NCBI GenBank assembly: GCA_948468275.1
Contig: CAOKHI010000003.1
Location: 1 to 62,350, forward strand
Direction of reading: 5' to 3'
Length of the DNA stretch: 62,350 bases
Source of the DNA: an uncultured Clostridium sp.
GTDB lineage: Bacteria; Bacillota; Clostridia; TANB77; CAG-508
Shown here: piece by piece, positions 1 through 62,350 of the stretch
Layout of the letters: every line of letters begins with the position of its first letter
How positions within the stretch are numbered: the stretch's first letter is position 1
The notes under the pieces: model-generated
Seen by the model: only the letters and a program-made list of their open reading frames with translations
Databases searched by the model: none
What the model was told of the DNA's origin: nothing
Position numbers and translations under genes: made by a program

Positions 1-108
1 TTGCTTCTTCAAATTTCATAAATTTTTACCTCCTCTTATAAAATAGCACTAATAATTTGCAACTATAATCTCCCCTACAACTTACTAGTTATTGTTCTAG
101 TTAGTCTT

Positions 109-318
109 CTAATTCATTAAAAAGTCTAATATATTCATTCCTGCCTCAGTACCTGTTTTATACATTTCAGTATAGCCACATTTCGTACAACTTACTGTAA
201 TAAACTTTTTATTTTGAACATCAAACATCTTTGCAAAATTTCCTCCTGTTGCTTGGAATTGATCTTTTTCAAATTCTGTATTTCCACATTTTATACATTT
301 CCATTCTGACATAATCAA
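109..318 (-). CDS. small zinc-ribbon protein (two CxxC pairs, DUF2082-like)
   Basis: 69-aa ORF with CIKCG...CTKCG. The track start is TTG; an ATG at 312 preceded by aaggag is the likelier start. Confidence 0.6.
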   Translation of the reverse strand: MIMSEWKCIKCGNTEFEKDQFQATGGNFAKMFDVQNKKFITVSCTKCGYTEMYKTGTEAGMNILDFLMN

Positions 319-339
319 ATTTCTCCTTTAATTTTTTTC

Positions 340-831
340 TTATATTTCCTCATAAAATTCTTGTTTCAAGTTATTTAATGTGTTTTTTATATCTTCTTCA
401 AAAACTGTTCCAGCAGCTAAATCTATAAACCATTCTTCTGTTTCTTTAATATATCTTTCTTTGAATCTTTCTGAAGCTAAATGTGTTTCTGATAAATTGT
501 GTAATCTATCTGCTAATTTCACCATTCTTGCCATATCATTTTTCATGATTCTATCAATGTATTCTGACATTACATATCCATTTTCTTTTGTTACCAATTT
601 TACTACATCTGCAATTTCTTTATTTGAAATTGCAACTATTTCTTCATAAGTTGTATTAGTATCTTCTAATAAATCATGAAACAAACCTGCTATTTGATAT
701 TCTATTGAAAAACCTTTTTCATATAAAATATTACTTACTTCTAGTGGATGCATATAATATGGTGTTCCTTGTATTCTTGTTTGACCTTTATGTTTTTCTT
801 TTATAAATTCAATATAATTATCTAATTTCAT
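340..831 (-). CDS. HD-domain phosphohydrolase, RelA/SpoT-type (p)ppGpp-hydrolase-like (hydrolase only)
   Basis: 163-aa ORF. HPLEV...GLFHDLLED motifs are typical of SpoT/Mesh1-type HD domains. No synthetase domain. Confidence 0.7.
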   Translation of the reverse strand: MKLDNYIEFIKEKHKGQTRIQGTPYYMHPLEVSNILYEKGFSIEYQIAGLFHDLLEDTNTTYEEIVAISNKEIADVVKLVTKENGYVMSEYIDRIMKNDMARMVKLADRLHNLSETHLASERFKERYIKETEEWFIDLAAGTVFEEDIKNTLNNLKQEFYEEI

Positions 832-843
832 ACATTTTCCTTT

Positions 844-1080
844 TCATATTATTATAATTCTTTGTATTTTACTCTTTTCTTCTAGTGGTATTTCCCATAT
901 ACTACCTACAATGGATCTTTTTATTTTTAATTCTTTAGTTGGTTCTCCAATTAATTTATTAAGTTGTCTTTGCAGCGATACTTTATTAGTATAAACTACT
1001 AATTTATTTTCATGATATAGTACATTAATTGTTGTCTCGGTTTCTTCTTTTATCGGTTCTTTATATATTTTCTCCTTCAT
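844..1080 (-). CDS. hypothetical protein (phage-element cargo)
   Basis: 78-aa ORF, co-oriented and tightly packed with its neighbours. Confidence 0.4.
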   Translation of the reverse strand: MKEKIYKEPIKEETETTINVLYHENKLVVYTNKVSLQRQLNKLIGEPTKELKIKRSIVGSIWEIPLEEKSKIQRIIII

Positions 1081-1130
1081 AACATTCCTCTATTTCTGCC
1101 ACATTTAATTATTTTTATCTTCTGTAAATG

Positions 1131-1304
1131 TTATTTTTTGAATATACAATCTTTTACATCGTTATCTGTTATTTGCATAATTCCTTCTGTTTTTCCATCA
1201 TTATTTACTATTTCTGCTTTATAATGGCTTTTATTAACTTCTTCTAATATAGTTGCTTTATTTCCATTATTTAATAAAACTACATCAAAAATTTTGTATC
1301 GCAT
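1131..1304 (-). CDS. small protein, DUF4926-like (57 aa, not in supplied ORF track)
   Basis: My own translation gives MRYKIFDVVLLNNGNKATILEEVNKSHYKAEIVNNDGKTEGIMQITDNDVKDCIFKK. ATG at 1304 is preceded by aaggag. Stop TAA at 1133-1131. Confidence 0.45.
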   Translation of the reverse strand: MRYKIFDVVLLNNGNKATILEEVNKSHYKAEIVNNDGKTEGIMQITDNDVKDCIFKK

Positions 1305-1348
1305 TCATTTCTCCTTATTTTATATTATCATATATCTTATTTTCTATA

Positions 1349-1558
1349 CTAAGCTCCAAATTTTCTTAATATTTCACTAAATTCTTGTCTTGCTTTATCC
1401 ATATCCCCATTTTTATAGCTTTTACTCATAATATCTTCTGATATACTATGTACGAATTTATTGCATTCTTCCTTTGTATATTCTCTATTATCAATAGAAC
1501 CTACTACATTTTCAATTTTCTTGATTTCTTCTGTGTCAAATACTTCATATGGATTCAT
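1349..1558 (-). CDS. hypothetical protein
   Basis: 69-aa ORF with aaaggagag upstream. Confidence 0.45.
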   Translation of the reverse strand: MNPYEVFDTEEIKKIENVVGSIDNREYTKEECNKFVHSISEDIMSKSYKNGDMDKARQEFSEILRKFGA

Positions 1559-1585
1559 CTTTTTCTCTCCTTTTAATTTTTGTTA

Positions 1586-1849
1586 TTATTCTTTTATTGC
1601 TATCATATATTGATTGTCTTCTACTATTCTATTTACATTTTGGTAAACAAACCTCGTACCTGTAAAATAGACTTTGTACCCCATATTTTGTAATTTATTT
1701 CTTCCCCATTCCAAAAACTGGTCTACATCTTCTTCAGATAAATTGTATTTTACTCTAAGTTCATAAAAAGTACAAACGATATATTCTTCATTTTCTTTTA
1801 ATTTATTATCTAAATAGTCTTCTACAAACTTTACTGTCATTTCTATCAC
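1586..1849 (-). CDS. hypothetical protein
   Basis: 87-aa ORF with aaggtgatag upstream. First gene of a minus-strand operon after the 1850-2100 gap. Confidence 0.5.
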   Translation of the reverse strand: MIEMTVKFVEDYLDNKLKENEEYIVCTFYELRVKYNLSEEDVDQFLEWGRNKLQNMGYKVYFTGTRFVYQNVNRIVEDNQYMIAIKE

Positions 1850-2024
1850 CTTACACTTTGTAAATCTTTAATTTCAATGCAATCATACCACATTTTTTCT
1901 AAAAATAAAAGTTATTAAAAGTTTTTTTGTATTTTTAAGGGTATTTTTGTTAGAAATCAATGTGGAATTGGAATAAATTTATGCCGAGAAAAACATTGAT
2001 TTGTCTTTTCTTTTTATAATAAAC

Positions 2025-2060
2025 AAAGGCAACTAGCACATTTATCGGTTAGTTGCCTTT
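2025..2060 (-). terminator. intrinsic terminator downstream of the PBECR4-like gene
   Basis: 10-bp stem aaaggcaact/agttgccttt. On the minus strand it is followed by GUUUAUUAU. Confidence 0.55.
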
Positions 2061-2101
2061 ATTGACAAAAAATATAACAAAATTTTAATTTAATCAAATA
2101 T

Positions 2102-2821
2102 TCATTCACTATCATCTTTTTTTGTTTTATAAATAAAATCATATATTTTTTTATCTGTATTTCTATCTGCTGAATATATGTTTTTTGTGTCTATAGTCTT
2201 ACTTATTTCTTTGTTTTTCAATATATCAGTAATTTGATAACTTTGTTTTAAATATGTAATGTTTTTATACAATTTTTCAGTAATGTCTTTTTTGAAAATT
2301 GCTACAATCTTATTTCTATTATTTGTTATATTTCTAATATCTTTTTTTAAAGATGTATTAGGAATATATGTATTTGATTCATTATCTTTTATAAATCCCA
2401 TACAAGCATTTATATTTCCTGCAATTTTCTCTGTCTGTAAAAAAATATTAAAGTTAGAAAACTCTCCAAACATATTGGCCATCCTATCTATTCTCATAAG
2501 TTGAGGTAATACTTGGAGCTTCAAGTCTGTAGTTGAATCTTTTTCTTTTATTATATATTCTTTTAAATTTAATCTTTCATCCTTCAAAATATCATAAAAT
2601 TCATAAGCATTTAAACTTTTTCCAGTTGATTTTTCTATTATTGATACACCAGTTAAATGTTTATAACTTGATCTAGGAAAATAAACTTCTTCTTTTGAAA
2701 GTGTTCTATCTTTATTTTCTATAACAAACATTACTTTTGTATTTTTTAAATTCTTATCATATTCTTTTAAGCATTTAGAAACTGTATTAAATATATCTAT
2801 AGGTCTTGATATTCCTTTCAT
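2102..2821 (-). CDS. PBECR4-like (Barnase/EndoU/ColicinE5-D/RelE-fold) putative RNase; candidate toxin
   Basis: 239-aa ORF with RBS aaggagg. The YFPRSSYKHLTGV...IPNTSLKKDIRNIT...IVAIFKK pattern matches my recollection of PBECR4 domain proteins of Firmicutes mobile elements. The family call was not verified by search. Confidence 0.55.
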   Translation of the reverse strand: MKGISRPIDIFNTVSKCLKEYDKNLKNTKVMFVIENKDRTLSKEEVYFPRSSYKHLTGVSIIEKSTGKSLNAYEFYDILKDERLNLKEYIIKEKDSTTDLKLQVLPQLMRIDRMANMFGEFSNFNIFLQTEKIAGNINACMGFIKDNESNTYIPNTSLKKDIRNITNNRNKIVAIFKKDITEKLYKNITYLKQSYQITDILKNKEISKTIDTKNIYSADRNTDKKIYDFIYKTKKDDSE

Positions 2822-2843
2822 TATTTTCCTCCTTAAAACTTAT

Positions 2844-2888
2844 AAAGAGGAGTATTTTCGTACCGCAGTACCATAATCCCTCCTCTTT
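2844..2888 (-). terminator. hairpin / leaky-terminator candidate between repeat RNA and nuclease gene
   Basis: On the minus strand: aaagaggag-(27 nt containing inner gtac/gtac stem)-ctcctcttt, followed by AUAAGUUUU and then the RBS. Confidence 0.45.
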
Positions 2889-2897
2889 AATGTGCGA

Positions 2898-3003
2898 TTT
2901 TTCCGTTGCCTAACCAACCCCAAGAGCTATACTCTTGCCTGAATTTTAGGTTTTTCCGTTGCCTAACCAACCTAAAAGGCTATACCTTTTCTTGAATTTT
3001 AGG
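2898..3003 (-). ncRNA. two tandem 53-nt structured repeats (candidate type III antitoxin-like RNA)
   Basis: Units 2898-2950 and 2951-3003 have an identical 22-nt block and an identical 13-nt tail. The internal hairpin shows compensatory changes (caagag/ctcttg vs aaaagg/cctttt) with the same ctata loop. An outer CCUAA/UUAGG pairing is also conserved. Confidence 0.6.
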
Positions 3004-3061
3004 TTATTGTGGCAGTCGCACCTGCTATGCAAGATAAATTGCAACTATCATTATTATATTC

Positions 3062-3090
3062 ATTTTACAATAAAATATTTACAAAGTCAA
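3062..3090 (-). promoter_or_regulatory. sigma-A-type promoter driving the repeat RNA and PBECR4-like gene
   Basis: The minus strand reads TTGACT-17 nt-TAAAAT, about 50 nt upstream of the first repeat. Confidence 0.6.
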
Positions 3091-3141
3091 GTATTTGCAA
3101 ACATTTTTTCACAGTAATAATAAGAGTTTTATGGATTTTTC

Positions 3142-3717
3142 TTATTTATTAAGTCTTAATCGCCCACCACATTTGCTACAACAGTATTTTCTTATTAAGT
3201 CCTTCTTCATCCTTTGTCTATAAAATACTTGTCCACATTTTTGACATATAATTTTATACTTATAAATTGCTGTATTCCTATTATATTCTACATTGCTCTT
3301 TATATAATCCGCTTCTTTGTTCCCTACTCTTGATATATCATATCCTAGCTTTTTATTTATATAATTTGCATAACTTTTAAATGTTGCTCCATGATTATTA
3401 CATCCTGGAAAGCAATGTATAATTTCATGTATGATTGTATTTTTTATAATTTCATCATTTAGACTCATTACCCACTTGCTAATCTCAATATGGTGTTTTT
3501 TAAATCTTTCGTATCTGATAGATATATTTTTTCCTTTTCGCACAATATGATAGCAATTTTTATCTGGTTCTTCTTGTTTACAACACCCATATCTTTTTGG
3601 ATTTCCTTTTGAAAATTTTATATCAATATCTCCAACTAATGGATTTGTAATATCTATTTTTATACTTTTAAGTTCTTCAATACAATCATTATATAATCTT
3701 TTTAATTTATCTTGCAT
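3142..3717 (-). CDS. SprT-like zinc metalloprotease domain protein with C-terminal zinc ribbon
   Basis: 191-aa ORF with HEIIHC (HExxH) and CQKCG...CSKCGG. Confidence 0.65.
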   Translation of the reverse strand: MQDKLKRLYNDCIEELKSIKIDITNPLVGDIDIKFSKGNPKRYGCCKQEEPDKNCYHIVRKGKNISIRYERFKKHHIEISKWVMSLNDEIIKNTIIHEIIHCFPGCNNHGATFKSYANYINKKLGYDISRVGNKEADYIKSNVEYNRNTAIYKYKIICQKCGQVFYRQRMKKDLIRKYCCSKCGGRLRLNK

Positions 3718-3739
3718 CTTAACCTCTTTTTATTAGTTT

Positions 3740-4357
3740 TTACATCTCTTCTTCCTCATCTTCTGTTTCTTCTACTTTATTATACTCTATTTTATTTGTT
3801 TTTTCTTCTTTTTGCTCTATTTTTTCTTGCATAAATTTTTCTTCTAGTTTTTCTAAGTATTCTTCTGTGTTGCTTAATATATTTGGATTATCTTTTAGTA
3901 TATATGTCATGTATTTTTTCAATTCTCTAGGAATTACTTCTCTGTATAACTTTTTCTTATACTCTACATATTCTTTGTTAGAATAGTCAAGTTTATATTT
4001 ACAAAACTCATAGCAACTAATATATTCTGCACCAACAATTTTTCCAAAATGATATTTTTCTCTCCATCTAGCTGATTCATATCCGTTTATAAACTCAAAA
4101 GTTCCTCGTGCATCTTCCTCTGGAAATAAATCCCACAATTCTTCATCTCCAAGAATTTCCTCTGAAACTTTATCTATAAGTTCTCCTTTTGAAAGATATA
4201 TTTCTTCACAGTCTTGGCTTTTTGAATAATATATTTCCTTTAGTTGCACATCTTCATAATTTAATTCTTTATACAAAAATTCTAATTTACCTAAAGTCAT
4301 TTCTTTCAATTTTGGCTCTAATGTTTGTAAGATTTTATTTGCTATATTAGTTTTCAA
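3740..4357 (-). CDS. hypothetical protein with acidic tail
   Basis: 205-aa ORF with C-terminal EETEDEEEEM. Confidence 0.5.
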   Translation of the reverse strand: MKTNIANKILQTLEPKLKEMTLGKLEFLYKELNYEDVQLKEIYYSKSQDCEEIYLSKGELIDKVSEEILGDEELWDLFPEEDARGTFEFINGYESARWREKYHFGKIVGAEYISCYEFCKYKLDYSNKEYVEYKKKLYREVIPRELKKYMTYILKDNPNILSNTEEYLEKLEEKFMQEKIEQKEEKTNKIEYNKVEETEDEEEEM

Positions 4358-4361
4358 TCCT

Positions 4362-4580
4362 TCATTTGTTTCTTCTAATTTTTTTTATAGTTTGCGTTTT
4401 TTCATCACTAGAGTATAAAGCATATTCATAATTGTCTTCTAATTTATAATGATTTTCTCCTAATTTTGAATATTCTTGTTCTAATATTTGATGTTTGTTT
4501 TGTAATTGTTCATAATCTTCAGCTAAATTTGGATCTAAAATATTTATTATTTTAATCTTTATTCTATCTAATAATTTCAT
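4362..4580 (-). CDS. hypothetical coiled-coil protein
   Basis: 72-aa ORF. Its start overlaps the topoisomerase stop by 4 nt (translational coupling). Confidence 0.45.
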   Translation of the reverse strand: MKLLDRIKIKIINILDPNLAEDYEQLQNKHQILEQEYSKLGENHYKLEDNYEYALYSSDEKTQTIKKIRRNK

Positions 4581-6049
4581 CTTTTAGCCCCTTTACTATT
4601 TCCATAATTTAGTTTTACTTTATTTTCTTCAATTACTAAACTAGCTGAAAATGTCTTACCTTGTTTAGATTTAAAACCTTTTATTTCTTTTGTTTTTCCT
4701 TTTTCTAACAATTCTCTAATTATTGTATCGTTTATTTTTTTACCACAAATCTGTTTCCATATACTAAAACCACAATTTTGCCAATCCTCACAATAATAGC
4801 TTTTGTTATTTTCTATAATGTCTTTGCCACATATAGGACATTTCCCTATTGCTGCTTTTTTAAATTGTGTTATTTCTGCTTTTTTGTTTATCCCTTGTTT
4901 AACCTCTTCTTTTACTTTTTCTAATACCTTATCTACACTACTTTTGTTGTTATAAATTGCTTTCAAATCTTTACTTATTTCTACTGTTTTTTCTTTGTAT
5001 AGATTTATTCCTAATTCTTCTAATATTTCAATTAGTTTAATTCCCTTGTCTGTAATCGCTAAGTTATTTTTGTTTTCTACAATATATCCATCTTGTTTTA
5101 CTTTTTCAATTATTCCAGCACGAGTTGCAGCAGTTCCTATTTCGCATCCTTCCATAATTGCTATGTAATCTTCATCTGTAGTTTCATCTTCATTTTCTTT
5201 CTTTTCCTTTTTAAATGGATTTTCATAGAAGTTATTAAGTTCCGCTTCTGTAACTCTGTTTGGAGGATTTGTTGTTTTTTCTACAACTTTAAGTTTAATA
5301 TCAACTTCTTCTCCTTTTTCTAATTTTACTTTATCCCCAAGTTCTATTTTTATTTCTTTATTATCTTTAGTTATTATGCCTTCAAGTTGTATATATTTTT
5401 CTTCTTTAAAGTTAGTTATCTCTTGCTCTCTATCATATATAAACTTAACTGTTGGAACAATAACTCTTCCTACAGGAAATTTATCTTTAGCTTTTATACT
5501 AACAAACCTTGAAAAGTTAATTCCATAAATCCAATCTATATAAGTTCTCGCTAATCCTTCTTTGTACCAGTTTTCTGTATCTTTTATATTTCTTAAATTA
5601 TTAAGTTCTGTTCTTACTGTGCTTTCTGCTAAATCTGGTAATAGAATTCTTTTTACTGTTTTCTGAATTTTATTTTTTCTAAAAATATCATAGATCAAGT
5701 TATTTACTAAAACTTCTCCTTCTCTATCATTGTCGCCACAATTAATAATTATATCAACCTCTTTTTTGAGTATTAGCTTTTCTATTAATTTATATCTTTC
5801 TTTGATGCCCTTTTGTTTTTTTATTTTCCATCTAAATCCATTTGGGAAATATGGTAAATCTTCAATATTCCAAATTTTCAATTCTTTATTATAATCTTCC
5901 ATTTGATATAATTCTAATAGATGACCATATAATGATGTTATAATATATTCTTCATTTTCATAGTATTCTTTAGTCTTCGTACATCCTTTTAAGGTTTTGG
6001 ATAATTCTTTCGCTACACTCGGTTTCTCTGCTATTATTAATTTTTTCAT
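4577..6049 (-). CDS. type IA topoisomerase (Topo III)-like protein lacking the catalytic-tyrosine domain
   Basis: Toprim AEKPS and DNDREGE motifs. GRVIVPT (=GRVQTPT). TTNPPNRVTEAEL joined directly to IGTAATRAGIIEK. C-terminal CPICG zinc finger plus topoisomerase C-terminal repeat (GFKSKQGKTFSASLV). No xYPRTDS segment anywhere. Confidence 0.8.
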   Translation of the reverse strand: MKKLIIAEKPSVAKELSKTLKGCTKTKEYYENEEYIITSLYGHLLELYQMEDYNKELKIWNIEDLPYFPNGFRWKIKKQKGIKERYKLIEKLILKKEVDIIINCGDNDREGEVLVNNLIYDIFRKNKIQKTVKRILLPDLAESTVRTELNNLRNIKDTENWYKEGLARTYIDWIYGINFSRFVSIKAKDKFPVGRVIVPTVKFIYDREQEITNFKEEKYIQLEGIITKDNKEIKIELGDKVKLEKGEEVDIKLKVVEKTTNPPNRVTEAELNNFYENPFKKEKKENEDETTDEDYIAIMEGCEIGTAATRAGIIEKVKQDGYIVENKNNLAITDKGIKLIEILEELGINLYKEKTVEISKDLKAIYNNKSSVDKVLEKVKEEVKQGINKKAEITQFKKAAIGKCPICGKDIIENNKSYYCEDWQNCGFSIWKQICGKKINDTIIRELLEKGKTKEIKGFKSKQGKTFSASLVIEENKVKLNYGNSKGAKR

Positions 6050-6206
6050 ATTTCTCTTTCTCCTTTAAACTTTTCAAAAATAATAATTGCTGCATATCCT
6101 CTTCTACTCTTTCTTCATCCGTCTTGCTTAAACTAGCTCCTCTGATTAATAAGTAAAATAACACAGATATTATTACTGATATTATGATTAGTATTCTTAA
6201 AATCAT
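5970..6206 (-). CDS. possible small membrane protein
   Basis: 78-aa ORF with an N-terminal hydrophobic helix. Its 3' end overlaps the topoisomerase start by 80 nt. Confidence 0.3.
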   Translation of the reverse strand: MILRILIIISVIISVLFYLLIRGASLSKTDEERVEEDMQQLLFLKSLKEKEKYEKINNSRETECSERIIQNLKRMYED

Positions 6207-6225
6207 TTTTATCTCCTTTATAATG

Positions 6226-6423
6226 TTATTGATTATGTTTTAAAGCATAGTTTTTTATATCTACTTTTACGTTCTGAATATACTTCTGATAATTTTCAGG
6301 GGTATCCTTAACATAGAATTTGCAATTTTTGCACTCTTTTGTTTTTAATATTGAGCAATTTGATTTTTTTATAAACAAACAATCTCTTTCTTCTGTTTTC
6401 TTTACATTTAAAAATTTTTTCAT
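6226..6423 (-). CDS. small Cys-rich protein
   Basis: 65-aa ORF with CxxxxxxxC...CxxC. Confidence 0.45.
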   Translation of the reverse strand: MKKFLNVKKTEERDCLFIKKSNCSILKTKECKNCKFYVKDTPENYQKYIQNVKVDIKNYALKHNQ

Positions 6424-6439
6424 TATTTAATCCTTCCAA

Positions 6440-6775
6440 GTTCATTAAGTGTATTGTTGAACTTCTTTGTATCTCTCTATTCACTTAATGAACTTAAATT
6501 ATATTTTCCAGTTCATTTAGTGAATCTTTTGCAGTTTTATCGTTCACCTGGTGTACTTTCGCACTCTCAAAGGCATTTTTTCTCCATTCATTTAGTGAAT
6601 TTTTACATCATATTTGCTTAAAATTTTTGTTCTTTTATTAAATCTTGAAGGCTTGTCCTTCAATGTGTGTAGGCGATATGTTAATACTCGCTTTCCTGCC
6701 CTCATTTTAATGAGGGATTTTTTATAAGCTATGGTTTCATAGCTCTTTTATTCCCAGTTCACAGCAGTTCACTTA
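6440..6775. repeat. cluster of GTTCAYTTARTGAA-type iterated/inverted sites (iteron or operator array)
   Basis: gttcattaagtg 6440-6451 and its exact inverse cacttaatgaac 6482-6493. gttcatttagtgaa at 6511-6524. ttcatttagtgaa at 6587-6599. Half sites gttcac at 6542, 6757 and 6767. Confidence 0.6.
6699..6750 (+). terminator. two consecutive plus-strand intrinsic-terminator-like hairpins in an all-minus gene region
   Basis: ccctcat-ttta-atgaggg followed by attttttat (6699-6723). agctatg-gttt-catagct followed by cttttatt (6727-6750). There is no U-tract on the minus strand. Confidence 0.45.
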
Positions 6776-6783
6776 GTTAGCCT

Positions 6784-7335
6784 TTAGTCGAATTTAATCC
6801 CATACATTCCTAGTAATCTTGGTGCAAGTTCTTCAAAAAGCTCATCTCGATCTTTATAAAAGGTTTTTGGACTAGAGTAACCAACTTTTACTTCTGAAGG
6901 TTTTACTCCCTCCATGTACATTTCTTTAAGTAATTGTGCTTTTCTTATGTCTGCAATTACCCTTGAATCTGTTTTTTCATCTATGTAATCATTAAAAATA
7001 TCTGTTAAAAATCCAACTAATATTTCTGTATTTACTTTACTTTTATATACTCTTTCAAGGAAAGTTTCATTTTCTGTAAAATTGTTTTTCATTATGTCTT
7101 TAATTTGTTGTCTTTCCATCGTTTTAAATTCTTTGTTAGTAAAGTTTATTGTTTTTATAAAGTCATTTAAACTTTTATAACTATTTAAAATAGCCTCTGT
7201 CTTTTGTAACCTTTCTTCATTCCATTTATTTTTAATTTCTTCTAGTGTTTTCTTTGATATTAAAGTTTGTTTTCTTTCTAGTGTTTCTTCTACTATTTTC
7301 TTAATTTCTTGAATAAATTCTTTATCAAGCTCCAT
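6784..7335 (-). CDS. hypothetical protein; possible sigma-70 region-4/ArpU-like regulator
   Basis: 183-aa ORF. The C-terminal LLKEMYMEGVKPSEVKVGYSSPKTFYKDRDELF resembles an r4-type HTH. Weak call. Confidence 0.35.
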   Translation of the reverse strand: MELDKEFIQEIKKIVEETLERKQTLISKKTLEEIKNKWNEERLQKTEAILNSYKSLNDFIKTINFTNKEFKTMERQQIKDIMKNNFTENETFLERVYKSKVNTEILVGFLTDIFNDYIDEKTDSRVIADIRKAQLLKEMYMEGVKPSEVKVGYSSPKTFYKDRDELFEELAPRLLGMYGIKFD

Positions 7336-7357
7336 ATTAAAGCCTCCTTAAATGAAT

Positions 7358-7696
7358 TTATCCCAATATTATTTTTAGTAGTCTTCTACTGTATTCTCTC
7401 CTTGCTTCTTGTCTTATTAATTCAAAATAACTATCTAATGTTTGAAAAGCAAATTTGTCTATCGTTTTTGAATTATATTTTTTCTCCATTTCTTCAAGCA
7501 TTTTGTTATTTAATTCTTCAAATTTATGTCTTTTAGTTAAGTACATATCTTCTATCATTTTTTGGTCCATAATTATTGTTTTACATATTTCCATACTCTT
7601 TGTTTTAAAGTCATGTTCTGACATATTATCAAGTTTATTCAAATTACTATTAACATTATAGGTATTAATTTCTTGCATTTTTCTTCTCCTTTTCAT
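7358..7696 (-). CDS. hypothetical protein
   Basis: 112-aa ORF in the operon. Confidence 0.45.
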   Translation of the reverse strand: MKRRRKMQEINTYNVNSNLNKLDNMSEHDFKTKSMEICKTIIMDQKMIEDMYLTKRHKFEELNNKMLEEMEKKYNSKTIDKFAFQTLDSYFELIRQEARREYSRRLLKIILG

Positions 7697-7704
7697 CTAT
7701 TTTA

Positions 7705-8148
7705 TTAATTTTCCAATTCATTCTCCTCTGTTTCTTCAGTTTGATTATTCTGTTCTATCATATCTTTTAAATTTTGTTTTATTTCATTATATCTTTGTTT
7801 TGATATAAGATTCTCTGTAAAATATGGAACTAACTCTTTAAAACTTTTCTTTTTATCCATTTCTAAAAATAGCCTTGTATCAAAACTAAATATTGTTTCA
7901 AAAGAACTAATATTAGATGTTAATTCAATTTTTTTTAATTCATCAGTACATAATGAATTAAAGTATTTTTTTACATCTTCTAAATAATCATCTTTTCTTA
8001 ACTGTTTTTCATATTCATTTTCTGTTAGTATTCCTACTTCTCTTTTTGCTCCTAAATCAAATATTCTAAATTTATAGTATGTTTTTACACTATTGATTAC
8101 ATAATATAATTTTCTACATATAAATTCATCAATCTCATCATATTCCAT
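7705..8148 (-). CDS. hypothetical protein
   Basis: 147-aa ORF in the operon. Confidence 0.5.
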   Translation of the reverse strand: MEYDEIDEFICRKLYYVINSVKTYYKFRIFDLGAKREVGILTENEYEKQLRKDDYLEDVKKYFNSLCTDELKKIELTSNISSFETIFSFDTRLFLEMDKKKSFKELVPYFTENLISKQRYNEIKQNLKDMIEQNNQTEETEENELEN

Positions 8149-8152
8149 AAAA

Positions 8153-8593
8153 TTATCCTTTCCAAAACTTCTTCCTTTTTGGTACTACTGGAAGCAACAT
8201 ACTTCTTTCTTTTTCTAAGATTATTTCATCTCGCTGCCTGTACATTTCTTTCCATAGTTTATTGTCTTTTTCCATTTCTTCATATTTGTTTTTAAAATAG
8301 TCTACCTGCTCTTTAAGATACTTATTTTGCTCCTTTAGAAATCTATTTTCTATTTCTGATTCAGAAATCATCAATTTTTCTTCAATATTATTTTCATTTA
8401 ATTCTGCATTTCTATAATTTGCTGCTCTTTTTATTTTCAAATATTGAAGTCCTTCTTCAGTTATTACTTTTTTCCCTGAATCGTTAGTTTTTAAATATCC
8501 TAAATTTTCTAGTTCTTTACTCTGATTATAAATAGCTTGTACACTATTGTAATTTAATGCTTTTGCACATTCTACAATTGAATATTCAGCCAT
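8153..8593 (-). CDS. HTH DNA-binding protein with coiled-coil tail
   Basis: 146-aa ORF with N-terminal winged-helix-like SIVECAKALNYNSVQAIYNQSKELENLGYL. Confidence 0.5.
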   Translation of the reverse strand: MAEYSIVECAKALNYNSVQAIYNQSKELENLGYLKTNDSGKKVITEEGLQYLKIKRAANYRNAELNENNIEEKLMISESEIENRFLKEQNKYLKEQVDYFKNKYEEMEKDNKLWKEMYRQRDEIILEKERSMLLPVVPKRKKFWKG

Positions 8594-8610
8594 AAATATA
8601 TCTCCTTACT

Positions 8611-9507
8611 TCATTTATTTTTTCTATAATCTTGAAAATTTGTGTCTATTTCTATACAAATTTCATTCAGTCTGCTTACTAATGATTCTGCTGTTTTCCC
8701 ATCATTTCCAAGACTTAATCTTTTTACAAGTTCTTGCTCTGTATAGTTTGTTGTAATAATTATAGGTAGCATATTTTCATATCGACTGTTAATTATTTGG
8801 AACAATTTCTCTAATACCCATTCACTTAGTCTTTCTTTTCCAAGATCATCAATAATTAAAAGGTCACATTTACAATACAGTCTAATAATTTCATAGTAAT
8901 CTAAATTATTGTTATTATAGGATTCTTTTAACTTCTCCATTAAATTAATAAATGTCTCATAAATAACTGGTATTCCTTGTATTAATAATGAATTGGCTAT
9001 TGCAAATGCTAAGTGTGTTTTTCCTGTTCCATATCTTCCAATAAAAATTAGTCCTGTTCCATCCTCCTTATACTTTTGCCAACAGTCTGCATATCTTTTG
9101 GCCATAGCAAAAACTTTTTTATTTTCATCATTAGTTTTGTAGTTTTCAAAAGTCCTCTTCATTCCTCTTTTGCTAATATTACTTTGTTGAAATAATTTTT
9201 CTATTTTTCTTTGGTATGCTATTTTTCTTTCTGCTTCTTCTTTCTTTTTTTCTTCTTCTGCTTCACGAAGCCTCTTAAATTCTTTATCTTCTAAATACTC
9301 CTTACAGTCACAATCTATAACTGAAAACCAATTAAAAATTCTAGTTTGGTCAAAAGGATTTATAAGACCTTTCCATCCTAATTTTTTTTTGCAAAATGGA
9401 CAATATTGTGCATCTGGAATGGTTGGGTACTGATAGTTTTTTAGTTTTTCAGTATCTTGACTATCTATGAAATATTCTTTTGTAATATCGCTATCTTCAT
9501 TCTTCAT
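8611..9507 (-). CDS. DnaC/IstB-like AAA+ helicase-loader ATPase
   Basis: Walker A GRYGTGKTH and Walker B LLIIDDLG. Located downstream of the replisome organizer. Confidence 0.85.
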   Translation of the reverse strand: MKNEDSDITKEYFIDSQDTEKLKNYQYPTIPDAQYCPFCKKKLGWKGLINPFDQTRIFNWFSVIDCDCKEYLEDKEFKRLREAEEEKKKEEAERKIAYQRKIEKLFQQSNISKRGMKRTFENYKTNDENKKVFAMAKRYADCWQKYKEDGTGLIFIGRYGTGKTHLAFAIANSLLIQGIPVIYETFINLMEKLKESYNNNNLDYYEIIRLYCKCDLLIIDDLGKERLSEWVLEKLFQIINSRYENMLPIIITTNYTEQELVKRLSLGNDGKTAESLVSRLNEICIEIDTNFQDYRKNK

Positions 9508-10429
9508 TCAATAGTTCTTCTCCCTTCCTTTTAAAGCCATTAGGATCACTTGAATCTGCTTCACTATTGTTGTTATTCTTCTTAAATTCCTTTTCATCTT
9601 GCTTGACTTGTTGAAGTGTATTGATTCCTTTTGCTAACCAGCTATTCAGGATTTTTTTAGTGTACTGCCATGTTGGATTTTTTATCATACCAGTTCTAAT
9701 AAGTGCATACTCAACTAGTTCTATTGGAAAACATTTAAGATAGTTAATACATTCATTAATATTTTCTTCCGTTATATCTTCTAAAGAGTTTTCAAATATT
9801 ATTTTTATTTTTTTATAATCTTTTTCAGTTTTTTCTATTTGTTCTATACTAATTTCACTTGTATTATCTTCTTCTATATTTTCTTTTTTTAAATTTTCTT
9901 TTTCTAACTTATCTTGACTTATATTGTCTTGACTTATCTTATGCTGTCCAATGTCAGTCATTTGTCTGTCATCTGTCTGTCGATTGTCTGCCTTTGGACT
10001 GTCATTTGTCTGTCCATTGACTTCCATTTGGCTGTCATTTGACTGTCCTTCTTGTTCTGAAGATTCTTTCTTTTTACTAGTTGCTCTCTTTTTTGGTTCA
10101 ACCAATTTTATTCCTGGTATTGCTTTTAATAGCAAATCCTTATAAATGCTATCTACTTTTCTATCTGCTCTAATAACATTATGCTCTCTCCAGTCTATTA
10201 TGTAAGAGACTAAATCATCATTTAAAACTTTAACATATCCTTTTTCTACTAATATATCAAAGTATTGTTCCTCTACTCCAACTGCTTGCATAACACTATA
10301 TGCTTCTACAACACCATCATCATCTGCATCTAATATTAAATGCAAATAAAGTTTGTGAGATTCTGAAGGCATTTTCAAGAATTTAGCTGATCTACATATT
10401 TTTTTGCTAAACATTCTCCTATTAGCCAT
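9497..10429 (-). CDS. phage replisome organizer (N-terminal organizer domain + C-terminal DnaD/DnaB_2 domain)
   Basis: MANRRMFSKKI...FLKMP...LYLHLILDADDDGVVE at the N-terminus. YTKKILNSWLAKGINTLQQV is DnaD-like at the C-terminus. Low-complexity repeat linker between them. Confidence 0.8.
   Translation of the reverse strand: MANRRMFSKKICRSAKFLKMPSESHKLYLHLILDADDDGVVEAYSVMQAVGVEEQYFDILVEKGYVKVLNDDLVSYIIDWREHNVIRADRKVDSIYKDLLLKAIPGIKLVEPKKRATSKKKESSEQEGQSNDSQMEVNGQTNDSPKADNRQTDDRQMTDIGQHKISQDNISQDKLEKENLKKENIEEDNTSEISIEQIEKTEKDYKKIKIIFENSLEDITEENINECINYLKCFPIELVEYALIRTGMIKNPTWQYTKKILNSWLAKGINTLQQVKQDEKEFKKNNNNSEADSSDPNGFKRKGEELLNEE
9912..10050. repeat. direct repeats inside the replisome-organizer gene (candidate ori)
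   Basis: tcttgacttat occurs twice (9912-9937). CTGTCATTTG(T/A)CTGTC occurs three times (about 9954, 10000 and 10032), plus tgtctgtc repeats. Confidence 0.5.
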
Positions 10430-10530
10430 TTTCTAATATCTCCAATCTTTGTAATTAAACAGTTAAATTCTATTTTAAACTGGTTTAATTGTTTTATTTC
10501 TATTTACATTTTCAAATTCTGTGTTATAAT

Positions 10531-10839
10531 TTAAACAATATGTTTTTGAATATCATATTTGATATGAGGATTATCCTGTGTGCTGAAAAACTTGGATAAT
10601 TCTTTTTCATTTTTTACTATTTCGTTTATATGGTCTAATACTAATTGGTGATATATTTGGTTTTTATTGTTTAAACAATTTAACATTTCATTTAAAGAAA
10701 TTAATAATCTTTTGTTTTTTGTTTTCCTTATAATTTGGATAATAAAATTTTTCGCTATTTCTATTTTTCCTCTTTCTATAAAGAATTTTGAATATTTTAA
10801 TAATTCTATTTGTGTATAACAATCCATACTTACCTCCAC
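10531..10839 (-). CDS. hypothetical protein
   Basis: 102-aa ORF abutting the upstream gene stop. Confidence 0.45.
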   Translation of the reverse strand: MEVSMDCYTQIELLKYSKFFIERGKIEIAKNFIIQIIRKTKNKRLLISLNEMLNCLNNKNQIYHQLVLDHINEIVKNEKELSKFFSTQDNPHIKYDIQKHIV

Positions 10840-11150
10840 TATCGAATAGACCTTACTTTTTGCATTATTTCTTCTATAGATTTTCCATTATTCTTTTTAT
10901 TGTATCTTTCTCTTAATTCAGTTATACTGGCTTCTTTTTTATGTGGAGTTAAATCCTGTTGTAATACACTTTTACTTTTTTCTTCTTGTTCTTCTAAATA
11001 TTTATCTAATGTGCTTTTTTTAAATTTAATATTGCCTCTTTTTCCTATCCTTATATGAGGAATTTCTTTAACTAATTTATGGATTAATGTCCAATAGCTT
11101 ACCCCAAGATAATCACAGGCTTCTTTAGTTGTTAAAATTTGTTCAGCCAT
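10839..11150 (-). CDS. excisionase-family / MerR-superfamily HTH_17 DNA-binding protein
   Basis: LTTKEACDYLGVSYWTLIHKLVKEIPHIRIGKRGNIKFKKSTLDKYL. Confidence 0.7.
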   Translation of the reverse strand: MAEQILTTKEACDYLGVSYWTLIHKLVKEIPHIRIGKRGNIKFKKSTLDKYLEEQEEKSKSVLQQDLTPHKKEASITELRERYNKKNNGKSIEEIMQKVRSIR

Positions 11151-11180
11151 TTTATCATCTCCAATCTTAATATAAAAAAA

Positions 11181-11387
11181 TCACTTGTTCATAACATTCA
11201 TTTCTGGAAAAACTTCTAATAAATCACTTTTTAGAAATTCACATATTCTTTTCATTTTTTCTGATGATATATTAGTTACTCCATTTTCTATGTATGATAC
11301 TGCCTGTTGAGATACATCTAAGTATTCCGCTAATTGTTTTTGACTGATGTTTTGTTTCTTTCGTATTTTTTTTATATTATTTTTCAT
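11181..11387 (-). CDS. XRE-family HTH regulator (Cro-like)
   Basis: 68 aa with ISQKQLAEYLDVSQQAVSYIENG. Divergent from the cI-like gene. Confidence 0.85.
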   Translation of the reverse strand: MKNNIKKIRKKQNISQKQLAEYLDVSQQAVSYIENGVTNISSEKMKRICEFLKSDLLEVFPEMNVMNK

Positions 11388-11443
11388 TCAAATATCTTTC
11401 CTCCTTTCTACTTTTTTTACACAACTCATAATTGTATGGTGCG

Positions 11444-11472
11444 ATTATATACCAATACAATTTGTATGTCAA
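11444..11472 (-). promoter_or_regulatory. consensus promoter for the cro-side (early/replication) operon
   Basis: The minus strand reads TTGACA-17 nt-TATAAT. It overlaps the palindrome ATACAATTTGTAT. Confidence 0.7.
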
Positions 11473-11503
11473 TAAATTTTTATGAATTTTTTTCAAAAAA
11501 CTA

Positions 11504-11532
11504 TTGACTTGTACAAACTTGATTTGTATAAT
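11504..11532 (+). promoter_or_regulatory. promoter for cI-like repressor
   Basis: TTGACT-17 nt-TATAAT, containing the TTGTACAA palindrome and TTTGTATA. Confidence 0.7.
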
Positions 11533-11554
11533 ATATCAAAAGGAGTTGATATAC

Positions 11555-11926
11555 ATGAATCGTTTGAAAGAATTACGATTAGAAAAAAATTTGAAGCAAT
11601 CAGATTTAGCAGAAATACTTGGTTGCAGTCAACAAATGATTAGTAAATATGAGCAAGGTCGTACAAATTTAAATGGTATGATAGAAGAAATAGCTGCGAA
11701 CTATTTTGATTGTTCAGTAGATTATTTAAAAGGATTAACAGATATAAAAAATCCAGAAAGAAGTATTATTTTAACTTCAGAATTTAAAAAATTAGGCATA
11801 TTAAAAGAAGGACAATCTCTTTCTAATGGACAGATTACCCTTCTTAGGCATTTAATAGATGTTAATAGAGGACTCTTTATTAGACTTTCACCTATTCTTC
11901 AGACAAATCTAGTAGAAGTTGTATAA
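11555..11926 (+). CDS. XRE-family repressor (cI-like), module 1
   Basis: ATG at 11555 after aaaggag. LKQSDLAEILGCSQQMISKYEQG. Paralogous to 13598-14035. Confidence 0.85.
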   Translation: MNRLKELRLEKNLKQSDLAEILGCSQQMISKYEQGRTNLNGMIEEIAANYFDCSVDYLKGLTDIKNPERSIILTSEFKKLGILKEGQSLSNGQITLLRHLIDVNRGLFIRLSPILQTNLVEVV

Positions 11927-12136
11927 GAATAATAAAGTCCTCCACATCTATACTATTTTCTTTAAGCATTTTCGCCAATTCTACAAAATTCGACATTGTT
12001 AAAGCCCTTTTTGTTATAATTATACCACAACTTACAGAAAATGGCAATCTTATGTAAAGTGTTTTTTATAACTATTGATATTGTGCCATTTAGCAAAAAG
12101 AGTTTAATAATACAAATTATTTAGAAAGGAGTTTTT

Positions 12137-13334
12137 ATGGCTGGAACTAAAATTAAAAGAGCTAACGGAAAATATAAATTAAGTTATATGAAAAATAGAG
12201 AAAGATATAATACAACAGTTATTGCTACTAATGATGCTGAAGCAGATGAGCTTTTAGAAAAGTTTGTTTCACAAATTGATAAAATGTCTCAAATTGATAA
12301 GAATACTTGCACATTATCAGAGTTTGTTGATTTATATTTTGAAAACTATGCTTATGATATGCTTGCTGAAGAATGTATCTATAACTATTATAGAGCATTA
12401 AAAAATTGGGTACTACCAAAAATAGGAAATACTGTACTTGCTAAATGTACCACTCCATTTTTTATTGATTATTTCAATTGGCTTGCTAAACAAATTAGTC
12501 CAAAAACAAATAAAGTTTTATCAGTAGGAAGCAGAGAAAAAATATTTGGAATTATATCATCTGTTTTTAGCTGTGCTGTTACTTGGAAATTATTTACTGT
12601 AAATCCTTTATATGCTGCAAGACCTGATGATTTTAAAAAGAATTCAAAAAATAATATTTCTCATATACAAGAAAGATGTTTAACTATGGAAGAAAGCAGA
12701 AAACTAATAAAAGCATTAGAAACTGTTGATCTAAAATATAAAATCATTGTACATTTTGCAATTATAGGTGGACTTCGTAGAAGTGAAATAATGGGAATTA
12801 AATGGAAAAATATTGATTTTGTTAATAAAACTTTAACATTGCAACAGTCTATTCAATATGTTCCTAAAAAAGGATATGTTGAGGGTGATTTAAAAAATGA
12901 CTCTTCTGAAAGAACAATAGCCCTTCCCCATTTAACAATGCTTATGCTATTAGATTATAAAATGCAAACAGTTGACTATGATAATGATTTCGTTTTTATT
13001 AATGATAAAGGAAGGCGAAGAGGTTTAAGAATGAATCCAGTTTCTGTCACAAATTGGTTTAAAGCATTTAGAGATAAAATAGAACTTCCTCCAGAAGTTC
13101 CATTGCACGGATTAAGACATACAAATGCTACTATCTTGATTTCAAAGGGAATCAATGTAAAGAATGTAAGTAGCAGACTTCGGTCATTCTAATACATCAA
13201 CTACATTAAATATTTATTCGCATGCTTTAACATCTATTGATAAAGTAGCTGGAGATACTTTAGACAAGATTTTATTTAAACGAAAACATACATTTAGAAT
13301 ACAGAAAAAAAAGAAAGAAGAAGCCCTTGTATAA
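12137..13334 (+). pseudogene. tyrosine integrase, module 1, frame broken at in-frame CGG 13181-13183 (intact if the C is skipped)
   Basis: The zero frame ends SSRLRSF*. Skipping C13181 gives SRL-G-HSNTSTTLNIYSHALTS..., which is collinear with integrase 2 (SRLGHSNVDTTLNVYSHALTN). The catalytic Tyr lies after the break. Confidence 0.85.
13181..13183 (+). other. in-frame CGG / +1 frame-break site (integrase 1)
   Basis: aga ctt CGG tca ttc taa. The +1 frame reads ggt cat tct aat. Confidence 0.9.
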
Positions 13335-13529
13335 GCCCTCTTTCTCAAATCTTAATATATTTAAAATGTTTTATAGAAGAATTGGTACTTCTTCTATAAA
13401 TTAACTCTTAAATATTTATTAAAACTATTTAAATTATATACTAGTTTCATGAATATGTAAATAATTTTTGCATAATATAATTTACATACTTATACAATTG
13501 GTAAATTATAGTTTTTTATAGTATTACTA

Positions 13530-13559
13530 TTGACATTATACAAATTATACTTGTATAAT
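13530..13559 (+). promoter_or_regulatory. promoter for repressor of module 2
   Basis: TTGACA-18 nt-TATAAT, overlapping the inverted repeat TATACAA...TTGTATA. Confidence 0.6.
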
Positions 13560-13597
13560 TAAGGTAGCCTTATTAAATATTTAGGAGTGAGAATTAT

Positions 13598-14035
13598 ATG
13601 AAAAAAGAAAACAAAGCAAAAAACGAAGTAAAAAATAAATTAAATGAGCTAAGAGTAGCAGCAGGTTTGAAACAATCAGAACTTGCTGAACTTGTAGGTT
13701 GTTCTCAACAAACAATTAGTAATTATGAAACTGGTTTTGTTAATAATATTGATCCTATGGTTGAAGAAGCAATCGCAAACTACTTTTCTTGCTCTATTGA
13801 TTATTTAAGAGGTCTAAGTAATATAAAGAATGCAGAAGAATATGTTAATGATGCAATTCTTTTAAAAAACGAATTTGTTAAACTTGGTATTATAAAAGAA
13901 GGTGATGACATTTCTAAGCAACAATTGAAATTGTTTAGAGATATTATAAAAGCAAATAAACCATTTTTAAAACAAATATCTCATTTGCCTAATGAACCAG
14001 AAACTAATGAATCTGATAATGAGAATGAAGATTAA
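13598..14035 (+). CDS. XRE-family repressor (cI-like), module 2
   Basis: LKQSELAELVGCSQQTISNYETG. C-terminal domain is paralogous to module 1. Confidence 0.85.
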   Translation: MKKENKAKNEVKNKLNELRVAAGLKQSELAELVGCSQQTISNYETGFVNNIDPMVEEAIANYFSCSIDYLRGLSNIKNAEEYVNDAILLKNEFVKLGIIKEGDDISKQQLKLFRDIIKANKPFLKQISHLPNEPETNESDNENED

Positions 14036-14086
14036 TATTATTTTACTGTTTCCTCTTTAATAATCAATTATTAAGGAGGTTCTTTT

Positions 14087-15325
14087 ATGGCTGGTTCTAT
14101 TACAGTCAAAGGTAATAATAAATATAAACTTTGGTATATGAAAGATCATGAACGATATATAAAAACTGTTACTTGTGCTTCTTATCAAGAAGCTGAAGTA
14201 TTTTTAGCTTCTTTTGTTACTGATATTAATAATGGTACTTATGTTAAACCCTGTAAAATGACACTTGAAAATTTTGTGACAAGAAGATATTTAGACTATT
14301 ATGCTTTTCATAATCTTGCTGGTGAAACTATTTATAAACATATGCAAGAACTTAGATCTTGGGTATTTCCAAAACTAGGAAATTATAAAATGGCTGACTT
14401 TACACCTTATATCTGGTCTGAATATTTTTCTTGGTTATCTAAACAAGTAAGTACACAAACTGGTAATTTACTGTCAATTGGTACAATTGATAGAATCTTT
14501 GCGGTATTATGCTCTGTGTTCACTTGTGCAAAAAAATGGCAATATGTAAAATCAAATTCTGTAAAACAATCTAGGTCTGATTTATCAAATAAAAAACATA
14601 AAAAAGCTAAAAAAGCTCATGTCCAGGAGAGATGTTTATCATATCAAGAAGCATTTAAATTAATAGATGCCGTAGAAAAGGTTGATTTAAAATATCAACT
14701 AATTGTACATTTTGCAATTGCTGGTGGACTTCGTAGGAGTGAAATTCTTGGTATAAAATGGTCTAATGTTGATTTCAATTCAAATATTATAAAACTTTCA
14801 AAATCAAGTTTACAAGTTCCGAATCTTGGTTATGTTGAAGGTGATTTGAAAACCCCTACTTCTCATCGAAGTATCTATATGCCACCTACTACTATGGAAT
14901 TACTAAAACATTATCATGAAATTACTCCTAATACGGATAATAATTTAGTATTTGTAAACAATCGAGGTGTTAGAAAAGGAAAAAGATTGTGTCCTGCAAC
15001 AGTAACTAGGTGGTTTAGATTATTTAGGAAAAAAATTGATCTTCCTCCTGAAGTACCATTGCACGGATTAAGACATACAAGTGCTACTATTCTTATTGCT
15101 GAAGGAATTAATATAAAAAATGTAAGTAGCAGACTTGGACATTCTAATGTTGATACAACATTAAATGTATATTCTCATGCTCTTACAAATGTTGACAGAT
15201 TAGCTTCTGATACAATAGAAAAATGTTTGTATGAAGATCCTGAAGATGAAATTATTCCTTCTAGTCCTTATACTATTTCTAGTAAAAGATATAAATCAAA
15301 AATTAAATTAAGCAAATTGAAATAG
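14087..15325 (+). CDS. tyrosine recombinase / phage integrase, module 2 (intact)
   Basis: 412 aa with GGLRRSE, HGLRHT and LGHSNVDTTLNVYSH motifs. Confidence 0.9.
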   Translation: MAGSITVKGNNKYKLWYMKDHERYIKTVTCASYQEAEVFLASFVTDINNGTYVKPCKMTLENFVTRRYLDYYAFHNLAGETIYKHMQELRSWVFPKLGNYKMADFTPYIWSEYFSWLSKQVSTQTGNLLSIGTIDRIFAVLCSVFTCAKKWQYVKSNSVKQSRSDLSNKKHKKAKKAHVQERCLSYQEAFKLIDAVEKVDLKYQLIVHFAIAGGLRRSEILGIKWSNVDFNSNIIKLSKSSLQVPNLGYVEGDLKTPTSHRSIYMPPTTMELLKHYHEITPNTDNNLVFVNNRGVRKGKRLCPATVTRWFRLFRKKIDLPPEVPLHGLRHTSATILIAEGINIKNVSSRLGHSNVDTTLNVYSHALTNVDRLASDTIEKCLYEDPEDEIIPSSPYTISSKRYKSKIKLSKLK

Positions 15326-15365
15326 CCTACTATTATAGAAAAATAAAGAAAGGAAGATTATTAAA

Positions 15366-15860
15366 GTGGAAAATTTAGATATGATAAAGAGAATAAAAGA
15401 ATCAAGTATAGCCCATAGAGAATTAGGAAATAAAACTCTTTATTTAATAAAAAAAGACAAGGATATTTCTGTTATTTTTCAATTTATAGGAAAGCAATAT
15501 TGTCAGTATATGGACTATGCTTTAAATTCTGTTTGTTGGAAAATAGATACTATAGATAATTTTTATAAACATTATATTGTACATATTAATGATTTTTTAG
15601 AATATCAAGAAGTTTCTAGTAGAAGATATGGAGAACCTAAATTAATTAAACCTATTGAATTAAAAGGTTTAAAACATACATATTCTATGATTAATGGTAT
15701 TAGAAAAAAACAAATTTTTATAAAAAATAATGATGTTTGGATAAAGGATAATGACTATTTTAGTGTTCATTTATCACCAGAAAAAGCAAAAAAGCTTGAC
15801 TTAGAATTTAATCTTAAAAAAAAATTTGTATATAATGACAACTATGCCCTATTGTTTTAA
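15366..15860 (+). CDS. hypothetical protein
   Basis: 164-aa ORF with a GTG start after aaaggaag. The next roughly 190 nt are open in another frame without an ATG. Confidence 0.45.
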   Translation: MENLDMIKRIKESSIAHRELGNKTLYLIKKDKDISVIFQFIGKQYCQYMDYALNSVCWKIDTIDNFYKHYIVHINDFLEYQEVSSRRYGEPKLIKPIELKGLKHTYSMINGIRKKQIFIKNNDVWIKDNDYFSVHLSPEKAKKLDLEFNLKKKFVYNDNYALLF

Positions 15861-16050
15861 GAGGTGAAGGATGGCTTTGTATTAGAAATTTGTTACTATA
15901 TATAGAAGATTTCAATATTGAGTGGAGATTATCTAAAAAAATTTGTTCCTTCTATCATTGGAATATAGAAGATTTTGTAGGTGATATAGAAATATTTTAT
16001 AATAATCTAATATCTAAATTAAAACAAGATATTAATAGAAAGGAATTAAA

Positions 16051-16257
16051 ATGGGTATAATATATGATAAATCAATAAGGAAATTTAAAAATAATGAGAA
16101 TACAATTTTTGAAATACTAAAAAAGCCTAATAATCACTACTATTTAACAGAAAAAAAAGAAAAGAATTCTGCTGCAAGAATAATAAAAACTACTAAACTT
16201 AGTATATTTTATTTTCTAATGGAAGAATATAGAAGAAATGGTTTAAAAGATATTTAA
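16051..16257 (+). CDS. hypothetical protein
   Basis: 68-aa ORF. Confidence 0.35.
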   Translation: MGIIYDKSIRKFKNNENTIFEILKKPNNHYYLTEKKEKNSAARIIKTTKLSIFYFLMEEYRRNGLKDI

Positions 16258-16358
16258 AATAATTAGTTCTCTTAAAATAAAAGATTATCAGAGAAAATTT
16301 CAAATTAAGAGATGATTCGATTTTGAAACATCTCTTAATATATTTTAGAAATTGTAAT

Positions 16359-16808
16359 TTATACTTTTCTTTTCTTAAATTTTTCTACTGCATATTCATA
16401 AGATTCTTGAATAAATGGTTTTAGTTCTGCAAAAGTTTCATTTGATGGATTTAATACTGAAATCCATCCCATCCAAGCATACACAGGATGAGGAATTATC
16501 TTATCTAATTCTGTAAAATCATAATTCATATCTACTATTCCACCTGCATTTGGTCTTTTAGGCACTTCATTAAATAATTCAATAAAACTTTTCTTGCGAA
16601 TACCTAAATTGACTCTATATACATTTTCTCTATCTAATTTTGAGCCTTTATCATTATCTCCATCTTTTTCTTTTATTGTGAGTACATATACTCCTCTTTT
16701 TAAGACATTATTTGGATTGTAAAATATTCCTTTTTCTCCCCAACTCTCTACTAAAATTGTATCTTTTAAATTTTCAAGACAATACTTTAATATTTCTTCT
16801 GCTTCCAT
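16359..16808 (-). CDS. DUF6194-like protein
   Basis: 149 aa. ESWGEKGIFYNP...GVYVLTIKEKDGDND...YRVNLG pattern, recalled from the DUF6194 family. Confidence 0.5.
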   Translation of the reverse strand: MEAEEILKYCLENLKDTILVESWGEKGIFYNPNNVLKRGVYVLTIKEKDGDNDKGSKLDRENVYRVNLGIRKKSFIELFNEVPKRPNAGGIVDMNYDFTELDKIIPHPVYAWMGWISVLNPSNETFAELKPFIQESYEYAVEKFKKRKV

Positions 16809-16868
16809 AATTGTTACCTTTCAAAATTGTAATTTTTTACTTAAAATATATTCATTAAATTGTCAGAT

Positions 16869-17288
16869 TTAGATATTCCCCTCAAAGTTTTCTCGTTCCT
16901 CATAACTTTTAGATAAACAAATTCTTCCGTCAATCATATTATATTCGTCGACTACATTATCTACATCTCCAGTAAATCCTGATTTAAGTATCTCTATCTT
17001 TTCCATAAAATAAGGTATTAACTTAATAAAAGCATTAATTGTTTCTAATCCATAATTAATGTAACACTTAAAATCCCATTCTCCTGTATCTTTATTATAC
17101 TTTGAATAACTTTCGCAATCAGCATATGCACCATTTGGAATAAAATTTGCTCTTTCGATTTTAGAAAACTCTTTAAATTTTATATCCTTTGACTTTTTCC
17201 ATTCGCCATATTCTTCTATCTTTTTTATTTCATCTCTAAACTCTTTTTTTACTACTCCCTTAACTCTTAATCCTACATATAATCCCAT
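16869..17288 (-). CDS. hypothetical protein
   Basis: 139-aa ORF. Confidence 0.5.
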   Translation of the reverse strand: MGLYVGLRVKGVVKKEFRDEIKKIEEYGEWKKSKDIKFKEFSKIERANFIPNGAYADCESYSKYNKDTGEWDFKCYINYGLETINAFIKLIPYFMEKIEILKSGFTGDVDNVVDEYNMIDGRICLSKSYEERENFEGNI

Positions 17289-17319
17289 TTTTCCTCCTTT
17301 ACGAATTGTAAGTTATCAA

Positions 17320-17640
17320 TTACATTAGGTTCAAGAAATGCCCTACAACTCCAATAATACTTCCTAAAATGATAGACATAATTGTCATTGCTATTGGGCT
17401 TTTTTTATCTTCTTTTGCTACTAGAATAATTATTGGAATAGCCATAAGTATAGAAACAACTCCACCTCTTAACCACCACAAATTTTCAAACCAATTAATC
17501 CCAAAGATAACAAAAGGAACTATTAAATAATATACAAATGCTGATAGTGTTGAGTATTTATCAACTTTCATTTTAATCATTGGCAATACATCTATTACTC
17601 CTGCAACTATTCCAATTAATAATGTTAATAAGAAATTCAT
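17320..17640 (-). CDS. small integral membrane protein
   Basis: 106 aa with about 3-4 hydrophobic helices. Confidence 0.6.
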   Translation of the reverse strand: MNFLLTLLIGIVAGVIDVLPMIKMKVDKYSTLSAFVYYLIVPFVIFGINWFENLWWLRGGVVSILMAIPIIILVAKEDKKSPIAMTIMSIILGSIIGVVGHFLNLM

Positions 17641-18018
17641 TTATTTCACCTCCCTTTTATATATTTGATTACAAGATTTACAAGTAATTTTCATTTCATA
17701 ACTATTCACTTTTTTATCCAGTATTGTAATTAAAGGCTCACTATCTTTAGAACAACAAAATCTATTTTTTAGGATGATTAACTCATCGTTACATTCTTTC
17801 CCTATCTTGCTATCTTCAAAATCTATTATTATATTTCCTTGACTTCCACAGTTACATTTATATTTTAATTCTAATCTATCATAAGTTGAATAACATAAAT
17901 AACCTATATTTTCATTACATTTATCACAATACATCCAACCTCCATAATTAGTTGCTAGTCTTGTATTTACTAATTCTTTATTTTTTAATATTCTTGCCAT
18001 AACTTTATTCCCCTTCAA
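17641..18018 (-). CDS. Cys-rich (multi-CxxC) hypothetical protein
   Basis: 125 aa with CDKC, CNC, CC and CKSC motifs. Abuts the membrane protein gene. Confidence 0.5.
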   Translation of the reverse strand: MKGNKVMARILKNKELVNTRLATNYGGWMYCDKCNENIGYLCYSTYDRLELKYKCNCGSQGNIIIDFEDSKIGKECNDELIILKNRFCCSKDSEPLITILDKKVNSYEMKITCKSCNQIYKREVK

Positions 18019-18156
18019 ATTGACTATCTAATTTTTGTCAAGTCCTTTTTTATAAATTTATTATATTATTTTTTTGTATGGCAAACAAGCGAAAATGATA
18101 TATTTTTTAAAAAAGTCTATCTTTTTCACTTCTTTTATGATAAAATTCAATTATGA

Positions 18157-19362
18157 TTAGTTTTCTAAGAATTGTTTATTATTTTTGCACATAGAATATA
18201 ACATTCTTAGAATTTTTGTAGAACAAGCAGTTAGGCTTTCGTAGAAGTGTTTGCCTTCTGCTTTTTTATTTTGGTAATAAATATATACTGGATGTTCTGG
18301 ATAATTTGAAGCTCCTAATTTTACTACCATTTGGCTACAATTAAATAATATATATCTTGCATATTTGTTTCCTCTTTTTGATATTGCTCCTTTCACATTT
18401 ATACTTTTTCCAGATTGCTTTATTGTTGGGTCAAGTCCACAAAAAGCTATTATTTCTTTTGGACTATCAAACCTTGTTATATCTCCTAATTCTCCAAGTA
18501 TTTCAGCTGTTAATATTTCGCCGATTCCATAAAATGAATTTATTATTTTAAAATATGGAGATTGCTTTGCTGTTTCTATCATTTTATCTCTCAATTCATT
18601 TATGATATTGTTATTATTTTGTACTATTTTAGCCATATCCGAAAGGTTTTTTGTGTCTTCGTGTTCTTTATCAACTCCAGGATAAGAGTTAGTTGAAGCT
18701 ATTTTTATTGTTTCTGCTAGTCTTTTATAAAAGTTTAAATTTCTTCCATTAGTCTTATATAAATTGTTATACAATGCATCAATTCGCTTCTCTTTCACTA
18801 TTTCTGCATGTGGAAATTCTTTGATAAAATTCAATGCTGTATCATCATAAATTCTTGTTGATTTAAAGATTTTCTCTAGTTCTGGAAAGCATATATTTAT
18901 TAATCTCTTGTATCTATTTTTACAACTAACATTATTCTGTAGCAAATAAAAATATTGTCTTGTCATTGCTTTTAAATCAGCATATAAATCCTTTTTAGAT
19001 AAATCGTGATATTCTACTTCATTTACAAAGAATAACTTTGCTAATCTATAACAATCTTCTTTGTCTGTTTTAGTTTTTCTGATGGTGTCATAATTATTTT
19101 TAGTTGTTAAACTATTGATAACTAAAGTATTAAAACCATTTTCCTTAAAATATCTTTCTACTGGTAAATGATATGTACCTGTTGATTCCATAAATACTGT
19201 TAGATTTTGTGGATTAATTTCTTTTATTTTTTCTTTTACTTTCTCAAACTCTTCTAAATTATGCTTTATTTCTTTTGTATCAATAAGTATCTCTCCATCA
19301 CTATTCATAAGCATTATCATACTTTTATTTTTTGCAACATCTACGCTTAATACTGTTTTCAA
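18157..19362 (-). CDS. IS110-family transposase/recombinase
   Basis: 401 aa. N-terminal VLSVDVAK...FMESTGTYH (DEDD RuvC-like). C-terminal FYGIGEILTAEILGELGDITRF...CGLDPTIKQSGKS...ISKRGNKYAR. Confidence 0.9.
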   Translation of the reverse strand: MKTVLSVDVAKNKSMIMLMNSDGEILIDTKEIKHNLEEFEKVKEKIKEINPQNLTVFMESTGTYHLPVERYFKENGFNTLVINSLTTKNNYDTIRKTKTDKEDCYRLAKLFFVNEVEYHDLSKKDLYADLKAMTRQYFYLLQNNVSCKNRYKRLINICFPELEKIFKSTRIYDDTALNFIKEFPHAEIVKEKRIDALYNNLYKTNGRNLNFYKRLAETIKIASTNSYPGVDKEHEDTKNLSDMAKIVQNNNNIINELRDKMIETAKQSPYFKIINSFYGIGEILTAEILGELGDITRFDSPKEIIAFCGLDPTIKQSGKSINVKGAISKRGNKYARYILFNCSQMVVKLGASNYPEHPVYIYYQNKKAEGKHFYESLTACSTKILRMLYSMCKNNKQFLEN

Positions 19363-19565
19363 AATTATTCACCTACTTTCTTTTTGAATCTAAGTCTTTT
19401 ACCTCTACTATTATTTCATCAGGCTTGTTATATAGAGTCGAAATCGCCCTCACTATCTAAAACTAAATTAATAATAGGAATAAAAGTCGAACTGTCAATT
19501 TGGTAGATTCTAAGACCTCTGTAATTTGATGTTCTAACTTAAATTCTTTGTAAATAATTTTACAA
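19363..19565 (-). ncRNA. candidate IS110 bridge/guide RNA in the 5' non-coding end
   Basis: Call by position only: a non-coding leader directly upstream of the recombinase start, with locally higher GC and repeated gtcttaga-type segments. Fold not verified. Confidence 0.35.
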
Positions 19566-19604
19566 CCAAAAAAATTAGATGTAAACTCATTTATTTACAT
19601 CTAA
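19566..19604 (-). terminator. strong intrinsic terminator at the upstream edge of the IS
   Basis: 11-bp stem ttagatgtaaa/tttacatctaa followed by UUUUUUU on the minus strand. Confidence 0.65.
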
Positions 19605-19638
19605 CAGTATACCTGTAATTTGTCAAGATAATTATAAC

Positions 19639-19671
19639 ACAAAAGACAGACATTTCAAAACTATCTGTCTT
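19639..19671 (-). terminator. terminator of the MATE operon
   Basis: Stem aagacaga/tctgtctt followed by UUUUGUGUU on the minus strand. Confidence 0.6.
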
Positions 19672-19684
19672 ATTATTTATTTAA

Positions 19685-21016
19685 TTAAGCATATTCATAT
19701 TTTTTCTTATTTCTAATTATTAATACCGAACTTACAATTAATGCTAATATTTCTGCTACTACTACTGCAAACCATATTCCATTAAGACCGAATAAAATAG
19801 GTAACACTAATATCACTATCACTTGAAATACTAAAGTTCTTACAAACGAAATCATAGCAGATACTAATCCATTATTTAATGCTGTAAAGAAAGATGAAGC
19901 AAATATATTAAAACCACTAATAATAAATGAAAGAGAGAATATTCTAATAGCATTTGTAGTCATTTCAAGTAAATTATTATCATAACTTACAAAAACACTT
20001 GCTAATAATTTTGCTAAAATTTCGGCACATATTGTCATAACTACTGATGTTATTCCTAATAATATAATGCTCTGTTTTAATAAAGTTTTTAATTCTTCTT
20101 TATTTTCTGCCCCATAATGATAGCTTATAATTGGTGCTGAACCTATGGAATATCCAATATATGTACCAGAAAATATAAAAGATATATACATAATTACTCC
20201 ATAAGCTACCACTCCATCTGCCCCTGCAAATTTCATTAACTGCATATTGTATAACATATTTACCAAACTTGTTGAAACATTTGTCAACATTTCAGAAGAT
20301 CCATTTATGCAAGTTTGTAATAATGCTTTTTTGTCAAACTTTGCTTTTGTTATTCTTAAAGGGGTATCATTTTTACGGATAAAATAAACAAGTGGAATCA
20401 TTCCCCCAACAACTTGACTAAGTGCTGTTGCAAATGCTGCTCCAAATACTCCCCACTTAAAAATATATATAAATAGGAAATCTAATATCATATTTGTAAT
20501 TCCCGCCATAATAGATATTTTTAGTCCCATTTGTGGCTTTTCTGCAACTACAAGAAAACTTTGAAAACTATTCTGTAATAAAAATGGTATTAACGATACA
20601 AGTAGAACTCTACTATAAGTAACACAATATTCTAGCATATCTCCTTCAGCACCTAATAATTTTGAAATAGGTCTAATAAATATTAAGCCAACTATTGTTA
20701 ATATAAATCCTACGATGACAAGAAAATAATTTAACATTGAAAAATATCCATTTGCTTTTTCTTTTTTTCCTTCTCCTATTGTTTTTGATACTAATGCACT
20801 TCCACCAGTACCAACCATAAATCCTATTGTTCCTAAAATCATTAAAACTGGCATAATTAAATTTACTGATGCAAAAGCATCACTTCCTACACAATTCGAT
20901 ATGAATATTCCATCTACTACTCCATAAATTGATGTAAATATCATCATAATAATTGTAGGCATTGTAAATTTTATTAATTTTTTATAATTAAAATGTTCTG
21001 ATAACTGTATTTTCAT
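19685..21016 (-). CDS. MATE-family efflux transporter
   Basis: 443 aa with about 12 TM helices and the typical MATE N-terminus (LIKFTMPTIIMMIFTSIYGVVDGIFIS). Confidence 0.9.
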   Translation of the reverse strand: MKIQLSEHFNYKKLIKFTMPTIIMMIFTSIYGVVDGIFISNCVGSDAFASVNLIMPVLMILGTIGFMVGTGGSALVSKTIGEGKKEKANGYFSMLNYFLVIVGFILTIVGLIFIRPISKLLGAEGDMLEYCVTYSRVLLVSLIPFLLQNSFQSFLVVAEKPQMGLKISIMAGITNMILDFLFIYIFKWGVFGAAFATALSQVVGGMIPLVYFIRKNDTPLRITKAKFDKKALLQTCINGSSEMLTNVSTSLVNMLYNMQLMKFAGADGVVAYGVIMYISFIFSGTYIGYSIGSAPIISYHYGAENKEELKTLLKQSIILLGITSVVMTICAEILAKLLASVFVSYDNNLLEMTTNAIRIFSLSFIISGFNIFASSFFTALNNGLVSAMISFVRTLVFQVIVILVLPILFGLNGIWFAVVVAEILALIVSSVLIIRNKKKYEYA

Positions 21017-21019
21017 TTC

Positions 21020-21634
21020 CTATTTACCTCCAAACCAATCTTCTATATACTCTGCTAGTGGTGGAATAATAGCTTTTATTTCTACATTTGTTGTATTTAT
21101 GCAAAGATGATAATTTCTTTTATCTCCCCATTCTTCATTTGATATAACTTTATGAAAATTTTTTCTTGCATTATTTATTGAAGTTATTTTCTTTTCCATC
21201 TCTTTATTTGTAATCTTTTCATCTTCTTTTGCTTTTTTATGGCAACGGTTAATTTTTGATTCCATATCTGCATATACAAATATATTCATTGTATTGTAAT
21301 CTTTTAGTATAGCATTTGCACCTCTACCTACGATGATACAGTTTCCTTTTTCTGCTATTTTTTTTAAGACTTTTGTTTGAGCTACTAATATCTCTGTTTG
21401 ATTGCTTTGCACACCTGAATATATAGCAAATGACTTCGCAAATTGAAATGAATAGGGATAAATCCCTTTTTCGGAAATATTTTGTATATATTCTTCTGAC
21501 ATTCCTGTTTCTTTTGCTATCTCATTTATGATTTCTTTGTCATAGTATCCCAAACCTAATTCATCTGCTAATCTTTTTCCAACTTCTCTACCTCCACTTC
21601 CAAATTCTCTACTAATTGTTACAATCTTATTCAT
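21020..21634 (-). CDS. cytidylate-kinase-like family protein (P-loop)
   Basis: 204 aa with IVTISREFGSGGREVGKRLADELG. Confidence 0.8.
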   Translation of the reverse strand: MNKIVTISREFGSGGREVGKRLADELGLGYYDKEIINEIAKETGMSEEYIQNISEKGIYPYSFQFAKSFAIYSGVQSNQTEILVAQTKVLKKIAEKGNCIIVGRGANAILKDYNTMNIFVYADMESKINRCHKKAKEDEKITNKEMEKKITSINNARKNFHKVISNEEWGDKRNYHLCINTTNVEIKAIIPPLAEYIEDWFGGK

Positions 21635-21780
21635 ATAAAAACCTCCTTTTAGGGCAAAAAAATAGCCCCATTATTTTAATAAATAACCGAGCTCACTCGA
21701 CATCTTATCGACAGCACTTTATTACAGTAAAGTGTAGTGTTACGACACTCTGTCCTCCGATGACCTATATTCAGCAATAT

Positions 21781-21809
21781 ATTTTACTAAATTATCATAT
21801 TTTTGTCAA
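21781..21809 (-). promoter_or_regulatory. promoter of the cytidylate-kinase-like/MATE operon
   Basis: The minus strand reads TTGACA-17 nt-TAAAAT, about 140 nt upstream of the start codon. Confidence 0.6.
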
Positions 21810-21919
21810 CACTTTTGGAATAATTTTTTATATAATTTTCCTTCACAAAATTATAATTATTTTTTAATTTCAGCGGTAAATTACTACAAATCTTTCATAA
21901 TCCTAAATTGTAAGTTGTA

Positions 21920-22657
21920 CTACAATTTTTTCAATTTAATTCTTGCTCTTACTAACTCATTTTCTTCAAATCTTATTACAAAATCTATTTTATTTTCATA
22001 ATCTTTTCTGTAAATATCTAATATCTGTCCCTCTTTGCTTTCATTTATATAGTTAATTTCAAAGTCAGTAATCATATTATTTTCAAAAATTTCTGAATTT
22101 ATCATATTCATTATAAATCTTACATAACTAACATTATTTGTATGTTTTGAATAATCTGTATCATTATAATAGACTTCTCTTTTGCCTACAATATTTTCTT
22201 GTTCAAAATTATTATTAAGTTTTTCAAAATCTTCTTCTATTATTGGCTCTGCTATTTCTAAATTTAATGGGAATCTTATTGTTTCTATTTTTCTTACTTT
22301 TCTCGTTGTTAAATCAATAGGACAACTTTCCTGTTTTGCAATAAACAAAACATTTCCTATCTCATCCTCAACTTTAGTATTATTTTGCACTCTTATTTTA
22401 GATTTACTAGTAATAAAGGATGTCGCTTGTACTTTCTGTTTCCAAATTGGATATTTTTCAAAATGTATCTTTAATTTTGTTAATACCCATACTGCATTAT
22501 TTTCGTCTTTTATTTTTATATTATCTGTTTCAAGATGTTCAAACAATTCTGTTACCATATCTTGTATAATTGTTGCACAGCCAACCAAACTTAAATTTAG
22601 ATTTCTATCAACACTTGTATATCCTACTTTATATTCATTTTTGTATTCGTTTTTCAC
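21920..22657 (-). CDS. acyl-ACP thioesterase family protein
   Basis: 245 aa with a double hot-dog layout and YNDTDYSKHTNNVSYVRF (D..HVNN.Y-like motif). Confidence 0.7.
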   Translation of the reverse strand: MKNEYKNEYKVGYTSVDRNLNLSLVGCATIIQDMVTELFEHLETDNIKIKDENNAVWVLTKLKIHFEKYPIWKQKVQATSFITSKSKIRVQNNTKVEDEIGNVLFIAKQESCPIDLTTRKVRKIETIRFPLNLEIAEPIIEEDFEKLNNNFEQENIVGKREVYYNDTDYSKHTNNVSYVRFIMNMINSEIFENNMITDFEINYINESKEGQILDIYRKDYENKIDFVIRFEENELVRARIKLKKL

Positions 22658-22974
22658 TTTTTATCTCCCCTACAACTTACTATTTTGTGTTATGATTATA
22701 CAATAAAAACAAAGTAATTGCAATTTATTATCTGTATCTTGATGTCAATGCTTACAATCTTTACCATTTTTTATAATATTTTTCCTCTTTCATCTTTAAA
22801 TAATATCTTTTATATCCATTTTACATATACAAGTGAAACGATTTCTTGATATTGAGTATAAATATGTTAGCCTACTGCAATTTAGGTAAGCCATTATATT
22901 TTCAATGCTTGCCCCTAATGGCCAAGAAACATATTTATAGAGGCTCAATGTCAAGAATGTATAAAGTAAAATAT

Positions 22975-23310
22975 CTATTTATTTTTTCTTTTTATTACTA
23001 TACTTTGTCCATCTATCTTTATTTCAGCATCTTTATTTTCTTCATTGATCCCTATTCGTTCAAGCATGTCTTTGGGAATTGCTACTGTTGGACCTGTATT
23101 TTTATGAAATTGTACTTTCCTGCTTATTGTCTTTTTTTCTATTCTTCTGCTTTTTCTTAATTTATGATTACTGTTTGCATTGAGTATCGCATTTACTCTT
23201 TGCCTACTAATATTTAATAGTGATCCAATCTCTTTTTGAGTTAAATTCTCTTCGTAATATGAGAAGTTCACCCTACTTTTTAGTTCTTCTTTTTTGTTCA
23301 TAAAGTTCAC
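22975..23310 (-). CDS. DNA-binding protein: N-terminal HTH + C-terminal AbrB/SpoVT-like domain
   Basis: 111 aa with LTQKEIGSLLNISRQRVNAIL, then TVAIPKDMLERIGI. Confidence 0.55.
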   Translation of the reverse strand: MNFMNKKEELKSRVNFSYYEENLTQKEIGSLLNISRQRVNAILNANSNHKLRKSRRIEKKTISRKVQFHKNTGPTVAIPKDMLERIGINEENKDAEIKIDGQSIVIKRKNK

Positions 23311-23869
23311 CTAACCTATATAAAATAAGGATTTATTGCATTTTTACTTATTTCAAAAATGCTAGAATTATTGTAGCATTTTGTACTACTGTTTGTCAAC
23401 TTTTTACTTATGAAATTCACAAGACATACTTGTTTTTAGTCATTTTTGTTAAATTTATTGATTTCTTTGCTCCAATTATTATCAAATGTAACAAGTTTAA
23501 TTTGTAAAAATTATTTTTTTGGCAGAAATAGACCACACAAATTTTTGTATATAAACTAAGTGCATTTTTTGTTTTATGTAACCAGTATTATATACAACTA
23601 AGAGTAGTGTATAAATTTTCTAAATCCATTGATTTTTCAATAATATTTGAGATTATTTTAACATCTTTTTGTTCTTATTTTTACAATTTCTGACATAAAA
23701 AAGTAGCCAATAGGGGAGTATTTTTTACTCCAAAATTGACTATTTTTTGTCTCATTTTTTATCTATTTTACCCAAATTTGTTGAAATTGGTTGAAATGAT
23801 TGCACCAAAATTGCTCCAAAACTGTTTTTAAAAATTACCCCTGCCTTGTGGCTCTAAGGTTTGAGGAAA

Positions 23870-24079
23870 TTATATTATGCCATTTACTATGTCCTGACAT
23901 CTTTCATTCCTCCTTCTTATTTTCTTACAGCCATCTATGATTGCTGTATTTTTATATTTTATATTTTTACTCTTATAAAAAACGAAGTTATGCGGGTTTG
24001 CGGGCACAAATTTAAAACGATTACGCTCAAATTGTGCTAAAATTTCGTGTTTTACTTTATGTAAATTTATTATTTTCAC
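23870..24079 (-). CDS. doubtful small ORF in a degenerate non-coding stretch
   Basis: 69-aa ORF with no convincing RBS. Contains an unusual GC-rich tgcgggtttgcgggcac. Confidence 0.2.
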   Translation of the reverse strand: MKIINLHKVKHEILAQFERNRFKFVPANPHNFVFYKSKNIKYKNTAIIDGCKKIRRRNERCQDIVNGII

Positions 24080-24395
24080 AACTCTTACTTGTAAAAATAA
24101 GCTTTACAAATTTAGCTTGTATTATATTATCACATTTTTTTCTTTTTGTGTAGCATATTTCAAGATTTTTTTAATTTATCTCTCATTTTTGATTTTTTAG
24201 TCTATTTGTACAAGTCAAGTTATATTATCTTTTTAATATTATGCCATTTAATTCTTAGTAGACATGTATATTTTGCAGCCATTTTTCATTTTTAGCACTT
24301 AAACTTAACATTTTATTTTTTATAGTACAATTTACTAATTTTTGTTATGGTTATCTATCCTACTTATATTAATTTGTATTAAAATTAATATTTTA

Positions 24396-24881
24396 TTATG
24401 GTACATAAAATTCTAATGATTTTTTAAGGCTAGTAGATTTTACAATGTCATCTTCATCAAAATTAACAAATAATACATAATAATGCAATTTTCTCCATAA
24501 GTCGTAATGCTTTACAAATATAACTTCTTTCATTAAAGTTCCTGCATTATATAAATAGATATTTTCTGATTTTTTTATTCTACCTGGCTTTCCTAATTTA
24601 TTTTCAACTTCTTCTTTTGTCAATCCTATAATACTTTTGCTATCGTTTACTTGCTTCATTTTAGAATAATATTTACTCGGTTCATCAATAAATTTTATCG
24701 TAGTTATAAATAATAAAAATGTACAAAGTAAAATAATTATAACTATCAAGATTCTTGAAATTATATCTATTGATTTTCTTGTTAATACAAATATTATACT
24801 TGATAAAACCAAAATAAATGGTCCTACATATATCATAAATATGATTAGTGCTACTACAAATAAAAGTACATTTACCAACAT
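24396..24881 (-). CDS. membrane-anchored small protein (paralogue of 25452-25820)
   Basis: 161 aa with 3 N-terminal TM helices. The C-terminal domain LIGLTKEEVENKLGKP...YLYNAG...HYYVLFVNFDEDDIVKST is shared with the 122-aa neighbour. Confidence 0.65.
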   Translation of the reverse strand: MLVNVLLFVVALIIFMIYVGPFILVLSSIIFVLTRKSIDIISRILIVIIILLCTFLLFITTIKFIDEPSKYYSKMKQVNDSKSIIGLTKEEVENKLGKPGRIKKSENIYLYNAGTLMKEVIFVKHYDLWRKLHYYVLFVNFDEDDIVKSTSLKKSLEFYVP

Positions 24882-24966
24882 TATTATTGCTCCTTCTTCA
24901 TCAATTATATAATAATTATTAGAATCATATTTCCCAGATTCTGAATAAAATTCTTTTGTAATAGGA

Positions 24967-25422
24967 TTAATTACATCTCCAACCGCATTTTAGTAGTTCT
25001 TCGTTTATTAAATGATACAATGATGTAAATATTGGTCGTTTTTCATTTCTTGATTTGTCTGCTATTCTTGCTAGTTTTGTTTCCATTATTCCTCCTGTCC
25101 CTGAGTACAGATAATGTTTCCGTAGTCAAGACCGTTATTACGTAAGCCCCTTCGCTCCATTTCCATTACAGAAACTTCCCCACTACTATGAGCTTATCGA
25201 TTAACAATTATTCAAATGTTGCATTCCGTGGTAAGTAGCACGTTTGCCTTTTAATTGGTAACATTTCGGGGCTGAATTGCCTTTTAACCCTACTTTCTCG
25301 CTGTTTACGCTTTACTCATAACATTACTGTCATAAGCACAAAACTCGCTACTGGTGGTTTGGTTAGACCTTAACCAGACGGGATTTCCACCCACTAGATT
25401 ACTTACCCTTTGCCAGGCGCAC
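24967..25422 (-). mobile_element. group II intron 5' stump (domain I-IV RNA + first ~33 codons of the intron-encoded RT)
   Basis: The minus strand starts GTGCGCC at 25422. A GC-richer structured stretch follows, then ggaggaataATG at 25086 encoding METKLARIADKSRNEKRPIFTSLYHLINEELLKC, then loss of homology. No domain V/VI and no RT body. Confidence 0.75.
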
Positions 25423-25451
25423 ACTTACTATTTGCCCTGGTATTTATATTT

Positions 25452-25820
25452 CTAAGGTCGCTCTTGTATTCTAGTAGATTTCACTTTATCTGTTTCTTCA
25501 AAATTTATATAAAGTACATAATGCCTTTTCGTAGTCCAAAAATTACGATATCCAAAAATTAATCCTTCATATACATTCCCTGCATTATACATATAAACTT
25601 TGTCACTATATGTATATATTTCTACAGGTTCTCCTAGTAGTTCAACAACTTCATCTTTCGATAATCCTACAAGGCTATTATTTATATCAATTTCATACAT
25701 TTTTATATATTGTTCATCTGGTCGTTCTTTTCCAGAAGTTACTTCGCTAAATATCATATATATACTAAAACCAATTATAATTGCTAAAATAACCCCTATC
25801 CATTTTAATCTTTTCTTCAT
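25452..25820 (-). CDS. membrane-anchored small protein (paralogue of 24396-24881)
   Basis: 122 aa with one TM helix, then LVGLSKDEVVELLGEP...YMYNAG...HYVLYINFEETDKVKST. Confidence 0.65.
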   Translation of the reverse strand: MKKRLKWIGVILAIIIGFSIYMIFSEVTSGKERPDEQYIKMYEIDINNSLVGLSKDEVVELLGEPVEIYTYSDKVYMYNAGNVYEGLIFGYRNFWTTKRHYVLYINFEETDKVKSTRIQERP

Positions 25821-25841
25821 AAATCCCCTTCTACAACATTA

Positions 25842-26138
25842 CTATTTGTTTGTTACAATAATATCATAATTATATTTAATTATGATAAATATAGTCATTA
25901 TAATCGTAACAATAAATAAAATTATCCATATAATAACTAATGGAAAACCGAAAGCTATATAAAGAAATAATGTACTTTTAAATGCAGATATTCCATAGAC
26001 CATTTGAGTTCCTTGTAATGCTATATTTGTTCCATTTTCATAACTATACATACATTTATTAAATATCAATATTGTTGGAATTATTACTAAAACCCACATT
26101 ATTATTGTAATTATCACAAATATTATTTTTTTATTCAT
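25842..26138 (-). CDS. small integral membrane protein
   Basis: 98 aa with 3 hydrophobic helices. Confidence 0.55.
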   Translation of the reverse strand: MNKKIIFVIITIIMWVLVIIPTILIFNKCMYSYENGTNIALQGTQMVYGISAFKSTLFLYIAFGFPLVIIWIILFIVTIIMTIFIIIKYNYDIIVTNK

Positions 26139-26239
26139 TTTCTTTTATTCCTATTTCACTATCATTAATAACTTCTATTTATTTTAATTTTAGTTCATCT
26201 AATGGCTTATTTAACTTTTTATTTAAGCTAAATTTTTTA

Positions 26240-26716
26240 TTATAACAACTTCATTATTCCATAAGTTATAAATGGACTTGCATATATTGTTATATATATT
26301 AAAGTTATCCAAGGTTGATAATCAATATAAAACTCTTTAAATGTTAAAGACCATGGATGTTTTATTAAAACCCATCCAATCAGATCAAATACTACTGTTA
26401 TTGTTCCCCAAATAATTGAGGTTGTTATAACATTTGATAAAGTTATTGTTTCTAATCCATTAAAATAAAAGTATGCAAATATAGTAAATATAACGATATT
26501 ATATAAAGGATGCCAAGGTTTTGTTTTTTCATATCCTTCTCCCATACCTGGACTATTTTTCATTGATTTCATATGTAATACTACAATATTAAAAATTGTA
26601 TGTAATATTCCTATACTTGTAACTACAAAATATGCTATCCAATACCATAACATTAAAAATTTAAAATTCTCCATTTTATAATTTCTCCAATCTGACTTTA
26701 TTATTGTAAGTTGCAA
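26240..26716 (-). CDS. integral membrane protein
   Basis: 158-aa ORF. Likelier start is MENFKF at 26674. 4 TM helices. Confidence 0.55.
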   Translation of the reverse strand: MQLTIIKSDWRNYKMENFKFLMLWYWIAYFVVTSIGILHTIFNIVVLHMKSMKNSPGMGEGYEKTKPWHPLYNIVIFTIFAYFYFNGLETITLSNVITTSIIWGTITVVFDLIGWVLIKHPWSLTFKEFYIDYQPWITLIYITIYASPFITYGIMKLL

Positions 26717-26771
26717 ATATCTTTAACTATATTTGATTTTTAATCTCTAATAATTTTAAACTTACTAAAAT

Positions 26772-27245
26772 TTATACCAATATTATCATTACTAATAAAA
26801 CTATTCCTATTATTATAAATGAATATCCCATAATTTTACTTACTTTTCTATAAGATTTCTCACTTTTAGGAGTTGGATGAAAAATCGTTTTAGAAACATC
26901 ATAACTCATTTTAGGAATATAATTTCCTATAATTATAAATAATATTCCTAAAATTAAACATACACTTTTTCCAACATATACTGTGCTTCCTAGTGAAACT
27001 TCTACCATAATAATATATAACAAAAAAGTTACAATTGGAATAAACCATTCCATTATTTTTACAATTCTAGGCTTTTTAATATTTTCTAACTTATTTACTT
27101 TTTCTGTAAATATAATACATATTGCTTGAACAATAGCCATTATGCTTGGTATTCCAAATAATGCAAAGTTCTTTGATGCATAGTTATCAGCTACATTATT
27201 TATTGAAAAATGAATTGGCATTTGATCTGGTAATTTGTTCTTCAA
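26772..27245 (-). CDS. SdpI/DUF1648-like membrane protein, apparently lacking the usual first TM helix
   Basis: TTG start. KLPDQMPIHFSINNVADNYASK followed by 4 TM helices. Overlaps the sdpR-like 3' end by 50 nt. Confidence 0.55.
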   Translation of the reverse strand: MKNKLPDQMPIHFSINNVADNYASKNFALFGIPSIMAIVQAICIIFTEKVNKLENIKKPRIVKIMEWFIPIVTFLLYIIMVEVSLGSTVYVGKSVCLILGILFIIIGNYIPKMSYDVSKTIFHPTPKSEKSYRKVSKIMGYSFIIIGIVLLVMIILV

Positions 27246-27483
27246 AAACAGAACTATTTAATTCATAAAATATAAAATTTTTCTCTCTTGTTTCAGTTAT
27301 CAAATTTGCTTTCTTTAATTGTGATAAATGATATGAAACTGTTGCTCCAGTTAAATTAAATTTTTCTGATATCTCCCCTGCTGATTTTCTTTCTTCTTTT
27401 AACATCTCTAATATATCCCTTCTAACGGAATCCGATATAGCTTTCAACGTTTCTGACATACCCATATTTATCACTCCTTTCAA
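27196..27483 (-). CDS. ArsR-family, SdpR-like autorepressor
   Basis: LKAISDSVRRDILEMLKEERKSAGEISEKFNLTGATVSYHLSQLKKANLI. Confidence 0.8.
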   Translation of the reverse strand: MKGVINMGMSETLKAISDSVRRDILEMLKEERKSAGEISEKFNLTGATVSYHLSQLKKANLITETREKNFIFYELNSSVFEEQITRSNANSFFNK

Positions 27484-27621
27484 GTATTTAGAAATATTTT
27501 TAAATAGCTTATAACATTTTTACACTTAAAAAGTCAACAAGTATTTAGATTTTTTTCTAAATACTTGTATTCTTGTGTTACTCATTTTCTTTATTATAAG
27601 TTATACTTTTCCATGTTCACT

Positions 27622-28314
27622 TTATATAATTACAATACATATTACACAATATATTATTACCTTAATTATATTTTTTGCTAATATATCATAATTTACCAAT
27701 TTTATGCCTACATCATTTAGTTTATCATATTGTTCTATTATTTCATCACATTCTTCTTTTGAACATACATTATTTTCTTCTATATATTCTTTTGCTAAAT
27801 ATCTTGCTTTAGTCATTGCTTCTGTTTCTAACATACTTCTTATAAAATAGTGTACTAACCCTAATAGTATTAATATATTTAGATATACTTGTGGATTTTT
27901 TATTATTTTTAGTATTGTTAGTACTGATATGGTTAGAAAATACAGTACATATATATTTGTATATATAAAATTAAACCATAACATCCTTTTGCTTTGTATA
28001 GAATGTATACATTCATGTGCTATTGTTTGTACTCGTGTAAAGCTATTTTTTATATTGGCTATTGTTATTGTATCTCCCACTACAACATATAAACTTGTTT
28101 TTGATTCATTATCTTCTTTTACTTTTACTGTGGAATTATTTAACTTTTTTAAAATACTATTACATATTTCTAAATTACTAGGAAATTCCTTTGTACGTTC
28201 ATCTAATTTCTTATTTTCACCTATTAATTTTACTTTTTTTATATTTAACTTAATTATATATGCTAGAATCAGCAGTAATACTATACTAATTACTACTATT
28301 GCTATATATTCCAT
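27622..28314 (-). CDS. membrane protein with HExxH motif (putative zinc metalloprotease)
   Basis: 230 aa with an N-terminal TM, AHECIHSIQ, and further TM helices. Confidence 0.5.
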   Translation of the reverse strand: MEYIAIVVISIVLLLILAYIIKLNIKKVKLIGENKKLDERTKEFPSNLEICNSILKKLNNSTVKVKEDNESKTSLYVVVGDTITIANIKNSFTRVQTIAHECIHSIQSKRMLWFNFIYTNIYVLYFLTISVLTILKIIKNPQVYLNILILLGLVHYFIRSMLETEAMTKARYLAKEYIEENNVCSKEECDEIIEQYDKLNDVGIKLVNYDILAKNIIKVIIYCVICIVII

Positions 28315-28367
28315 AATATCTCCTCTTATTCTTCTTTTGTAGTTTATATTTAAAAATCACATAAAAT

Positions 28368-28718
28368 TTATTTTAAAATATCTTGAACTGCTTCTCCTAT
28401 TAATTTATTTACATCAGCCAGAATTACGTTAAATTTTAATTCTGCTTCAAAATATTTTTTCATAGTTTCGTTTTGTATAAGTTCTAAATATAAATTTTGC
28501 ATATCTTGTGCTTTTTGCTCATCTTGTTTATTTCCTTGTATAGTTGCTATTTGTAATTCATATCTTGCTTTTTCAAAATTTTCTAATTTCTCTTTTAGTT
28601 CTAAATTATTTTTAACTTCTTCTTTTAATTTTTTATAATTAGTATATTCTTCTGATGTCTTTAACTCATAAGCTAATTTATTTGCTGTATCATATATATT
28701 CATATTAACCTCCACCAC
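28368..28718 (-). CDS. YlbF/YmcA-family regulatory protein
   Basis: MNIYDTANKLAYELKTSEEYTNYKKLKEEV... is a typical UPF0342 N-terminus. Confidence 0.7.
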   Translation of the reverse strand: MVEVNMNIYDTANKLAYELKTSEEYTNYKKLKEEVKNNLELKEKLENFEKARYELQIATIQGNKQDEQKAQDMQNLYLELIQNETMKKYFEAELKFNVILADVNKLIGEAVQDILK

Positions 28719-28724
28719 TGTATA

Positions 28725-30023
28725 TTAAGCATATGCTTGTCTTTTTCTAAAGCTTAACAAGCTTGTAATTTCTGCTTCTGTATTTTTTGCTTTCTTAGTT
28801 TTCTTAGCTTTTTCTTGCATAATTTGATTTTTCTGCCTTTGTGCCATTGTTTGACATATCGCTTTTTGATATGTAAAGTGTGTATCTTGTGCAATTTTTG
28901 CCCAGTTGTATTCATTTTTAACCTTTGATTTTGCTTTTTTTACAACATTATCTCTTAATTGTGGATTATATAATAGTGCAAGTATTGAATCTGCTAATGA
29001 ATTAGGATTTCCTGCATAACTTTTCATTCCATCTACCCCATGTTGTACTATTTCATTTAATCCTCCTATATCTGAAACTACTACTGGTGTTCCAGATAGC
29101 ATTGCCTCTAAGGCTACTATTCCAAATGGCTCATATGTACTTGGAAATACAGATATATCAGCACATTTATACATTTTACATACTTGTTTTGCATCCATAT
29201 ATCCTGTAAAATACACTTTATTTGATATTCCCATTGCATTTACTTGTGCTTTTAATTCATCTGTCATTCCACCTTTTCCTGCAATAATAAGCTTGGAATC
29301 GTTGTATCCTGATAGTATTTTGGGCATTGCAGATATTAGGTGTTGTATTCCTTTTTCATATACAAGCCTTCCCATAAATAATATTATTTTTTCATTATCT
29401 GCTGCATACTGTCTTCTAAAATCGTAATCTCTTTCTACAGAGTTAAACATATTTATATTTATTCCATTTGGTACTACATTTATTTTTTCAAATGGTAAAC
29501 CAAATAAAGATTGTAATTCTCTTTTCATATAATTACTATTTACTATTACTTCTGTCGATTCATATGTTAACATCCATTCTGTATCATTTATATATCTTTG
29601 AACCTCATCATGTATTCCAGAATTTCTTCCACTTTCTGTTGCATGTATTGTAGATACTATTGGTATATCATAGGAATTTTTTAGCGTTTTTGCAGCATAT
29701 GCTACTAACCAATCATGTGCATGTATTACATCAAATGTTCCATTTTTTGCTATTATTTCATTTGCTTTTGCTATCAAATTAAAATTCATTTGCATAACCC
29801 AATCTATAAAATTATTTGGATTTATCATAAAATTGTCTACTCTATATACTTGTACTCCTTTGTCATCTTCATAGTATGGAACATTTCCTTCTTTATATGT
29901 AACTACTGTTACTTCATGCCCATCTTTTATTAGTCTTTTAGATAAATCATTAACTACTCTTGCTATTCCGCCTACTATTCTTGGTGGATATTCCCATGTT
30001 AACATTAATATTTTCATTGGCAC
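28725..30023 (-). CDS. GT4-family glycosyltransferase (glycosyl transferase group 1) with basic C-terminal tail
   Basis: 432 aa with ILMLTWEYPPRIVGGIARVV and the E(x7)E region FPSTYEPFGIVALEAM. Confidence 0.85.
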   Translation of the reverse strand: MPMKILMLTWEYPPRIVGGIARVVNDLSKRLIKDGHEVTVVTYKEGNVPYYEDDKGVQVYRVDNFMINPNNFIDWVMQMNFNLIAKANEIIAKNGTFDVIHAHDWLVAYAAKTLKNSYDIPIVSTIHATESGRNSGIHDEVQRYINDTEWMLTYESTEVIVNSNYMKRELQSLFGLPFEKINVVPNGININMFNSVERDYDFRRQYAADNEKIILFMGRLVYEKGIQHLISAMPKILSGYNDSKLIIAGKGGMTDELKAQVNAMGISNKVYFTGYMDAKQVCKMYKCADISVFPSTYEPFGIVALEAMLSGTPVVVSDIGGLNEIVQHGVDGMKSYAGNPNSLADSILALLYNPQLRDNVVKKAKSKVKNEYNWAKIAQDTHFTYQKAICQTMAQRQKNQIMQEKAKKTKKAKNTEAEITSLLSFRKRQAYA

Positions 30024-30119
30024 ATGCGCCCCTTCCTCGACAATTTTCTTTAGTTGTTTACTTCTTTGTATATTTTATACAACTTTTCTACAATTGTAAA
30101 TATGTTTTTAATAAATATT

Positions 30120-33100
30120 CTAAATAATTTCTATATTTTTTTGTAATCCTACTGAATATATATACATTTTACTTACTTTTTTGTTTAGTGCTTCTTCTAA
30201 TGCTCGTTTATATAATAATAATTGTTCTTTGTATTTACTTACTAATTCTTGCTCTTTTCCATTTTCTACATAGTCTGTTTTATAATCTACTAATATTAGT
30301 TCCCCTTGTTTATTTATGTAATATAAATCTATAATTCCTTGTACTAATATGTCATATTCTACATCTTTTGTATATATCTCTTTTGCTGGTATATTTATAT
30401 AAAATGCTTTTTCTTTGCATATCTGTCTTGCTTGTTTTAGTTCTTGCCATAAAGTAGATTTTGTATACTTTAATATTGCATCTACGTCTATACTTTCTTC
30501 TTCTTGTTTTGTTATTATTTCGTTTTTACTAAGTTCTTTTACAATACCTTGTATTTTTTCATAGTTATATTCTTCTTTTTCATTTAATTTTTGAATACAT
30601 AAATGTATTAATGTTCCTTTTTTAGCACTTGTTATTTTTAATTGTTCACTTAAAAATTTAGGTGCACTCATATTTGCTTTTATATCTTTTTTTTCTGATG
30701 TTTTAATAGTATTGGTAATTTCTTTTTTTAGTTCCTTTATTTTAGTTACAGATGTTTTTGTTGGTATTGTTGATGCTAAAGTATCTTTATATTCCCAATT
30801 CAATAATGCTTTTATTTTTTCATTTCTTTCTTTTTTATTTTTAAACATTTTTTCTTGCAATTTTTTCGTTTCTTCTTTTTCATCATTCTTTAAACTTGCT
30901 ATAAATTCATCTTTTTCTATTATATCTACTTCTAATATATCTTTTATTTCATTCTTATTTTTCAAATATACTAATTGCAACCAATCTAGATATGTTTTAT
31001 ATTTTTTTACTATATTAAAGTTTATATTTTCTTCTTCATACATATTTAGTAAATCTTCTTTTTCTTTTATCTCCTTTTTAATATCTTTTGAAAGACCTGT
31101 TATTATTAATTTCTCTTTTGCTCTTGTAAGTGCTACATATAATATTCTCATTTCTTCTGAAATTGTTTCTATTTTAGATTTATAGCTTATTGTCTCTTTT
31201 GCAAGTGTATTGTATTCTATTCGCCTTTCGTAATTTATATATTTAGGTCCTAAACCTATATCTTGATGGAGTAATATATTTTCATTCAAATCCATTAAAT
31301 TAAATTGTTTTTTTGTTGCACATAAAAATACTACTGGAAACTCTAATCCTTTACTCTTGTGTATACTCATTATTCTTATTACATCTTCATTTTCCCCAAT
31401 TAGTTTTGCTGAATCCATATCTGTATTAGTTGTTTTTAATTTATCTATAAAATTAATAAAGTTAAATAATCCCTTAAAACTGGCTGTTTCATATTGTTTA
31501 GCTTTATCAAACAACATCTTTAGATTAGCTTGTCGTAATATTCCATTTGGCATTAAACTAACATAATTATAATACCCTGTATCTAGATATATTTGCCAAA
31601 TTAACTCATCTAAAGATAAATATTCTTGTTTTCTTCTCCATATTTCTAGATTTTCTAAAAAATTATTTATTCTTTCTTTTAAATCATCTTCTACATTATC
31701 TTTAGCATCTAACAGTACTTCATAAAAACTTTTTGTATTAGTAGTTTTAGAATTTACTTTTATATGTATTAAATCATTATCATCAAATCCACCAATTGAT
31801 GAACGTAATACTGTAACTAATGGAATATCTTGTCTTGGATTATCTATTATTTTTAGTAAACTCAGAATTGTTTGTATTTCTACTGACTCTAAGTATTGCG
31901 AACCTGTATCACTAAATACTGGCAAATTTAAATTAGATATTTCTTTTTCATAAATTGGTGCTAAATTTTGGGTTGAACGTAATAAAATTACTATATCTTT
32001 GTATGTTATGTTTCTATATCCTTTGTCTTTATCATATACTTTATATTTACTTTGTATTAAATTACGTATCTTATTTGCTACAAATTTTGCCTCTATTACA
32101 ACATCTTCTATTCTTTCTACTTGTTCTTCATCTTCATCATCCTCTATATTTTGTTTTAAATCTATAATGTGTAACTCTGTTTTTAAATTTGTATCTTTAC
32201 TTGTTTCTTCATAGTTTGCACCTAAATTTAAGAATTCATTTTCGTTATAATCTATATCTCCTAATTTTTTACTCATTATATTTTTAAATACCATATTTGT
32301 AATGTCTAATATATTTTGTCTACTTCTAAAGTTTTTAAATAATTGAATTTTTAGTGAATCTTCCTCTTTCTTATCTTGCTTTAGCTTATATGTTTCATAT
32401 TTAGATATAAATAATTCTGGTCTTGCTTGCCTAAACTTATATATACTTTGTTTTACATCTCCTACCATAAATATATTATTCCCATTTGATATTGTAGATA
32501 GTATATATTCTTGTACTAAATTACTATCTTGGTATTCATCTATTGCTATTTCACAAAATTTTTCTTTATATCTTTTAGCTACATCTGTTGCAACAAATTC
32601 ATCATTTTCATCTTTTTTTACTAATATATCTAATGCAAAATGTTCTATATCATTAAAATCTATAATATTTTTCTCTTTTTTCTTTTTAATAAATTCTTTT
32701 TGAAATTGTAATATCAAATCCTTTAATGGTTCTAAAATTTTATACATTTCATATATATCTTCATTTGCATTTTTTGAATCATATATTAATATTCTATCTT
32801 TTATTTTATTAAACTTCTTCTTAACTAAATCTCTTTTTTCTTTTGCTATTTCTTTTTGTTCTAATGTTATTTTCCTATCTACAGGCCATTTTTCAAATTT
32901 GAAATTTTGTGCTAGATTATACACTTTATCCCATAAATCTAAATTTGCATATATTAATTCTAATTGTTCTAAATCAGTACAAATTATTTTATAAAATTTG
33001 TCTAATTCAATATATTTGCTTAGATCCCTTTTTATACTTTTTAGTTCTGCAATACATGAATACAGCTCATCATTAAAAGCTTCTAATAATATATTACCCC

Positions 33101-33735
33101 ATTTTGTTTTTGCAAAATCACATTTCGTATCTGTTGTTTTAAATTCTTCTACTGCATCTTCTAACCATTTTTGTGGAAATGGACTACTTTGTATATATCT
33201 ATAAATTCTTAATATAATATCTTTTAAAGGTTCATCTCCTCTATATCCTGTATATGTATTTATTAGTTTTAAAAATTCAGCATCTTCATTCAAATATTTA
33301 TCTTCAAAAATCTCTTCTAAAACTTCTTGTTTTAGCAATTCTATTTCTGCTTGTTCTGCTATTCTAAAATTTGGAGCTACATCTATTTCATAAAAATTAT
33401 TTCTTATTACATCTAAACAAAATGAATGTATTGTACAAATATTAGATTTTGCCATTAAAACTGTTTGTCGTATCATTTGTTCATCATCTGGATTTTCTTC
33501 TAATCTTTTATATATAGCATCTAATATACGTTGTCGCATTTCAGATGCTGCTGCATTTGTAAATGTAACAACCAATATTTTATCTATATCAATCTTTTCA
33601 TTTACAATTTTGCTTATAATTCGTTCAACCAAAACTGCTGTTTTACCACTTCCGTGCAGCTGCTGCAACAAGTATGTTAGAGTCCTTTTCATTTATAGCT
33701 TGTAATTGTTCATTTGTCCATTTCACTTTACTCAT
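30120..33735 (-). CDS. addA: helicase-nuclease AddA (UvrD-like helicase + RecB-type nuclease); frame broken at in-frame CGG 33654-33652 inside the Walker A motif
   Basis: ATG at 33735 gives MSKVKWTNEQLQAINEKDSNILVAAAA-CGG-KW*. Skipping the C gives AAAAGSGKTAVLVERII, continuing 1190 aa to the nuclease motif GIIDLYY...LVDYKTD. Confidence 0.9.
33652..33654 (-). other. in-frame CGG / +1 frame-break site (addA Walker A)
   Basis: gct gca CGG aag tgg taa. The +1 frame reads gga agt ggt aaa aca. Confidence 0.9.
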
Positions 33736-33914
33736 CTTCTTACTCCTTTTTTTATTATATTGGTATTATATAATATAGTATATAATATAACAATACATTC
33801 TCAATTTTTTAATAAAGCTATTGTTAGTATTACTCACCATGTTTTTTGCACATAAAAAAAGATAGATGTAAAATTCTTACATTTATCTTTTTATGGAATT
33901 TTTATGTTAAACGT

Positions 33915-34256
33915 TTAGTTAGAAGCCCATCTTACCATTTTTATATCTTTATATTTGTTTAAAACTTCTCTATATTTTTGGTATTCTTCCTCCCAAAGTA
34001 GCTCTGGTACTTTTTCAAAAGCATTAAATACTTTTTCTGCTTCCATTAAAAATATTATTTGCTCTTGTGGGCTTAATTTATTTCTATTTTTTGTATATAT
34101 GTACAATTCATCTAATAATTCATTTGCTTTAATAAAAGTCCAAAAATCTTTTACATTCATTCCAGATAGTTTTATTTGCATTATTGAAAATGCTACTAAT
34201 CCAAATATTACAAATACTAAAATATATATTAATGTTGCTATTTCCATTACAACCAC
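33915..34256 (-). CDS. small membrane-anchored protein
   Basis: 113 aa with one N-terminal TM helix. Confidence 0.5.
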   Translation of the reverse strand: MVVMEIATLIYILVFVIFGLVAFSIMQIKLSGMNVKDFWTFIKANELLDELYIYTKNRNKLSPQEQIIFLMEAEKVFNAFEKVPELLWEEEYQKYREVLNKYKDIKMVRWASN

Positions 34257-34388
34257 CTTCTTTTGAATTTTGCAAATTTTCTTTGATGCTAAAATAATTA
34301 TAGCATATGATTACAATTATTGCAAATTTTACATCCTTTTACCATTTTTCATTATTTTGTATTTATACTTGATTATATATCTTATTGT

Positions 34389-35591
34389 TTACTTAAGCAT
34401 TTCTATTGCTTTTTGTAGTTGTGTATCCTCTTCTTCTTTTATTTCTGGCTTATTTTCTAAATCTGCATCTAATTGTACTTCTTCATCTGGTTGTATTCCA
34501 ACTCCATTTATTTTATTTCTTTTTGGTGTATAGTATTCTTGTGTTGTTATTTTTAATCCACTTCCATCTTTTAGTGAAAATAATTCTTGTATAACACCTT
34601 TTCCATATGTCTTTGTTCCTACTGTTCTTGCTTTATTATTTTCTTTTAAAGCTCCTGCTAAAATTTCAGATGCACTTGCCGTACTTTCATTTGTTAATAT
34701 TACTATTGGTACCTCTATAATTGGTGCTTTTTTGGCTTTACTTATTTCTTCATTTTTGTTTTTATCTACTGTAATTAGTAGAGTATCTCCCTTATTAATC
34801 ATCAAATCTGCAATTTCTAGGGCTTCATCAACAATTCCACCGCCATTGTTTCTTATATCTATTATTAAAGATTTTATATTTTTACTTTTTAATTCTTTTA
34901 AATTATCTTCAAACTCTTCACTACATCCATCATCAAAAGTATTAAATTTTATATAACCTATATTATCATTTATAACTTTATTCTCTACATGATTTACTTT
35001 TACATTCTCTCTTTTTATTTCAAAATCTAATGTTTTATCCCCTCTTAGTACTTCTAACTTTACTTTAGTTCCTGGCTCTCCTTTTATTTTATTAGATGCT
35101 TCTGTTAACTGTTCTCCTGTATAGCTTATTCCATCTACTTTTGATATTATATCTCCAGATAATATTCCTGCTTTATATGCTGGTGAATCCTTTATTGGAG
35201 ATATTACTGTTACTGTATTTTTTTGTATATCTTTTGTTAAATATACTCCAATACCTACAAAATTCCCCTCTACATCAATCGTAAATTCTTCCATTTCTTC
35301 TTTTGTTAAATATTGTGTATATGGATCATTTAAAGCTGCAATATAACCTTTAATAGCTCCATCTACCAAAGCTTCTTCTTCCACTTCTCCTAAGAATTTT
35401 TGATCTATTATTTTTCTAAATCCAGCTAATGTATTAGATATTCCTCCATCATTTCCTGAAACATATATGTACCTTCCTGTACTTCCCATATATTTATACA
35501 TACACAATGTTGTAATCATAAAAGTAATTGTTGCAACCAATACAATTAACATTATAATTTTATAAATCTTTTGTCTTTTTTCTATATTCAT
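34389..35591 (-). CDS. S41-family C-terminal processing peptidase (Ctp)
   Basis: 400 aa with an N-terminal TM, PDZ (SPAYKAGILSGDII), IIDIRNNGGG and SASASEILAGAL. Confidence 0.9.
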   Translation of the reverse strand: MNIEKRQKIYKIIMLIVLVATITFMITTLCMYKYMGSTGRYIYVSGNDGGISNTLAGFRKIIDQKFLGEVEEEALVDGAIKGYIAALNDPYTQYLTKEEMEEFTIDVEGNFVGIGVYLTKDIQKNTVTVISPIKDSPAYKAGILSGDIISKVDGISYTGEQLTEASNKIKGEPGTKVKLEVLRGDKTLDFEIKRENVKVNHVENKVINDNIGYIKFNTFDDGCSEEFEDNLKELKSKNIKSLIIDIRNNGGGIVDEALEIADLMINKGDTLLITVDKNKNEEISKAKKAPIIEVPIVILTNESTASASEILAGALKENNKARTVGTKTYGKGVIQELFSLKDGSGLKITTQEYYTPKRNKINGVGIQPDEEVQLDADLENKPEIKEEEDTQLQKAIEMLK

Positions 35592-35725
35592 AATCTCCTC
35601 CTAAATATTATTTAATATATTATACTACAAAAAAATTTTTATAGTATATTTTTTTAAATTTTTCACATAATATAAATAGGCTTTTAATAAAGTCTTTTGT
35701 TTCCTCTTACGTTTTAATATATAGA

Positions 35726-35760
35726 AAATTAGGACGCACATGTTCCTTCCGTCCTAATTT
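35726..35760 (-). terminator. terminator after the M23 peptidase gene
   Basis: Stem aaattaggacg/cgtcctaattt with a 13-nt loop. Confidence 0.5.
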
Positions 35761-35767
35761 TCATTTT

Positions 35768-36919
35768 TTATGTAATATATGGTATTGGATTTACAGCTTT
35801 ACCATTTATTCTTACTTCGAAATGAGCGTGTTTTCCTGTTGATGTTCCAGATGAACCAATTGCTAATACATTTTGTCCTCTTGTTACTTTTTGCCCTCTT
35901 GATACATAAATTGCTGAACCATGTCCATATAATGTAGATACTCCTCCACCATGATCTATAACAACACATTTTCCATATCCATCGCCACTGTCAGATGCTT
36001 TTATAACAATTCCATCATCTGCTGCAACAAATGGTGCTCCCCATGGTGCTCCACCTATATCTATACCATTATGCATTTTTGGAACTTTATATATTGGATG
36101 TATTCTCATTCCATAATTAGATGTTATTTTAGTATATCCTGGTACTGGCCATGCCATTACACCATTATATGTTATTGGTGTACCTCCATTATTTTTATTT
36201 GCTGCTTGTGCTTGTCTAATTTGTGCCTCTAAATCAGACATTTTAGCATCATATTCATCTATTTGTTTTTGTAAAGATTTTTCTTCTTCATTTAGTTTTT
36301 CTACTTCATTCTTTTTTTGTACTTTTGCATTTGTTAGTTTTACATTTTCTTTTTCTGCTTCTGCTTTTGCTATTTTTACTTCTGTTTTTTGTTTTTCTAA
36401 CTCTGCTTTTGCACGTTCAATTTCTTCTTTTTCTCTACTAATTTGCTCTAATAATTCATTATCTGCTTTTGCAACTTTTCCTAATAAATAATAGCTAGAA
36501 ATAAAGTTAGATAAACTAGTTGAATTTAATAAAACTTCTAAATATGTTGTTTTACCAGATTTATACTTTGCTACTAGTCTTTGTTCTAGTGCTTCTTGTT
36601 GTGCTTCTTGCCTACTAGTTGCTTCTTGTAGTTCTGCTTCTTTTGTTTTTATTGAACTTTCTAATTGTTTAACTTGATTTCTAAGTTTGTCCAATTCTTC
36701 TTGGCTTTGTGTGATTTGACTACTTAACTCTTCTATTTTAGATAAAGCATCACTTTTTTCTGCTTCGATTTCATCTTGTTTTTCTTCAAGTTCTTTTTTA
36801 TCATTTTGTGCTTTATTTTGTTGATTTTTCAAATCATCAACAGTAGATGCATATGTATATAATGTCATACTACAACAAAATATTAATAATATTATACTTG
36901 TTAAAATTCTTTTTTTCAT
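35768..36919 (-). CDS. coiled-coil M23-family metallopeptidase (EnvC/PcsB-like, FtsEX-associated)
   Basis: 383 aa with a signal peptide, a long coiled coil, and HNGIDI...GHGS...GKHAHFEV. Confidence 0.9.
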   Translation of the reverse strand: MKKRILTSIILLIFCCSMTLYTYASTVDDLKNQQNKAQNDKKELEEKQDEIEAEKSDALSKIEELSSQITQSQEELDKLRNQVKQLESSIKTKEAELQEATSRQEAQQEALEQRLVAKYKSGKTTYLEVLLNSTSLSNFISSYYLLGKVAKADNELLEQISREKEEIERAKAELEKQKTEVKIAKAEAEKENVKLTNAKVQKKNEVEKLNEEEKSLQKQIDEYDAKMSDLEAQIRQAQAANKNNGGTPITYNGVMAWPVPGYTKITSNYGMRIHPIYKVPKMHNGIDIGGAPWGAPFVAADDGIVIKASDSGDGYGKCVVIDHGGGVSTLYGHGSAIYVSRGQKVTRGQNVLAIGSSGTSTGKHAHFEVRINGKAVNPIPYIT

Positions 36920-36932
36920 TTTCTTCCTCCAT

Positions 36933-37862
36933 TTATACTTCTAGATATTTTCTCATAGAAATTGAACTTCCTACTACACCAATACCAATTCCTAATATAA
37001 AATAAACCATTAACATTAAAGTAAACATATCTGAGAAACTTACAAATTTTATTATTTCCATTTCTTTTACTATATCTAACTCCAACATTTTTGGAATTAT
37101 TGCATTATAAGCTAGTCCTACAATTAAAATAGCTATTAATGCTGCTATTATCCCTATAATCATACCTTCTACAATAAATGGCCATCTAATAAAACTATTT
37201 GTTGCTCCTACATATTTCATAATTGATATTTCTTTTCTTCTTGCATGTACTGTTAATTTAATTGTATTCGAGATTATTACTAATGAAATAATTATTAATA
37301 CAAGTAATAGTCCAAATGTAAATATTCGTATTCCTTTTGCAATAGATACTAGTTTTGTAACTACTTCATTAGCACTTTGTATACTATCTAAATCTTCTCC
37401 AACTATTTCTTTTATTTGTGATTGTACTTGTTCATTAAGTTGCAAATCTGTTAAAGTAATAATATATGAATCTGGAAAAGCATCTTCTGAAACTCCTTCT
37501 GTTGTAGATGCATATTCTTTTAATCCCTCTTTTAATTGTTCTATTGCTTCTGATTTAGAAATATATTGTAATGTATTTACTCCTGTTATTTCTTTTATTT
37601 GTTTTCCTATTTCTTCAACTCTACTACTTGATGTACTTACTTTTAAAAAAACCTGCATACCTTGTTCCATTTGTACTGCCTTCATTATGCTATTTATATT
37701 TTCACCTATTATAAAGAAAATTCCAAATACTATCATACATAAACACATAATTGTTAGGGCAGATATTGTAGATTTTTTATTTTTAAAAACGTTTCTAATT
37801 CCTTCGCCTATTAAATAACTAATAACATTATATTTCACTATCATACCCACCTTTACTATCAT
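36933..37862 (-). CDS. ftsX: cell-division permease-like protein FtsX
   Basis: 4 TM helices plus an extracellular loop domain, downstream of ftsE. The true start is probably the internal MIVKYNV. Confidence 0.9.
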   Translation of the reverse strand: MIVKVGMIVKYNVISYLIGEGIRNVFKNKKSTISALTIMCLCMIVFGIFFIIGENINSIMKAVQMEQGMQVFLKVSTSSSRVEEIGKQIKEITGVNTLQYISKSEAIEQLKEGLKEYASTTEGVSEDAFPDSYIITLTDLQLNEQVQSQIKEIVGEDLDSIQSANEVVTKLVSIAKGIRIFTFGLLLVLIIISLVIISNTIKLTVHARRKEISIMKYVGATNSFIRWPFIVEGMIIGIIAALIAILIVGLAYNAIIPKMLELDIVKEMEIIKFVSFSDMFTLMLMVYFILGIGIGVVGSSISMRKYLEV

Positions 37863-38514
37863 CTCTTATGATATTACCTTTTTCTATTTGAATTACTCTT
37901 TTTTTCATTCTATCTACTATGTCTTTTGCATGTGTTGCAACTATTACAGTTGTTCCTCGCATATTAATTTCATTAAGTAACATCATAATATCCCAAGCTG
38001 TATCTGGGTCTAAATTTCCTGTTGGTTCGTCTGCTATTAACATTGATGGATTATTTACTAATGCTCGTGCTAATGCGACTCTTTGTTGTTCTCCTCCTGA
38101 TAATTCATTTGGATACATTTTTGCTTTACCACTTAGTCCTACTAATGCTAAAACCATTGGTACTTGTCTTCTTATATGCCTTGGTGTTGCTCTTACTATA
38201 TACATTGCAAATGCTACATTTTCATATACTGTTTTATCTGGTAATAATCTAAAATCTTGAAAAACAATCCCCATGCTTCTACGTAAATATGGTACTCTAC
38301 TTTGTTTTAAAAAAGTGGTATCTTTTCCATTTATTATTATATTGCCAGAAGTTGGTTCCTCTTCTTTTAATATTAGTTTTATTAAAGTTGATTTACCTGA
38401 TCCTGATGAACCTACTAAAAATGCAAATTCACCTTTATCTATTTTAAAATTTGCATTATGTACAGCTTCTGTTCCTGTGCCATACTTTTTATTAACATTT
38501 CTAAATTCTATCAT
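37828..38514 (-). CDS. ftsE: cell-division ATP-binding protein FtsE
   Basis: GSSGSGKST, LSGGEQQRVALARAL and LIADEPTGNLD. Confidence 0.95.
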   Translation of the reverse strand: MIEFRNVNKKYGTGTEAVHNANFKIDKGEFAFLVGSSGSGKSTLIKLILKEEEPTSGNIIINGKDTTFLKQSRVPYLRRSMGIVFQDFRLLPDKTVYENVAFAMYIVRATPRHIRRQVPMVLALVGLSGKAKMYPNELSGGEQQRVALARALVNNPSMLIADEPTGNLDPDTAWDIMMLLNEINMRGTTVIVATHAKDIVDRMKKRVIQIEKGNIIRDDSKGGYDSEI

Positions 38515-38692
38515 CTTTTACTCCTTATAATGTATAGTTAATTCACATTACATATATCCTTCTTAATCATAACAATAAATGCTTCTTATTGCAATACCAA
38601 ATAACAAAAAAAACGATATATTTTAGAGTTTATTGTCTAATTTATATCGTTTTTCTTTACTTTTTTTATTTTTGTAAATTTTTTGTAAATTT

Positions 38693-62350: not shown

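Follow-up and report, generated by a model that had tools for sequence, protein, structure and literature searches.

By the Blower 2012 criteria, as excerpted in a 2025 survey of type III toxin–antitoxin systems, such a locus consists of tandem repeats that are followed by a terminator and then by a toxin gene, and the survey covers the related ToxN, CptN, and TenpN toxin families together with AvcID and AbiF (PMC12283969). Among the described systems, CptIN (Eubacterium rectale/Coprococcus; PDB 4RMO) is, like the locus of interest here, found in gut Clostridia, and has the same order of parts, namely a promoter, approximately two tandem repeats, a terminator (a putative one in our case), and the toxin gene (a proposed one in our case). 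Each CptI unit folds as an H-type pseudoknot that has a long A-rich loop in addition to a first loop of 1 nt (PMC4627078), and this design, including the presence of two genetic repeats, is shared by the RNA described in this work. The CptIN complex, a closed ring of two RNAs and two proteins, would also fit a two-unit RNA such as ours. However, CptN has a ToxN/Kid-like fold, and the present protein has no sequence or fold match to CptN. In addition, the CptI unit is 45 nt long, in comparison to 53 nt and an extra hairpin here. The units here are cross-paired and the RNA is closed by a third pseudoknot; to our knowledge, CptI repeats do not pair with one another, and CptI has no extra 5′ hairpin that is locked to the 3′ end.

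ToxIN and AbiQ/antiQ share with the present locus the layout of promoter, repeats, terminator, and endoribonuclease (the last two predicted in our case), as well as pseudoknotted RNA units and carriage on mobile elements. The ToxIN antitoxin RNA is processed at A-rich sites, and phage-encoded antitoxin mimics are known for ToxI, to which the orphan RNAs described below are comparable. In contrast, ToxI comprises 5.5 repeats of 36 nt rather than two of 53 nt, and the ToxIN toxin belongs to Pfam ToxN_toxin, to which the PBECR4 profile is unrelated (hhalign probability of 0.3% against a ToxN-family protein). The homology that unites ToxN, CptN, and TenpN (a ToxN/Kid-like fold) is absent from our protein. 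[quoted passage not shown] Similar to the present locus, this is a prophage-borne toxin preceded by a structured noncoding RNA with two copies of a conserved motif; its toxin, however, is Abi_2/AbiD/F, related to Cas13 ancestors and not PBECR4, and its RNA motif belongs to another family. Finally, the PBECR domains of the polyvalent proteins of phages and conjugative elements (Iyer et al. 2017) are members of the same superfamily, with a conserved helix His and a C-terminal Thr/Ser. These domains are seen as injected offensive effectors without a described antidote or immunity, PBECR4 is an RNase by prediction, and solo PBECR versions are known in phages (PMC5512222). Unlike in the polyvalent proteins, the solo PBECR4 of our locus is tied to a dedicated upstream RNA.

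The window, by which we mean the whole stretch of DNA analyzed (62,350 bases), carries this locus at 2025–3090 on the minus strand, between an SprT-like gene on one side and an HD-domain gene on the other. In the order of the minus strand, a promoter is followed by two in-phase 53-nt repeats, a long hairpin, a ribosome binding site (RBS), and a 239-aa open reading frame, with the individual features as follows:

3062–3090, minus strand: sigma-70-type promoter, with TTGACT at 3090–3085, a 17-nt spacer, and TAAAAT at 3067–3062
3028–3043, minus strand: small 5′ leader hairpin, read from the sequence (UGCAA/UUGCA, loop UUUAUC)
3012–3025, minus strand: hairpin H0, stem GCAG/CUGC, with loop GUGCGA (3021–3016) pairing with seg3
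2951–3003, minus strand: repeat unit 1, found by TRF and aligned in full by the covariance model, composed of seg1 CCUAA (3003–2999), hp1 (2990–2974), H1 (2971–2958), and the A-tract GGAAAAA (2957–2951)
2898–2950, minus strand: repeat unit 2, found by TRF and by model alignment, composed of seg2 CCUAA (2950–2946), hp2 (2937–2921), H2 (2918–2905), and the A-tract GGAAAAA (2904–2898); H1 and H2 read GUUG-GUUAGG-CAAC in both units
2892–2897, minus strand: seg3 UCGCAC, the exact complement of the H0 loop GUGCGA, forming a long-range pseudoknot
2844–2888, minus strand: two-part hairpin hp3, with a 9-bp outer stem AAAGAGGAG/CUCCUCUUU and an inner stem GUAC/GUAC with loop UGCG
2828–2843, minus strand: U/A-rich tail AUAAGUUUU and RBS AAGGAGG (2834–2828), the latter 6 nt before the ATG
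2102–2821, minus strand: 239-aa PBECR4 open reading frame (ATG at 2821; Pfam PF18813; predicted BECR-fold RNase), the proposed toxin
2025–2060, minus strand: hairpin AAAGGCAACUA ... UAGUUGCCUUU followed by GUUUAUU, likewise read from the sequence and a probable operon terminator

An earlier note on this DNA had read the same parts as a type III toxin–antitoxin locus, an interpretation that is supported in part. The parts it listed are present, and those of its predictions that can be tested computationally hold: the TTGACT-17-TAAAAT promoter is present at 3090–3062 (10 of 12 positions match), the two tandem repeats lie at 3003–2951 and 2950–2898 both by sequence and by TRF, and the hairpin with its 9-bp outer stem at 2888–2844 is indeed followed by the RBS and the open reading frame. 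Two aspects of that reading needed revision. The repeats are not simply followed by a terminator, being instead part of a single 187-nt fold in which three pseudoknots lock together a 5′ hairpin, both repeats, and the segment ahead of the last hairpin. Moreover, the locus does not lie at the cargo end, as had been suggested, but within the early/replication block of an integrated element, at a depth of approximately 9 kb.

The repeats form the top-scoring TRF array of the window (period 53, 2.0 copies, 85% match, score 160), and constitute tandem direct repeats on the same strand as, and upstream of, the gene (2 × 53 nt, 3003–2898), as in type III systems. Of the 53 positions, 8 are not the same in the two copies, and six of these form three compensatory pairs in a 6-bp stem that reads AAAAGG/CCUUUU in copy 1 and CAAGAG/CUCUUG in copy 2, with the loop UAUAG in both, in agreement with the compensatory changes first noted. 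Blocks of 22 and 11 nt are identical between the copies; the 13 nt originally given for the second block holds only when the AA before each copy is counted. The complementarity between CCUAA and UUAGG is also found in each of the two copies. Taken by itself, the window holds just these two copies and three compensatory pairs, as might be left by a recent local duplication without function in which the changes compensated one another by chance. This is refuted by comparative data, as the same architecture recurs, with extensive covariation, in more than 200 loci, and we consider such an origin virtually impossible.

The full RNA is approximately 187 nt long (2842–3028), and folds into five short hairpins, the two-part terminal hairpin, and three pseudoknots, all of which are supported by covariation. 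As the MAFFT alignment of all clades (A2) shifts the clade of the window by one column relative to the others in the H stems, the covariance model was built from the main clade only (A3), with the remainder aligned by the model. The 5′ leader hairpin (3028–3043) was left out of this model, although many homologues have a short hairpin of variable sequence at this position. Single-sequence folding (z = −3.5) was not used, as the minimum-energy structure pairs the CCUAA segments otherwise and misses the pseudoknots. When the model lacks the clade of the window, it still returns one match in the 62-kb window, which is full-length (71.1 bits, E = 2.6e-19), such that the RNA of the window is a full member of the family; the repeats are also not a scattered element, which was among the possibilities raised at the outset and which we reject on the basis of this single copy.

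Each H hairpin has a 4-bp stem and a loop that pairs with a short segment after an A-tract, resulting in H-type pseudoknots in which the first loop is a single nucleotide and there is a long loop rich in A. The H0 stem is paired in 97.8% of cells across the family, with all four pairs changing on both sides, and the stems of hp1 and H1 covary across homologues. The H1 loop pairs with seg2 at the start of unit 2 (97% of cells paired in homologues), the H2 loop pairs with seg1 at the start of unit 1 (100%), and the H0 loop pairs with seg3, which follows unit 2 (98.4%, with four of six pairs changing on both sides). The repeats are therefore cross-linked, and the RNA as a whole is closed on itself. 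Variants of the H0 loop and seg3 include GUGCGA/UCGCAC, GUACGA/UCGUAC, GGCUGA/UCAGYC, GGCUAA/UUAGUC, GAUUGA/UCAAUC, GCUUGA/UCAAGC, and GGCCGG/CCGGUC. The pseudoknot partners are specific, with mean contiguous pairing of 5.9 nt for H0–seg3, 4.6 nt for H1–seg2, and 4.2 nt for H2–seg1, in comparison to 2.6–3.9 nt for wrong partners; partners borrowed from other sequences also score lower than a sequence's own. Among 42 sequences without the clade of the window, 93.5% of cells are paired, compared to 32–53% after sliding of the partners, both sides change in 37 of the 52 pairs, and none of 500 shuffles reaches the observed values. With 86 distinct family members, the corresponding figures are 94.5% paired, and 35 of 38 pairs covarying. 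The RNA is under selection for structure.

The A-tracts that end the units are invariant, and are candidate cleavage sites, although they could also be purely structural, through minor-groove contacts in the pseudoknots. Units of 52–56 nt are found in homologues, with most loci having two, L007 and L040 one, and L012 three, a varying number that is also seen in type III arrays. We rejected a retron, a CRISPR-like array, and a guide RNA, as the locus lacks both a reverse transcriptase and any variable segment resembling a spacer, and as internal pairing takes up all of the single-stranded segments. The same observations bear on the idea of a working ribonucleoprotein, in which the RNA would serve as a cofactor, scaffold, or dedicated substrate of the protein, as when Cas6 matures crRNA, and the complex would act on some target. 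The obligate linkage between RNA and protein, the repeated hairpin units with their invariant A-tracts, and the conserved loops of hp1 and hp2 (ACGAAUGUG in the main clade), which suggest protein contacts, would all suit such a particle. The RNA nevertheless has no variable guide-like segment, its short single-stranded segments being taken up internally, and protein-less orphan copies are common, even though a cofactor would be useless alone; we thus regard this explanation as improbable.

The link to PBECR4 is close: of the 121 PBECR4 loci for which upstream DNA was available, 120 have the RNA immediately upstream of the gene, and it is also found upstream of the PBECR4 gene in a deposited Erysipelothrix phage record (phi1605) and beside the most distant PBECR4 homologue tested. 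The association persists to approximately 28% protein identity and across several bacterial classes, and homologues down to approximately 28–35% identity are preceded by repeats with covarying stems, a check that the earlier note had proposed. In the opposite direction, about 37 of 121 DNA-motif matches (~30%) have no PBECR4 gene directly downstream, and about 30 of 121 have none within 3 kb. These stand-alone copies are full-length structures, scoring up to 194 bits. For a toxin and its antidote, one would expect just such a pattern, with the protein (almost) always accompanied by the RNA and the RNA often standing by itself.

Stand-alone copies and RNA-only arrays, including in viral contigs, together with the fact that hp3 closes the transcription unit in stand-alone cases, would also agree with an independent family of small-RNA genes of mobile elements, for example, decoys against host or rival RNases, with PBECR4 downstream by happenstance. 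It is hard to reconcile happenstance with an association as regular and as deep as that just described, or with the observation that PBECR4 is the only protein family to recur downstream of the RNA, and we consider this reading improbable as well.

As to how the gene is transcribed, homologous loci have a TTGAC-type −35 and a TAxAAT-type −10 element ahead of the RNA, with the distance unchanged. Given the AT-rich composition of this stretch, promoter-like matches are in themselves not rarer than expected by chance (7 found, compared to 10.4 expected), and our promoter call therefore relies on this conserved position. The outer stem of hp3 is 97.5% paired, with all nine pairs covarying, and its inner stem is 96.8% paired. 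Orphan RNA copies stop at hp3, and unrelated genes or new promoters come next. The position of hp3, between the repeats and the gene, is that of the terminator in type III systems. A simple terminator scan does not flag hp3, the stem of which is interrupted and the U-tract of which is poor, being short and partly paired; hp3 is likely a weak terminator. Nor does such a scan flag the hairpin after the open reading frame, in this case because of its 14-nt loop. The distance from hp3 to the start codon is only 22 nt, which leaves no space for a second promoter, so that the open reading frame must be transcribed by read-through of hp3. Promoter, conserved position, and short gap together point to the single promoter of type III systems.

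This dependence on read-through also raises the question of whether the RNA is only a cis-acting 5′ leader, that is, an attenuator or operator that sets the amount of PBECR4 without neutralizing the protein, or, in a variant, one whose units are bound by PBECR4 itself (autoregulation) or by another factor to control hp3 termination or mRNA stability. The RNA is always on the same strand and directly upstream, the H0–seg3 pseudoknot abuts hp3 and connects the RNA to the mRNA 5′ end, and in many members the 3′ strand of hp3 is a C-rich sequence similar to an anti-Shine–Dalgarno sequence, all of which would suit a leader. However, if the RNA were purely a leader, it would not be retained in the absence of the gene, as is the case for the approximately 30% of DNA-motif copies that stand alone, full-length and high-scoring. 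In locus L195, for instance, three orphan copies share an island with a canonical ToxN system (2.9 × 50-nt repeats; Pfam ToxN_toxin, E = 1e-30), each with its own promoter and with unrelated genes next. Furthermore, we see no alternative antiterminator pairing, and the varying unit number and tandem RNA-only genes are better suited to a trans-acting RNA. A role confined to the leader is thus, in our view, unlikely.

The protein matches Pfam PF18813 with E = 3.6e-29 (102.9 bits, compared to a cut-off of 27), over residues 14–193 and profile positions 2–187 of 188, in support of the original assignment to PBECR4; this is its only Pfam match. We obtained 70 homologues in a first search, and 1645 clusters at 50% identity (E ≤ 1e-3). 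Invariant residues include E45, H55, T57, K101, T130, N155, T156, D161, R163, and Y185. In the AlphaFold2 model (pLDDT 89.4), H55 is located in the helix 50–57, and T130 and T156 are in strands; a check of the conserved residues, as had been advised, thus gives an invariant helix His (H55) and invariant Thr residues (T57, T130, T156), in line with the active-site pattern of a helix His and a C-terminal Thr/Ser proposed by Iyer et al. 2017. Foldseek finds no match in the PDB at E ≤ 1e-3, including no barnase, RelE, colicin, or EndoU structure, such that the BECR fold stays a prediction, and we accordingly reject kinship with ToxN, CptN, AbiQ, and Kid. The protein has neither sequence nor fold similarity to ToxN, CptN, or AbiQ; that it is not ToxN-like had been anticipated. 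A profile search of PDB sequences gave nothing at E < 0.1, and only noise above, while Foldseek against BFVD returned two unnamed viral proteins and weak PolyVal matches, with no functional information. No family in PADLOC-DB 2.0.0 matches the protein at E ≤ 0.1, NCBIfam gave nothing useful, and PHROGs gave no family for it.

Taking all of this into account, the explanation that we favor, and that we consider moderately probable, is that the locus represents a new type III-like toxin–antitoxin family, with PBECR4 as the predicted toxin and the RNA as the putative antitoxin. One promoter would drive an RNA of approximately 190 nt, most transcripts would end at hp3, and a minority would read through into the promoterless PBECR4 gene, so that the RNA would be in excess over the protein. 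PBECR4, as a predicted metal-independent endoribonuclease, would be the toxin, and the RNA would bind it and hold it inactive; the protein would probably also cut the precursor at the invariant A-tracts closing each unit. Were transcription to stop or the RNA to be degraded, upon phage infection or loss of the element, PBECR4 would be freed and could cut cellular or phage RNA. We further propose, tentatively and as a possibility somewhat short of probable, that the new family combines the solo PBECR4 predicted toxin and the ~190-nt cross-paired-repeat RNA with orphan copies that act in trans against incoming PBECR4 toxins, as immunity or anti-defense decoys.

If true, this would add a further type III family with an unrelated toxin, and would show that the recruitment of RNA repeats as antidotes has occurred repeatedly. 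For PBECR4, it would provide a testable function for a family of the size given above, the role of which has been pure prediction since 2017. The RNA itself is a new class, large and well supported, that is missing from Rfam, and its unusual fold, in which the repeats are cross-paired by reciprocal pseudoknots, makes it a good target for structural work. Gut Clostridia and the mobile elements they carry commonly contain the module, which may therefore influence how sensitive these bacteria are to phages and how stably the elements are maintained, and the arrays of orphan RNAs are suggestive of immunity or counter-defense mediated by RNA.

With regard to prior descriptions and distribution, Rfam 15 gave no match to the RNA in the window (E ≤ 10) or in nine related loci (E ≤ 1). 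In our literature search, we encountered no report of an RNA that partners PBECR4, as the earlier note had supposed. A tblastn search of an annotated plasmid collection gave no match, and a blastn search of phages with the first 8 kb gave only a 99-nt chance-like match. The module is also found in prophage-like elements. In locus L021, RNA–PBECR4 modules stand in tandem, and their neighbors can be read, from translations alone, as a RelE/ParE-like toxin–antitoxin pair and a relaxase. Some of the orphan RNAs are arrayed beside ToxIN systems, and some are located in viral contigs.

Read on the minus strand, the locus carries a promoter-like site, two 53-nt repeats, a hairpin, a ribosome-binding site (RBS) and a 239-aa ORF in the order that the earlier note had claimed:

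3090-3062, minus strand: promoter-like site TTGACT-17-TAAAAT (10/12 positions)
between this site and the repeats, minus strand: leader of about 50 nt (sequence reading)
3003-2951 and 2950-2898, minus strand: two 53-nt repeats, head-to-tail (TRF)
2888-2844, minus strand: hairpin with a 9-bp outer stem (sequence reading)
between hairpin and ORF, minus strand: tail AUAAGUUUU, then RBS AAGGAGG (sequence reading)
2821-2102, minus strand: 239-aa ORF (Pfam PBECR4)

The repeats form the best TRF array of the whole window (period 53, 85% match, score 160), and 8 of 53 positions are not the same in both copies; six of these eight make up the three compensatory pairs previously described in the 6-bp stem, with the UAUAG loop unchanged; the shorter identical block, given before as 13 nt, is 11 nt long. 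Two further claims hold only in part, in that the promoter-like site is present but such matches are not rarer than chance in the AT-rich DNA of the window (7 observed vs 10.4 expected), and the hairpin is present but receives no terminator call from a simple terminator scan. The start codon lies 22 nt behind this conserved terminal hairpin (hp3), which leaves no room for a second promoter.

The ORF product matches Pfam PBECR4 (PF18813) with an E-value of 3.6e-29 (102.9 bits, cut-off 27), as had been proposed from its sequence. The family comprises 1645 clusters at 50% identity (E<=1e-3), 489 of them with E<=1e-30, and most members are stand-alone proteins of 200-250 aa. Residues invariant among 27 diverse members include E45, H55, T57, K101, T130, N155, T156, D161, R163 and Y185. 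A confident AlphaFold2 model of the protein (pLDDT 89.4, pTM 0.86) places H55 in helix 50-57 and the invariant Thr residues in strands, a predicted arrangement that agrees with the active site proposed for the PBECR families, namely a His in a helix and a C-terminal Thr/Ser (PMC5512222). The protein has no match in PADLOC, NCBIfam or PHROGs. We also considered a relationship to ToxN, CptN or AbiQ, and rejected it, since Foldseek of the model against the PDB gives nothing at E<=1e-3, a profile search of PDB sequences gives nothing below E 0.1, and hhalign against a ToxN-family protein returns a probability of 0.3%; the ORF is thus indeed not ToxN-like, and its RNase nature is still a prediction.

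The first protein search returned 70 homologues at 31-72% identity, and the loci fetched with a protein alignment (A1) number 44 in species-representative genomes, 2 in viral contigs and 80 in metagenomes. TRF detects upstream tandem repeats of 52-56 nt in only part of them; all upstream sequences read share a common architecture of promoter, 4-bp-stem hairpin H0, one to three units of segment, variable hairpin, further H hairpin and A-tract, then a segment, a long hairpin, RBS and ATG. The structure, with seven nested helices and three pseudoknots, was scored on an RNA alignment of the main clade (A3, 42 sequences, the window's own clade left out), where 93.5% of cells form standard pairs, vs 32-53% with the 3' partners slid by 1-3 columns; both-side changes occur in 37 of 52 pairs, and none of 500 shuffles reaches the observed values. 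The expectation that homologues would be preceded by tandem repeats with covarying stems is thus borne out.

The covariance model built from A3 (R1) has exactly one match in the 62,350-base window, a full-length one on the minus strand at 2842-3028 (71.1 bits, E 2.6e-19). Because R1 never included the window's clade, this match is an independent test of membership, and being single it shows that the repeats are no scattered element, a possibility that the earlier note had raised. A family-wide alignment fitted to R1, which leans towards the structure of the model, has 94.5% of cells paired and 35 of 38 nested pairs covarying. In Rfam 15, the RNA matches no family, for the window and related loci searched. 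We regard the comparative finding as well supported, real and non-trivial.

The 4-bp stem of the H hairpins is GUUG/CAAC, with GCUG/CAGC and GUCG/CGAC as covarying variants, and the hairpin loops of 5-7 nt are complementary to a short segment behind an A-tract elsewhere in the RNA. On A3, the partners are as follows:

H0 loop with seg3 (segment after unit 2): 98.4% of cells paired, both-side changes in 4/6 pairs
H1 loop with seg2 (start of unit 2): 97% of cells paired, both-side changes in 4/4 pairs
H2 loop with seg1 (start of unit 1): 100% of cells paired, both-side changes in 1/4 pairs

A separate script scored partner specificity over 76 distinct full-length members, giving a mean longest contiguous pairing of 5.9 nt for H0-seg3, 4.6 nt for H1-seg2 and 4.2 nt for H2-seg1, vs 2.6-3.9 nt for the six wrong partnerships; partners swapped in from other sequences also score below the true ones. 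The H0/seg3 pair reads GUGCGA/UCGCAC in the window, GUACGA/UCGUAC, GGCUGA/UCAGYC, GGCUAA/UUAGUC or GAUUGA/UCAAUC among other members, GCUUGA/UCAAGC in phage phi1605 and GGCCGG/CCGGUC in the locus of the most distant homologue. Since loop and segment (UUAGG/CCUAA) are the same in both repeats of the window, the window alone cannot tell within-unit from cross-unit pairing; in the main clade, whose two units are not identical, it is cross-unit. H1-seg2 is a classical H-type pseudoknot with a first loop of 1 nt and an A-rich loop of 7 nt, the design reported for CptI (PMC4627078). For type III antitoxins, we have seen no earlier description of reciprocal pairing between repeats or of a pseudoknot like the third one here, which joins the 5' hairpin H0 to seg3 ahead of hp3. 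We note also that the loops of the variable hairpins hp1 and hp2 (A3 columns 47-56 and 103-112) are a near-identical 9-nt sequence in the main clade, ACGAAUGUG or ACGUAUGUG, though their stems covary, and UAUAG in the window's clade; the conserved loops may serve to contact a protein or to mimic a substrate.

R1 places the RNA directly upstream of the gene, on the same strand, in 120 of 126 PBECR4 loci. In five of the six exceptions the contig provides no upstream DNA; the last, L063, is a match truncated at its N terminus. Upstream of the most distant homologue of the first protein search, the RNA is present (86.9 bits). It also precedes the gene in Erysipelothrix phage phi1605 (87.7 bits), where the product is listed as a hypothetical protein and the gene's neighbours are a restriction subunit and the recombinase; no other annotated phage record has a homologue. 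In the opposite direction, species-representative genomes were searched with a 24-base motif of the RNA (at least 120 stretches), which gave 121 instances. A PBECR4 ORF follows the motif in 76 of these, contig ends cut off about 8, and about 37 lack a PBECR4 ORF immediately downstream. When the 3 kb to either side of the latter were searched in six frames, about 30 had no PBECR4 at all; among the others, two have a convergent copy about 1.9 kb off, one a distant upstream copy and one a short N-terminal remnant. The orphans are full-length RNAs, with scores of up to 194 bits; viruses may carry them too, as in three of seven IMG/VR viral contigs with the motif (L253, L254, L255) the 1.5 kb downstream of it contain no PBECR4 ORF. 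The linkage is therefore asymmetric: in the loci examined, a PBECR4 gene without the RNA was never seen, and the RNA without PBECR4 was often seen.

Other arrangements were also observed. Two loci carry a second, one-unit RNA copy about 300 nt downstream of PBECR4 (L028:3387-3518 and L122:2387-2518), in the order RNA-toxin-RNA, with convergent ABC-transporter genes next. L129 and L217 each have two convergent copies, one before PBECR4 and the other before an ORF (about 215 aa) whose N-terminal sequence, judged by eye, suggests a lipoprotein. In L099, a drum RNA at 1726-1839 (Rfam RF02958, 94 bits, E 8e-17) closely follows the PBECR4 gene.

By analogy, and from the asymmetric linkage, we consider it probable that the RNA binds and silences the predicted RNase in a type III-like manner. 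One promoter would drive the structured RNA and, through hp3, the PBECR4 gene; orphan genes ending at hp3 suggest that most transcripts stop there, and because hp3 would stop most transcripts, the RNA would outnumber the mRNA, a likeness to ToxIN, where RNA is in excess of toxin mRNA. On the same grounds, the protein may cut at the invariant A-tracts, and loss of the RNA supply would free the toxin. As a functional claim, silencing of a predicted toxin by this RNA is plausible.

The main competing explanation, that the RNA is a purely cis-acting leader, appears unlikely in view of the many intact stand-alone copies, which in a Ruminiclostridium MAG (L195, JAGAWN010000297.1) have their own promoters. 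Five promoter-RNA-hairpin units, their promoters nearly identical, form an island at L195:3500-6142. It comprises three orphan copies, an RNA of another kind with two repeats (about 4590-4720), and a type III system of canonical form with 2.9 x 50-nt repeats (5061-5205), a terminator and an ORF (5267-6142) matching Pfam ToxN_toxin (E 1e-30). In Filifactor villosus (L021:880-3115, NZ_JBHSHL010000005.1), one RNA-only unit precedes two RNA-PBECR4 modules in tandem, with ORFs at 1475-2116 and about 2474-3115; these are flanked by what look from the translations like a RelE/ParE-like toxin-antitoxin pair upstream (283-826) and a relaxase downstream. We rank below the leader, as improbable, both an RNA-PBECR4 ribonucleoprotein with the RNA as cofactor or substrate and a small-RNA gene in its own right, for which PBECR4 would be a passenger.

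By layout, with repeats, terminator-like hairpin and proposed toxin gene behind one promoter, the module matches the genomic criteria for type III loci, which call for repeats, terminator and toxin gene in that order (PMC12283969). It differs from toxIN, cptIN and tenpIN in toxin family, and so fails membership of these; AvcID and AbiF provide a precedent, as the type III label already covers unrelated toxins. The 2017 paper describing the PBECR families, to which the Pfam PBECR4 model corresponds (PMC5512222), and a 2026 BECR classification both regard PBECR proteins as RNases by prediction and give no antidote for them. Full-text searches found PBECR4 named only in a transcriptome study, for one such gene on an Enterococcus plasmid, and literature searches found no description of the associated RNA or of an RNA partner, in agreement with the earlier statement on RNA antitoxins. 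Given the type III layout, a toxin outside toxIN, cptIN and tenpIN, no Rfam match and no described RNA partner, we therefore regard the module as a candidate for a new type III-like family, one in which toxin fold and RNA class would both be new.

Across the window and sister contigs, the host element reads integrase, divergent HTH genes (from their arrangement, these look like a cI/cro-type switch), HTH_17 gene, DnaD-like, DnaC-like, topoisomerase, SprT-like gene, RNA-PBECR4, HD-domain gene and DNA polymerase III alpha genes, with no virion genes in view. From this order, the locus lies not at the cargo end of a prophage-like element, as had been thought, but about 9 kb inside the early/replication block of an integrated element. 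The remainder of the window holds chromosomal genes (arginyl-tRNA synthetase, PNPase, AddA-type helicase-nuclease). Within the DnaB_2 (DnaD-like) replication-initiator ORF (9497-10429), a 33-nt repeat x 3.2 at 9944-10048 (11-nt sub-repeat TGTCTGTCATT x 8.7) looks like origin iterons of the element. Two plus-strand tyrosine-integrase genes (12137-13192 and 14087-15325, about 900 nt apart) stand at the element edge, with an IS110-family transposase (18157-19362) beyond both, and may mark two integrated elements, either adjacent or nested. At 59074-59110, the 12-nt unit TATCTTGGTGGG is repeated perfectly in tandem (x 3.1, TRF score 74).
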